From NCBI GenBank assembly GCA_009103225.1, contig RHPI01000797.1, positions 247,064 through 311,063 on the forward strand: a DNA stretch of 64,000 nucleotides, read 5' to 3'. The notes under the pieces are model-generated. The model did not search any database. It was not told where the DNA came from and worked only from the letters and a program-made list of their open reading frames with translations. Made by a program: the position numbers and the translations under genes. Of this stretch, positions 1-64,000 are shown piece by piece. Source of the DNA: Chlorokybus atmophyticus (Eukaryota > Plantae > Mesostigma and Chlorokybus algae). Position 1 is the first letter of the stretch, and each line of letters starts with the position of its first letter.

Positions 1-38
1 GATTGAACACGTGTTTTCTTGCATGCACTCATTTGTAG

Positions 39-2277
39 GACACCCTGGTCTTAGCGCCTATTTGAGGTCAAACACATAAAAAGTAGCAAGTACACTACGC
101 GTGCATGCACGTACACGCACACACGCCTATGCACACACCTATGCATCTTACCCACCCACCCACCCACCTACTCTTTGCCTCTCAGAGTGGCCCACTGCAG
201 CAGCAACACCCACAGCAACACCAACACCCACAGTGGTAGCAATCGGCGGCAGCGCGTTGTGGGAGTGATCCCCGCTCGCTACGACTCCTCGCGCTTCCCC
301 GGCAAGCCCCTTGTCCCCATCCTTGGCAAACCCATGATACAGGTTTGATTGAATCAGTGCCATGCTTGTTGGCTCATGAAGAGTCTGTCGTTGAGTGTGT
401 CCTTTCGTGCTGAGGGTGTTGTGTGTTGCTGCAGCGCACTTGGGAGCAGGCCAAGCAAGCAAAAACCCTCAACGCTGTTGGTAAGACTGCACTTGCACTT
501 CATGAGATGCATGAAGTACGAGAGACTTGCTTGCTTCCTGCTTATGCTTGCAATGCCTTGCATGCAACAAACACATATTGCATTATCATCCCACCAACTC
601 TTCCCGATTTCTTACCCACGTTGCGCGCTCAACATGTTGTTCTGCTGCTCCATAGTTGTGGCAACGGACGACGAGCGCATTGCCGAATGCTGCCGGAAGT
701 TTGGCGCCGATGTGGTCATGACGTCTTACGACTGTCCCAACGGTAAACTTACCTCTCTGAGGAGTGTTGTTTTGTTAATAATTGATGTACACCCATAGCC
801 ACAACACACAGTGTACCCGGTGCACACACTGCTGCACGTTTGTTACACAGCCACCACAGTATGTACCAACTGGTTACACAGTTACAGCGATATGCAACAT
901 CATGTGTGCATCACCAGCACAATCTGCATGTCTTCCACAGGAGTGTGTTTATCCAACTTGCACCGAAGTTGTTATAGTGTGTGTGCAAGTTGGGTAAACA
1001 CACCAGCGGCAGTGCAGTAGCAGATTACGAAGGTCATGTTGGCTTGCATGTGCAGGCACAGAGCGCTGCAACGAGGCCCTGATGAAGCTTCCAGAACATT
1101 ACGACATTGCAGTCAACATTCAGGTCAGCCAACATTGCAATTACCTTCTACCATATTGTACCCCATATCGTCACATGGACGAGACTCACATTTCATATGC
1201 TGTTGAAGGGTGATGAGCCTCTGATTGAGCCTGAAATCATAGACGAGGTGGTGAAAGCCCTGCAGGTGAGGACATAATGATGTTTCTCAGTGCATGTCCA
1301 TGCTCCTTATGCCCTTCATATGTTGATGATATCAGAAAGGTGCATTGATGCCACATGGTTTGCGTGTGCGTGCATGTTAATGCGTTTGTGTGTGCAGGAG
1401 AGTCCGGATGCGATATACAGCACGGCGTGCACGTCACTCAAGGCGTCAGAGGTTGCAGACCGCAACCGCGTCAAGTGCATCCTTGACAACAACGGCTACG
1501 CCATCTACTTCTCGCGCGGCATGCTCCCCCACAACAAGTGCGCTTCCCTCTCACACTCCCACTCATAATCAATAATTGTTACTTGCCCACAACAAGTGTC
1601 AACGATTGAATGCTCTGGTTTGCTACATCTGCGCATGCGAGTCCACTTGTCACAAGGGTTATTCGTGATACATGTCAAGCCTGAGTCCAATTCAAATACA
1701 GGCACACTGCATGTTATGAACGCTTACATATGACTTGGCCACCATGGCTTGCTCCCCCCCATGTTCAACGTTGTATCCTCTCTGCATCTGAGCAAGTCTC
1801 ACAGTTATGTATGACATTGACATCAGTCGACTGACTCGTAGGAATGGCGTACCGGACAAGAAGTTCCCTTACCTGCTGCATTTGGGTCTGCAAGTGAGTG
1901 CATGTCTTCTTTCACCAACATGTATGATTCGCTTGCAGAGTGCTTCTTGCTGATGCCAACCTTCGCGCAGTGTTATGACACCTCCTTCCTGGCAAAGTAT
2001 CCCAAGATGCCGGCCACTCCCCTCCAAATGCAAGAGGACTTGGAGCAGCTTAAAGTGCTTGAAAACGGGTACAAGATCAAGGTGAGAGTTACACCAGCAT
2101 GGCTGATTAGAATTGTGTGCCAATCATGGTGCTGCATGACACCCTGCACATGGGTGATGATTGTGTGCTGACCTTCGCTGACAGGTTGTGAAGGTGGACC
2201 ACTCGGCTCATGGTGTAGATTGCCCAGCTGATGTCCAAAGCATAGAGGCAATCATGAAGGCGAAGGGCTTACATTAG
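39..2277 (+). CDS. KDSB: 3-deoxy-manno-octulosonate cytidylyltransferase (CMP-Kdo synthetase), multi-exon, 5' end probably upstream of the window
   Basis: Spliced exons give [129 protein letters not shown] and HGVDCPAD. Stop TAG at 2275-2277. No in-frame ATG was found near the start. Confidence 0.92.
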
Positions 2278-2554
2278 GTATGCGTTTATTGCTGGTTTAG
2301 AACCAAGGATGTACTGTAATGTTTTAGGATGTTGAAAAATATTGACACGAGTGGTTTCATAACCACACTTGTAACCAATGTTATTAAGTTGGACGGGTCA
2401 GTTGTAAGCAATGTACAATATCCCATGCATACATTACCTTCTGACAACTTCCTTGTTGTTAACATATTCCAGACCAGACGTGTAAATCGTAGATAATCAC
2501 CCTTCAAGGTTGAACCTCACTTGAGGCAACTTATATGCCATTCCAATACGCGCG

Positions 2555-2708
2555 NNNNNNNNNNNNNNNNNNNNNNNNNNNNNNNNNNNNNNNNNNNNNN
2601 NNNNNNNNNNNNNNNNNNNNNNNNNNNNNNNNNNNNNNNNNNNNNNNNNNNNNNNNNNNNNNNNNNNNNNNNNNNNNNNNNNNNNNNNNNNNNNNNNNNN
2701 NNNNNNNN
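2555..2708. other. Assembly gap (N run) with a G-rich right flank
   Basis: Run of n in the sequence. Confidence 0.99.
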
Positions 2709-4250
2709 GGGGGGAGGGGGCATGGGTTATATAGTTGTATATGACTATGATCTCATAACATCTCCAAGATTGGTATTATTTTCTTCGCTATATTTTGTGG
2801 CTCTCACACATATACGGTAAGGTAGGACATGCAAGATAATATTAATACTACATGCACATGGAGCAAATAGAGCAAACGGAAAGCAAGGCGGACGGAAATT
2901 TTACCGCGGGGTAAAGCTACAAAAAGGTATAGCTTTAGATTGTAACCTAACTACGCCTACACCATTGCACTACTCTAGGTGCGTGTCATGTAATGCAATG
3001 GACCACCACCTCAACCTTGATGGCCTTGTTGCGTGGCGTGCGACGGCGCTCAACACCCTTCTTTCCTTGATTGTAACCATGTGATTTGTATGTTTACAGC
3101 ACCCCGATCCAGTGGCATTCGCATTTCCTACCTTTCTTGTGCCACTCGGCATCAATCATACCTGCGTAATCAACAACCTCAATGGCAATACACCTCAATT
3201 GTATATGCTCGTGTGGTGCATTGCTTTGTCGAGAGGGCTGGCATTCGGTGTTGAGATGCATAGTGCTACTGAAACCGCTTAAAAGCGTTGTGTTGGTTGT
3301 CCAACATATGCCTTCTTTGTGCCCGACAAATGGTAGATATAATATATCACATATGTAATGGGAAGGGGATTGCGCAGTCCCATGCATGCGTGCAACGTCG
3401 GTTGGCAATTGTTCTGGCCTCTTTTTGCCAATCTTCACAAGAACAAAACTCCTATTCTACTCATCATAAGTAGGTTGAGGTGGTAGTGGGCTCGACACAC
3501 ATATTGCTTGATTGAAATTAGATCCTTATCAGGCATGTCTGTTGGCGCATGCAAAAGTATTCTACAAATGATGCAGTAACCCAGCCTCCCAACCACCAAA
3601 TATACGAAGCAGACAATACTTGTTCACCAACACAATGTATGTCAACATAATTTTATCACAAAATGTTCATAATGTGCGATGTGAAGCATAAAATGTGAAT
3701 TGCAGTCTCCGTACGATATAAAGCTCACATATGGCGACGCTACACTTTGATTATTATTTTATTATTAACTTAATCGTGAGATTGGTCAGAGATGTTCAAG
3801 GTTTAAATCACAAAAAGATGCATGTCGAATGATTGAATATGTTTATCCGTGAGTGGATATATTACGGATGAGTATGTCAGGCGTTGTCAGCCGTAGTGGA
3901 CAAAATGTAATAATCATCATGACATAAAGACTATCAGAGTGTTGCTTTTTTTACATGTGCTATAAGCAAATAATGATGCAATGTTATACACAACCTGAAT
4001 ACATAGTGTACATCATGATCAGTATTGATTGCATTTAATACTGTACCACACTACACTTGCATGCAAGTCGTGTGTTATTGTTTACCGGTAGTACTTTGTC
4101 TACCCTATCTATGAATCTATGTCCACATCATACAAATTGTAGGCGACAATACACCAAACTTCGGGCTTCCCCTGCTCCCTTTTCTTCCCATTGTCTGCTT
4201 CCCTTCCCTTCCGGGACATAAACGGAAGTTCCACCGCCGCCGCTGCGGCA

Positions 4251-7200
4251 ATGGCGGCGATGGCAACGGCGTCGTTGTCGGCGACGGCGGCTTCGTCGTT
4301 AGGATCAATTAGTATTAGGCAGCCTCTTGTCAACCCCTTTCGCAGCCGGTTGGCGTTGCTCAGGTTGTGGGGCGGGAGAGGGAAGCTTGACGGCAGGCCC
4401 AGTAGGACTGCGGGTAAGCTACTGGGCTGACTACTATGCCGTGTTTGCATGTTGACCGTGATAAGGGTCAAAGTTCAGGAACATCCATTCAACGCAATCA
4501 GGCACAGTTGGTGTGATGTACATGCTGGTACGCGCAAGGCATTAGCACAGTCATTGGTTTCTTGGCTAGGTGCTGGATGTTTGATTGTGTTTTCTGTTTG
4601 ACTTGGGTGTCGGTCGTTGTGAGCCTGGTGGTGTCTATTGTTTTCTATTGCAAGCCGCTAGCTGACACTAACCTGATCTGTAGTCCTTGCTCTGGCACTC
4701 GTTCTCAGCTGTCATCACAGCTTGCACTTATATTATATGTATGCTTATCCCAGGCTTTTGATCAGTCGTCTTTCCAAGTGCCATGCAACCATAATTTTAA
4801 GCATCCTCAAGCGGTGGTCGATACCTTCACTCACTCACACAAGCATTCATTCGGTCACTCATCTCACTATAGGTAGCACAATACAACTTAACAAGACACC
4901 ATGACTGACAGCGCAAAGCATCAATGCCTAATTGAAGCATGCAGGCAAGCAGCTAAAGTCAGTTGTGATGGCGAAGACTTGATCTAGAGCTTGTGTTGTA
5001 AGCGCCATTCGATCAACATGGCGCATGTTAGTCTTACTTACCATTGCTGCTATCCTTTCTCAGTTGTGCATGTGCAAGCTGCTTACACCCGCAGCTCGGA
5101 CCGAAGAGACCAAAGAAGGTGAACAAGACACATCATTGTCTAGCACTTCGTACACATTGCCATGTTCACCAACTCACACTACGTGCAGGCCGAAAGAGTA
5201 TGCAGACGACAGGCCAATAAGCAAACCGCCAAGGCAAAGGCAAGACGATGACTCACACTCGAGCGCACGTTACCGCAACAACAACGATGACGATTATGAT
5301 AGAAGCAGTAGCAGCAGCAGCAGTACTGGCAGGTTCAGACCCAGTATTGACAGACACAACACCGGCGCTAGGCGTAACAACAGCATCAACGCGCCTGCGC
5401 GCGTGTTTAACGGGCTGTTAGGATCAAAATGGCGGCAGGAAGTCAAAGACATGGACTTCTACAGCGACACGAGCTTCGAGAGCATCGGTGCTTCGGAGGA
5501 GGTTATCAAGGCAATGACCGCCCTCGGCTACAGGTACTTGAAACTGACTCTCCGCATAGAATGAGCCCTAATCCTAGTAAGCTGCTAGGCGCTGCTTGTG
5601 GTGTGCGTGTTAGGGATGTGGGTTTGATTCTCTCTCTTGTTCAGTCGGCCCTCGCACATGCAGGCCCTGGCTTTTGGCCCTCTTGCACGCGGTGAATCGT
5701 GCATCCTTGCAGACCAGGTGATGCTACGACATTGTTTGGTTCACTTTGTTGACTGTGCTACACTCTGCATGCGTGCATGCGTGCGTGCGTGTGTGCGGTA
5801 CACAACTTGCACACCGCGCATGTAGTGTCTGTTTCCCCTAACACGTGTACAGGCTACCGAACCTTGCAGTTGCGCATCGTGTCTGTAGGCATACTTCATG
5901 CGTGCATGTCGTACCTTACTTATAAACACAGCAGCAAATATATCCTTTACTGGCGTGCAGGCGGGGTCGGGCAAGACGCTGGCATATTTGCTGCCGACGG
6001 TCGAGCGATTGCGTGCGAAGGAGAAGGTAGAAGGGATGGCGCCAGGCCGAAGGCCGTCTGCCATTGTGCTCACACCCACCGCTGACCTCGCCGCACAGGT
6101 GGAGGGCAATCACAGGGCTGTGATACAACTCACGCACATGCACACATGCGCGCACAATTATAGTCATAACAGCATATTGTGTTATACTGTCATTGGGCAG
6201 GTTCACTCTGTTTCGCGTGCTTTGGCTCGCACGGTGCCCTTCCGCTCACTATGCGTCACCGGCGGCTTTCCTGTAAGTGAAACAAGCAAGTTGTTGTTGT
6301 TGTTGTTATTGTTGTTGTTGTTGTTGTTGTTGTGATGGCTGTTAGATCCTTTAAAGCTGACTGGTTGCTTATCTGTTGTGCTGCATGCATGCATGTAGTT
6401 GAGAGAGCAACGCAAGAATTTGGAAGCTGGCACGGATGTTGTGATCGGCACCCCTGGCCGCCTCCTCGCCCTCGTGGACGCCGAATCCCTTCTCCTCGAC
6501 TCTGTGCAGACGTACGATTACAACACTTAGTAGCAGACACACCATGTGCTGAAGTTCATACTGTGTGGCAGTATTGTTGTGGATGAGGTGGATGTGATGC
6601 TGGACGACCCCGACTTTGCGGATGCGTTGGCGCGGGTTCGCGCGGAGTGCACGTCCGCGCAGTTCGTGTTTGTGACTGCGACGCTGACGGGGGACATGCA
6701 TGCGCGCATTGGTGAGGAGTTTGGTATCCGTGCCAACGATGATGGCAACGATGGCATCACGCGCCTCTTCGGCCCTGGCCTTCATCGCACCGCCCGAGGT
6801 CTTAAAGAGGTGTGCCTCACACACTCCAGCGCTTGCTCACTCGCTTCTGCATCCACCACACCACTCACTCATTCCTCCATTGACTCACTTGATAAACATC
6901 TCGCTCTCAGTCAGTTGTAAAATCAGTCATGGCGTCATCACTCACTTGATCACAACTTTGTGACTCACTCATTATTTGACTTGTTCACTTAGCGTGATTT
7001 GGGTGCTGGTTGGTTGGTGAACACTTGGTAATGTATCCAATGTATACAAATTGTAGGTGTTAGTGGATTGCAGTGGCGGGGACGAGCGCACGGAGGAGAG
7101 CGCGTTCCTGCGCAAGAAGGATGCGCTGCTTCGCGCACTTAAGCAAAACCCATGCCAGCGCACCATTATCTTCTGCCACAAGATCGACACCTGCCGCAAG

Positions 7201-7998
7201 GTTTGTGTGTATGTGATTGAGAGATGCGTGTTGTAGTGTCGATGCAGCGAGAGATATCGTTATTGAATGCGCCATGTGGTTCATGCGTAGCTTGAGAACA
7301 TACTCAAACGCGAAGACAGGCAAGAGCGCAAGCTAATACCATTGGCGTACCATGCAGCCATCAGGTGTGTTATGGAAGTCAACACTGTTTATGCACACGT
7401 TCACAACATGGCATGGTTTTAAAGAGATTACAGAGATTACAGAGATTACACTCTGTTGTTGTCTTGTGCTTTTCAGCCCAGAGATGAGAGCGCGCAACCT
7501 GAGTCAGTTCATGCAGCCGCCTGGGGGCGTGCCGATGGTGCTGATCTGCACGGACCGCACCTCGCGCGGGGTGGACTCGCTGGATGTCGAGCACGTTGTG
7601 CTCTTTGACTTCCCGCGAGACCCTAGGCGAGTGCCGTCGTCATTCACTGAGGCCAACTTGTCGAGTTTAATCTTGTTGTCTCTGTATTTGAACGTGATCA
7701 ATGTGTGCAGTGAGTATGTCAGGAGGGTTGGGCGTACAGCAAGGGGAGCGGGCGGCCAAGGGCTGGTCACTGCGCTTGTCCTTGGTAAACTGGTAAGCTT
7801 CCTTTGTTGCACGTGTGCTTGCTGCATGTGAACAAAGAAGCTCCCTTTATCATGCCTGACAACCGGATGCGCGTGTTGCGTGTAATTTTTGCATTGGAGC
7901 GGTAACAGTTGTTCGACATGCAGGTGCCAATGGCGCAGCAGATCATGGCAAGGAATGAAAAGGGGCTGCCTGTACATGAGGTGCCACTGGAGTTTTAG
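4251..7998 (+). CDS. RH50: Plastid-targeted DEAD-box RNA helicase, RH50-like
   Basis: Ala/Ser-rich transit-peptide-like exon 1 (MAAMATASLSATAASS). Q motif (SFESIG..RPSHMQ), motif I (ADQAGSGKTLAYL), Ia (LTPTADLAAQV), GTPGRL, DEVD, TAT, IIFC, LICTDRTSRGVD and FDFPRDPSEYVRRVGRTARG. C-terminus GLPVHEVPLEF*. Confidence 0.88.
6290..6333 (+). repeat. (GTT)n microsatellite in an RH50 intron
   Basis: About 14 GTT units with one ATT variant. Confidence 0.95.
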
Positions 7999-9046
7999 AT
8001 GAACACACAGTGCGGTGATATCATGCAGCTGATGCATCACTACTTTAGCGCGCTCATGTCAGCTAACATCACTGCCAGCACTCCGGCAACAAGTTGTGAG
8101 CGATTAGCCCGGCTGTGCTATCTCTTACGCTTTTTACCACTGGTGTGTTCAAGCCTAATTATGCCATGCTACAGGCTTGGTTGCATGCAATGCTGCCAAC
8201 AAGCAGGTTTTTTCAGTAGCTTTACTGCGCAAGCATGTATTGATTGGTTGAATTGCCACTTGCGAATTTTTCTGGCTTCTCTGAACCGGGTGCTGTTTTG
8301 CACTTGTGGTGTAAATGCTGCCTGCACGTGTGCTTGTGCACCTATGCATGATGGCATGTGTGCAGACTGTGTTCGTGTGGCTGTAACTGTGTGTGTGCGT
8401 GTATGCGTGCGTATGCTGCATGGTAAGAAGCAACGGTCGCAGTGTGGCACTGTCGCGTATATGTATATAGTAGTGAGTTTATTTCCTATTGTGTTTCCTA
8501 CTGCATTACAACCACAGATGTCACTACTGCTGTTCGTACCATTTTTAAGATGTTGGTGCACTCCGCTTGCAGCGCGAAGAGCATTGCAATGTGACTGCCA
8601 CCATGACAGTCTCATGGCCTCGCTCTCTCTCTGTAGTATAAGGACGTGCACCACACAATGTCATGGTCTTGATCCTGTGCGCTCGCACCACACGCTGCTT
8701 GAATTGTTTAACTGCTAAGCAATACAGGCGTACAGGCATCAAGTTGGGAAGGCACTGTCAGCAAAGTGCACCTTGGAATGTGTCGTCAGCCCCATCACAG
8801 GTCAGCAAGCCAGCATGTGCGCATGTGTGCAGCGCACAGTTTGGGTTGCCAGACCAAGCTGAATGTCAAGCCAGCAACCTCTGCAACTGGTACCTCACAG
8901 CAGCAACAGTTTATTCTCACATACAGAATAGCATGTGCATGTTGGGACAGGCGGTTATCAACAAATGGGTGTGGGAAGTGTTAATGTAGTCCTAAAATCA
9001 ACTAGCATCTGTTAATCTTGTGGGCACACAGTGGGCACTCTTATTA

Positions 9047-12000
9047 TCAATCCAGCTCCACACACGCCCGCATCATCCTTTTGCCGCACTTGCCGCAGCG
9101 CAGCCGCGCATTGAGCATCGCTGTCTCAGAGGCGAGCTCCACAACAACGCCGGGACTCCCGCAGTCTGCGCTTGGACAAATCCACGTCTCTCTCACCGCT
9201 ACTATCCTCATTCTGGCTTCCAAGTTGCAGCTCACGCTGGCGCCAACCTGCTCCACTTTGCTGCTCACACGCTCGGGCACGGGGTCTGTCTGTGCCCTCG
9301 CTTGGGCTGCCTTTAGAGTATCAGCCGGCCTTGCCCTTGGCACAGACATGGATGCATGCGGTTGAATGGGTGGATGTCGATCGGGTTGCGTGTCTGTTTG
9401 CCGTTGCGACTTGAGGGGTGTGCTTCCGACTACTGGCTGCTTCAATGTTGACGGCTGCGACGGTCTGTTGGCAGTGAAAGCGAAGGTTTCGCCGTACAGC
9501 GGCCTTGCAGAGCCAACGTGTGAGGTTGTGTGTGTTTTTTGCCGGCTGTCAAGCTGACCAGGCTGTGCGGGGTTGCAGGATGGCTGCTGGGACTGCATGT
9601 TGGCACCACTCGCGGAGTATTGTTGGAACTGTCGCTGTGTGTCTGCATGTAATGCCCTGCCTTGGCTTGAGCCAGCAACTGAAGCGGCGCCGGCGCCTTG
9701 CGATGGACCAACTGCGGTTGCTGTGACTGGAGAGCTGAAGGCAGGTACGGTGTCCATGGCGGCAGCATCCATGTCTGGTGTCATATGACCAGCGTGCGAA
9801 CCCTTGGGCTTCGTTTGCCGCTGCGCGTCCGCGGGCTTCTTGTCACGCTTGCGCTTTTGCACACGTGTCCCTGCGTACTCCACCTGGCATCCGGCAGATA
9901 CATCAGTCCAGTGCGAACGCAATTGAGTTCTTCAGCTGTGTGTGTAAAGAGCAGTACACTAGACCAGACTTGTGCAACACGGATACAAGTGCGCCGGCAT
10001 GTGCACACATGCATACAGGAAAAGCGGCGTGCGGCACAGCTTGAACGGCATGAACAAACTACACATCTTACAATGCCCTCTGGAAGCGGTGCTTGGTCTG
10101 GCAGCCGAGTAAGCTTAAACTCAATGCTCTGATTGGCTCCATTTTGAACGTATTGCCAGCTTGTAACTCTGTACAGTCCGGAATACATGTAGCCTTCTTG
10201 CACGCGTCGTATCAAGCGCACTGGCTGCAGCGTACCACATGATGCATCAATATAACGACACATGGCAGAACGCTTCCAACAATATCAAACTGTAAGCATA
10301 CATAAGCATACCAGTTCAAGAGCGTGGCTGTTGACCAGTGCTTGGTTGCCACCGGAGAGCGGCGCATCTTTCAGCGGCAATCCGTCTTTGTCTTGGACCT
10401 GCTGGCCCATGTAATGCACTGCAACATCAAGTGTGCACTGTTACACTTGCTTGTGAAAGTAGTGGTAAGTCAACTGTAAAAGGAACACACATGTATACCT
10501 GTTTCTCCCTCGTCCAAGTTTTTGTACTGGCCGACCATAACAATTATAGGTGACACCTTGATCCCCCCATACTCCATCATGTCAATGCCTGCTCTCGGCA
10601 TGTACTTCATGCCCACACATTGCATCTCCATAAAAGTTCTGCTCCCAAACATTGACAGTCGAGATCACACAATGGACCGAGACATGCATTGGCTGTGCAG
10701 GTATGATGCAAAAAGCCAAGCGGCATGCACTGCTCACTAACCGGAATATCATGCCGACGGGGATGCCAGGGACTTCGCCAATGCGCTTTTGTTGATTGAC
10801 CAACAGCCCCTCCGCCCGCAAAGCCTGCATGTAATGCATAAGCTATCAATAAACAACTGACCACTTCCAGTGGCCCACGATTACTGCAATTTGTAAGTTG
10901 ATACCCGTCGAGCTTCGTCATAAATAACTACGGCGGTCCATTTTTCGCGTGCGGACTTGAGCGCGACAATGCGCTCCCGATGCAGCCGCAGCACTTCTCG
11001 CACCATGTCTTCGGTTATCGGCCCTTCCGGTTCTGCGCTTGCCCTGTAGAAAGCAAAGGAACACAAGGTCAGCAGGCAGTGCGCCACAACCATACAGTCA
11101 CGCATTGCCCGAGCAACCGGCTACAGAAGTTGGTGACCCAATATGATGGGCTTGTACACAGTGCTGCAGAACCTGTTTTTCCATGGATTTAAAATATGGA
11201 CAGAATGGCGACCTAAAACACACTTCCTTCACATACACATTCTGGTACCTGACCGCTTGCGAGGTGCCAGGCGCATCGTCCACATGCTGCTCCTCTTGCT
11301 TGACTTGAGCCTGCTGTTCAAACTCTGGCTCCAGTTGCTCCGCTTCTTCATCGTTGTTGTCCTCCTCAACGTACTCCTCCTCTTCATTCTTTACCAAAAC
11401 CGCGTCCTCCTTTTCGTCCTCCTGGTCCTCTGCATCCTCCTCTTCGTCCTCCTCTGAATCCTCATCTCCGATATCCTCCTCCTGTGACTGTTCGTCTTGC
11501 TCAGACGCGCCCTCTTCCTTATCCTCATCCTCTTCCTCCTCATGATCGTCCTCGTTGTCGTTGTCGTCCTCCACCTCCTCCTCCTCCTCTGCCAGTGTAG
11601 TGTCCTCAGCATGCTGTCGGCTTGCAGAGGCTTCACCTCCAGCAACCTTCTTAATCTGCAAAATGCAATGGCAACAAGTTGGTGGCACACTCAAGTAGCC
11701 GTAATGTCTTCTTTGCAAGGAAATAGCTTACCGCAGACAGTACTTCTCGCAGGCTTTGTGGTAAAGATGCAGACAAATATGGGTCGCTGCGAGCAGAAAC
11801 ATAACACAATAAGTATATTTACTGTAAGTATGTTTACTGTTGCTTACGTCAGCCCACGCATAATAAAGAAAACAACCGCTGTATGCTGGAGACGAGCAAT
11901 CAAACTCTAGCGCTGAGAGGAGTAACAAGCGGTGCCATCAAAGACAGACACATGAGGACATCACTACGAGTTACAGAGTCATACTGTTGCTTTACCACAG

Positions 12001-13434
12001 CGTGTCCACGCAACTGCATGCAGCTGGTGTACCTGGAGCGACGGACTGGTGATCTGCACGACACTTCAGTTCCAGAGTGATCCGGCAATGGTGCCGGCAG
12101 GCATGGCGAGCTTTCCCGCCTCCGAGTGGATGGAGATGGTGGTGGTGGTGAATAAGAAGGGCTGCGGGTGGTAAAGGGAGAGAAGTCGGGAGAGAAAGGA
12201 GCAGAGGAAGGAGAGTGTTGATAGGTAGGTGATGTTGGAGGGCTGGAGTGAGGACTGGAGGCGTAAGGCGATGAGGGAGAGTAGTAATGTGGGGTGAGCT
12301 GAGGACTTCCCGGAGAATAGGGTGAGTTCTCCATGGCCTTTTGGGGACTGTACTGAATGCTTCTGGGAGAGTAAGGCGCAGGAGAATGTGGCTCAGCAGA
12401 TGTGGGACCATGCACGGGGGAGTTGCCAGGAGAGCACCAGGGCGGCGTGCTGGGAGTGTAGAGGACGGGACTGTACACCGGACTGTTGGGGGAATGAGCA
12501 CACACCGGGGCGTACTGCTGAGCAGGAGAATGTGGCTCAGCAGGTGCGGGATAATATACAGGGGAATTGCCAGGAGAGCACCAGAGTGGCGTGGTGGGAG
12601 TGTAGAGGACGGGACTGTACACTGGGCTGTTGGGGGATTGAGCACACGCCGGGGAGTACTGCTGATCAGGTAATGTGAGCAAGTTGTGTGGGCTGTGAGT
12701 GAGTCGTGGCGTCTGGGGTGAGGTTTCTGGACTGTGTACGCATGACCACACTGGTCTGTAGGGTGAGCTGTGAGGTTCGTAGCCTGATGGGACAAATCTG
12801 CGCGGCGGACTTTGCGACCTAGATAACGATGGCAGCGGTGAGGATGCCCTGTACTCGGGGGTTCTTGACTTGCTTCGTGACCTGTGGCGCGGCGGTTTAT
12901 GTGCGGCGTATTCCATGCTCGAGTATATGCGCCGCCAGAGGCTAGCTAGCTGCCCGTGCTGATCACTAGGCAAAGGAGACCTTGCTCTACTGCGGTCGCG
13001 AGAAATGGCACGATCTGCTTCGTCATGATGGCTTTTGCGCTGTCGGGAGCGACGTTGCGATGACCTTGATGGTGAAGTCTGCGGCCATAGCAGGCTCATT
13101 ACTAAAACTAGGTAAAAGAGACGCCCGCGCAAACACAGGCAGTTTCAGAGCAAGCAAGCTTTCTCATCGCACAAACACTCGCGTGCAAGCACGCTTGTGT
13201 ACCCGCACGCGCAGGAGCATCATCAAAGAGCGAAGTGTAGAGCAGCAAGACATACGCAGGCTCTCAAATGCTTACACTGTGAAGCCAAACGTAACATTGA
13301 GAACAGCACGCAAGCTGCATGCAATAAACAACACAAGTGCTTGAGTATGCTTTAGAAGCAGCTTTCACATTTACATCCCTAGGAAATGCAATACAGCCAG
13401 TACGTACCTCACGAGCATGGCGACGTTTAGCCAT
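9047..13434 (-). CDS. SRA-YDG domain protein (KYP/SUVH4-type SRA, no SET) with RS-rich, CTD-like YSP-repeat and acidic regions and a C-terminal C4 zinc ribbon; about 997 aa
   Basis: Ten exons join with consistent phases at GT-AG sites: 13434-13408, 13078-12033, 11786-11732, 11655-11249, 11043-10905, 10824-10742, 10638-10499, 10418-10312, 10224-10072 and 9883-9047. SRA motifs are KRIGEVPGIPVGMIFR, AGID, IVMVGQYKNLDEGETVHYMGQ, GGNQAL, PVRLIR, YMYSGLYRV and FKLTRLPDQ. The SRA exons are secure; the link to the upstream exons and the first exon are inferred from splice phases. Confidence 0.8.
12377..12664 (-). repeat. Two tandem 144-bp (48-aa) in-frame coding repeats
   Basis: QQYSPACAQSPNSPVYSPVLYTPTTPLWCSPGNSPVYYPAPAEPHSPA followed by QQYAPVCAHSPNSPVYSPVLYTPSTPPWCSPGNSPVHGPTSAEPHSPA. 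Copies at 12664-12521 and 12520-12377. Confidence 0.95.
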
Positions 13435-14035
13435 TGTTCGACTTGTCTACACAACCACGACCAGGGGTTACAAGTACAACAGCTCTGTTCACAAAGGCAG
13501 CGTTAGCTCTGGCATGCACAAAGGCACAAGTGGCTGTCGTATGAGTACGCTACTGCAGGAGTTGGTTAATGTGTAGTTGCACCGCAGCCACTAGAACTTG
13601 CAAGCAACAATGCTGCCAGTTTAGATAATGCATGCTACGTTTGCGATACGGCAAGCTGCACAGCAAAAAGCTGCAAACCATGGCTGCTGTACTCTAAATT
13701 CATGAGCAACGGCGGCTGTACGGCTTCTGCCTACGAGACATCAGTAAACACGCAGCGGTAGAGCTGAACGACAAACCAAGGCTTTGCTCTCTCCGAACCT
13801 GACTGCAACTCCTCACACTCATGCACTGCAACACAACCAACCGTATGTGCACTCCAGAGGTGCGTGCCAATACAATATCACCAAAACACAACGCCCCACC
13901 TTTGCAAAGCAGACAGGCACCGTCAAATCCTTCACGTCGTTCCAACCCAGCCAGCACCAATCCTTCCGTGTTCAGCACCCCTCCCGCCAGCAACAGCGCC
14001 GTGAGCCCCGCACGACCCCGACCAGCTCGCCGCCA

Positions 14036-14040
<5 letters not shown>

Positions 14041-14070
<30 letters not shown>
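14041..14070 (+). repeat. (GCC)10 microsatellite
   Basis: Direct reading. It lies upstream of the SRA gene start on the minus strand. Confidence 0.95.
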
Positions 14071-14072
<2 letters not shown>

Positions 14073-14700
14073 TGCTGCTGCCCCGACAGACGCCGCTGCA
14101 TGCGCACAAGCACTGGCTGCACTTGCTCAGGACTTTTATTTCCTTACATGCACGAGCATGCAAAGCGACCTGCTCGAGTCAAGCAGTGAGTACCGTAGTA
14201 AGCTAAGCTACATTTGCGGCTGAGTGCGGTCGTGCGCAGGGAGTTGTTGCAAAAAGTCTGGTCAAGCGCAGGTCGCTGTTCAGGTCGCTTCTCGAGAAGT
14301 TATCAGGAGTGTTCAGGCCTTGTTAATAGTTCAGGTTCAAGGTTGATACATTCTTCTCATGTGCTTGGTGCAGGTCAAGTTATATTTAAAATGCACTCCC
14401 CTGCTCGGCTGCTGCAGGTTGTTGTCCGTTGGTGCTGCCATTCCTGCACGCCCTTGCACGCACGTAGTGTAGTGTGGTGGTGGTGTAGCTTGTGGTTGAG
14501 CTAAGCAGTGGCTGTACCCCCCGGCCAAATCTCAATTGTCTGGTATTATGGTTTCTTTACTTGTCAGCCCATGAATTGCTGCATGTCTATAATATTGTAT
14601 GCACATTGAGCGTGGACATTGTAAAAAACATCGTGGTAAAACGTTAACGCAGGCTTTGCTGAACAAGCATGTTATGCGCATGCTTACATACTGCTTGCCC

Positions 14701-15915
14701 TTACGGTCTACCCAATCCTACAGCAATGACAATGAGCCGCGCAAAAGCAAATGCAAGCGAGTACCACGCCATGACATTGGTGTGCAAGAGTTGTGCAATG
14801 TCAAACGCGTAACCTTCCTCGTCTTCGTAAATGAAAGCTGCACGTCCATCGTTAAGCGTCGCCATGACACGGACTACGTGCACTGTGAAGTCCGCGATGT
14901 AGTTATCACCCAGCAAGTGGCCCGCTGCACCATTTGAATGTGGCAAAACTGTGGGACAACCACATGCAAACATGACCAGCAGTCTCACGCGCATGTCGTT
15001 GAATGGCTTGGAAGGCCCACTAGGCATCCATTTCAGAGTTGACAATCCCCAAAGCCTTGCCCAACTCCACTGACTCGCTGGAGCATCGGCATCGAAGCTG
15101 TTCAACAGGCACGCCATCTTGTTGTCTTTGAGCCGCACAACATGCAACATCACACGAATCGCATCAGCCCCGTCGCTGCCCCAACCGCCCCAAACTGGAC
15201 ACCGCTGGCTCATTTGCAAACACAGTCTGAACCAGACAGTGTTGTGACTCAAGCCTTCACTGAGGCCTTTGAGCTGCGAAGCAAACAGGAAAGTGGAGGG
15301 TTGACCCTTTCATTTCAACAAATAGTGGCACTTGTCCCACGAATGACCGGTGTGCCCTTACAGTATATGCAGAGGTGGATCGCACAGTCTGTCCATGCAA
15401 GCGGATGTGAAGGATGTATAGATAAGCGTCCTTTCTCAGCATACTCTGATCAGCATCCACCTCCTCGTTAACAACCAGCAGATTGTTGCAGATTGGCGTC
15501 AAGCGCGAGTGCTCGTACTTTGCAAATAGCTGCTTGTATGTGCAAGTCTCCAATTTGTCATGCACCTACGCGCGCATGTGAGCGAGCTTCTCTTTTACAG
15601 CCATGCATTCATGTATGGACACAGCAACTTCAAAACAACTGTACAAATGACAACCCCCTTAGCAAACATGAGCATATGCGATGTGCCGCATGCAGTGGTG
15701 ATGAACATAAGTATATGCACCTCAGCAGCTGCAGCAAAGCCAGTGTTGGCGCAAAGGGACTTCCAAAGGGAGTCCTCCTGGGCAGCTGCACGCCACGCCC
15801 TGCAGACACATAAGCATGCAGCCAAGTCGCGCAATGAGAGACACGGGAACACGCTTACCGCTAGCAAATCGATCAAGCCTGCAACCTCTGATGCTGCGCG
15901 CTGCTCCGGCAACAT
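14701..15915 (-). CDS. F-box protein with an uncharacterised C-terminal domain, three exons
   Basis: N-terminal F-box motif DLLAVSVFPCLSLRDLAACLCVCRAWRAAAQEDSLWKSLC. Phase-0 joins lead to VHDKLETCTYKQLFAK...YLYILHIRLHG and then LKGLSEGLSHNTVWFRL...VMLHVVRLKDNKMACL. Stop at 14701. Confidence 0.72.
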
Positions 15916-17049
15916 TCTGAAGCCTCTGCAAAGGTTTGACAGGCAAGCGTGTCAACAATGTGGCAGCTTGAGTACCCTACATACGGAATGCTACAAGCAT
16001 GGTTGCAGATGCTAAGCTCTCTCTGCACGCAGATTCCTTACGACAGTGTCTGTTTTCCAAGACGCAGCAACGACACAGAGCTCTTTTCCGCTAGCAACCA
16101 TGAGAACAATACATCATAACTGTGCCGCATAACTTTTTTGCATCTAGAACATAGGTTGGGCATGCGGTGGCACACATGGCATTAGACACGCGGGTGGAGT
16201 TCTGCAGCATGCCCCACGCTCTGTTGAGACACATTCTTCCTTGCTTAACAACACAGATTGCCATTATCAATGCTGCCACAAGCACTGCCGCAAAATGCGA
16301 AGTCGACAGTTATCCCCCCTCAACCAGCGATGAACACTGCAACATTGCTGTCAAAGCACATACACGGCTTGAACGTTAGCAAACAGTTGATCAAGTACAG
16401 AGTCCAGTGAATCCCATTGCAGAAAACACACGCACGCAGGCACGCACTTTCATTATTCAACCACCCACCCGTACCGTTATACATCTCTACCACGGCAGGC
16501 CCGCAAAACAGTGCATCCAGATCATACGTGTTTGCTTACTTGTAAGGCGTGGTGCACTCAGTGGCAGCAACACGCGGAAATGCGCGACCAGCGGTCAATG
16601 TCGTCGCAAGGGCGCTTTTGGCATAGCGTTCGCGTTCGTCTCCTCCTCCTCCATGATATACCCCCTCCTCGTCTGTCTCCGACGCTTCGCCACCGCCTCT
16701 ACTTGCGGCCTCGTGCACAATTTGGGTTGGTGGGTTAATACTGGTGCTGGAATTGAGTGGCTGGTTGGATGCAAGGGGCGGCAGCGGTAGTGCGTCGTGG
16801 CAGGGTAAGCTTGCAGCCTCGCTTGCTGCGCTGTATGCTAGCTGAAACAAGCAGCCATATAGAGTTCTTGCCTTGCTCGCTAGTTCAAGCACTGCTTGCT
16901 TGCTGCCGTGCGTGGCTGCATGCTGGCTGTCTGTGCTGGCTTTGCTAATCGGCAGCTGCTGGGTTGCTTTTGGGATGCTTTGTTATTTGTCTTCTTGTTC
17001 GAGACATTGCCGGAAGCGCAATCCAGAAGCTAGGCTGTAGGAACAGTGC

Positions 17050-18992
17050 ATGGGTTTGGCTTTGTCTAACCTTAGGCTGAAAGAGTGGAAACAGTTGGAG
17101 CGACTTTCTTTCGGTTGTGCTCAGGTGGGAGCCTTGGCTGTCAGGCTGCTGGCACAGGCGCGAGGGCCTGCTCTGTCGGAGCCCTGCAGCCTGAGGAGCA
17201 GCCTGGCAGGCAGCGCGGGGTTGGGGCATGCAGGTGGCGAGCAAACGCAGGCACCCGCCGGCATGAGCAGCGATAACTCCGTGCAGGTGCGCAAACGGCA
17301 CATACGCTGCGCTTCAGTGTGTCACAGATTAGTGTGCAAGTTGCACTTGCCAATTGCAAGTTTACTTTAGGTGTACTTGGTTTGTTGTTCCGTCTGCTCA
17401 TTGTGTATGCTCTCGTTCAACTAGTGGACATGCGTACATAAGTAAGACACGACGCAACATACACAGAGTACAGGCATCTGCGCTTGCGACGTCAACGTGT
17501 GTAAGCATGCGAGTAGTCAATCAGACAGTCAGGCTGTGCACAGTGTCAAAGCTGCTTTGCTCTCTGAACTCAGTGAGTGTATGCTGCATGCATTGACACC
17601 ATGCTTCCCTCAACCATCTGCGCGCATGCGCAGCACCGTCAAGGTGTTGCTATCTCCGTTGAAGGCAACATAGGAGTTGGCAAGTCCACTCTTTTGCGGC
17701 TTGCGCAAGCAAGCAAGGACCTTGGCAGGTACAACTTGTCGTGTTCTGGCTGTAGGCACGTTGCTATCCTGCCACTTTTGCCAACCATCAATGTTGATAT
17801 TGCGAGCAAGTACCTAGTCAAGCGGTGACGCTGACGCGCGAGCTAATCACACTTGTGCGCAGTGCAGTTGTTCTCTGCCCGGAGCCTATCGAGCACTGGC
17901 AGAATGTGAACGGGACAGGGCAAAACATGCTCGATGCTTTCTACAAGGACCCACATAGGTATGTATGTCACTCGCGTGGAGCTGTACCAAGCATGGCAAC
18001 TTTACACACTGTCCAATTTATGCCGAAACGCTTTCTTGTTGCTTTCGTTTTTGGTTTGCCGTCTAATACATGCATCTAACATATATATACAACACTTTGG
18101 GATGCTGGCTTCTGCGCAGGTACTCATACCTGTTTCAAAGCTATGTGTTCATCACGCGTTTCCTGCAGCACCATTCTGCCGCGCAGGCGCACGGCAAGCC
18201 CGGCACAGTGCGCCTGTTAGAACGCAGCGTGTTCACCGACAGAGCTATCTTTCAGGCCGCTGCCGCCGAGACTGGTATGATGACCAAGCTTGAAGTCGCC
18301 GCTTACGACTTCTGGTTTGACTCCGTTGTCTCAGTCCTCCCTAACTTAGTAAGCCACTACGTGTTGCAGCCTGCCTGGCACTGCAACGCTTGCTGGTTTG
18401 TTGTGGTGCATGCAACATGTTAGAGACACCCAACATGCATCCAATGCATATGTCTTATGCAGGTGCCGGATGCTTTTGTGTATATGCGTGCAACACCCTC
18501 AGTATGCCACCAGCGGTTGAAGTCGAGGTAACACGAGGGGGAAAATGTTGTCTACAGTGATCAGCATTGCACATCTAACAATGGTACACGACAGAGCAAG
18601 GAGTGAGGAGGTGGGCGTGACGCTGGATTACCTGCAGCTGATTCACGAGAAGCACGAGCGGTGGTTCGTGCACGGGACGGATCCAGCGCCAAGTCATGGT
18701 GAGAGCAACGAGCACACGCGCACAGCCCCTGCAGGTAGCTGTTAGCTGTTCATGATGCGACGCGTTATTGTGAGTACTTTGTCTCATTGGCTTGTTTGGT
18801 TGTGCAGGAGCCAGAGCCAGCGTGCGTTGGAGGGTGTTGAACGGGGAGCGTTGCCATCCGTTGCTGCACGGAAAGCCAGTGCTGATCATAGACTGCGAAC
18901 CCCACATAGAAGCATTGGATATTGGGTCTGTTGCAGGGGATAGCCTTGTGCACAACATGTCGCAATTTTTTCGTGAAATGAAGCTGGTTTAG
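17050..18992 (+). CDS. dNK: Deoxynucleoside kinase (dNK/TK2-like family) with an N-terminal extension
   Basis: P-loop ISVEGNIGVGKSTLL, PEPIEHWQNV, MLDAFYKDPHRYSYLFQSYVFITR, LLERSVFTDRAIF, PDAFVYMRATPSVCHQRLKSRARSEE, LDYLQLIHEKHERW and PVLIIDC. Confidence 0.92.
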
Positions 18993-19707
18993 CAGCTTGT
19001 GTAGTGGAATCCATGACACATAGGCAAAGACTGTACTACCCACCAGCCACTATCACCACCACCACACGCATTCAGTCCGGCTTACGCAGCTAGGGGTATG
19101 TGGGCAAGAAATAGCACACACCGGATCAGTGCTTAGACACTGCAAGTTGTAAGCCAGCCAGCCAGCAAGCAAGCTACTCAGCCAAGCATGTGTACAGGAT
19201 ATGTGAAGTGCTGTACATACAACGCGGCGTGCACTGACGCATGCATTTCACATGCAAGGAGTGTGCGCGCTGGGCTGTTGAGCGGCTGCAGCAGATTAGA
19301 GCAGCATCACCTATATGCATCGCCGAGTCCTGAGTGTGTTGATAGAGATAATGAGTTAGCAGTGACTTGATGATGGCACAACGACATGACTCTAAGCTCA
19401 GTTCTGAAGCCTGCTTGAGGTGACTGCCAAACTCAGGGCATGTCCCAGTGCCAGCCGTTTCTGTTCGCCACCATGCCGCATGGTTCTACAACAACATCCT
19501 TATTTGGCGGTCTTGCAGCGAATGTCTATCATAAAGTTAACTGTCAGCTCACTGCTGAGGATTGTTCACAACAACTTTGTACCTATTGAATGGGTTCTAC
19601 TCGCATCAGCACGTCTCCAACTCAACTAGACTAACACTACAGTATGGACAGCAAGCAAGCATTAGCTTGATCTACAAAAATGCGTGCATTCCAATACCAA
19701 GCGCTCA

Positions 19708-21113
19708 TCACTTGGCTGGACGCTTTGACTTGGTTGTCTCTTTTTCCTGCGCTTGTAGCAACCGAGCCACCAACTCCTCCTACACACAGATGGAAAATGA
19801 AGTGGATGCAGCACATGCTGGCATACATTGGTGCATTGGTGACATGACGCTACGCTGTTCACCTACAATAATCGATGGGACATGCACTATGAGGGTGGCT
19901 TGCATTGTTGTTCGTTCCTGTGTGTTGCACCGGTGCAAACGTGCATGTGGAGCATACTACTGCTTGAACGCAAGTGCACACGCTAGACACTTGGGCAAAA
20001 GATGGCAGCTTTGCAGCAATAGTGAGTAGTGAGTGCAATAATAACAGATGCACACAGTGTGCTCACCTTCTTCCCACTTCTCCCCAACCCTTTCTCGCGC
20101 AATAAAATCTTCAACTGCTCGACCGTTTTTGCCAGGAGAGTGCGCTCCGTGTGTGACGTGCTGCCGCTACCAGACGCACCTCCTTTCGAACCTGACGCCT
20201 CAGCTGCTGAACAGCAAAAGAACAAGAAGTACACCAACAGTGTAAGCACCCCAATGGATATTGTGACACGCAAATGACATCTGCGCACGCACCTCCTCCA
20301 CGCCCTCGCCCACTATTATGTCGCTTTGCTGCGGGCGCTGCATCGGATGCTTCCGCCGGTCTGCAATGCGATTGAGCCAGTATCACAACCATCAGATGCA
20401 ACAACATGCTGGCAAAAGACAGACACTTGCTGACATACTCCTCCCTTGCATCATGCAACATGCCATGTAGCTTCCTGGAGTAAGAGCACACTAGTGTGGG
20501 GATTTGAGATGCATGCGCGCGAGAGACTGAAACCTTCATGAAAGAGTGTACCGTTTTTCCTTGCTGCTGGCGTCCTTGGCTTGCTTCAGTGTGAGTGCGC
20601 GTATCAAGATATTTGTTTGGTCAGTCGTGATCCGCCCGCTCTCTGCATGCATGAGGCAGAGAGGTCACAAAGAAACGATCCCATACGAGGTGTGGTGTGA
20701 CATTCCACAACAACACTTGCAAAGTGGTGTCTGTCTTGTAATTTGAAGAAAACATGACAGAAACAACGTGCACCTGGTGGCGTAGTGTTATGCTCGCAAA
20801 GGTATGTCTTGGCTGGCACCTGCAGCAGTATTGAGTAAGTAGAACTGGGACCACAAACTGGCAACATCCTGAAAAAGTGCAAGGACAAAGCCAAACAGGA
20901 AGCAACACACCAAGCATTGGTAAGCATGCATGCACCTACACAAACACACACGCTCAAACGCAAATACGGTACGGAAATACAACTGCGAGCGCACGCACAT
21001 ACACACTCTGTCTCGTTCAGCTAGGCTCATTTGCACTGGTTCGCACTTACGTTCAACACTCCTGCCCATTGCGTGAAGTTGCCCTGACTAGGCAAACCCT
21101 CCAGAAACGCCAT
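19708..21113 (-). CDS. DDA1: DET1- and DDB1-associated protein 1 (DDA1) with a C-terminal SAP domain
   Basis: Six phase-consistent exons: MAFLEGLPSQGNFTQ, VPAKTYLCEHNTTPP, ESGRITTDQTNILIRALTLKQ (the DDA1 core), RPAEASDAAPAAKRH, then SAP motif KTVEQLKILLREKGLGRSGKK and EELVARLL. Stop at 19708-19710. Confidence 0.8.
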
Positions 21114-21678
21114 CAATGCACCACCGGCCTACTGGCAGCAGCAACACCAGCAGCTACAGTGCAAACCAGCTGTGAGGGACACTTCAATCAGCACTTCTCA
21201 GGCTAAGAGCCACCCCGTTTCCCTAGAAAGCTGTTGCTTGTGCGGGCACAGCTAGCTGTTCAAGCCCTATGCTCAGACGTGAGCCCAGCCGACGCGGCTT
21301 CAATTGTTTACAGAGTTGTGAGGCAATGCAACCAAGCCAACCAACCAGCCTTGCTTGTCTGCCGCCGCTGTCGTCGACCGAGCGAGCTCACAGACAAGCG
21401 CAACGATGCTGCCGCCCCGCGGTTAAGCTAACCGGAGCAACTTGAGCAATGCGTTGACGTGAGCAGTTGGCCGGTTAACTGGCCTTACAATACCTTAGCC
21501 TGATTAACGCAGAAACCAAGGCGGCGGCGGCGGCGGCGGCGGCGGCAGCGGGTGGTGGTGGTGGCGGGATTGGCGGAGGGAGAAGAGTACAGTAAGAGCA
21601 GGTGAGGTAGGGCAGGAGGAGTGTTCTCACGAGGCTGGAGGCCGGGCGTTGGAACAGACAGGACTCGGGCGGTTCATC

Positions 21679-22504
21679 ATGAGCGGGCGACAAGGTGAGA
21701 AAGGGCGAGAGTGATGATTAGGTCCTGCGCTGAACTGTGCAGAGCAGAAATAAGCTGAGCTTGCGTAGCTGTAGGGTGGTTTTTTTTATAGTTGCGATTG
21801 TCTCTCTTACTCAGGCGGCAAGCTCAAGCCCTTGAAAAAGGAGAAGAAGGATGCCAAGGACTACGACGAGGTGAGCCTTTATGCAGCTGTACTACAAAGC
21901 TGATCACGATGACCGTTGATCGCAAGGATCACAAAGTGAAGTTGCGGTTAATCCTTGGGCCGCTTGCGTAAAGCAGCAAGAGCATGTTTTGGTGTGAAGG
22001 CTGTTTTTGTCATTGTTGTACACACGCATAGCCGTGTCAAGAGGCAGTTGGCATTGCGTTTGTCAGCGCTAAAAAGTAAATAGTTTGTGCCGTAGTGTGC
22101 GTGCGTGTTCTGCGCACATGTTTTGTGTTACACTAGCTTATCTGTGGTTGTATTTGCAGGACGACAAAGCTTTCCTGGCAAAGAAGAAGCAGGAAGAAGC
22201 AGTAAGTCAGCTGTTTGTTGTAGGCTTCATATACACTTCATACGCACATGTGCACATGTACTAGTTCCCAATGCGTGCGCTTGGGCTTGGGCTTATGTGT
22301 ATGTGCATGTGTGCAGGCACACGCACTCACTTATGCGCATGTGCACACGTGCGCACGTGTGCAAAGCAACAACAAAGGTTGCTGCTTTCCTCTGCATTGC
22401 TGACCTTTACTCACCTGCAGGAGCTGAAGAAGCTTAAGGAAGCTGCCAAAACGGGAGCCATCGGAGGAGCAGGCTTGAAAAAGAGTGGTGGCGGCAAGAA
22501 GTAA
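21679..22504 (+). CDS. TMA7: Translation machinery-associated protein 7
   Basis: Four exons give MSGRQGGKLKPLKKEKKDAKDYDEDDKAFLAKKKQEEAELKKLKEAAKTGAIGGAGLKKSGGKK*. Confidence 0.93.
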
Positions 22505-25500
22505 CAATTGTAGTCATTGCAGCTTAATGGGAAAAACTGGATGGAGAAACTTTGTTGGGAGTTGGAAGGAGTAGTTGCCAGCGCGATTAGCAGCAGACAC
22601 AACATGTAAAAGGTCACTCGGCTGCTTAGCTGGCAAGTATGCAGTGTGTACATTATATGAGTGGTCACCACCCTTAGTACTAGCCAGCCTATGCCTGTGT
22701 CTGAGGTGCCTATGCATATCTGACAGGAGAGCTAGTGGGCACATTGTTGGCGCACTGTATGCAAGCGTTTACAGTTGCGCTGGCTTGCATAATTTATTAC
22801 AAGTGTAATATGTTATGCAGGTAGCAGCAAGCACACCAGCAGTGCAAGGTTGGCAACATTAGGGGCTCGTAACAACACAATCACAGCAACAAGCACACCA
22901 AGGTGTGCATGCGCAGGCAGTGGAGGCTGCTGCGCTGCATGCATGCATGACTAACAAGTGGGCGGTAGGACTAGCGGACTAGCGCTGCTTACTAGAATGT
23001 AAGCAGCACGCAAGCGCTGGGTAGTGCGGAGGTCTTGTATGTAGCATGCAGGTGAGCGTGGTGTGAAGCATGTGCTATGCATGTGCAATTGTGTTGCATT
23101 TTGTGTACACAGCACTTTTATGTACACACGCAATTGTGACAAAGTACATGGGCCCCCTCAAGTCAAACAGGGACACACTTCACATGCATTGCATTGCACA
23201 TAGTTAGACCCCTTGGCAAACTCCTGGGGTGTGGTTGTCATGTAATCAATGGGTGGGGAGGTTGTTTCAGTGTATATGTGCTTGCGTGTGCACATGTGCA
23301 AATGTGCGTGTGTACATTGAATGTCAGAAACGAGTGTTTATGCATAGGACATGCATTGTATGTCCCTGCGCGTGCGTGTGCAAGTGTGCGACTACGTGCG
23401 TGTGCAAGTATGCAAATGCAAATGCTTGCGTTGGTGGGTGGTCGTCAGTTGAGCTAAATAGAGGCTTAAGTATACCTCATGTAAATGGGTGCGCATACAA
23501 GTAGTCGATGGTTAAATAGTAGTCAATGGGCAGCATTAGGTCCGGCTGCTTTTATGTTGTAATACTTTACGCATTGCTTGCTACCTTGACACTCTTATGT
23601 GCATGACATACCACAACATACATGTTTATACACAATCGGCGGTTAATTGCGCTGACCGTGTAGTTCATGCTATGCACGAGTATAATTGTATCACATCGCA
23701 GCAAAGGCAGCATGCGTGTGTACGTCAACAGCATCATTTGCAATGGTTGATCAAGATGAGAAACACATAGGCTAGCATAAGCCCCTCATCAACCGAAAAG
23801 CCATAAATGTGTGTACTCGTGTACATGTAAAACAAATCTTCAACGCCATCACCACATTAAGGCAAGCTTGTTACAGCGGGTATGAACAAAAAAGCTCCAC
23901 ATGATGATCACGTGGAGCCACGATGAGCATGTATATTACGTGTGGGCTCACTACAGCTGCTAGTCATCAATGTTTCGGTATAAGTTGCTGGATGCTTGCA
24001 ACTTTACGAGACGACTGCAACTTGCGGTAGTTGTTGGCGTGTTATATCCGCAATAACAGAGTTAAGTTGAGTCAAACACCACAAATTACATCCTCGAAGA
24101 GTGTCATGACTTATGGTCACCACGGTGTTACGCTTACATGTCACAAATGGGCATCGTTAGCATGCTCCTGATACACCCCTTTATCATCATTAATTTGCAA
24201 GTGTTGGCTGTCAGTGTTGCTACCATGCATATCCGCACATCACACGCAATGCAAGACGCACATGTATTCTACGCTACGTTACTACGCTAGCGAAGCGCCG
24301 TGTCTGCTTCAGTTGTCAGAGGGCCTTAGGCCACCAAAACCGTGCTCCTAATAACATGCCGCATTGTTGGCAGGTTCACCGTCATACGTCAAGATGAGGT
24401 TTAACCATAATACCACTCATCAATAGCATACGTACAACCACAGCAATAAAACCTCCACCACATGCACACACGAAGCATTATATAAATGCTAATGGATGTG
24501 ACGCAACTGTCGAAGTATATGGGAGTGACACATGTTGTATGATGTCAATGTTACGGCATCTTAAGCGCATCTCCAGGAAAAGTGCATGTTATGAGGCGGT
24601 TATGTAATGCCATCAATAATTACTATTATCATCATTAAGACATACAACCTTGTGTTTTTAGCCATAGTTAAATGCGAACGGTTGCCAAGGCATGCATTCT
24701 GAAAACGCATTTTGCGACATTTACAGTGTTGCCCCGCAGTGATTGAGCTGCAAAGCAGATATCCATTTCAATAATATTCAAATTTATCAGCATATCATTG
24801 TGGTGTTTGAAAGCATACATTGTTTATTTCGATGTAAACAATAGCATTAACCATACAATACAGTTTATTCACGTTTAATCAAGTTGCTGCAAGAAGGTTG
24901 TCAGCCAATTTTTCATCATATTGCAATATAACCTTATCACTATGCACGTGGTGTAACAATAGCTGTAAACCATTGCATTGCCAAATGTATATGCATAGCC
25001 ATGACAATGTTGGCAAGAAATGCACATACCATGGGTGTCATTTCTAATTAATATTCCTGCTTTGGTTGATAGACATAACCATGTTCCTAGTCGGAGTCAT
25101 ATGTATTATAACATAAATCATGAATATTCACTCATTATCACACATCGGCTACATCTTTGCCATCGAGCATTGTTGTGACAATCGCCAGTTACAGAAATAT
25201 CTAGCATATCAGCTGTAACCAACACGCCAGTACAGATACTGTTCGACTGTTAGTAGAGTGGGTCAGTCACTGCATACCATCCACTCAACATCTACCAGTG
25301 AAAATGGTGAAAACTGCATATTAACTTCAAGTCCAGTGCTACAAAACTATACACAATGTACAGCACAATTCCTCAGCAAGCCCAAGTCATCAGCGAGTTG
25401 GTACTTGGTGTGCAAAGAGCTGTGCACATGTTCCTGCTGGACACTAGCAATATACACCGGCGCACACGAATCTGGAAAACACACAGCAATAAGTTCGCAA

Positions 25501-25566
25501 GTAGTCAGGCACCGAACAAGTTTTAACAGTAACTGCTGGAAGCCATCGAGCTTCGAGGTAAAATAC

Positions 25567-26738
25567 CTATTTGCCAACAACAGTCTCCTTGATACTTTGT
25601 GCTGTCTTCTCAATCTTCTCCTTAGCTTCCTCAGCGTATTCTTTGACCTAGTCAAACACGCCAGCTTTCACTTTACCGCATGACAATGCAACTACTACTG
25701 GCCCGTATCAACCATGGTGTAACAAATCGCACGCATGCTCGCACATGCTCACACGACATAGACGCAGAGAAGAAGCATGCACATCCGCGCGCATCCGCAA
25801 ACAGGCACCCACCTTCTCATATACACCGCGGCCCTCTTCCTGGGCAGTATGCGTCGCCTGGGCAGTCTTGTGCTTGGCGGTCTCAGCAGCTTCGGCAGCG
25901 TTGTGCCTCACGCTCTCAGTGGCATCGGCAGCCTTGTCCTTGGCAGCTTGCGCGTAGCTCTGAGCCTTGTCCTTCACCGTGTCTGCAGCGTCCTTCACAT
26001 TGTCCTTGGCATGCGAAGCCTGCCTCTGAGCTGAGCCCACCGCCTCCTCAGTCTGAAACATGCAGACAACATGATTATGGACAACGACGAAAAACGCACT
26101 AGCAAGAGCAACGGCACACATCAAGCAATATAATGCACACGCACACACAAACAAGAAACCGGGCGGCCAGCAGCAATTCATCTTCATTGGCTGCATGCCT
26201 GACAGATAACTAATCGGGCACATTGCTGACGTGCATGCCGCATGCTAACCAATGCAGGTGGCATGCAAACACGTGATTGAAAGATGTCATCAAGTGACCA
26301 AATCTTGAATTAGACATGCTAGGCACCTTTTCTGCAAGATGGTCTGGTGAAGCTCTCTCGCCGGCGGCTTTGGCACGGTTGGCAGTCGCAGTGCGCACCT
26401 GATGGTAAGGCGTATGCATGTCAGCTCTGCGTTTCACCGAGCAAGATATGTACATACAAACAATTTTCCAAGATAGCTCAGCTACGCACATCTTCAACTT
26501 TGCCCTTGAGATCCTTGTTGAAAGCTTGGGAATCATCCACCGCCTTGTCGTCCACAAGCGGCTGCACCAGGCATGGAACAAACGATCAGATAACAGAACC
26601 ATCACAAACGCTCCCTCTCTCGTGGGACGAGTTTGCAACATAACCAACACTTCTGCTTACGTTCGTGTAGCGCCTGATAGCGGTGGCGTTCAAGCCTGAC
26701 CGGACCTGCAGCTGCCTGGACACTCGCACAGCCCACAT
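25567..26738 (-). CDS. Group-3 LEA-like protein with 11-mer repeats and a probable mitochondrial presequence
   Basis: MWAVRVSRQLQVRSGLNATAIRRYTN is Arg-rich and acid-free. Later exons give AADTVKDKAQS/YAQAAKDKAAD/ATESVRHNAAE/AAETAKHKTAQ, and the last exon is VKEYAEEAKEKIEKTAQSIKETVVGK*. Confidence 0.8.
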
Positions 26739-27681
26739 CTTGATGGTCCTGCTAAAAACCAACCTCAACACACACAATCAACGACGGAGAACTGATCCTC
26801 CCAGCAAACACCACTACACGACCAACTAACTTCACACCACCTCAGCGCGCAGCTCCAGTCGCTCAACACACACAAGTACACTCACGCTCGGTGCGAGCCA
26901 CTACAACAACTTATGCAGTACGCCAAACACTATGACAGACACAGAGACTGCTGCTTGACCTTGAGCTTCACCTTGATCTCAGCATGCCCGTGGATATGCT
27001 TGTGGTCCGCTGCAAGGCAGGCAGCAAAGCAGGTAAGCTCGCCGCCTCAATTGCTGACGTGTGCCGCGAGATCCTGACCTGGCTGGGGATGCGCTACTAC
27101 TGCACGTAAGCAGCACGGATATCCAAGATCTCTACTGCCGATATCACTTTTATTGCGGCTCAAGGAGGCCCTTCAAAGACTTACCGATATCACCGCCTGT
27201 AGTGGATACGATACGATGCGCGATTGCAAATTACGTAACTCGGCTGGTTACAGCCTGCCAACAGGTGCGTGACGCCACCCTTGCTGACATCCACAATCAG
27301 TGGCGTTCTTGAACCAACTGGTTCAATGAACCCTTTACTACGGACCGCAACTTACGATACATACTGCTTCTAAGATTTTGTGTTCGCTTAAAAGACCGTA
27401 GTTGATGCGTGGTCCTATATGCGAAACCGGCGGCTCCGCTCTTCGAACGCTTTGATACAAGCATACATGCGTTAAAAGGCACGCGCGGTTGCCTTTTGCT
27501 CAGCAATTTGCTAATTCAAGCCCTTGATCAGCCTGATGGAAGGCTGAGATACGGGATCTGCCCAAGTGGCTGTGAACTACGTTGTTCCGTCTGAGGCTTT
27601 CATTGGGGGAAGCAGCACACCACACTGCCAACAAATAATTGCTTGCTGGCAGACGCGGTGGTGGTCTGCCAGGTGGCAGGG

Positions 27682-30600
27682 ATGAGTGCGGCGGCGGCGG
27701 GGTCGGTGGCTACAGGCGGGAGCAGCTTGCGGTGGGAGGCGTCGTCGTTGTCGCAGACGGCTAGCAGATCTAAATTGCAGAAGCCCAGGCCAGGTTCCAT
27801 GGAGGGCTGCAGCGCCAGGTTCCCTGCGCTCAGGGCGGCGGTAAGGAGAGGTCATGCCGCTCAGGCAGCCGCTGCCGCCGCAGGCGTGAATGTGCTCACG
27901 GCGGATGCCAAGGAGGCCGTCAAACTCCCGCAGACGGAGGAGCTTGCTTCGGTAAGCCCACGGCTGCACACATGCTTCACCCCAGCAGCCAGTCGCTTAC
28001 ACGTGTGTGTTAACATGCATGCATGCATGCATGCATGCATTCTAATGCAACCAGAACGATGGCATCAATCTCCGTTGGTGCGAGTTTTTCTTTTGTGTCT
28101 TCAATAATATCACGCTGCTCAATGCGTGCTCAATCCATGCACATGGTTCGGTCATGTGACAGCATTGTCGTCCTAGAGTATGCAGCTTCAGGTCACTTCG
28201 CAAGCGAAGCAGCGCAGTAGGGTTTTTAGCCATTGCATGCTTCCTGCTCTGGATATTGAGCGCTAAACCTACGGCAGGTACTGCCGCCAGGCTACGATGA
28301 GGTGCCCAAGCCTCCACAAAAAGGCAGGCGTGCCGGTGTGCTGCTCCACCCAACCAGCTTGCCAGGCCCTCACGGCTCAGGAGATCTTGGGAAGGACGCG
28401 TTCCAGTTTGTTGACTGGTTGAAATCAGCGGGCGCTACTGTCTGGCAGGTGTGTGTCGGGTATAATCGTTGGTTGTGCTCTGCATTGCAAGTGCGCTTAA
28501 CTCTTTATTGCTTGTTTTACATACAGGTGCTGCCTTTGGTGCCACCGGAGCGAATCGGTTGGTCGCCGTACTCTGGCACGGTAATGCAGTTTCATTCATC
28601 AGCATGTTCCGGCAAGCTTGCACACATTATGTCAATGCACACACATTACAGTTGAAGCTGTGAATGGAACGACGCTTACAACTGATTGACAGCTGCTGTG
28701 ATATGCTTGCTCATGTTCTGTACCCTCCAGGATGCCAACAGTGGCAACACCCTTATGATCAGTCTGGAGAAGCTGGTTGAAGATGGTTTGTTGGACGCCT
28801 CAGACCTGCCTTCTGCAATGTGAGTGTGGCACACTGGCAGCTGTCAGTGTTTGCTGGTGTGCAATCAGCTCAGTGGTGCGCAAGTCTTAGCCATATCTGC
28901 TCGTGCAGACCTGTTAAGGATTGCGACTTCAATAACATTGCGGCATTCAAGGAGCCATTGCTTTTCAAGGTGAGAAACAGCATTGTCTGTTGCAGTTGTC
29001 TGTACACATGGTCAATTTTGTGCTGGACTTGAGGCAGTACCTGAAGTTCTGGCGCACATAGGCTGCCGCCAAATTGCTAACGCTGGGTGAGGAGTCTCAA
29101 TTATTCCGGGAGTACAAGGCGTTCATCAGCGATCCAAAGATTTCAGGTGCGCATGCAACAAGACCATACTCTGACCGCTTGTGGCACGCAGCTTGGTTAT
29201 GCACTTGATGCGCATGTGTGTGTACACCGGTTGTGACACAAGCCTACAACGTCATTCACGATAATGTATGCCAACTGTAGTGACAGTGGTTGTGTGCATG
29301 CAATGCAGCATGGCTGCCTGAGGCAGCACTTTTCTCTTCCATCGAGAACAAGTGGTTCCCTGGCAAGGACTGGTGGACCTGGCCTGAGGAGCTAAAGTTC
29401 AGGCAACCTGCTGCCATTGAAAATGCCAAGAACGAACTGGAGGCTGAGGTGCTCTCTTAACTGCATGCATACATACTTGCGAGTGTTGGATCGGTCAGAA
29501 CATCGCAATTTTCTGCATGTGACCCGCGTGACGCTTCTGCAGATTGAGCAGTATATTGGTCTCCAATTCTTGTTCCAACACCAGTGGATGGCCTTGAAGA
29601 ATTATGCCAACAGGTAGCTGTTGCGTGTGCGTGCAAACACACGCGCGCTTTTGCATGTGGGTGCATGCATTCTTGCGCATACCGCTGTGTGCGCGCGCAT
29701 GTGGGTGTACATACACGTGTGAATGATAGCAGTGTATGTGCTTGCGATTGGAAAGCATCCCTGTAGTCAGCATTGCCACTTAACATCATGATGTGCACAG
29801 CAACGGCATCAGCATTGTTGGAGATATGCCAATTTATGTCGGAGGCCATTGCGCTGATGTATGGGGCAACCCGCACTTGTGGACGCTTGACAAGGACATG
29901 GCTCCGGAGTTTGTGAGCGGTGTCCCGCCTGATCTGTTCAGTGAGACGGGACAGCTGTGGGGGTCCCCTCTTTACAACTGGCCAGAGCACTCTAAGGAAG
30001 GGTGAGCAACTGTACATTGCTTATGCAGAAGAGACAAGCCCAGCATGTGTTTTGTACTTCAAAAGGCCTTGCCGCAGGCCATGTTTATTCAGAGTTGACA
30101 GTCACAAAGTCACTGAAGCTTGTTGATACGTCTAGCTGTTACCTACACAGGCGCTTGCATTGCCGCCCAAGTCAGTACTTAGCTTGGTTCAAGGTAACCG
30201 CATGGTTTGACATTCTTCTTTGCTTTGTGCAGGTACAAGTGGTGGTCAAGGCGACTGGGCCGAGCCATGGAACTGTACGACGAGCTGCGTATTGACCACT
30301 TCAGGGGTTTGGCGGCATACTACTCTGTTAAAGCAACGGAAGAGACTGCCATGCATGGCCAATGGCTGGTTGGTCCTCGAACAGAGTTTTTTGAATGTAT
30401 CGCACGCGAGATTGGTGAAGTGAACATCATCGCTGAAGACCTGGTAAGTGGCTGCATGTATGTGTGCAACCATAGCCACAGCCGACGCAGTGCTGTAGAA
30501 TGTAGCTAAGCCATCCATGATGTTTTGTTTTGTAGGGCATCATTACAGATGATGTGGTCGCGCTCCGGTTGGCAATTAATGCACCGGGCATGGAAGTGTT

Positions 30601-31294
30601 GCTGTTTGGTAAGCATTTAGCGCAGCAAGTCACAATCAGCATGAATTGCTGTTGCTTGCTCAATCGCTTATGCAATGTGTATTTTGCAGGCTTTGATGGT
30701 GATGCCAACAACATTCATCTTCCACACAACTACTATGAAAACAGCTTTGCATACCCTGGTACCCACGACAACGACACTGTGCTGGGCTGGTTTAAGGAGA
30801 AGGCCACCCCTGAAGCCAGGCAACAGGTACTGCGCGTCCAGCAGTCTATCTCGCGCAGCCAATCCTTCGCTGAACTAGCATGTCGCATCAAGTAATGGTC
30901 GCGTGACTAATCTTTAGCATGCGTCCTTTCCAGATCAAGGACTACATGAACACCAATGCCAACGATGTGTCGTTTGACTTCATCCGCGCCGTGGCTTCAT
31001 CCGTTGCCAAGACCGTTGTTGCACAGATGCAGGATGTGATGTCCCTTGACAACTCAGCTCGCATGAACACGCCCGGCCGACAAGTAAGGGCGCTCACATA
31101 AACACCAAGACTTTTCTGTGAAGTGAAGCAGCCTCCAAACACAATGCACATGCTTATATTGTTATTGTGTCCTGCAGGCAGGCAACTGGGCTTGGCGCAT
31201 TCCGAAGCAGTTGAAGGATCTAAAATTTGAAGCAGAGAGGTTCAGGAAGGTCTGCGAGTTGTACGACCGGCTGCCTGTGGAGGAGCAGGAGTAA
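27682..31294 (+). CDS. DPE1: Plastidial 4-alpha-glucanotransferase (disproportionating enzyme, GH77)
   Basis: Transit peptide, then RRAGVLLHPTSLPGPHGSGDLG, WQVLPLVPP, WSPYSGTDANSGNTLMISLE, GISIVGDMPIYVGGHCADVW, SGVPPDLFSETGQLWGSPLYNW, RIDHFRG, IIAEDLG, YPGTHDNDT, QMQDVMSLDNSARMNTPG and GNWAWRI. Stop at 31292-31294. Confidence 0.96.
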
Positions 31295-32213
31295 TTTGCC
31301 CGCATGCATTGGGTTTTGGTGTTGTCGGTGATATCGTCCGCATTGGCGATTTTTCTATGCTAGCTGGACAAGCCTGCTACATAGGTTGATTAGCACAGCA
31401 TATACGCCCCTAGCTGGCTGTGCATGGCCGTTGCACTTATAGGATAAATTGTTGTTGTGATTGTTTATGGACACGCTGAGCGCGCAGGCTGGTGTTGTGA
31501 CTGTGTGGTCATTTGTGGACAGACGCATCTGCCACATTTGGTAATGGTTGCTAACTCTGCAGGTTGATTAGGTGTGACAAGATTTTGAAGATGTGATGCA
31601 TATCTTCTTTAGCTTATGTGAGTGTTGGGGGTGTACAGGCTGTGCAGTACAGCGGTCATGTCAGCTGGTGTGGCTGGTCCGGTGCGGCTGGCAGAGTAAT
31701 GTGGTGGTATGGACCATACCATGTGATGTGTGCCACATGCTAGATACACGTGTACTTGTAACATCTTTTCCCCCTTCGCCCAAAGGTCCCTCCCCCCTGC
31801 ACGCGGCCCCCCTCTCCCTGGACCTGCCTCCTTCACAATCCACCCATGCAAGGCGACTTCTTCACCCTAATGAGGAAGGTGTTTGTGGAACATGCAGTGT
31901 CCAGAAAATGTGAGAGGGGTATGTAAGGCCAAACTCGTTGAGGCCAGTATATATGCATTGTGCAATGCACCCGAAAAATGGTGCAAAATACGCTCAGTTG
32001 CGAGTGTAAACTAAGCGGGCATAACCATACGGCAAAGCAATACTTGGCGAACATATGGCACACACGGCATACCAGAACACCCCTTTTGTACAAGAAAATG
32101 ATGATGAAATATAACTAATGGGACGGTTTGCACGGTAATAGTACATGTATTGTTTTTGCCTATGTATCTGTGTATACATGTAATATTAAGTGTGCTTGTT
32201 AGTACATGCTCGG

Positions 32214-32231
32214 CTTACCTTCGAAGGTAAG
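32214..32231. repeat. Perfect 18-bp palindrome CTTACCTTCGAAGGTAAG
   Basis: The sequence is its own reverse complement. Confidence 0.9.
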
Positions 32232-32244
32232 ATATTTCTCCTCT

Positions 32245-33541
32245 CCTCCACTCCACTACCGTAGAGTTTGCAATAACTTCTAATTTAAAGCATAGCACGC
32301 TTGCACGCACGCATCAAACCCTTTTAGCCTAGCCTAGCTGAGCTTGGGAGATGGGGATGACTTCCGTGAGGATTGTGTGTGTTATTCCAGCATGCTCGTA
32401 TGTAAGCCTATACTTTGTTATGCTTACTCGTAGTACGGAAGGCTAGGCTAACCTCTTGTGTTACTGACAAAGTACATACAATAGCCAAGCCCCTTGATGC
32501 TACCCTGCGCATACGCACATATGAAGCTCGCTTTATGCTATATTTGGATTGATAATGGCCAATAATCTGCTCATCAACTTGTTGCACGACTAGAGACGTT
32601 CACGTTGTTAGCCAAACTGTCAAGCAGCACTAGCTTAAAATTATAACACCATGTATGGGCAAATGCTCTGTGTGATGCATGACCATGCAGGCCGGCCAAA
32701 ACAATTGTGTATGTCAGGCATTAATGATCAATTCATTGTGCATTAAAATAATACAGTGCAATGGTTACGACCATCATGGTTGTAAGTCCGGTCGTTCTGT
32801 CAAGTTGTTCACGCTTGCCACGCTTGGTAGTACATGTTGTGAGTTGTATAGTGCAAACTGCACAGTAATGGTGTACCTTATTAATACTACGATGAGCTCA
32901 CATTCTGTCATCATGTGTGACATGACCAAGGCATCTAATACATAAGACTAATAAAGTTTTGCTTGTATGTTTGTATATAGGCTAATCAATATCACAGATG
33001 CAGTTGTGCACTCCAAAACAAACCGAAGGAAGAACCAACAAGGAAACAATCAAGGCTTGGGCAAGGGGATTAAGCGACATGCGTGCAACTAGCTATATGC
33101 ATGCAAGATGGCGGGTAGGCATATATACACACCAACATCCAACCGACTGTTGATGCTTATAAGCAACATGCATGTGCTATTGAACTCCTGGTAACATCAG
33201 CAGTGTTTCATAATGATGAAGAACAATTAATCTGACAACATACAGTTGCATCATTGCAGCAACTTCTGCCAAGCAATATCATATTACAATTTTAACAGAT
33301 TTGTTGTATGCGTAATATTAACACGCCAAAGCAAGTGCAACGACAACATGCGAACGTTGCATGCACCACCACTACCAACGCTTAAGGAGTGCATTGTATT
33401 GCAGCGGTTTAACTGTATTGCAATATTATAGGTATAATATTCAGTATATAACACAATACAATTATAGTATTATACTTAAAGTAGATAACAATGTGGAATT
33501 CCGCATTATCACTCTATATTGAAACGGAAGTGGAGTGGAGG
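32245..33541. mobile_element. Possible non-autonomous terminal-inverted-repeat (MITE-like) DNA element, about 1.3 kb
   Basis: CCTCCACTCCACTACCGT at 32245-32262 and ACGGAAGTGGAGTGGAGG at 33524-33541 are inverted repeats matching at 17 of 18 positions. The interior is AT-rich with no credible ORF. No clean target-site duplication is visible. Confidence 0.4.
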
Positions 33542-34278
33542 GATATAATGTAATATGTATATGGTCACTCGCTTTGCATCCTTATTGGTAAAAAAATGCA
33601 TGGTGAATTGATGAAGTCCGTCTATATTGCTGCTAGTAGCTAATTGAAACTACCTCCTTGAATAACTTCACACAACAAAAGACAATAGCAAAATGTATGA
33701 AGTTCTGGCCATTGCAGTACTTATCATCTTCGAGCAATGCAAGCAATACAATCTTGCAACTTCCAGCATTTCTCACACGGGCACGAGCCAACTGGTTGGT
33801 TCATCACCACACAATAGACTACTATGCAAAAAGCCTCGCGCAATGGGTTGTGGCTCTGATAGAGACATCCACTACACTTGGACTGGCAACTTTTTGCAAC
33901 AAACAAAAAGTACAGGAGTGGAACTTCTGAGTTGTCCACGAAGAGTTAAAACATCAACCTTTACAAGCAGTTACTATTAATAACATGCCGCATACCGTTG
34001 CCCAGCAAAAGACGCTGCTGCTGCTCATTCCCTATTGTACATACAATACACAGTATACAATATTAACACTAGCCCTAACCACTCCGGTGGTTGCATGGCT
34101 TATGGTGTAGACTATCGCCATCTGAACGCCGCAGAACTGCACCATGTAGCTGGGAAGGAGTGCTGGCAACCAACTGCCATCTGATGGCAGTCTGCTGCAA
34201 CAACCCTTCCAGGGTATGCAACCAAACCTAACGGTGCATACCTTCAACATAACACCGGGACACATGATTCTGATGTTG

Positions 34279-36988
34279 TCATAGCCGGGCGTGCTCTGGT
34301 GGTTGCATGCCATTGTGCATGACCGTGCTGGAAGGCGGATGCTGTGTGCGCTCTGGTTGTCCGGGCAAGGACAGTGGTGATGGCGGCTGCGTGTGTGCGA
34401 GTGAAGGTGGAAAAACCTGCTGCTGTAAATTATCATGTACCCCATCTCCTGCCAGGGGAGGGTCCACTTTGGCTACAAACGAGAGATTGCCTTTGAGAGG
34501 AGACTCTGACATGGTGCCATCTTCTCCTTTCCTTCGCCTCTTGCCTGAAAGCCAGAAACAATATCAACTTACACAGACAGCAAGGAACTTTGGCTGTTAC
34601 AGCCACAGCTTTTCGTGTGAGCGACTTGAGGACCAAAACAACTGAAGCCAACCGGCGTAACTTTAACCAGTGATCAAGCTAATGAGCAAGGTTGGTGTTA
34701 CTAAAACTTGCACATGCACTGCCCTATACATGGACAAACCTGTGCAGCGGTTGGCGCCTTTTTGAATAAGAACGCCTGTGGCCTTGGCCTGCTCAGCGAC
34801 ACGATAGGCTTCAGCAGCCTCCTCAGGCGTCACAAACCAACCGAGGTTGTACAACTTGTTTTGGGACCAGATCTGCGCCGTCCATTTCTGCTTTGCCTTA
34901 TTGAAGGACGTCCCTTTGTACTTGGGACCATTGGCGGTAGCGCTGGCAGACTGCTTTGATGCTGATGCAAACCACAGATTTGAACAGTTGTAACAAACAC
35001 CACAGTTGCAGACAGAATGCATAATGATGACATACCTTTGGACTCTCTTCTTCCTGCCGGCTTTTTCCCAGGCTCTTGAGCTGTTTTGGCAGGCTTCGCA
35101 CTGCAGAAAGCAGTTGTATCATTCATGCAGCATGGTGGCCACAAGTGACGCAAGTCAAGTTGCATAAACCATAGCAATCGGAGCATACCTAGGGCGGTCG
35201 AATCTGTGACTTGGTGAAGATTGTTGTGATGCGGCAGAGGGCGCCTCTGCTGCTGCCGCCTGCGCAATCCTTTCTTCTTTTGCATGCAAGTCTCTCGCTA
35301 GCATGCCTACCCGAGACCGCTTTGCAACTGGCACCTGTGTCAGCGATGTATTAAGTGGAAGTGAACAAGCCGTTGCACCGACACCTGAGCACACCTCAAT
35401 GTGTACCTGTACAGGAGATGGCTCAGCAGCAGCACCATTGGCTTTGGGTTCCATTGCCTGCGGTGATGATGCCTGCGGTGCGTGCGTGCTTTCACACGTG
35501 CTGCGCAGCCCTGCATACACTGAAGGCACGCCTACCGCGGGCTCTGCTGTGACATGAGCCACAGCAGTGGCATCCACAGCGGTGCGCTTTGCAAGCTCCT
35601 GCACAAGACGCATGAACTGAGTCACCACCATTCCACGCGCCGTCACAATGAGATGCTTTGCTGTCTGCTCAGTTTGGATCTGCGCAGCATGCATCTGCTA
35701 TAGATGACAATTGTCATTGTGACGCGTGAAGTAGATAGTGTGTTATGCATGTGGCGATGTACATAACCCTCAAACCTGCAGCAGGTTGTTGTTGTCCTGT
35801 TGCAAGGCGCGCTTCTCGGCCTGCAACTGCTGCAGCTGTTGGTGTGCAGCCTGCAGCAGCTTGCTTGTTGCCGCGTGCGCAACGGTCATAGCTTGCAGCG
35901 CTCTCTCTGCTGCTTTCTTGTCCGCAAGCAATGCTGTAACCTGTTGCACGCTGAAGTTCATTGGAATAGTGTAGAGTCTTTGCATTGGGCAAGGCGGGCA
36001 GCAGCGACAGCAATGTAGCTGAACTTGGCGTGTGCATGCGCAAACCGGGGAGAAAGCAGTCATGAAGTGCACCTCTTGTTGTGCATTATGGAGCTCCGCT
36101 TCCAACTGCGCTAACGAGAAGCCAGCCTGCTGCCAATGACAAATGAGAACACCCTCGCACACGTATGCACTCACAACACTGTACCATTACTCACTGCCTG
36201 TGCCTAACTTGATACACTTGACGACTAGCAAACATGCATGCACATGCGGAACATGCATACACAACGACGCAGTGTGCTTACCAATTGGCCCAATTCGGTA
36301 GTTGTAATCAATACTCAACAAATGGAGAGCAACGAAGAAATGAGACTACGAGATACCACAATCTAAACCAAAAAAAATATAAGGCATGATGGCGGCAGCG
36401 GCCACCAACAGGGACAACACGTGTCAAACTACAAGCGATGTTCTGACTGAACGCTGACCAATATCAAGCCTCAGCGAGATGCTCAGCAGTAGTAAACTGA
36501 CAAGATGGCTCCGAGGTGATAGAGCAACAGGCACTCGCAACGCTCCAAAAGTCAGTTTTCACCCTTAGAAGTATAGCATTACCACAGCAATAATCTTGTT
36601 GTCAGCTCCTGTAGCTCAAGATTGCTACAATACATAAGCACCAAAACATAAGGCGACATCTTCAAGCACCACGAAGCCGCAGCATGTGCTCAACACAGTA
36701 GGTGCAACTTTATCGACAGCTCACTTTGTTGCCGCCTAGCTGCTCATAGCAGCATGCGGCAGCGGGCGTATGCCACTAACATTCAGGGGCAGAATGAACG
36801 CAGGCTTACTGCAAGCTCCATACTTTGAGGAAGTAACAAGAAGCAAGTAACAAGTTCTACTCATGTTACATCAGCATTGTGCTGTTTGGTGATCCAATGC
36901 TTACCGACGGGTTTTCAGCGTCGTCAGCCATGTCGGCAGCTCCGGCTGCAGCAGCAGCTGCTGCGGCGCTGCGCCCCTCGGCCAGCAT
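34279..36988 (-). CDS. Coiled-coil protein with a single C-proximal AP2-type DNA-binding domain
   Basis: Exon 1 is MLAEGRS..MADDAENPS. Coiled-coil exons LAQLEAELHNAQQE and LQAAHQQLQQLQAEKRALQQDNNNLLQ follow. AP2 domain KYKGTSFNKAKQKWTAQIWSQNKLYNLGWFVTPEEAAEAY. A phase-1 splice from 34741 to 34544 adds GKRRRK (NLS-like) and a Pro/Gln tail ending at 34279. Confidence 0.7.
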
Positions 36989-37331
36989 CCTCTCTGCCCA
37001 AGGTTTAGGGTCCAGAGTTTAGGTTTAGTGCTGAGTTAAGGCCGGGTTTAAGGTTTACTCTCTCTGTTAGTGTAGCTTTAGGTAACAACGCTACTGTAAC
37101 GTGCGTCTTTGAAACAACTGTCCGGCGAAACTACGGCTGTTCACCTTCGTTTATTAGTTGCGGCCTAACGTCTGTGTTATGCGTTAGGTTCTGGAATTGT
37201 GTTAAGGTAGCGGTGGCGGCGGCGGCAGCGGTGCCTGAGCAGGCGGCGGACGCTGTGTGGGCGCTGGATTTGACGGGAGATTTGTAAGCAAACGCTGCGT
37301 AGGCGAGGAGGTCGACCGGTGGCGTTGCACG

Positions 37332-38016
37332 ATGTCGTACGATGAGGTTGAGATTGAGGACATGGAGTGGGATGACGCAAGGCAGGCGTTCACGTACCCT
37401 TGCCCATGCGGAGACCTCTTTCAAATCACCAAAGTAAGCAGCTTGCCGGGAAGACTTGTAACAAGTTGAGGTTTGCTTGCAGGGCTCAAGCGGTACTATT
37501 GTCTGACTTTTGCTTAGCAGTGCAGCTCACCTCAGCTCAAGCGTTGGTAGCAGCAGAGTGCCTTCCCTGTTGAGCGTTCCGAATAGCAGCTTACCTGATT
37601 GCGAACAATTGTAAAGTCGGTTGTGCTGAGGTTACAGCCTTGCATGCAGTTGGCTAACGTAGTTCGTCAAGTGGTGCATTGCTGTGACTTTTGCAGGGAA
37701 TTGCCTTGACATGTTGGTATGCTGAGTTGATACATCTCTTGTACAGTCACTAACAAGCCAATATCCACAGGAAGAGTTGAGAGCTGGCGAAGAGATTGCC
37801 CGGTGTCCGAGCTGCACACTTTACATCACAGTCATCTACAATCCGGTACGTGCAGTACCTTGAGACCAGTTGCTGTGTGTTGCAGTGCTGCTAGCATGCT
37901 TCTGCTTAGCAGCATACCATGTGCTGAGTGCGCTGTGCTCTCTGTTGCAGGAGGACTTTGATGATGAGCCTTCTGTCAAAGCTAACCAACCGCCGCCAGC
38001 TATTGCTGTTCACTAA
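37332..38016 (+). CDS. DPH3: Diphthamide biosynthesis protein 3 (KTI11, CSL zinc finger)
   Basis: [34 protein letters not shown] / [25 protein letters not shown] / EDFDDEPS...*. Confidence 0.94.
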
Positions 38017-38140
38017 TAACTGGCTTTGCTGAGTTGGTGTCAATACTTCAGAGTTAGGGTTAGATGCTGGGATGTTCAGTTTTGGCGAGAGTAACGCAGT
38101 GAGTGGCGTGATTGACAGAGGGTAGTTCATAGACTGAGTA

Positions 38141-38514
38141 CTGTTGAGAGTGCGTGTACTTTTGGTTTGCTGTTGTTGTGACCATATACTGTCGTGGTTT
38201 AGATATAAGATGCCTTGTTCTGCTGTTCTAGTAGCCAGGAGACGGGCAGTTGAGTCAGGCTGGGACGTGCATTTCACTTGCGCGTAGTAGTTTATACCAA
38301 AATTAGAGTTGCAGGTCAAACTGGAAATGGGTGTTGAGAGTGCGTCTACTTTTGGTTTGCTAGTTGTTGTGACCATACACTGTCGTGGTTTAGATAATAT
38401 GCCTTGTTCTGCTGTTCTAGTAGCCAGAAGACGGGTAGTTGAGGCAGGCTGGGACGTGCATGTCACTTGCGCGTAGTAGTTTATACCAAAATTAGAGTTG
38501 CAGGTTAAACTGGA
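38141..38514. repeat. Tandem duplication, two copies with a 190-bp period
   Basis: GTTGAGAGTGCGT..CTTTTGGTTTGCT...TATACCAAAATTAGAGTTGCAGGT.AAACTGGA starts at 38143 and again at 38333, with scattered substitutions. Confidence 0.93.
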
Positions 38515-39152
38515 TTTGGGGAATTCAAGGGTTGCAAACGGATACGATGAGGATGAGAAAAGACAATAAGTGAGATTGGTTTGATGGTTTGCGAGTTGTG
38601 TGATACAAGTCAATGTGCGATGGGGCATTTGTAGCTGTTGTTTTCAGCTCGCTGGCATGCATTGGTACTCAGAAATAGTTCTGTCTTAATATATATTATT
38701 GCAACATCAAGTTTACTAAACAAATTGGAGGCTCATTGTGGCTGCACATGCATTAGCAGCGTTGTTCTGATCATGAATCTTATCTGCAATGGTTACAACT
38801 TGGCAGGCGCTAGCAAGTGCATTATATACCTCTCACTCTATGAACATATGTACGTGGATGTCTATATCACCCCACTGAAAGTGTTGATTACTATTCGGCT
38901 GCGAAACCGCTGATGCATGTGATGTGTCAGGACATTTGCATCAAACATACAGACAGGGTGCTCACAGGAAAGATGTAGGTAGCATTCAAGTTGTCAAACA
39001 GCCAAATATACTAAGTTGTTGCCGTACATACAACGGAACACACTATGAACATGGAGCATGAATACGAACAGCAGCAACCACATCTAGTTGACAACAGCGA
39101 CCTCAATCAAACAGCCCTGCAAACACAAGTTTGAGTCTGATTCCTAATAAGT

Positions 39153-40229
39153 CTAGCTGCTGGCGACATTGTTCTGGGGCTCCCCGTGCATGACGCTGCC
39201 GATGCGGATGGAAACGCCGTTGAGGTCGCGTACATACCCGCAGCGCTGACCCCACTTCTTGTCCTCGAGTGGCGCCACCGCAATGGCCCCAGCATTCACC
39301 GCGCGCTGATACAGACCCTCCACATCCTCACTCACCAAACTGAAACAGGGGAAGATAGTCAACCAAGCGCACACACACGCACAGGCACAGAGGCAGCGAA
39401 AGCCCTTACTTGAGCTCAACGTTGGGAGGGCGTTGTTGGACATCCTGGTGCTGGATGCCGCCGGCAAGGGTGGCCTCGCGCTGCTCGAATGGCGTGAATG
39501 CGATGGTGGTCTCACCTGAGTCCACTGTCCACAGACATCCAGAGGATAAGCATGCGCCGGCTGCAATGCACTTGTGCAACGACAACAACGATTACTCGCG
39601 CCACCTCGTTGCTTGAGTGCACAAACATGGCCTCTCTGTCTGTGGAGCATGCAGTTATGTGCATGCATGGCACTGTGGCTGCATGCGTGCACACTATCTT
39701 TCTTCAAATTGCACGAATGCACATAAGCGTGCCTTTCAGCCAGTAAGCATGCATGCAGTCACTCAACAGGCACAACAGGACGCGAAAGAGTCACCACCGC
39801 AAGTACGAGGGCATGCAATAGGACAGAGCAACTGCGCTGTTTCTTGCGTCTGATGAGCCCGTAAATTACTTGACATCAGATACTGGAGCTAGTCTGCATG
39901 CGAAGCGGGAATACTCATCAAGCGTCACACTTACGTTCTCCCCACATGCGTTTGGGGTCCATGAACTTGGTCTTCATGCCAAAGGCCTGGTTGTAGAACT
40001 CCAAGGACGCCTCCACGTTCTCTGTGTAAATAATGGTGTAGCCATACTTGGCCTGTGGCGCCGCCATGCTGCCGCTGTTCCTTCCGGACGAAGAGGTTGA
40101 TGACGACAAGGAGGCAGACACTGTGGAGTACCGTAACCTCAAAGGCTTCACCGCCGCCCTGCCTAAGACCAACCGCAATCCCTGTGGCCTGAAGGCGACT
40201 GTGCCGACGGCGGCGACCGAGGAGAGCAT
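39153..40229 (-). CDS. VOC/glyoxalase-I-like (lactoylglutathione lyase family) protein with a transit-peptide-like N-terminus
   Basis: KYGYTIIYTENVEASLEFYNQAFG, WGELDSGETTIAFTP, EDVEGLYQRAVNAGAIAVAPLEDKKWGQRCGYVRDLNGVSIRIGS. Resembles the Arabidopsis At2g32090-type GLXI-like proteins as recalled. Confidence 0.87.
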
Positions 40230-41092
40230 TTAGGAGAACAGTAACAGCGTTGACAAGCTTTGCAGGTGAAGTCCCCACCCAAGCCCAACTGGAAGTGCGG
40301 AAAGCGTTTGGGACTTTAGCCGATGTGGCAAGATCATAGTTAAGCGCTCCTCCGCCAAAACGTAACTAGCAGTTGTGATATGCGAACTGTTTGCTAGTCA
40401 TGTGGTTGAAATATTTGAATATCTGACAACCTTACAATTAGTGGCTAACCTGAACCGTGGTCGACGTGGCAATGAAGGATCTCCCGCCTCCTTTGCGGCG
40501 TCAGCGTTGTCGACAGCGCTGCGTCACGGTAACGCTACATCGCACCGGCGTTCCGGCACCAACGCTTTCAGCACCGAACCAGCCCCTTCGAGTTGCTTGC
40601 GCCGTCGATCTCAAGGCTGCACCATTTGACGGTGACACATTTGCCACCTGCCCCAGTGCTGTCTTTCACCTCTTTGCAGCTACTTTGCGATTTTTCTGTA
40701 TGTTACCGTTGCCGCCTCTTTCAAATCTGCTGCCCGGGTGCAGAGCTTCTGTTCGCGTAATCCGCCCTTCTGCAGTGATTACTGCCACATTACACTGCGC
40801 GGCGCCTAGGCGGAAAGCTTTCAATTGTCACACGTGCCAATGCTATTTTCTTCCCGGCTTTTGGTTTTTGCGGTTTTGCTGCTTAGGGCTTAGCGGTTTG
40901 CTGCTTGTCCTGGGCGGCAGCGGCGGTGGCGGCTGCAGGAAGGGCGGCAGGGCGTTCTGTTGGGTGTTGTGGGGCTGTGTGTTGGAGCGTTGCAGTTTGC
41001 TGGTCGAGTTTCGTGTGAACGAGGGCGCTGGCCGATGGGCTGAGGGAAAGCAAGGACAGGGAGACCTAGCTTACGTGCACAATGCCGGAGTC

Positions 41093-44000
41093 ATGGGTGA
41101 GCACATCACCACTTGTGCAAGCACTATTATAGTTGGAAAGCTCTCAACACTCACAAGTAGGACAAGCAACGAGACAGCTGTTACGGTCCTCTTGATAGAT
41201 GTATTGTTTGCTTGCGCTGCTGTAATTAGGCATGCTAGACGCCAAATGAGCTGTTGCGGAATGTGCTACAAGTTGCTACTTGATACAACACACATCTACG
41301 ATAGGTAATCTGGTTCGTCCCTCCAAGTAGGGTTGCACTTGTAGTTTGCACACTCTGTTTCAAGGTTTGGACTGTGCTAGGCTGTCTGAGAAGGGAGGCA
41401 AGTTCGGATGACGCCCTTATGTCGTCGTTGCGTCGAGTGTTTGCAACAGTGTTTGCAACACATATCGTACTATCAGAGTTCTGTAGTTGCGTTGAACGAT
41501 GGGTTCACCTTCACCATGATGTACCTCAGATCTATGTTTGTGTTGAAAACAGATCATCTAGTCTTACAAGCATGTAGTCACGGTGTTGCACGAGCTGTCA
41601 GTGCATGCATGTTAGCTTCACTCATAGCAGGCGTATTGTAGCGGACGTGAAGCTTACCGATAACGATGATTGTGTTGCTGCTGAAGCTTGGGTTTTGCAC
41701 GCCAGTTGGTATTTATGTGACAGCTAATTGGTAGAGAGCACATGCACTTGTCTGGTTACATACTTGTGTAGGTAGGTTTAAAAGTCATTCCAGCAAGTCG
41801 TTGTTTAGACCTCCTGTGCACTGTGAGTTCAATGCAGCAGTTACAGCAATGCACCACACGTAGTGAGGTCATTGACGTGTTGCTTATGCCTTGATGCAGA
41901 GCGGGTATCCAACACTTGTACACGAGGCGCCCTCCCATGTATCGCGCCCATCATCAGCCAAAGCGGTGAGCACCAGACTTTGAGCAGCGTGTACGTATTC
42001 TGGCGGTTGATTGCACGCATCAGTTGAACAACATTTGCAGTGCTCGCAGGCGCCAGAGCTCCCACTGCCCCCAGCAGGCGACGCAGAGCGTGCTCGACCG
42101 GGTACTGGTTCTGCATGGGGTGACAGGGGAGCAGCCCATCATGCTCGGCGGCGCTCAACTGTAAGCACAGAGATACCAGCAGCATAATTGAGTGCCTGCA
42201 TGAATGCATGCACTGCTCGTTCGACTCAAGCACAAAACTTGATTGAGTGCTGGTGACATGTCAGTCAATATTACTGCGGGCAGTTCCTTGCTTGTGAATT
42301 AGACAGCGTTGTCATTGCCACTTGTTTTATATGCGTGCATGGACATCATGAACAGCGGTCTGCTTGTAGGCTGATGCAAGGTGGCCAAGCACAGCTCCTT
42401 CAGCCCCACCCATGCCACATGCCGAGGGACTAGATGGCGCTACCATTACGCGGCCACAATCAACCAGTAGCTTAGCTTACAGGTAACCTGGTGCTTGCAA
42501 TCATTGTGATGTGGCAGATCGTAATATCTACATTATCTGCAGTGATAGGGGAGAAAGTCCGAGCACTTCAGCACGGCATTATCCTAGGATGAGCGATGAA
42601 GACCGACAGCCATCCACACAAGCAATGCCAGCAAAGTATGCACGTTGTAGTATCCGTGGCTCCCCTCTTTGTTCCTAGCGCATCTTCGTGTGGTATGCAT
42701 GGGTGTGGCGGCTGATATTGACTAATTACAGGTTGGACCTGGCATGGCCAACGATGGTAGCATATGACGCAGCGCTGCGCCTGTGCTTGTATGCCAAGGC
42801 AAAGGATCCTCAACCACAAGAACCTGATCAGTTGTTACATAATGGTGGCGAGCTCTTGCGTTCTGCGTTTGGGTAGGCAACGTTTGCAGTGTTGTGTGAG
42901 ATGATGTCACTTGCCGTGGGCATGGGCGGTTGTTCTTGTTGCATATCGCTGAAACCAAGTGCAGGTTGCAGGAGTATCTGCTGCAACCAGGGGGAGGCAA
43001 TGCTGTCCAAGGCAATGTGGCACCTTCAGCACCACTAATGTTCAGCGGAAGCATTGTGGAGACTGGTCAAAAGGAAGAGACAGACAAGTGCAAGTTGCGG
43101 GTTCAGGTCAGCTTTTGATGACTAAAAAGAGACAAATCCGCCGCATAGAAAGCAGCGCTGTAACGTTTGCATGGTTGATTGGATAGATACGCAAGGCCAA
43201 AGGTTTTGTGCGAGGCAAGGACCGTCTGCGCCAGCTGCTTGGTGACAGCGAAGCAGGCCAAGCTGGCCTGGTGTGCCTGCTGAGGTTGAAAGGGTCGCAT
43301 GCTGAGAAGCCGTTGCGAACACAACCTGGCAGTGGGGAGACAGTTATCCTGTAAGGAAGCTGCAGTATATCTGATCCATGACAAGTACAACTGTCTGCAG
43401 TACTATTGGTTCATTTGCTGATCATCGTTGTTGGCAAAACAGGGAGCTCACAGACAGTGAGAAGGGCGAGGAGTTGCACATACATGTTCAAGACAGCAAG
43501 AGCAGAGCGTGTGGTTCCATCCGCATCTCGTTGGAAACACTCGATGCGCCAAAGGCAAGTCGACTATGTCAATGCAGCAGCAAACTATTCAATGGAGCCT
43601 TGTGGACCCTCAGTGCAAAGCCTGATGCACACTTTGTGCACGCACAGGACAGGCAATGGTTTGACGTGCTGGACGAGAAGCATCAACCAGCAGGGAAGCT
43701 GCAGATATCGTTGTTTCTGCAACGGGTTCCCGTGGTCACATCTGAGGGTTCCGGAAGCTCTTCAGACGAGGTTGAAAACGCTGTCATCACTGAGGCAACC
43801 GCCTTCAACGTAGTGCTCGCCGCAGCATTTCATGCCAGCGGCCTGCGCCAACGCCAACTGGAGCTGCAGAGCCCGTGGAGTTGGCTCGTTTATGAGTTCA
43901 TCAGCTGTTATGACGTGAGCGACGCCCATTTCCGATTGCGGTGAGAGCTGAGAAGGGTTTGGGTCAACATTGCAATGGTTGTGATTATGGTTACATGCTG

Positions 44001-46685
44001 GCCCGTGCTGCTTGGAGTGTTCCTGTGTCCATGTGGGTTGAGGGATACTCATTGCTCTTTGTTTTATGCAGGTCACTCTGGCATGTGTTGCGAGTGGCCA
44101 CACCAACTATGGATTGTTTAGACACGGTGCTCGCCCATCTCACCCCACTCTTGCAGTATCAGAAAAGGAATAACCTGTCCAGTCAAGAACGGCGCACGCT
44201 TGCAGTGCTGAGAGAGCAGGTAAGAGTACTTACTCGTGCACACATAATTTGTGTATGGCAGCATGCCATTGACTGTAGCACCCCTCATACTCAACACTCG
44301 ATGGTGAGGTCAACTTGTGCACCCCTGGCAGGTGGAACGCCTTGTTGCACATGCCTTTCATCACTACAAGTCTTTGAACGAAGAGGAGACATCGGGCCTG
44401 CTGGCGGATGGGCGAGTGCTTGCAAACAGGACGTCCCCCGCGCTGTTTCCGGCCGTGAAGCTGTTCTCGCTGCTGCACGAGTCTCTCGGCGACGAGGCTC
44501 AAATCAAGCTTGAAGGCCTGTTGCGCAGCGCGGTGCAGAAAAGGTGGCGCCGTCTCAGCGCCGAGTGCGATGAGCAGCAGGAAGAGAAGGACCTGAAAAC
44601 AGCCCCGCTGGTACTCGCGTACAATCGCCACAGCAAGTTGTGCGCGCAGCTCGCGGTGGAGACCGAGCACGACTTACAGATACACGCCATGCACATACTC
44701 CCAAGCACTTTGGATCTTCCTCAGCTCGCCGCGGATATCTACATGAAAGAGATCGGCGCGAAGCTGAGGGCTTTCATGACCCGCAACCCGCCATCAGCAC
44801 CGGCTGCGCATGTGACGGAGCTTCTCAACGCCGTTGGAGACTTGAACACCAAACTCCTTGCGTGGGGGATACGGGTGTCTGCGGACATTGAAGTCGAGAG
44901 CCTCTTTGGCAAGTACATTGAGAAATGGGTTCATGAAGCGCAGGACAGGTTGCTTGCATTTGTTGCAGCAAAGGCTGCAGAGCCCCATCCAAATGAAGTG
45001 ATGGCCCCTACGGCCTTTGCTGAAGCTGTCTATGGTAAAATAAATGAGACGCTGGTCAACCTGGAGCCCGTCATGGCAAGGTGGCCAGCGAATGCGCCCG
45101 TGCTTGAGTCTGCCATATGTGAGGTCGAGCGGCACGTTATTTGTGGGCTGGAGCGCATGTGCGGTGCGCACATACCGAAGCGCAAGGACCCCCACAAGTC
45201 CCCCACGATGCTTGCCACTGCCAAACACCTGGCCAAGAAGACAAGAGAGCCAGTAATCTATTTAGTGCCACCCCCGGTAGGCCATGCTATGCTGACATAT
45301 ACTAAATGCATGCACGCACGCACGAGCACAAGCATGCATGCACTTTGACGACTGTTTCTGGGTGTGCATGTGTGGTCGCCGAAAAGCTTAACATTTCGCT
45401 GTTTCACCAGCTCGCGGGCATGATGAATGCATTGAAGCGTCTGCTTGATGGTCTGCGGCCTAGCGTGGAGACTCGCTTGCGAGCGTGGGCGAGGGCAGCA
45501 GAACGGGCGGGGCTTGCCCAGTCGGACAGAGCCTGCGGCGAACACCTTCTGGCAGTCACAGTTGAACTTAAGACCAAGTACAAGACTGCTGTGACAACCG
45601 TTGTCGACCGCCTGTCTGAAAATGTAAGCCCTGCTGTAGCAGTCATCATGCCAGCCCTGTTGTATGTTTTGACTGTTTGGATACACTATAAAACTACTGG
45701 GTACTGGGGTTCTAGCCGCGTGCTTGCACAATGTGTGCGTGTGTGTGTGCGTGCGTGTCTGTGTATCTGTGTGTCTGTGTCTGTGTATGTGCATACTACT
45801 GCGCGCACGCATATGTACCTGACCATTGTGATTTGCTTTCTCAGTTCCGTCAAGGTCGTCAGACATCTCTCAAACGCGTCCTCTCTGAGCGCGCATCCAA
45901 CGGTACCAACTCGCCAGCTGAAATGCGCCAGCTGCTGCAGCCGCTCATTCGCCTGCTGGAGGAGGCGCTAGCATCCCTTGCAGAATTGCTCTCCGCGCGA
46001 CTGTTTGCTACCATTGCCCGCGGGGTGTGGGACTACTTCGGGAGGGTGAGGCTTACTGATGTATTGAACTCATGCCCTTTTTGTACGATCACGACCTTCA
46101 CGATCGTAGTCAGGCGCCCTGCCGACTGCACTAGGCTAGCGCTAGGCTAGTGCAGTCGGCAAGCCTCGTAATCAACAACAAAAGGTCAAACTCGGAGAGC
46201 CCCGGCACTCACGCCGGAATCTAATTCAACCCCCCCGCAATACATTTGTGTGGCAAGGGCTTGTGGCTGTGAGTGTGTGCATGCTGGTCCTTGTGGTTGG
46301 GACTGTGTGTTTTAGTCTCTCAATCTCAAATTTCATGTTCAGGAGGTGCTTCATTACTTGGAGGATGTGAAAGAAAACGTATCGTTTGTCAAGCGACAAA
46401 CCGCTGCTGCAGCCATGGAGGTGCGGTGACCGAAACATTTTTTGCTGTCGACTGTTGTGTCTACATGATGGTGGTGGCATCTGGCATTGGCTTTGACATC
46501 AATCAAATACCTGATTGTTTTTGCAGTGTCTGGACAAGCGCATCACTGAAGCCATTCAGCGGCGATTGGGCGACAAAGGTCTTGAGAGGGACTTTACTCC
46601 GCCGCGCAGCGTGGAGGAGGCGAAGAGGCTGATGGCGCTCGACTCTGCGTGCAACTCTCCTCATGCATCATTCTCTCTGTACTGA
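41093..46685 (+). CDS. Large plant-family protein with a degenerate C2 domain and a Munc13-homology-like helical region (At4g24610-like); 5' end uncertain
   Basis: WPTMVAYDAALRLCL..LLRSAFGLQEYLLQ, C2-like ELHIHVQDSK..QWFDV..GKLQI, AFNVVLAAA..FRLRSLWHV, IHAMHILPSTLDLPQLAADIY, SLFGKYIEKWV, LESAICEVERHVI and MMNALKRLLD. C-terminus DFTPPRSVEEAKRLM...SFSLY* with stop at 46683-46685. Exons before about 42720 are tentative. Confidence 0.75.
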
Positions 46686-47208
46686 GACTCAGCAAACTTG
46701 TTTTTTCCCCGCTGTGTAGAGACTCTAGATTCATGCACGTATCTGGCACATAGTTCGCGTAGGCGTTGTATGGGTAGCTGCTGTTGTACACAGCCGTTTG
46801 TAAAGAAGTCTGTTGAACTTCCACTAGCTGAAGCTAGTCAAATCAGATTGGACAGGTAGTCTTTTGAAGCAAAACCCACTGTTGATAATACTTAAAAATA
46901 CCACTTCATGGTTCAATATGGCTGCTTCAGGTGTATACAGCCGATTGGCATGCCGCATTGCAATGTAGCGGTCTCTACTTGACTCTCAAGCACGGTTGCT
47001 GTCATAGATTGTTACAGTTGGCTGGAAGGTAAGGTTGCAATGTGTCTGCATGTTGACGACCTCTGTTGACAACATATGTGTGGGTATAGATTCACTGTAG
47101 CCAAAGAGGAGAAGTTGCAATGCATGGGAACAACAAAAGACACGCTGTGCTCCGGATGGTCACCAGGACAGCGTTGAGTACTAGCTGATGTATACTCAAC
47201 TCATCAAG

Positions 47209-49012
47209 CTATTCCCTCCGCTTATTGTATACCCGCTGTCTAGTATCCGTCTCCATTATCGGCGCGGGTGCGAAAGCCAGCCCCACCACAACACCCGCGT
47301 GCAGCGCCAGCAGCAGCGCGGACGACGAGGGCGTGGACGGGAACACGTTCCAGCAGTACTCGACACCCAACATCACGCCGACCTTGCCCCACGAGGGGAG
47401 TGCATCAACCTTCCATAGCAGAAAAGGAAGCGTGTGGAAGTACCACGCGTAGAACTGGTAGTGCAGCGTGCGCGCAAAGACAATACCGATGAAGTTGCCC
47501 TCGAAGACGACGGCGGTGATGAAAGCGGGGCTGAGTGACTTTTGCCGTGTTGGATGAAGGAGGCTAGTGCGTATTGTCCTAAGAAGCCCGCCCTCACTCC
47601 TGTCATAACAAATTGGTAACGAGGAGCGAACTGGGACCTTGCGCATGGGATGCAACACGTTAACTTCATGCACATCAACTTGTGTTAGACATGTGACTGT
47701 GTGCAAAAGTTACAGTAAGCGGATGCTACCGCTGTGAACATACCAACATGCAACCTTACTCGTGTGCGCACAAACTGTTGCATACAGGCACCGATACACA
47801 CATGTTCAAACGCGCACAAACTTGCAGAAACACTTCAGTCAAACAGCACAGGTTGTATCTTACATGGCTTAACAGATCCCACACAACACTCCACTCACCT
47901 CGTCCATCTCACGTGCGCGAACATCGCGAGGCACCCCAGGTGTCCCGCGAGCAGCCCCGCGGCGGTCGTCTTCGACAGGAACGCCTCCTCGGGCAGGAAC
48001 TTGAGGTTGACGGACCAGCGGTGGACGAACACGCGACCGAACTCGAACGCGCGGGAGAGGTAGGAGAGGGGGTGGGAGGAGAGGAAGGGGAGGGCGACGA
48101 GGACCTGGTGTGTGTGTGTGTGTGTGTGCATGCGCATGTGTGCAGGTGCTGATGCAAGTGCTGTGTATTATGTGTATGTTCTTGAGTGCGTGTGCTTGTG
48201 CATATGCGTGCGGGCGCTTTCACACACGCATGCTATAGTGCATGCGCGCAAAGCATGTTGCATACACACCCCTACGCATGTCAATGCTATCAGTCAGTGT
48301 CAAGACCGCACCTGCACAACGCCTGCTGCACCTATGGCCACCACAGCCCCAACCACCCCGCTGCCGAGCACCAGCACGAGCAGCAGCGACGGCGCGAAGA
48401 GCAGCGCATTCATCTTGACGGACACGCCCAGGCTGAAGATCACGAGTGCCAGCACGGGTCTGATGATGCTATTGTTGGACTGTTGTTTTGAGGGAGGTGA
48501 TGATATCATCAACACCAGGATGGATAGGTACACGAAGGCCATCCCCACGCCGTCGTTGAATAGACGGAGGATGAAGATTGAGTGAAGGCGCTTGGAGAGG
48601 CACAGCAGAGCTAACGCCCAGGGAGGCACCTATTGGAAAATGTGTGTGTGCGCGTGTGCACACATCACACACCACACACATATGCGTGGTTGATCGAGTG
48701 GTGAAGAGAGCATGAGTGCATACCGCTTTGCAGCGGATGTATATCATGAATACGGTCGCCAACTCAAAGATATACAGCGCGCTGAACAGAACCTGCGAGT
48801 AAGCGGGGGAGGCAGGCGGATCACTGTAAACTGAACATGCACTTGTAAAAGGGGGAGATATTGGCGCAGACGCGTTATTCATGTTCGTGACTGCATCTGC
48901 ACGTGTGCGTGCATGCGTGTGGACGTGATCCTGCGTGTGCGCACGATCACGGTGCGGGTGTGGTTGAGTAAGCAAGTGCATGCGCTGGTGCACGCGTGCC
49001 TGTGTGTGCAAT

Positions 49013-49046
<34 letters not shown>

Positions 49047-49816
49047 ATGCATGCATGCATGCGCAAGTGTGCCCCTGCCTGTGCGGATGCATGTGTGCGC
49101 GCGTACAAGTGCGTAAGTGTACGACACTGCAACATGATAATACTCACTTGGGCAGGGAACACTTGTCCTCCGGTGACATCCCTCAGCCACGCGTAGATAT
49201 GCACGAAGCCCGCGGGGTACACGATCGGTCCCGTGCCCCCGCGGATCTTCGCGTAGTCGCGCTCGCCTTTGCTGTACTGCGCCACCTGGCCTTTCAACAA
49301 CACACAAACAAGTTCACAAGTGGACTTCATGGGAATATAGTACCCGTCCGTCATCGAGTAACACAACATCTGGTAGTCGGTTTGTACCTGTGACATGTAT
49401 GCTTCCCAATCAATCTCCGTGTCTGCGCGAGAAACCACAAGATAAACAACTTGACGTGAGCTTCGCAAAACCACAAAGCGTGATCTCTGCTGCTATAGCT
49501 GTGAGATCAAACGAAGCAACGGAAGCAGCTTAGCATCTGTGCTGTACGTGTACGCTGTGTGGGACGGACAGGCACTGACTCCAACCAACGTGCAGTCCCA
49601 GCAAGCACACAACCCCCTCCATACTGCCTCACATGGTACTCTCCACACGATCAGGCAGCACATCACCGCCTCCGCCACGCACAGCGCCGCCGCCACGGCA
49701 GCCCCTGCAGCCGCGTCCCCGGGGTCGCACAGACGCCTCCATGCGCCACGCAGCAGGGACTCCCTTCTGCCGCCGCCGCCGCCGCCGCCGCTGCCGCCGC
49801 CCAGGCGCCGGGCCAT
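47209..49816 (-). CDS. ALG3: Dol-P-Man:Man5GlcNAc2-PP-Dol alpha-1,3-mannosyltransferase
   Basis: VPYTEIDWEAYMSQV, GERDYAKIRGGTGPIVYPAGF, SKRLHSIFILRLFND, SLGVSVKMNALLFAP, AFEFGRVFVHRWSVNLKFLPE and NFIGIVFARTLHYQFYAWYFHTLPFL..EYCWNVFPST. Confidence 0.96.
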
Positions 49817-50701
49817 GGCGGGCAACTGTACGCGAAAGAGAAAGCCGAAGCTCTGAAGCTTTACTCAGTTGTGTATTGTCACGAAATTGGTTAGAGCGGT
49901 ATCCTGCGCGCTTGCTACCACACCATTACTCCCTCGCATTGCCTCACGCCACCTCGCGCACCAGCATGCAGCATGCCCACCCCCCCAATGCGTGAGTTCA
50001 GTTTCCTACGTTGTACACACAATTGCACAATGGGGTTCCAGCACAGCGCCAGTCGCTCGCTACCCTGTCAGTGACGCCACACGCTCGCATCACAACCCCG
50101 TCACAGGTGCACGCATTCGCTCCGCCCCACCCAACGCCCGTATAGCCGCCACAACCATGCAGATGTGTGTGCACATGCGCGCGTGCGCACGGGATGCTCA
50201 GTATTCCAAGCTGTGGACCTGATGTTCGGCGTCGTGTGCGGTTATGTTATGCAAGGAGCAGCGCATGCGCACTCTGTCATTCCATGGCCATGCGCCATAT
50301 GTGCGCACACACGCGTGTGCGTGCGCGCGCGCGTGCCCGTGTGTGACCTTTGCACGGGCTCAAGGAAGCACTCAACAAGCACTCGCGTACGAGAGAACAT
50401 GCGCGCAACGCACGTGTATCTGACCGTTTGCACCAGCCGCGCAGCAGCAAGCAAGCAAACCCACCCTCACAACTTCTCGCCACATGCAGCGCGCAAGCAG
50501 GCACACATACAAGCAGGCACACGCACACACTGCTCCCTAGCAAAGGAAAACAACAAACGTCCACCATCGAGAGCAATTCGAACACCTCAGCTCAAGAAAC
50601 CAAACCAACAACAGAACAATGCTGTCCAATTCCCACAGACAGCACGGTCTCCTCTTTTCCTGTCTGTCCTAAACAATACGCACTCTCCTCCCCACCCACC
50701 A

Positions 50702-53535
50702 CTACGGCGCTTTGCTCTTTGTTGGTGCGCTTCTCCTCCACGTGCTTGCGAAACGTGGCGCGAGTGCTGCTGCGCCGATGAGGAAGAGCGACGCGACGGT
50801 GCGCACGTCGTACAGCTCGCGCAACGACTGCAACTCGCCGAGAGACGTGCCGGCCTGGGGGGGGGGGGNNNNNNNNNNNNNNNNNNNNNNNNNNNNNNNN
50901 NNNNNNNNNNNNNNNNNNNNNNNNNNNNNNNNNNNNNNNNNNNNNNNNNNNNNNNNNNNNNNNNNNNNNNNNNNNNNNNNNNNNNNNNNNNNNNNNNNNN
51001 NNNNNNNNNNNNNNNNNNNNNNNNNNNNNNNNNNNNNNNNNNNNNNNNNNNNNNNNNNNNNNNNNNNNNNNNNNNNNNNNNNNNNNNNNNNNNNNNNNNN
51101 NNNNNNNNNNNNNNNNNNNNNNNNNNNNNNNNNNNNNNNNNNNNNNNNNNNNNNNNNNNNNNNNNNNNNNNNNNNNNNNNNNNNNNNNNNNNNNNNNNNN
51201 NNNNNNNNNNNNNNNNNGGGGGGGGGGGGGGGGGGGGAGTTGAACACAACCAACATGTTACACTCATCATTGAGTGAGTGGACACTGCGACCGTGGAGCA
51301 AGGGAGGCGTGGAGTGATGTAAGGAGTGGACCGTGTGCGTGTGCGAACATGGTGGACATGCATGCTGACGTATCGGGGTGCGCATGGTGTGCGCGTGTGT
51401 GCGTGTACGTGTACGCGTACATGTGCAAACATGTGGACATGCACGCCTACGTGCCTGCGTGCGTGCGTGCGTGCGTCAGCAACTAAGCGGCTGGCATGGA
51501 AAGGTATGAACGCGTACAGACAGACACGCATGCACGCACGCCGGCTCATGTGCGTGTGTGCGTGCACACCCTACAACGAATGACCACAATGACAGACGGC
51601 TGAAGTGAAGATGCTGCGCTATCGACGTAGCGCAACCACTATCAGGATCCCAACAACAACCCAGTCCACTCCTCCTCACCTTGCACGCCAGGAACGCCCC
51701 CGGCACGAGTCCAACTAGCGTCCCCGTCAGGAAGTGTCTGTAAGGTACGCCCACGATGGGCGACGCGACGTTGATGAAGGTGTTGGGCAGGAGGGGGGTG
51801 ACGCGGAGGAAGAGCATGTAGGAGAACAGGGAGGAGTGGTGGCGGGAGACCTGGAGGGAGGAAGGGAGATATGTGCATGTGTGCTTCAATGTGTGCAAGT
51901 GTAAGTTGCCTGGGTACGCAGGTATATGCGCATGCGGGCACGCGCGAGCACACGTATGCGCATGGAGACACGACCACGCGTGTGCACGCACACGCACGCG
52001 CACACGCACGCGCGTGCATATGCACTATCACACACGCACGCCCGCGCACACCCACCCACCCATGCACGCACGTCTGCGTCCCATGCACCCACCCACAGGC
52101 ACACAGACAACAGCAATGCACGCACCCATTCAAGCTCACCAACGCATCAGTGTATATTTACTACCACATCATCCGGTTGTGCGAACCAGTCCACAACACA
52201 CACACACACACACACACCTCTTCGCTGAAGGTGGCGAGCCTGTTCGGCCACAGCCAGAAGGCGAGGGGCCTCCCGATGACGCGCGACATGGCGTAGCAGG
52301 CGGACGCGCCGCACGTGGCAGTCAACACCACGATCACAACGCCCTTCAACACGCCGAACAGGGCGCCTGGGAGTGAAGGGGTTGATGTGCGTGTGCGTGC
52401 GCGTTCGCGCGTGCATATGTTTAGGCGTGCAATTGTGCGCGTGTGCAGTTGGATCACACGCGCACGCACTGTGGGCACGTGCGTGCGTACGTATGCGCGT
52501 GCGTGCACACATGCGCGTGTGCAAGTCCGTGCGCGTGTTAGTTGTTGTGTACCGGCGAGGATGCTGAGGAAGATTGTGCCGGGGATTGCGAGGCATTGCA
52601 TGAGCACGTACACGGAGAAGAAGCCCGCAATCACCTGCGAGGAGCGAAACACACACTCCGATTCAAGCACATACACACACAGCACGGTAACACTACTACT
52701 AAAATGCACCCGGGAGACGCCAACCACTCAATCATCTTGTGCACATTAGCGTGTACAGGCATGTGTAGCTTGCAGTACCCCCCCTCCACACAAAACTATG
52801 GCACAGTAAAACAGCAGGCGTGTTGTGTACACACACAGTACACCCTTTGCACCATCATTGCGTTGTGTTGGGTATCAGTGAGCGAGTGCAAGGCTAGTAG
52901 CGGTACAGGTACAAGCACACGCACACAAGCAACTCGCACAACTCCTCCATCGCACAAAAGAACAACTTGCGCACCGACTCTTTACACCCACAACACCTTT
53001 TCGAGCACGACACACCACCCGCAACAATCGGCGACACACATGGACACAGCAGCAAGACTTGACACCCCAAAGACAACAACAACAACAACAACAACGACAA
53101 CGACAACAACACACCCACCTTCCCCTCGTACTCCCTGCAGTAGCCGTGCACGTACTCCCTGAGCTCCCTCAGCTCAACCAGGTCGCGCGGGACGGCGAGG
53201 CGGGAGCGGTCGAGGCCGGGGAGGGAGCGGGAGAGGAGGAAGAGGGAGGAGGAGGCGCCGAGCATCAGGAGGACTGCGGGTGGGTGGGTGAGAGAGCGTG
53301 TGCGTGTGCGCGTGCGTGCACCATGCGCATGCGCTTGCACGTGTGTGTATGCATGTGATCGCTGTTTGTACTTGTTCCAACCTAGCCTACTGCTGTTGGG
53401 CCTCCACTTTGGCAACTGTTACTGCTGTGTAAGTGAAGTCATATGCTACGGTACACACGTGCAACTGTCATCGTCACGCACAGCCTTCTCACAACCTCTC
53501 CCCCATGCAATGGGCGCCGCGACTCGCCGTGACAT
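50702..53535 (-). CDS. TMEM41B: TMEM41/TVP38 (VTT, SNARE-associated Golgi domain) membrane protein
   Basis: VPRDLVELRELREY, SVYVLMQCLAIPGTIFLSILAGALFG, TATCGASACYAMS, YMLFLRVTPLLPNTFINVASPIVGVPY.HF..GTLVGLVPG and AGTSLGELQS. The first exon (53535-53496) is inferred from phase. The last intron spans an N gap. Confidence 0.85.
50869..51217. other. Assembly gap (N run) flanked on both sides by poly-G
   Basis: Run of n inside the last intron of the TMEM41-like gene. Confidence 0.99.
53073..53111 (+). repeat. (ACA)n microsatellite in a TMEM41 intron
   Basis: Direct reading, with two ACG variants. Confidence 0.9.
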
Positions 53536-54660
53536 GTGTATGAAACATTATGCTTTGCAAAATGACTGCTGCATCAGCGAGTATCATCGGTTCGCATAGA
53601 GGCACTGAAATAACTAGATCATTGGTCATGTCATTCCTTATGCTTCTGGTTTTATGCTAGTTTAGCTGAATGTTGGTCACTCGACACATTGGCATAATCG
53701 TAGTTTTGAGACAACTTGGGACATAATCTCACGTATGCCGCTGCGGGTTTGTATTGTGTGCATATACATACCTGCAAAGATGGCTGCATGGTAGCCGCTG
53801 CGCGCAAGCGACTTGCTATTGTTGCTCCCAGACACACCTTCCGCCATGATGATATACTGGACGATGACAATGGACCAAAACTATCAAAGGAGATCCGAAC
53901 AACAACTCAGACTTGCGTCCTGTGCTCTCCTCTCCCCTATCTATGCATCTTTTCACTCTCTCTAACTGACAGCCGCTGGAGTTGGTGGCGAGATAGATTG
54001 CTCCCACCAATTGAAAGACCGAACTGAAATCGTCTAACAATCAGCAGTGGGACCACCGCTACACTCTACAGTACCAGAACACCAACCAAATGAGATGAGC
54101 CCTGCTGCTGGAAGCGAACTGAGGTGGTGAGAGAGAGAAAACAGCAACACAACGGGCGTTTTGCAAGCCGCAAGCCGCTTGCTGCTTGCTGCTTTTGTTG
54201 AGCAGCCAAGCCAAGCCCACTGACTCCCTCACTGACTGACGCTTCACCTCCGTCTATGTGTATTCAATGTACATGCGCCTCGAGAGCAGCAAAACCACCC
54301 ACCCAAACAACACCCCCCAACCGCTCTCTCTCTCGCTCTCTCATGCAAGCGCGGCACCAAGCAAATCACTGGGAAAATGGAATCACGCGCTTTGGAAGCG
54401 GAATATGCATGTGTGTGGGTTGGGTAACCCAAGTTGGGTCCCCTTCAACTTGGGTCGCGGGTACCGTTACGCGTTGAGGGACCCGCGGCGGCCCAGGACG
54501 AGGCCACGTCCGCTCTGCTGGCGGCGGCGGCGGCGGCGGCGAAGGTGGGGGTGGTGTGTTGGCGTTGCTGGGAGGGGAGAGTAGGGTGATGGTGGTGGTT
54601 TGAAGGATCATCAGACGGTAATGGTGCGGTGTGGCGTACTTTGGTATGTGGGGGAGGGGG

Positions 54661-54910
54661 GCTATTGTTGGACTGTTGTTTTGAGGGAGGTGATGATATC
54701 ATCAACACCAGGATGGATAGGTACACGAAGGCCATCCCCACGCCGTCGTTGAATAGACGGAGGATGAAGATTGAGTGAAGGCGCTTGGAGAGGCACAGCA
54801 GAGCTAACGCCCAGGGAGGCACCTATTGGAAAATGTGTGTGTGCGCGTGTGCACACATCACACACCACACACATATGCGTGGTTGATCGAGTGGTGAAGA
54901 GAGCATGAGT
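54661..54910 (-). pseudogene. 250-bp duplicate of an ALG3 intron/exon fragment (copy of 48468-48717); real gene fragment or assembly artefact
   Basis: Appears identical by eye to 48468-48717 and encodes VPPWALALLCLSKRLHSIFILRLFNDGVGM...QQSNNS. It is truncated mid-exon and ends at a single n at 54911. Confidence 0.75.
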
Positions 54911-56104
54911 NTGCGGATGTTGTCCAGGAGACTCCGCACAACTCAACAACACGTACCGCATCTCTCAAATATGTGAGTCTGTTAGCAAGAGTGCAAGGCG
55001 ATACAAGTTTGTATTCGCACACTCCGAGCAACGTGGGTATGCCTACCAGCTGTGTTCAGACCGCGATGCACGCGCTCTGCTCGTGTAGCAAATGCAAAGG
55101 AAGCTCTCGGGTACGCTAAATGCGCACGAAATGTAAATTGTCACATAAGAACGTGCTCGACAACACATGCACAATGCGTATTGCATCAGAACATGATGAC
55201 ATGTGAAGGTGGTTGTTGTTTTCAAGATGGCCTGACACTTGCGGCGCGATCGGCAAAGGTAGGATATGGTGCGTGTTGCAGCACTGGCAGAACACACACC
55301 ATGCAAGAGGCAGGGAGGGTCTGAATCCAATGCCATAACTTGAGGCCGGTTGAGATAAGCCTACCTTAAGAAGGTGTTGTACATACGCATTGCAAGTTTC
55401 CTCTATCTAACCTTGTACACATGTGTATCAGTGCAATCTTACATCTGTCGGCAGTCCCTCACCTGACTTCATGTGTTTCCGTGAACCGGCTCTGTGTACA
55501 ATGGGACACAATGCATATGTGCCTCGCTGTTGCTGTGCACACGGAGAATCCTTTGCTTTTGCAGTCTGGCAATCTGGAGATCAGGTCTGTTGTTGACGTT
55601 GACGTTGACGTTGACGCGCTGGCACCCATATGTTTTGTTGATTCTTTGCCTTGCTTGGTGGTCGGTGTGGCACATTGCATATCGCAGTCTGTAGTCTGTT
55701 TATGTGCATGCACGTGCACATGTGCGTGTGCGTGTGCGTGTGCGTGTGCGTGTGCAGTTACGCGCGCATGTAGAACTTTATGTGGTCATTGTGTATTGTC
55801 GCTGTGCAGCAACAAGCTCATCTCTACGTCACTATCTTGACCGGCAGATTATGTTCATAAAGGCGCCCCAACAGCAGACTACAGTACCCCAAGCAAAGCG
55901 AACAGACCTTGACTGCATGATGCTGTGGATGGATATGTACCCGATCCGACGCAACAGCAGCCCTTCACTGCGTACTGCATGCAAGCGCACGCAGTCATAC
56001 CACGCTGTGTGATGTATAGTAATCTTCACCATACCTGTACATATACACGCCAACATGATATAAGACCACCACTCTCCTATACAGACATCACCAATAAGTG
56101 TGTG

Positions 56105-59100
56105 TCACAAGTTCTCGAGTGACGGCTCGCTCATGGGCATCTTAATGAGCGCCGACAGCACGGGCGCCCCGCTGCCGCTGGCAGGGTTGAATAGTATCAC
56201 CCGCAGGGAGTCCGCCGCTCCATCGGGGTCGAGGCTGTGGACTTCGAGCTGCAAGGCAACGAGTGTTTGTTGGGTTGTTGTTGTTCGCCCTGACACTGTG
56301 GTTTGTTGTACACTGTGGTGTGCGTCACGAAGGGTTGGTTGATGGCTGGGTGTGTTGCAACGAGGATGAGAATGCGTACCTCGAGGTGGTATAGCCGCCC
56401 CGGCACCAGCAGAGGCACCTGCGTGCAGGTAGCTAGTCAGCACGGGACATGGATTTGTTTACTTCTTTACGTGGATAGATGCACTCGGACATTTTGCGTG
56501 TGCACAAGCAGGCGCACACGCACACAAGCATGCGTACGCATACGCATATGTGTGTGTCCGCACGTACACGCACGCGTATGCGCATGCGCGCACACATAGG
56601 CTTGAACATGCGACCGCGCACGCACAAGTGCGCACACATACACGCCATAACGACGATTCACCAATAACCCTCACCTGCAAGTGCGGCCGCGGGCATTGAT
56701 AGACAGCTGGATCATAGTGCGCCACGAGCCGCAGGTTCGGCACCGCCCTCGCCCCCGTGTTCTGGAACTGCAGCTTCAGCTTGAACAGCGGGCCCAAACC
56801 CAACACCTAACAGATGTGACAAAGTATGCTTTAGAAGCGGAACAACGTGACGTGGTTGTGGAGAGGAGGGAGTCTTATCGAAGTTGTGACCTGTGCGTTG
56901 AGCCTCACGGAGGCATTGGCCGCGTGCGAAACAGGCCCTTGCCCGTCCGTCAACACCTGCAGAGTTTGTGTATTACTCAAGTTACGCACACAGTCACACA
57001 ATTACCACACGACTGTTGCAACAGTCTCCAAAAAAGACATCACACGTATACACATGTGTGACGGGTTGGTATTACCTTGTAGTACGCCCTCGCAGTGATG
57101 AGGCGAAGCTTGCACAAGTCCCTCTGAAAGGCCCTGTGCATGTCTGCAGGACCATCGACACATCATTCGTTCGACGCAGTACAAACATGTTGACACTCTT
57201 TTGCAAGAATGCCAACACCGAAAGGGCAGAAGACAAACCCAAAGACACACCTGCGGGCTGATCGGTCTCTCTTTTGGCCTGCTCGACCGCCAGCCGTGTC
57301 TTCTTCGGCACGTCCAATGGCACGTCCTGCTCCACGGGTGGACCACTAACACAACACAAGTCACCACCACCACCACCACCACCACCACTATGGTCACAGT
57401 AACAACAACATACCTGCTGGATGATGCGCCTTCGAGCTGGGCGTTGCGCGGGAGGATCTTGAGGACAAGGTGGCCGGAGGCGGTGGTGGTCGCCAGCGTG
57501 TGGTCCTCGCGGCCGACGCGACCGAAACGCAGCGCCATCACGGGGTCCTGCGAGGGGTCAACAAACCCAAAACATGATGTTGTACGTGCACACACATTCG
57601 CGCACGCGCCCACATATGTGCACATACCATGCGCGCACGCGCGCACACACACATGCACCCACCTATTTACACGTGGGCACGCACGCACACATTCCATCCA
57701 TGGTCGCAGACACGCACACATCCGCATGTACACACGCCAGCGCGTACATGCACGCACGCTCGCTACTTGACCCATGTGTGCACTGAAGTGATGTGTTTCC
57801 TCTCTCTTACGGGGCAGTAGTGTAGTGAGAGCAGGTGCTTGTTGGTCTCGCTGTGCACGCGGACCTGACCGTTCGCCAGCGCCACCACCACGGCCTTCAC
57901 CATCCGCTGCCTCTGCACGGACGCGCGGACACCATCATTGTTGTGGTGGTGGTGGTGGTGGTGGTGGTGGTGGTGGTGGTGGTGGTTAACATGAGTTTGA
58001 TGGTACGTGCCTGCACGCTGAGGAGTTCCATGCACAGGATCGGGGCGGGGAAGTAGACCGAATACTGCTTCTTGCCCTGTTAGCACGCACCGATGCTAAC
58101 AACGAGTGATGGTTACACGCGTGCACGCACATGCGCACACGCACAAGCATCATTGCCTCTGATTGTCTACAGCACTGCTGTACGTTGTGTTGATTCAAGC
58201 AATAAAGTCCAACCCACACTTGCCTTGAGGTGGTAGGAGTGCATGGCGCTGTTGATGCAGCCAACCACAACAGCCTGTATCCAACAAGCAGCTTATACAT
58301 GACGACAAACATTCACTCCCAACACCATCACCATTGTTTGATAGCTTATGGCACACTTTGCTCAGCTGCTTCACGCCCCACACACACCTTTGCGGTGCGC
58401 ACGAGGCCGCAGATCTGCACCTCGGGCTCGATGACAAGGCTCGTCACCTCGCCGTTCTGCCAGTTGATGATGCAAAGTGAGAGTTTTCACCATCTGCAAC
58501 AAAAGTTAGAAGCAACACACACACAAACAAGACTCTTGCCTTGATGGTGTACACTTTGGCGTCACGACAGGCCACCACGATACGGTACTCCACATCAAGT
58601 ACGCTGCATGTATGTACAACACCGGTGTTGTACATACATCCGCGACACAACAACACCAACTCCCGTAGGAGGCTATGTCTTACCCTGCTGCAGACAAGAA
58701 CACGGGTACAGCCGGCAGCTTGATCTGAAAGGCAAGCAATGCAGAGTCAGCGGAGTGTCGATAGAGCCGTCAAATGTAAATAAAAGCAACGCACAACTAT
58801 TGTCGTGAGTGAATGAAAAAGCACAAAACCACTCACTTTGTGTACTGCTGTGGTGGCTGCCGGGTCGAGTATCATGACGTGGCTGCTCTCCGTGCCAAAC
58901 ACCACGCACGACACCTGAGAGAGAATGAGCAAGATGAGGGCATGCACAACATTTACCACTTAACGCGCAAGGGTGAAGCTGTGTTGATTGCAAGGGGAAA
59001 CAGCCAGTTCATCGATAGCATATAGGATGACAAAACTGTGAGGTGGTGACAGAAACTGAGTTGATGAGTATGCCAACTTGCGGAGTCGAATCACAAAGTC

Positions 59101-61010
59101 AAAACTGTCAATGTTGAGGTTGAGAAGTCATCAGCAATGCAACGAATGCGAGCGCTTACTGCGTCCGGGTCTTCGAGGCTCTTCTTTATCGAGTCCATGC
59201 ACGTCACGCATGTCTGCAACGAAGCAGAGCAGATTTGACAAGTGTCTGCTAGACGCATGCAACAGCAGATCTAGTGACGATGGCATACCGTTTGGACGAG
59301 GGGCTCGCGTCGGACGGACTCAAACAACTGCACACGCGCTCCGCTCTGCGTGGAGCAGCACGTGTGTGTACTTGTAGGTGTGCTAAAGTGCGTGTGCACG
59401 TGCGTGCAAATGCGTGCGTGCGCGCGTGCGTGTGTGCGTGCGTGTGTGCGTATGCGTATGCGTGCGCGTGTGCGTGCACAGATATGTGTACATGCGCGTG
59501 GCTGGGCGCATATGTGTGCGTGTATGTGCATGTGTGTCAAAGCGCGTATACAAGACAACATTCTAGTACAACAGCCTCTTGGCTTACGTCTTCCAAAGCA
59601 AGCAAGTCGCACGAGCGCCACGTCAAGCCAACGCCCTTCTCCCTGCCCAAAAGCACAATCAGCTACCCAACATAAGGGACCTCAACAAGCAACACACATG
59701 TTGACATAACTTGCATTTGTCACCTTTGTCATATCAGCACCTGATTTTCTGCAACGCCTCAGCTGTTTGTGCCGCATCCAACCTCCCGCTGCTGGCCTGT
59801 GACCATACTTCCTCCTGCCGAACACAACAGCAACACTGTTGTTGCATGCAGCAACATGCATTCCACATACCCAACTTTACTACCTCACCTCGTTGGCGTT
59901 GGTGTCGACGGGTGGCAGAGCGTACTTGCAGAACGGTTTCGCGCGCTTGAAGACGTAGATGACGGAAGCGCAAGCGACGGCGACGCAGGCGTTGCGCGCC
60001 TGAGAGTGTCATTGTTGGTTTGTGTGGTGTGTGGGAGGGGGGGATGGGGTTGGAGGAGGGGTGGAAACGAACCTCGGGGTAGAAGGCTGTGACGGCTGTT
60101 GGGGAGGCGAGCAACCCAACCTGAAGCTCCAAGTCCGTGCCTGTTGATTTACATTGACATTGGCTACGACAGAAACCGTGTGTCGTCTGGACAACAAGAT
60201 GCAGGCAGGAAGAGCAGCAGCAGAAGAGCGCGTATGTGCGTGTGCGCGCGCGTGTGAGTGTATGTGAGAATGCAAACGCGCATGTGTGCGTGTGCATGTA
60301 CGTGTGCGTGTATGAGTGTGTGCGTGCATACCGCGCCAGATCTTGAGCGTGTTCGATGCATGATCTGCAGCAACCAGGCGGTAGTCCGCGTCCGAGAAGA
60401 CATCCGCTGAGCACACGCACGCCTGCGTCGCTTTCACTCCAGCAACCTGCGTTGTTGCAACAACAACAACAACTTACTGATGGCTGAAGAGTGAGTGCAC
60501 TCAGAACTGATTGGGTGAGTGAGTGAGTGGGTGGGTGATTGAGTGAAGTGCGGCCATTCAGTCGTTAAGAGGGTGGTATAGTAAGCCATCGCTCAATTGC
60601 TCGGTCTACGTTGAAAGCAAAAAGATGTTTCAAAGTAAGAGAACAGTTGTAAGAAGCATCACTTTACGCAGCAGCAGCAGCAAGCAGAGCATATCATTGC
60701 AAATAATGAAACTGAGAGCAACACGCAACTGCACTGGTGCCAACGTTTGATGTTGATGGAAGCGCACTAATCAAAACAGTAATATTTTCTTGAAACAAGT
60801 GAACCCTGATCCAAGGCCATCACTACGCCATACAGGGAAGCCACTCCAGCATGCAATGCAGTACCATGCCTCTCAAGCCAAATGCCATCATACCGGGTCG
60901 TGCCACGCGTCCAACCAGACGCTCCCGGGCGCCTTACCACCCTGATCCAATGCCCCGCCAGCCGCCGCAGCCGCCGCGGCAGCTGCAGCCGCCGCCACCG
61001 CCTCATCCAT
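56105..61010 (-). CDS. BBS1: Bardet-Biedl syndrome 1 protein (BBSome core subunit)
   Basis: VWLDAWHDPVAG, ADVFSDADYRLVAAD, VAVACASVIYVFKRAKPFCKYALPP, TCVTCMDSIKKSLEDPDAVSCVVFGTES, DVEYRIVVACRDAKVYTIK, ALRFGRVGRED, EQDVPLDVPKKTRL, MHRAFQRDLCKLRL, VLGLGPLFKLKL and PLLVPG. C-terminus IKMPMSE..*. Confidence 0.94.
57943..57986 (+). repeat. (GGT)n microsatellite in a BBS1 intron
   Basis: About 14 units, direct reading. Confidence 0.93.
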
Positions 61011-61250
61011 AGGCCTGGCAAAAAGCCTGGTGCTGCACTCTGGTTAGGCTTCCTGGTTAGAGAAGCAGTGCGATCATCGGTCTGCCACTAACCAAGCAAC
61101 AACGGTTTGATGTAGATATCTATACTTTCGTCTGCTTGAAACCGCTGATATCCAAGCTGCTATACTACATAAGCTGGTTTGGAAAGTGTTACAAGTTGTA
61201 CTGACTGACAACACTGACTTGCTTTACACGTGGCAGTCGTAGGGCGCGCG

Positions 61251-63135
61251 ATGGCCGCCGGTGGCGGCGGCGGGGAGATGGCGGCGATGTCGGTGGGATT
61301 GTCGTCATGGTTGGGGGCTGCCGCTGCATCTAAGGGTTTGCGCTTGCCAGACAGGTCGCCGGCGCAGCGTCATAGGGATCGAGCCGCACGCATTGCCTGG
61401 CAATGCGTGCGGGTGTCGGCGGCCAAGTCCGGGTCGTCTTCGTCGCCGTCCTCCTCCTCCTCGTCCTCGGCGCCTTTACCTAGACAGGATATCCCGGCCG
61501 CCCCCGTGACGAGGGTGACGACCGCTCTGAGCGACACCATCCCGCCACCGCCGAGGGGCTACGCGACGCTGCCACCTTACGCCGTCCCCGTAGCTGGCGC
61601 CGTCGTCGCCATCCTCGCCGGCGTCGCCCTACTCCGGGGTAAGCAGGGGCGGCGGAGCAAGGACGATGATGAAGGTGGCGAAGGTGGTGTTGGCTCCATT
61701 GATGAGCTTGTGGACCGAGGACACCTCTCTGAGGATCGCAACCTCAGGTGCGAGCATGTCCTTCAACGTGCATGCATCATGCACATTGCGCAGTTGGGGT
61801 ACGGTAAGGGTCAGTCTTTTGATTTTGGATTTTGCCTTGCCATCCCCATGGCCGTCCTACACGCTTGCATGCGTGCATTTCAGCGTGCATGTGCACGTGT
61901 GTGTCATTGAGTGTGTACGTGCGTGCATGGGCATGTGTGTGTATTGGCCCCCATTAAAGAATGCAAGTGAGATACGTCCATGACGTGCTTCAATCTTGTT
62001 GGCAGCACGCTTGTTGGCAGGGCTCGTGCGTGCACACATGGTTTGAGAGCAACACGCATGTACATGCCCCAAGACCAACATAACTCTCACTGTGTGTCTG
62101 TACTCGTGTACGTAGTGAGGCGTCTTCACCATCGCCGGCAGTATCGGCGTCGTCGCTGAAGAGCGTGTTAGACGTCCCGCCGCTGTCGCCAGATGAGGTC
62201 AAGGCCGGCCGTGCACGCCGAGCACGCACTCAATACGCGCAACCCGTCTTCGTGCGCGAGGGAGACCCCGTCCCTGAAGGTGAATACTGTTATTGGTATA
62301 CTTACTAAGTAATGGTTTGTATGCAAACGCGCGTACACACACACGCACGCACGCACGCGCGCATGTGTGCCCGTGAGCGCACCCACGCACATGGCATACA
62401 CACATTTGGCAAAGCTTATGAACAGGGGTACTTGCATGCATGCTCACGAAGTATGTTTGTGTGCATGCGCGCACACACACACACGCACTTAACAGCGCAA
62501 TACTACACCATCAGGTGTGGATCCAGCAGTTGTCATGGAGATCCCGAGGGACCATCCGTTCTTTGCGGGCGCGGGAGCGGAGTTGTCTACCGAGGAGGAG
62601 GAGGTGCTGAGGCAGAGGCTCATGGCGCGACGGCCACCAAGGCAGCGCGTGAGGATCGAAGGGGATGCCGACTCGCCACTATCACAGGTATGTGGAATGT
62701 TGTTGTGCAACACGCGCAGCCACAAGACAGGAACTCACACAATGCGTGCACATGGTAACTCACATACGCGTGCACACGGGCGCACACAACGTCACCATGT
62801 GCCTTGCGTGCTGTTCTGTGCGATGTTTGATACACATGCTGCACATGCTCTGTTATCATGCAACTCAGTAACCAAGCAGCTTGCGTAGAATGGCGTGCAG
62901 ACAGTCAGTCAAAGGCAAAATGTAGGCATAAACTTTGAATACTGAACTATTGTGTGCAAAGGCATCCAGCGAGAGGGAACGCATGGTGCAGGACTCCATC
63001 TCCAAGAAGCGCGAGAAGTACAGCGGGTTGTCGGACGAGGAGCGGTTAAACCCCAAGTTTGAGAAGCCCGTGTACATCGACCCTAAGTCCGACGGCGGCA
63101 ACAACGACATACCCAACCCGAGGCGCGCGTCGTGA
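61251..63135 (+). CDS. MCD1: MULTIPLE CHLOROPLAST DIVISION SITE 1-like plastid envelope protein
   Basis: Transit-peptide-like N-terminus and one TM segment (AVPVAGAVVAILAGVALL). GSIDELVDRGHLSEDR and RARRARTQYAQPVFVREGDPVPEGVDPAVVMEIPRDHPF align with recalled MCD1 motifs GSVADLVRRGQLRSDRR and KRRSRAYQWKRPTVFLKEGDSIPPDVDPDTVRWIPANHPF. Four exons. Confidence 0.75.
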
Positions 63136-64000
63136 CACGAGCAGCGTTGTTTAGGTTAAGACAGTACCCCTGGTGCATGTGTACGCTCAAAGTTTTGGTA
63201 AAAGTAGTCTGGTCAGGTAGGTGATGTAGTCAGGACATTACAGACAAGGTCGTTTTGGTTCAAGTTGTGGCACAGGCTCTCAAGGTGGTTTGGATGTCGT
63301 CACACAAACTCAGTCTGTTTGCAATGGTCCTGCAATGGATGCACGTCGTGCTGGACATGTTGCCTGGTCTTCGGGCACATCAGGTCGCGCACTTGTGCCT
63401 GCTGTTCACATGTCATGTTTGACGGTGTGCAACGCAATAACGGCGGCAATGATGCCATAAGTACACGCCATACAACGAAATGTACGAGTACAGCAATGCA
63501 TCGCAGGGCACTGCAAACATCAGTTTTCGTGCCTGTGAGTGGGTGGGGCTTTGAGTGCACACTTCCGAAAGCCGCAGGCTTACAACTTTGATTGTTGCCT
63601 GCCAACTCGCCATCTCATGAGTGTTGGCTTTATGAAATTTCGATTAGTTACAAGGTGGCGAATTTCTGCAGTTGCCGCGAATGACACCAAGTCGCTGCTG
63701 GAAGCCTACGGAAGCAGCAATACGTATCACACACATGCACACACATAACGGTACACGACGCGACGTGCAAAGGCACCCCACAACATAGTCCTACATGAGC
63801 TCATGGTGTCTGCAAGCAAAAACAGATGCAGGAATGGTCCTATGCCAGCAAGAATGCAAAGAGTGCACATGGATGTTTGTCCACGCGCTCTGTGTAAAGT
63901 TGACAGGCACGCAGGATGTGCATGCCTGTGCGTGCACATGCATCCAGCTGCAGATACTGATAAGGGGGTGCACCATAAAATCACCAAGAATGAAAGCAGA

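Follow-up and report, generated by a model that had tools for sequence, protein, structure and literature searches.

Chlorokybus atmophyticus has a real, spliced and expressed gene whose 997-aa product contains an SRA domain as its sole recognisable folded module, with no enzyme domain attached. The combination of this domain with disordered basic, SP-rich and acidic stretches and a four-Cys tail is unusual. From its sequence, the protein probably has no catalytic role and serves as a DNA reader or adaptor that flips bases.

The gene lies on the minus strand and has ten coding exons (Table 1), which total 2994 nt (997 codons plus stop). All nine coding introns have a GT donor and an AG acceptor, and the frame is kept throughout. 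An in-frame TAG is found 15 nt upstream of the ATG and the known 5'UTR is free of upstream ATGs. Evidence for transcription comes from contigs of two studies (X1 and X2), from which the nine coding introns are precisely absent. A single X2 contig of 3255 nt, 95-99% alike to the genome, contains nine of the nine joints and the entire ORF. A single X1 contig of 2091 nt, 100% identical to the genome, has eight joints and extends from the tail of exon 2 to the 3'UTR. The four joints of the SRA exons are present in X1 as well as in the X2 contig, as are both junctions flanking exon 3, which a preliminary description of this DNA had singled out for checking. The in-frame model of about 997 aa proposed there is thus borne out. 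Since one X2 contig bears the entire ORF, the SP-rich exon belongs to the same transcription unit as the SRA exons; the alternative that the YSP-rich ORF (13078-12033) and the SRA exons are separate units is contradicted by the bridging contigs. With a non-coding upstream exon included, the exon count rises from the ten first described to at least 11. The basis for this exon 0 is the X2 contig, whose loose end at 13486 is identical to 13902-13931. Downstream of the stop codon, no additional coding exon is present in the X1 and X2 contigs.

Table 1. Features of the Chlorokybus atmophyticus SRA gene (positions in the window, which is the whole 64-kb stretch of DNA analysed; E, exon)
Feature	Position	Strand	Evidence or detail
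Exon 0 (5'UTR, non-coding; 5' end undefined)	13900..13952	-	donor GTGGGG at 13899
5'UTR intron	13899-13485	-	X2 contig loose end
Exon 1 (50 nt 5'UTR + start codon at 13434; 9 codons, MAKRRHARE)	13408..13484	-	X2 joint 13078/13408
Exon 1, coding part	13434-13408	-	
Exon 2 (348 codons)	12033..13078	-	covered by X2 contig and X1 fragments
Tandem duplication in Ser/Pro/Tyr-rich region (144 nt = 48 aa; 39/48 identical)	12378..12665	-	
Exon 3 (55 nt)	11732..11786	-	joints 11786/12033 and 11655/11732 in X1 and X2
Exon 4 (acidic tract)	11249..11655	-	composition
Exon 5 (46-aa segment directly N-terminal to SRA)	10905..11043	-	joint at about 11042/11248
SRA domain (SAD_SRA, PF02182), exons 6-9	10072..10824	-	Pfam on E7 and E9; PDB SUVH5/SUVH6
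Exon 6	10742..10824	-	SRA part
Exon 7	10499..10638	-	SRA part, Pfam
Exon 8	10312..10418	-	SRA part
Exon 9	10072..10224	-	SRA part, Pfam
Exon 10 (KRKR, linker, Cys motif, stop codon 9049-9047)	9047..9883	-	transcript contigs
KRKR basic cluster, candidate nuclear localisation signal	9845-9856	-	sequence
Cx4C-x21-Cx2C motif, candidate zinc knuckle/zinc ribbon	9086..9178	-	Cys at E10 residues 236, 241, 263, 266
3'UTR (at least 147 nt)	8900..9046	-	X1 contig end 8971; X2 extends beyond 8900

Several other candidates at the locus were rejected. Read-through of intron 9 would be Cys-rich and pre-SET-like, but the intron is skipped in both transcripts and has no pre-SET pattern. Intron 4, whose read-through would contain a C2H2-like motif, is removed by splicing in X1 as well as X2 and matches nothing in Pfam; an in-frame alternative donor lies at 11138. 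Loose ends of the X2 contig at 13166 and 11316 have no match in the window and so belong to other loci. The idea of transposon cargo was rejected, as no inverted repeats occur in 6000-17000 and the adjacent genes, one for a DEAD-box helicase and one for an F-box protein, are ordinary.

Pfam and PDB searches of the SRA domain were run exon by exon. Exons 5-9 encode residues ~513-719. Exon 9 alone passes the PF02182 gathering score (31.3 bits; cut-off, 30.7; profile positions 99-148), and exon 7, collinear with it, matches profile positions 18-57 (E 0.017). In searches of PDB sequences with exons 7 and 9, the best matches, and the sole meaningful ones, were SUVH5 (3q0b) and SUVH6 (6a5k). UHRF1/2 chains were absent from the matches (exon 9 at E ≤ 1; exon 7 at E ≤ 10), and exons 6 and 8 gave nothing meaningful. 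ESM Atlas placed exon 9 with SRA clusters at 0.81-0.83, which is taken as a lead only. By sequence comparison the SRA domain is real, as first claimed, and nearest to plant SUVH5/6 among solved structures. The label 'KYP-type' was less apt, given that the PDB matches did not include KYP itself. In SUVH proteins, two helices N-terminal to the SRA domain pack on it. Exon 5, described earlier as a SUVH-type helical segment, may resemble these helices as they occur in KYP, but it had no match to PDB sequences at E ≤ 10.

When the exons of the transcript were searched against Pfam one by one, no SET, pre-SET, RING or PHD domain was found. Neither of the SET motifs NHSCxPN and ELxFDY occurs in the six frames of the window, and the C3HC4 RING pattern is absent from every frame. 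The HMMER check suggested earlier (PF02182 and PF00856), here run by exon, found SRA and not SET. No pre-SET or SET sequence was found downstream, in line with the earlier statement: there is no Pfam match, the transcript is over by about 8900 and no SET motif is found in 64 kb.

The SRA domain is followed by exon 10, in which a KRKR cluster, suggesting nuclear import, precedes a low-complexity linker of about 215 aa and then the Cys motif. A zinc ribbon, in which two Cys knuckles on a three-stranded sheet bind zinc, had been proposed here. The C4 motif is indeed present, and the Cys pattern is the sole evidence for a ribbon. Pfam returned nothing beyond Zn_ribbon_recom at E 0.63, and the C-terminal 72 aa gave nothing meaningful against PDB sequences. 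A single-sequence AlphaFold2 model of these 72 aa, made without an alignment, has strands, but its pLDDT is 51.9. ESM Atlas gave only unnamed small bacterial clusters for the tail, and a word search with exon 10 found no match among proteins of 153-486 aa. None of the listed differences between X2 and the genome falls inside the Cys motif.

The order of parts is as first described: basic start, Ser/Pro/Tyr-rich region, acidic tract, helix-like exon, SRA domain, linker and Cys motif. Of the known systems, the SUVH proteins (SUVH5, SUVH6, KYP/SUVH4 and the inactive SUVH2/SUVH9) are the closest; the SRA domain is likest SUVH5/SUVH6 among those with solved structures. Shared with them are the GID thumb region, a stacking Tyr, the C-terminal Y-x-G-[LIV]-Y block and a disordered N-terminus ahead of the SRA domain. 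Unlike the SUVH H3K9 methyltransferases, the Chlorokybus protein has no pre-SET, SET or post-SET domain, and the linker and C4 motif replace the catalytic half. SUVH2 and SUVH9 act as readers, yet they retain the SET fold. The idea of an SRA domain reading a DNA mark within a multi-module chromatin protein is shared with UHRF1 and plant VIM/ORTH proteins, from which the Chlorokybus protein differs in having no RING, PHD, Tudor or UBL domain (Pfam).

A possible alternative to the reader or adaptor, though one that we consider somewhat less than evenly likely, is that the protein is an ordinary member of the already catalogued set of SET- and RING-less SRA proteins, an SRA-only protein with disordered tails whose low-complexity flanks have no special meaning. 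SRA homologues without a RING finger have been noted across eukaryotes (bioRxiv 10.1101/2023.01.30.526367), and divergent SRA domains occur in other fusions, for example with AlkB in fungi (PMC4738411); like the Chlorokybus protein, these have an SRA domain without its two classical partner domains. SRA-only clusters of ESM Atlas in fungi and Streptophyta point the same way, as a lead only, and the parts outside the SRA domain are all without a family match. Compared by description only, however, the RING-less or SET-less homologues and SRA-AlkB proteins have no basic/SP-rich/acidic half and no C4 tail. Moreover, no paper was found on a SET-less SUVH-type SRA protein in algae, nor was any relative with the same layout found with exon-sized queries, which are insensitive to full-length relatives. 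An exhaustive HMMER search of 1.84 billion representatives with exon 9 had a sole match, P0001, a spurious perfect tandem-repeat ORF aligned in nine weak stretches. The protein and close orthologues are thus absent from that set, while a 51-aa query is too short to reach SUVH proteins at this database size, so that the blank says little about distant relatives.

The base-binding pocket was compared through the HMMER alignment to SUVH6, read with the residue roles established for SUVH5 (PMC4740795). In SUVH5, Tyr416 and Tyr428 are the stacking aromatics of the flipped-base pocket, Gln392, on the thumb, occupies the gap left in the duplex, and Asp418 (Asp469 in UHRF1) hydrogen-bonds the Watson-Crick edge of 5mC (PMC4740795). 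The equivalent of Tyr416 stays Tyr, but in contrast to the SUVH5 pocket that of Gln392 is Arg and that of Asp418 is Asn (SUVH6 GGYDD aligns with GQYKN), so the pocket acid is missing. The equivalents of Tyr428 and Gln431 were matched by eye only (HYMGQQ with YTGQGG), exon 8 having no PDB alignment. In addition, the YDG motif is YSG and the His of the conserved G-x-H is Lys. The Asn stands in a loop that appears to be shorter by one residue, and the domain may therefore prefer a base other than the canonical 5mC. Divergent SRA pockets elsewhere have been proposed to read other bases (bioRxiv 10.1101/2023.01.30.526367; PMC4738411).

Comparison of X2 with the genome, two very close lineages, reveals that the SRA module is more constrained than the remaining protein. 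Among the differences listed for exons 5, 7 and 9, four are synonymous, two of these being in exon 5, and none is non-synonymous; the SRA module has six differences in all, and the two outside the list could be non-synonymous. In exon 2, nine of the listed differences are non-synonymous against two synonymous, and in exon 4 the counts are five and two. Both indels are multiples of three (an in-frame deletion of 12 nt at 11426 in exon 4 and one of 3 nt at 9535 in exon 10). The disordered regions appear to evolve almost neutrally between these close relatives, and specific docking motifs in them are the less credible for it.

These data bear on a second alternative, that of a decaying or neofunctionalised SUVH remnant which has lost pre-SET and SET and in which the SRA fold is a structural, protein-binding or non-specific DNA-binding module that reads no mark. 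With the Asp418 equivalent changed and YDG replaced by YSG, 5mC reading may be lost, and the change of His to Lys in G-x-H fits as well. Nevertheless, we regard a remnant as unlikely: two lineages express an intact copy of the gene, all four of the SRA-module differences listed are synonymous, and Asn could still hydrogen-bond the cytosine edge.

The N-terminal half is notable for its composition. The first 95 aa or so of exon 2 form a basic, Arg/Ser-rich stretch (20 R, 22 S and 14 RS/SR dipeptides, short and interrupted), and the following 240 aa or so are 60% S+P+Y+T, with 39 SP, 7 TP and 8 YSP. No Pfam family was found in exon 2. Exon 4 has 65 D+E in 135 aa (60/101 in its core), which upholds the acidic tract described earlier, and its Pfam result is a weak compositional match to Nop14 only. 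Tandem Repeats Finder identified the 144-nt unit as the sole true repeat of the Ser/Pro/Tyr-rich region; the 48-aa duplication is also present in X2, whose contig spans the region gap-free.

On one reading of this composition, the stretches rich in Ser/Pro/Tyr and in Arg/Ser would imitate the Pol II CTD and RS domains, recruit CTD-binding and splicing factors to methylated DNA and so couple the mark to transcription or RNA processing, a coupling proposed earlier. In composition the Chlorokybus protein does resemble the Pol II CTD and the RS regions of SR/SRRM proteins, with many S-P and Y-S-P motifs and a basic Arg/Ser-rich start, which are likely kinase substrates. Motifs are also enriched over shuffles (SP, 39 against 15 expected; YSP, 8 against 0.9; heptad-like Y[ST]P.[ST]P., 4 against 0.1). 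However, the four heptad-like motifs are scattered, unlike the tandem YSPTSPS consensus heptads of the CTD, and successive S/T-P motifs mostly lie 3-5 residues apart rather than 7; with a 48-aa duplication as the only repeat, 'Pol II CTD-like repeats' was an overstatement. The RS region stands as a basic Arg/Ser-rich start, but not as an RS domain: its runs are interrupted, RS/SR dipeptides are not enriched across the entire exon 2 (18 against 12.8 ± 3.1 expected) and Pfam finds no RRM or other RNA-processing domain. Unlike the Pol II CTD and SR/SRRM proteins, which have tandem heptads, RRM or PWI domains, the Chlorokybus protein has none of these, and its motifs are poorly kept between close relatives, two of the nine residue changes in exon 2 abolishing S-P motifs. 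CTD/RS mimicry is therefore very improbable. An artefact, either a misjoining of the SP-rich ORF to an adjoining SRA gene or a chimeric assembly, has a negligible chance of being correct: no supporting point was found, and it is already refuted by two independent contigs, one of them identical to the genome, that run from exon 2 by way of exons 3 and 4 to the SRA exons, every splice site being canonical.

As a non-catalytic reader or adaptor, the SRA protein may act as follows. The SRA domain would still bind DNA and flip a base into its pocket, with Arg in place of Gln392 as the thumb residue plugging the gap in the duplex. The disordered basic, Ser/Pro/Tyr-rich and acidic regions, together with the C4 tail, would be phosphorylatable or electrostatic scaffolds through which DNA carrying the mark gains other factors or histones. 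On this view the protein would be a reader or adaptor and not a writer.

A more far-reaching proposal, which we judge decidedly unlikely, is that separate genes encode the reader and writer functions of SUVH in this early-branching streptophyte. An SRA protein derived from SUVH but lacking SET would read a mark on a base, perhaps one other than plain 5mC in view of the change of the pocket Asp to Asn, and its phosphorylatable tails (Arg/Ser-rich, Ser/Pro/Tyr-rich and acidic) would recruit machinery (transcription or RNA-processing factors, histones) in trans. If true, this split would mean that the plant lineage has methyl-DNA readers that form an adaptor class of their own. To our knowledge, plant SRA domains are known almost solely within enzymes, namely SUVH methyltransferases and VIM/ORTH ubiquitin ligases. 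The value of the finding is limited in that rapidly evolving low-complexity sequence makes up the greater part of the architecture and conservation is seen within one species complex. An enzyme-free, expressed and selectively maintained SUVH-like SRA protein would nevertheless show the reader module working as a free adaptor. Its pocket, naturally altered at two positions (Asn for Asp and Arg for Gln), provides a handle on what sets the base preference of SRA domains, and the protein is relevant to how streptophyte evolution built up or dismantled the coupling of DNA methylation to H3K9 methylation.

The ten coding exons (E1-E10) of the SRA gene were derived by reading the minus strand from 8900 to 13600, with exon borders set by arithmetic. 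They total 2994 nt (997 codons and a stop), with all donors GT, all acceptors AG, consistent phases and an in-frame TAG 5' of the start ATG at 13434, which reproduces exactly the exon model of the preliminary description. The stretch is also present as assembled contigs in two public runs, X1 and X2, from one organism and two studies. Aligned to the window, these contigs skip nine predicted introns base for base, including those at the junctions proposed for RNA mapping (12033/11786 and 11732/11655), and the skipped stretches all end CT..AC on the plus strand, equivalent to GT..AG on the minus. In X1, a 2091-nt contig, 100% identical to the genome, spans 8971 to the end of E2 and contains eight of the nine joints, and smaller contigs are identical to parts of E2. 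In X2, a single 3255-nt contig (95-99% alike) covers all ten coding exons, reaching past 8900 at one end and into the 5'UTR at the other. The RNA nature of the runs is a guess of the search tool, but as nine precise GT..AG deletions occur in two samples they can hardly be anything else. The Ser/Pro-rich open reading frame and the SRA exons might have been separate transcription units; the contigs bridge both, as expected of one gene.

Past 13486 the X2 contig continues with letters matching 13902-13931 exactly, which places a further non-coding exon, ending at 13900, upstream of an intron of 415 nt in the 5'UTR. The spliced SRA gene is confirmed in full, with a 5'UTR exon added. There is no ATG in the known 5'UTR.

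Coordinates of the SRA gene, its neighbours and associated sequence features
Feature	Position	Strand	Remarks
E1	13434-13408	minus	coding exon
E2	13078-12033	minus	coding exon
E3	11786-11732	minus	coding exon
E4	11655-11249	minus	coding exon
E5	11043-10905	minus	coding exon
E6	10824-10742	minus	coding exon
E7	10638-10499	minus	coding exon
E8	10418-10312	minus	coding exon
E9	10224-10072	minus	coding exon
E10	9883-9047	minus	coding exon
Non-coding first exon and 5'UTR intron	13485-13952	minus	absent from preliminary model
(GCC)n tract	14028-14069		just upstream of non-coding first exon
Acidic-tract repeats	11426-11478, 11522-11553		short, imperfect, 12-24 nt
Intron 4 read-through	11101-11248	minus	past E4 donor, open for 50 codons
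Intron 9 read-through	9884-10071	minus	past E9 donor, 8 Cys in 27 aa
DEAD-box helicase gene	5898-7828	plus	convergent, downstream; DEAD and Helicase_C matches on separate ORFs
F-box-like gene	15598-15915	minus	upstream, same strand as SRA gene

Read-through into intron 4 encodes a C2H2-like motif (C-x5-C-x12-H-x5-H) with no zinc-finger match in Pfam, and a GT at 11137 is a potential in-frame alternative E4 donor (exon end 11138); the stretch is spliced out in the X1 and X2 contigs and was rejected as coding. Similarly, the Cys-rich stretch of intron 9, which might pass for a pre-SET remnant, is intronic in both transcripts.

Domain and homology searches were run on separate, unjoined exon translations. 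The Pfam SAD_SRA family (PF02182) matched E9 (profile 99-148, 31.3 bits, cut-off 30.7) and E7 (profile 18-57, E = 0.017), with E6 and E8 occupying the profile gaps in collinear order. The best PDB matches of E9 were the SUVH5 SRA domain (3q0b, E = 0.021) and then SUVH6, and that of E7 was SUVH6 (E = 0.024). From these matches the SRA domain is judged real and plant-SUVH-like. It had been called KYP-type; the SUVH likeness stands, while the KYP label goes beyond the data, since no KYP chain, nor any of UHRF1/2 or SUVH9, was among the PDB matches of E7 and E9. E5, proposed as a SUVH-type helical segment, gave no PDB match at E <= 10.

The SUVH5 pocket uses Tyr416 and Tyr428 to stack on the flipped base and Asp418 to read its Watson-Crick edge, with Gln392 filling the gap that it leaves (PMC4740795). 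The HMMER alignment to SUVH6 (PSQAGID in SUVH6 versus PRAGID; SGGYDD in SUVH6 versus VGQYKN), read with these residue roles, retains the Tyr416 position but places Asn at Asp418 and Arg at Gln392. HYMGQQ and YTGQGG, matched by eye only, would retain Tyr428 and Gln431; the loop in between looks one residue shorter, and the C-terminal YDG motif is YSG. Asn at the Asp418 position could still pair with the cytosine edge, so that reading may be altered rather than lost.

Beyond SAD_SRA, Pfam gave only compositional noise across all exons (Nop14 on the acidic tract; Zn_ribbon_recom at E = 0.63). A six-frame scan of the whole 64-kb window found no SET motif (NHSCxPN, ELxFDY) and no C3HC4 RING pattern, and pre-SET-like patterns were confined to simple TG/CA or GC repeats. 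Since no more than about 150 nt of transcript follows the stop codon, the reported lack of downstream SET and pre-SET sequence is borne out. The gene does not look like transposon cargo, because inverted repeats are absent from its flanks.

Forty of the listed changes in the X2 contig relative to the genome were classified. Neutrally, roughly three-quarters of changes would alter the protein. Synonymous and non-synonymous differences numbered 4 and 0 in the SRA module (E5, E7 and E9; two more E7 differences lie outside the list and hence this count), 2 and 9 in E2, 2 and 5 in E4, and about 5 and 7 in E10. Two E2 changes destroy S-P motifs, and the reading frame survives both indels, one of 12 nt in the acidic tract and one of 3 nt in the linker. 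By these counts purifying selection acts on the SRA module, and the tails preserve frame and composition, not sequence.

E2 begins with a basic segment (20 Arg, 22 Ser and 14 RS/SR dipeptides in the first ~95 aa), followed by 240 aa that are 60% S+P+Y+T. Relative to shuffles, SP (39 versus 15 expected), YSP (8 versus 0.9) and heptad-like Y[ST]P.[ST]P. motifs (4 versus 0.1) are enriched. The four heptad-like motifs are scattered, two being copies inside a tandem duplication of 48 aa, whose units are identical at 39/48 residues, and S/T-P spacing peaks at 3-5 residues. Motif positions and spacing reveal no heptad array, so the region, previously likened to Pol II CTD repeats, is better termed Ser/Pro/Tyr-rich low complexity. 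The E4 acidic tract (D+E 65/135 aa) varies in length by repeat slippage, since the X2 12-nt deletion falls inside its repeat array. E10 encodes a KRKR cluster, a ~215-aa linker and a Cx4C-x21-Cx2C end. The four-Cys pattern is the sole basis for the proposed zinc ribbon: this tail has no Pfam family or PDB match, and its AlphaFold2 single-sequence model (three strands) has a pLDDT of 51.9. A second, low-depth X2 contig of 189 nt matches the sequence coding for the C4 motif (9047-9198) at about 93% and diverges directly after the stop codon, which suggests a paralogue or divergent allele with the same tail in the X2 strain.

An exhaustive search with E9 alone returned only a spurious repeat protein and a word search with E10 no match, both searches being nearly blind to full-length relatives. 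SUVH proteins (SRA plus SET) are older than the chlorophyte/land-plant split (PMC1807958), SRA homologues without RING are scattered across eukaryotes (10.1101/2023.01.30.526367), and divergent SRA domains in other fusions may read other bases (PMC4738411). Our literature search found no published description of an SRA protein with this layout. The preliminary interpretation holds in part, with the SRA domain, the lack of SET and the single transcript upheld and the CTD repeats and KYP label judged overstated. The best description of the gene product is a SUVH-like SRA protein that lacks SET and RING domains and has long disordered tails; its most likely role is that of a non-catalytic adaptor or DNA-base reader.
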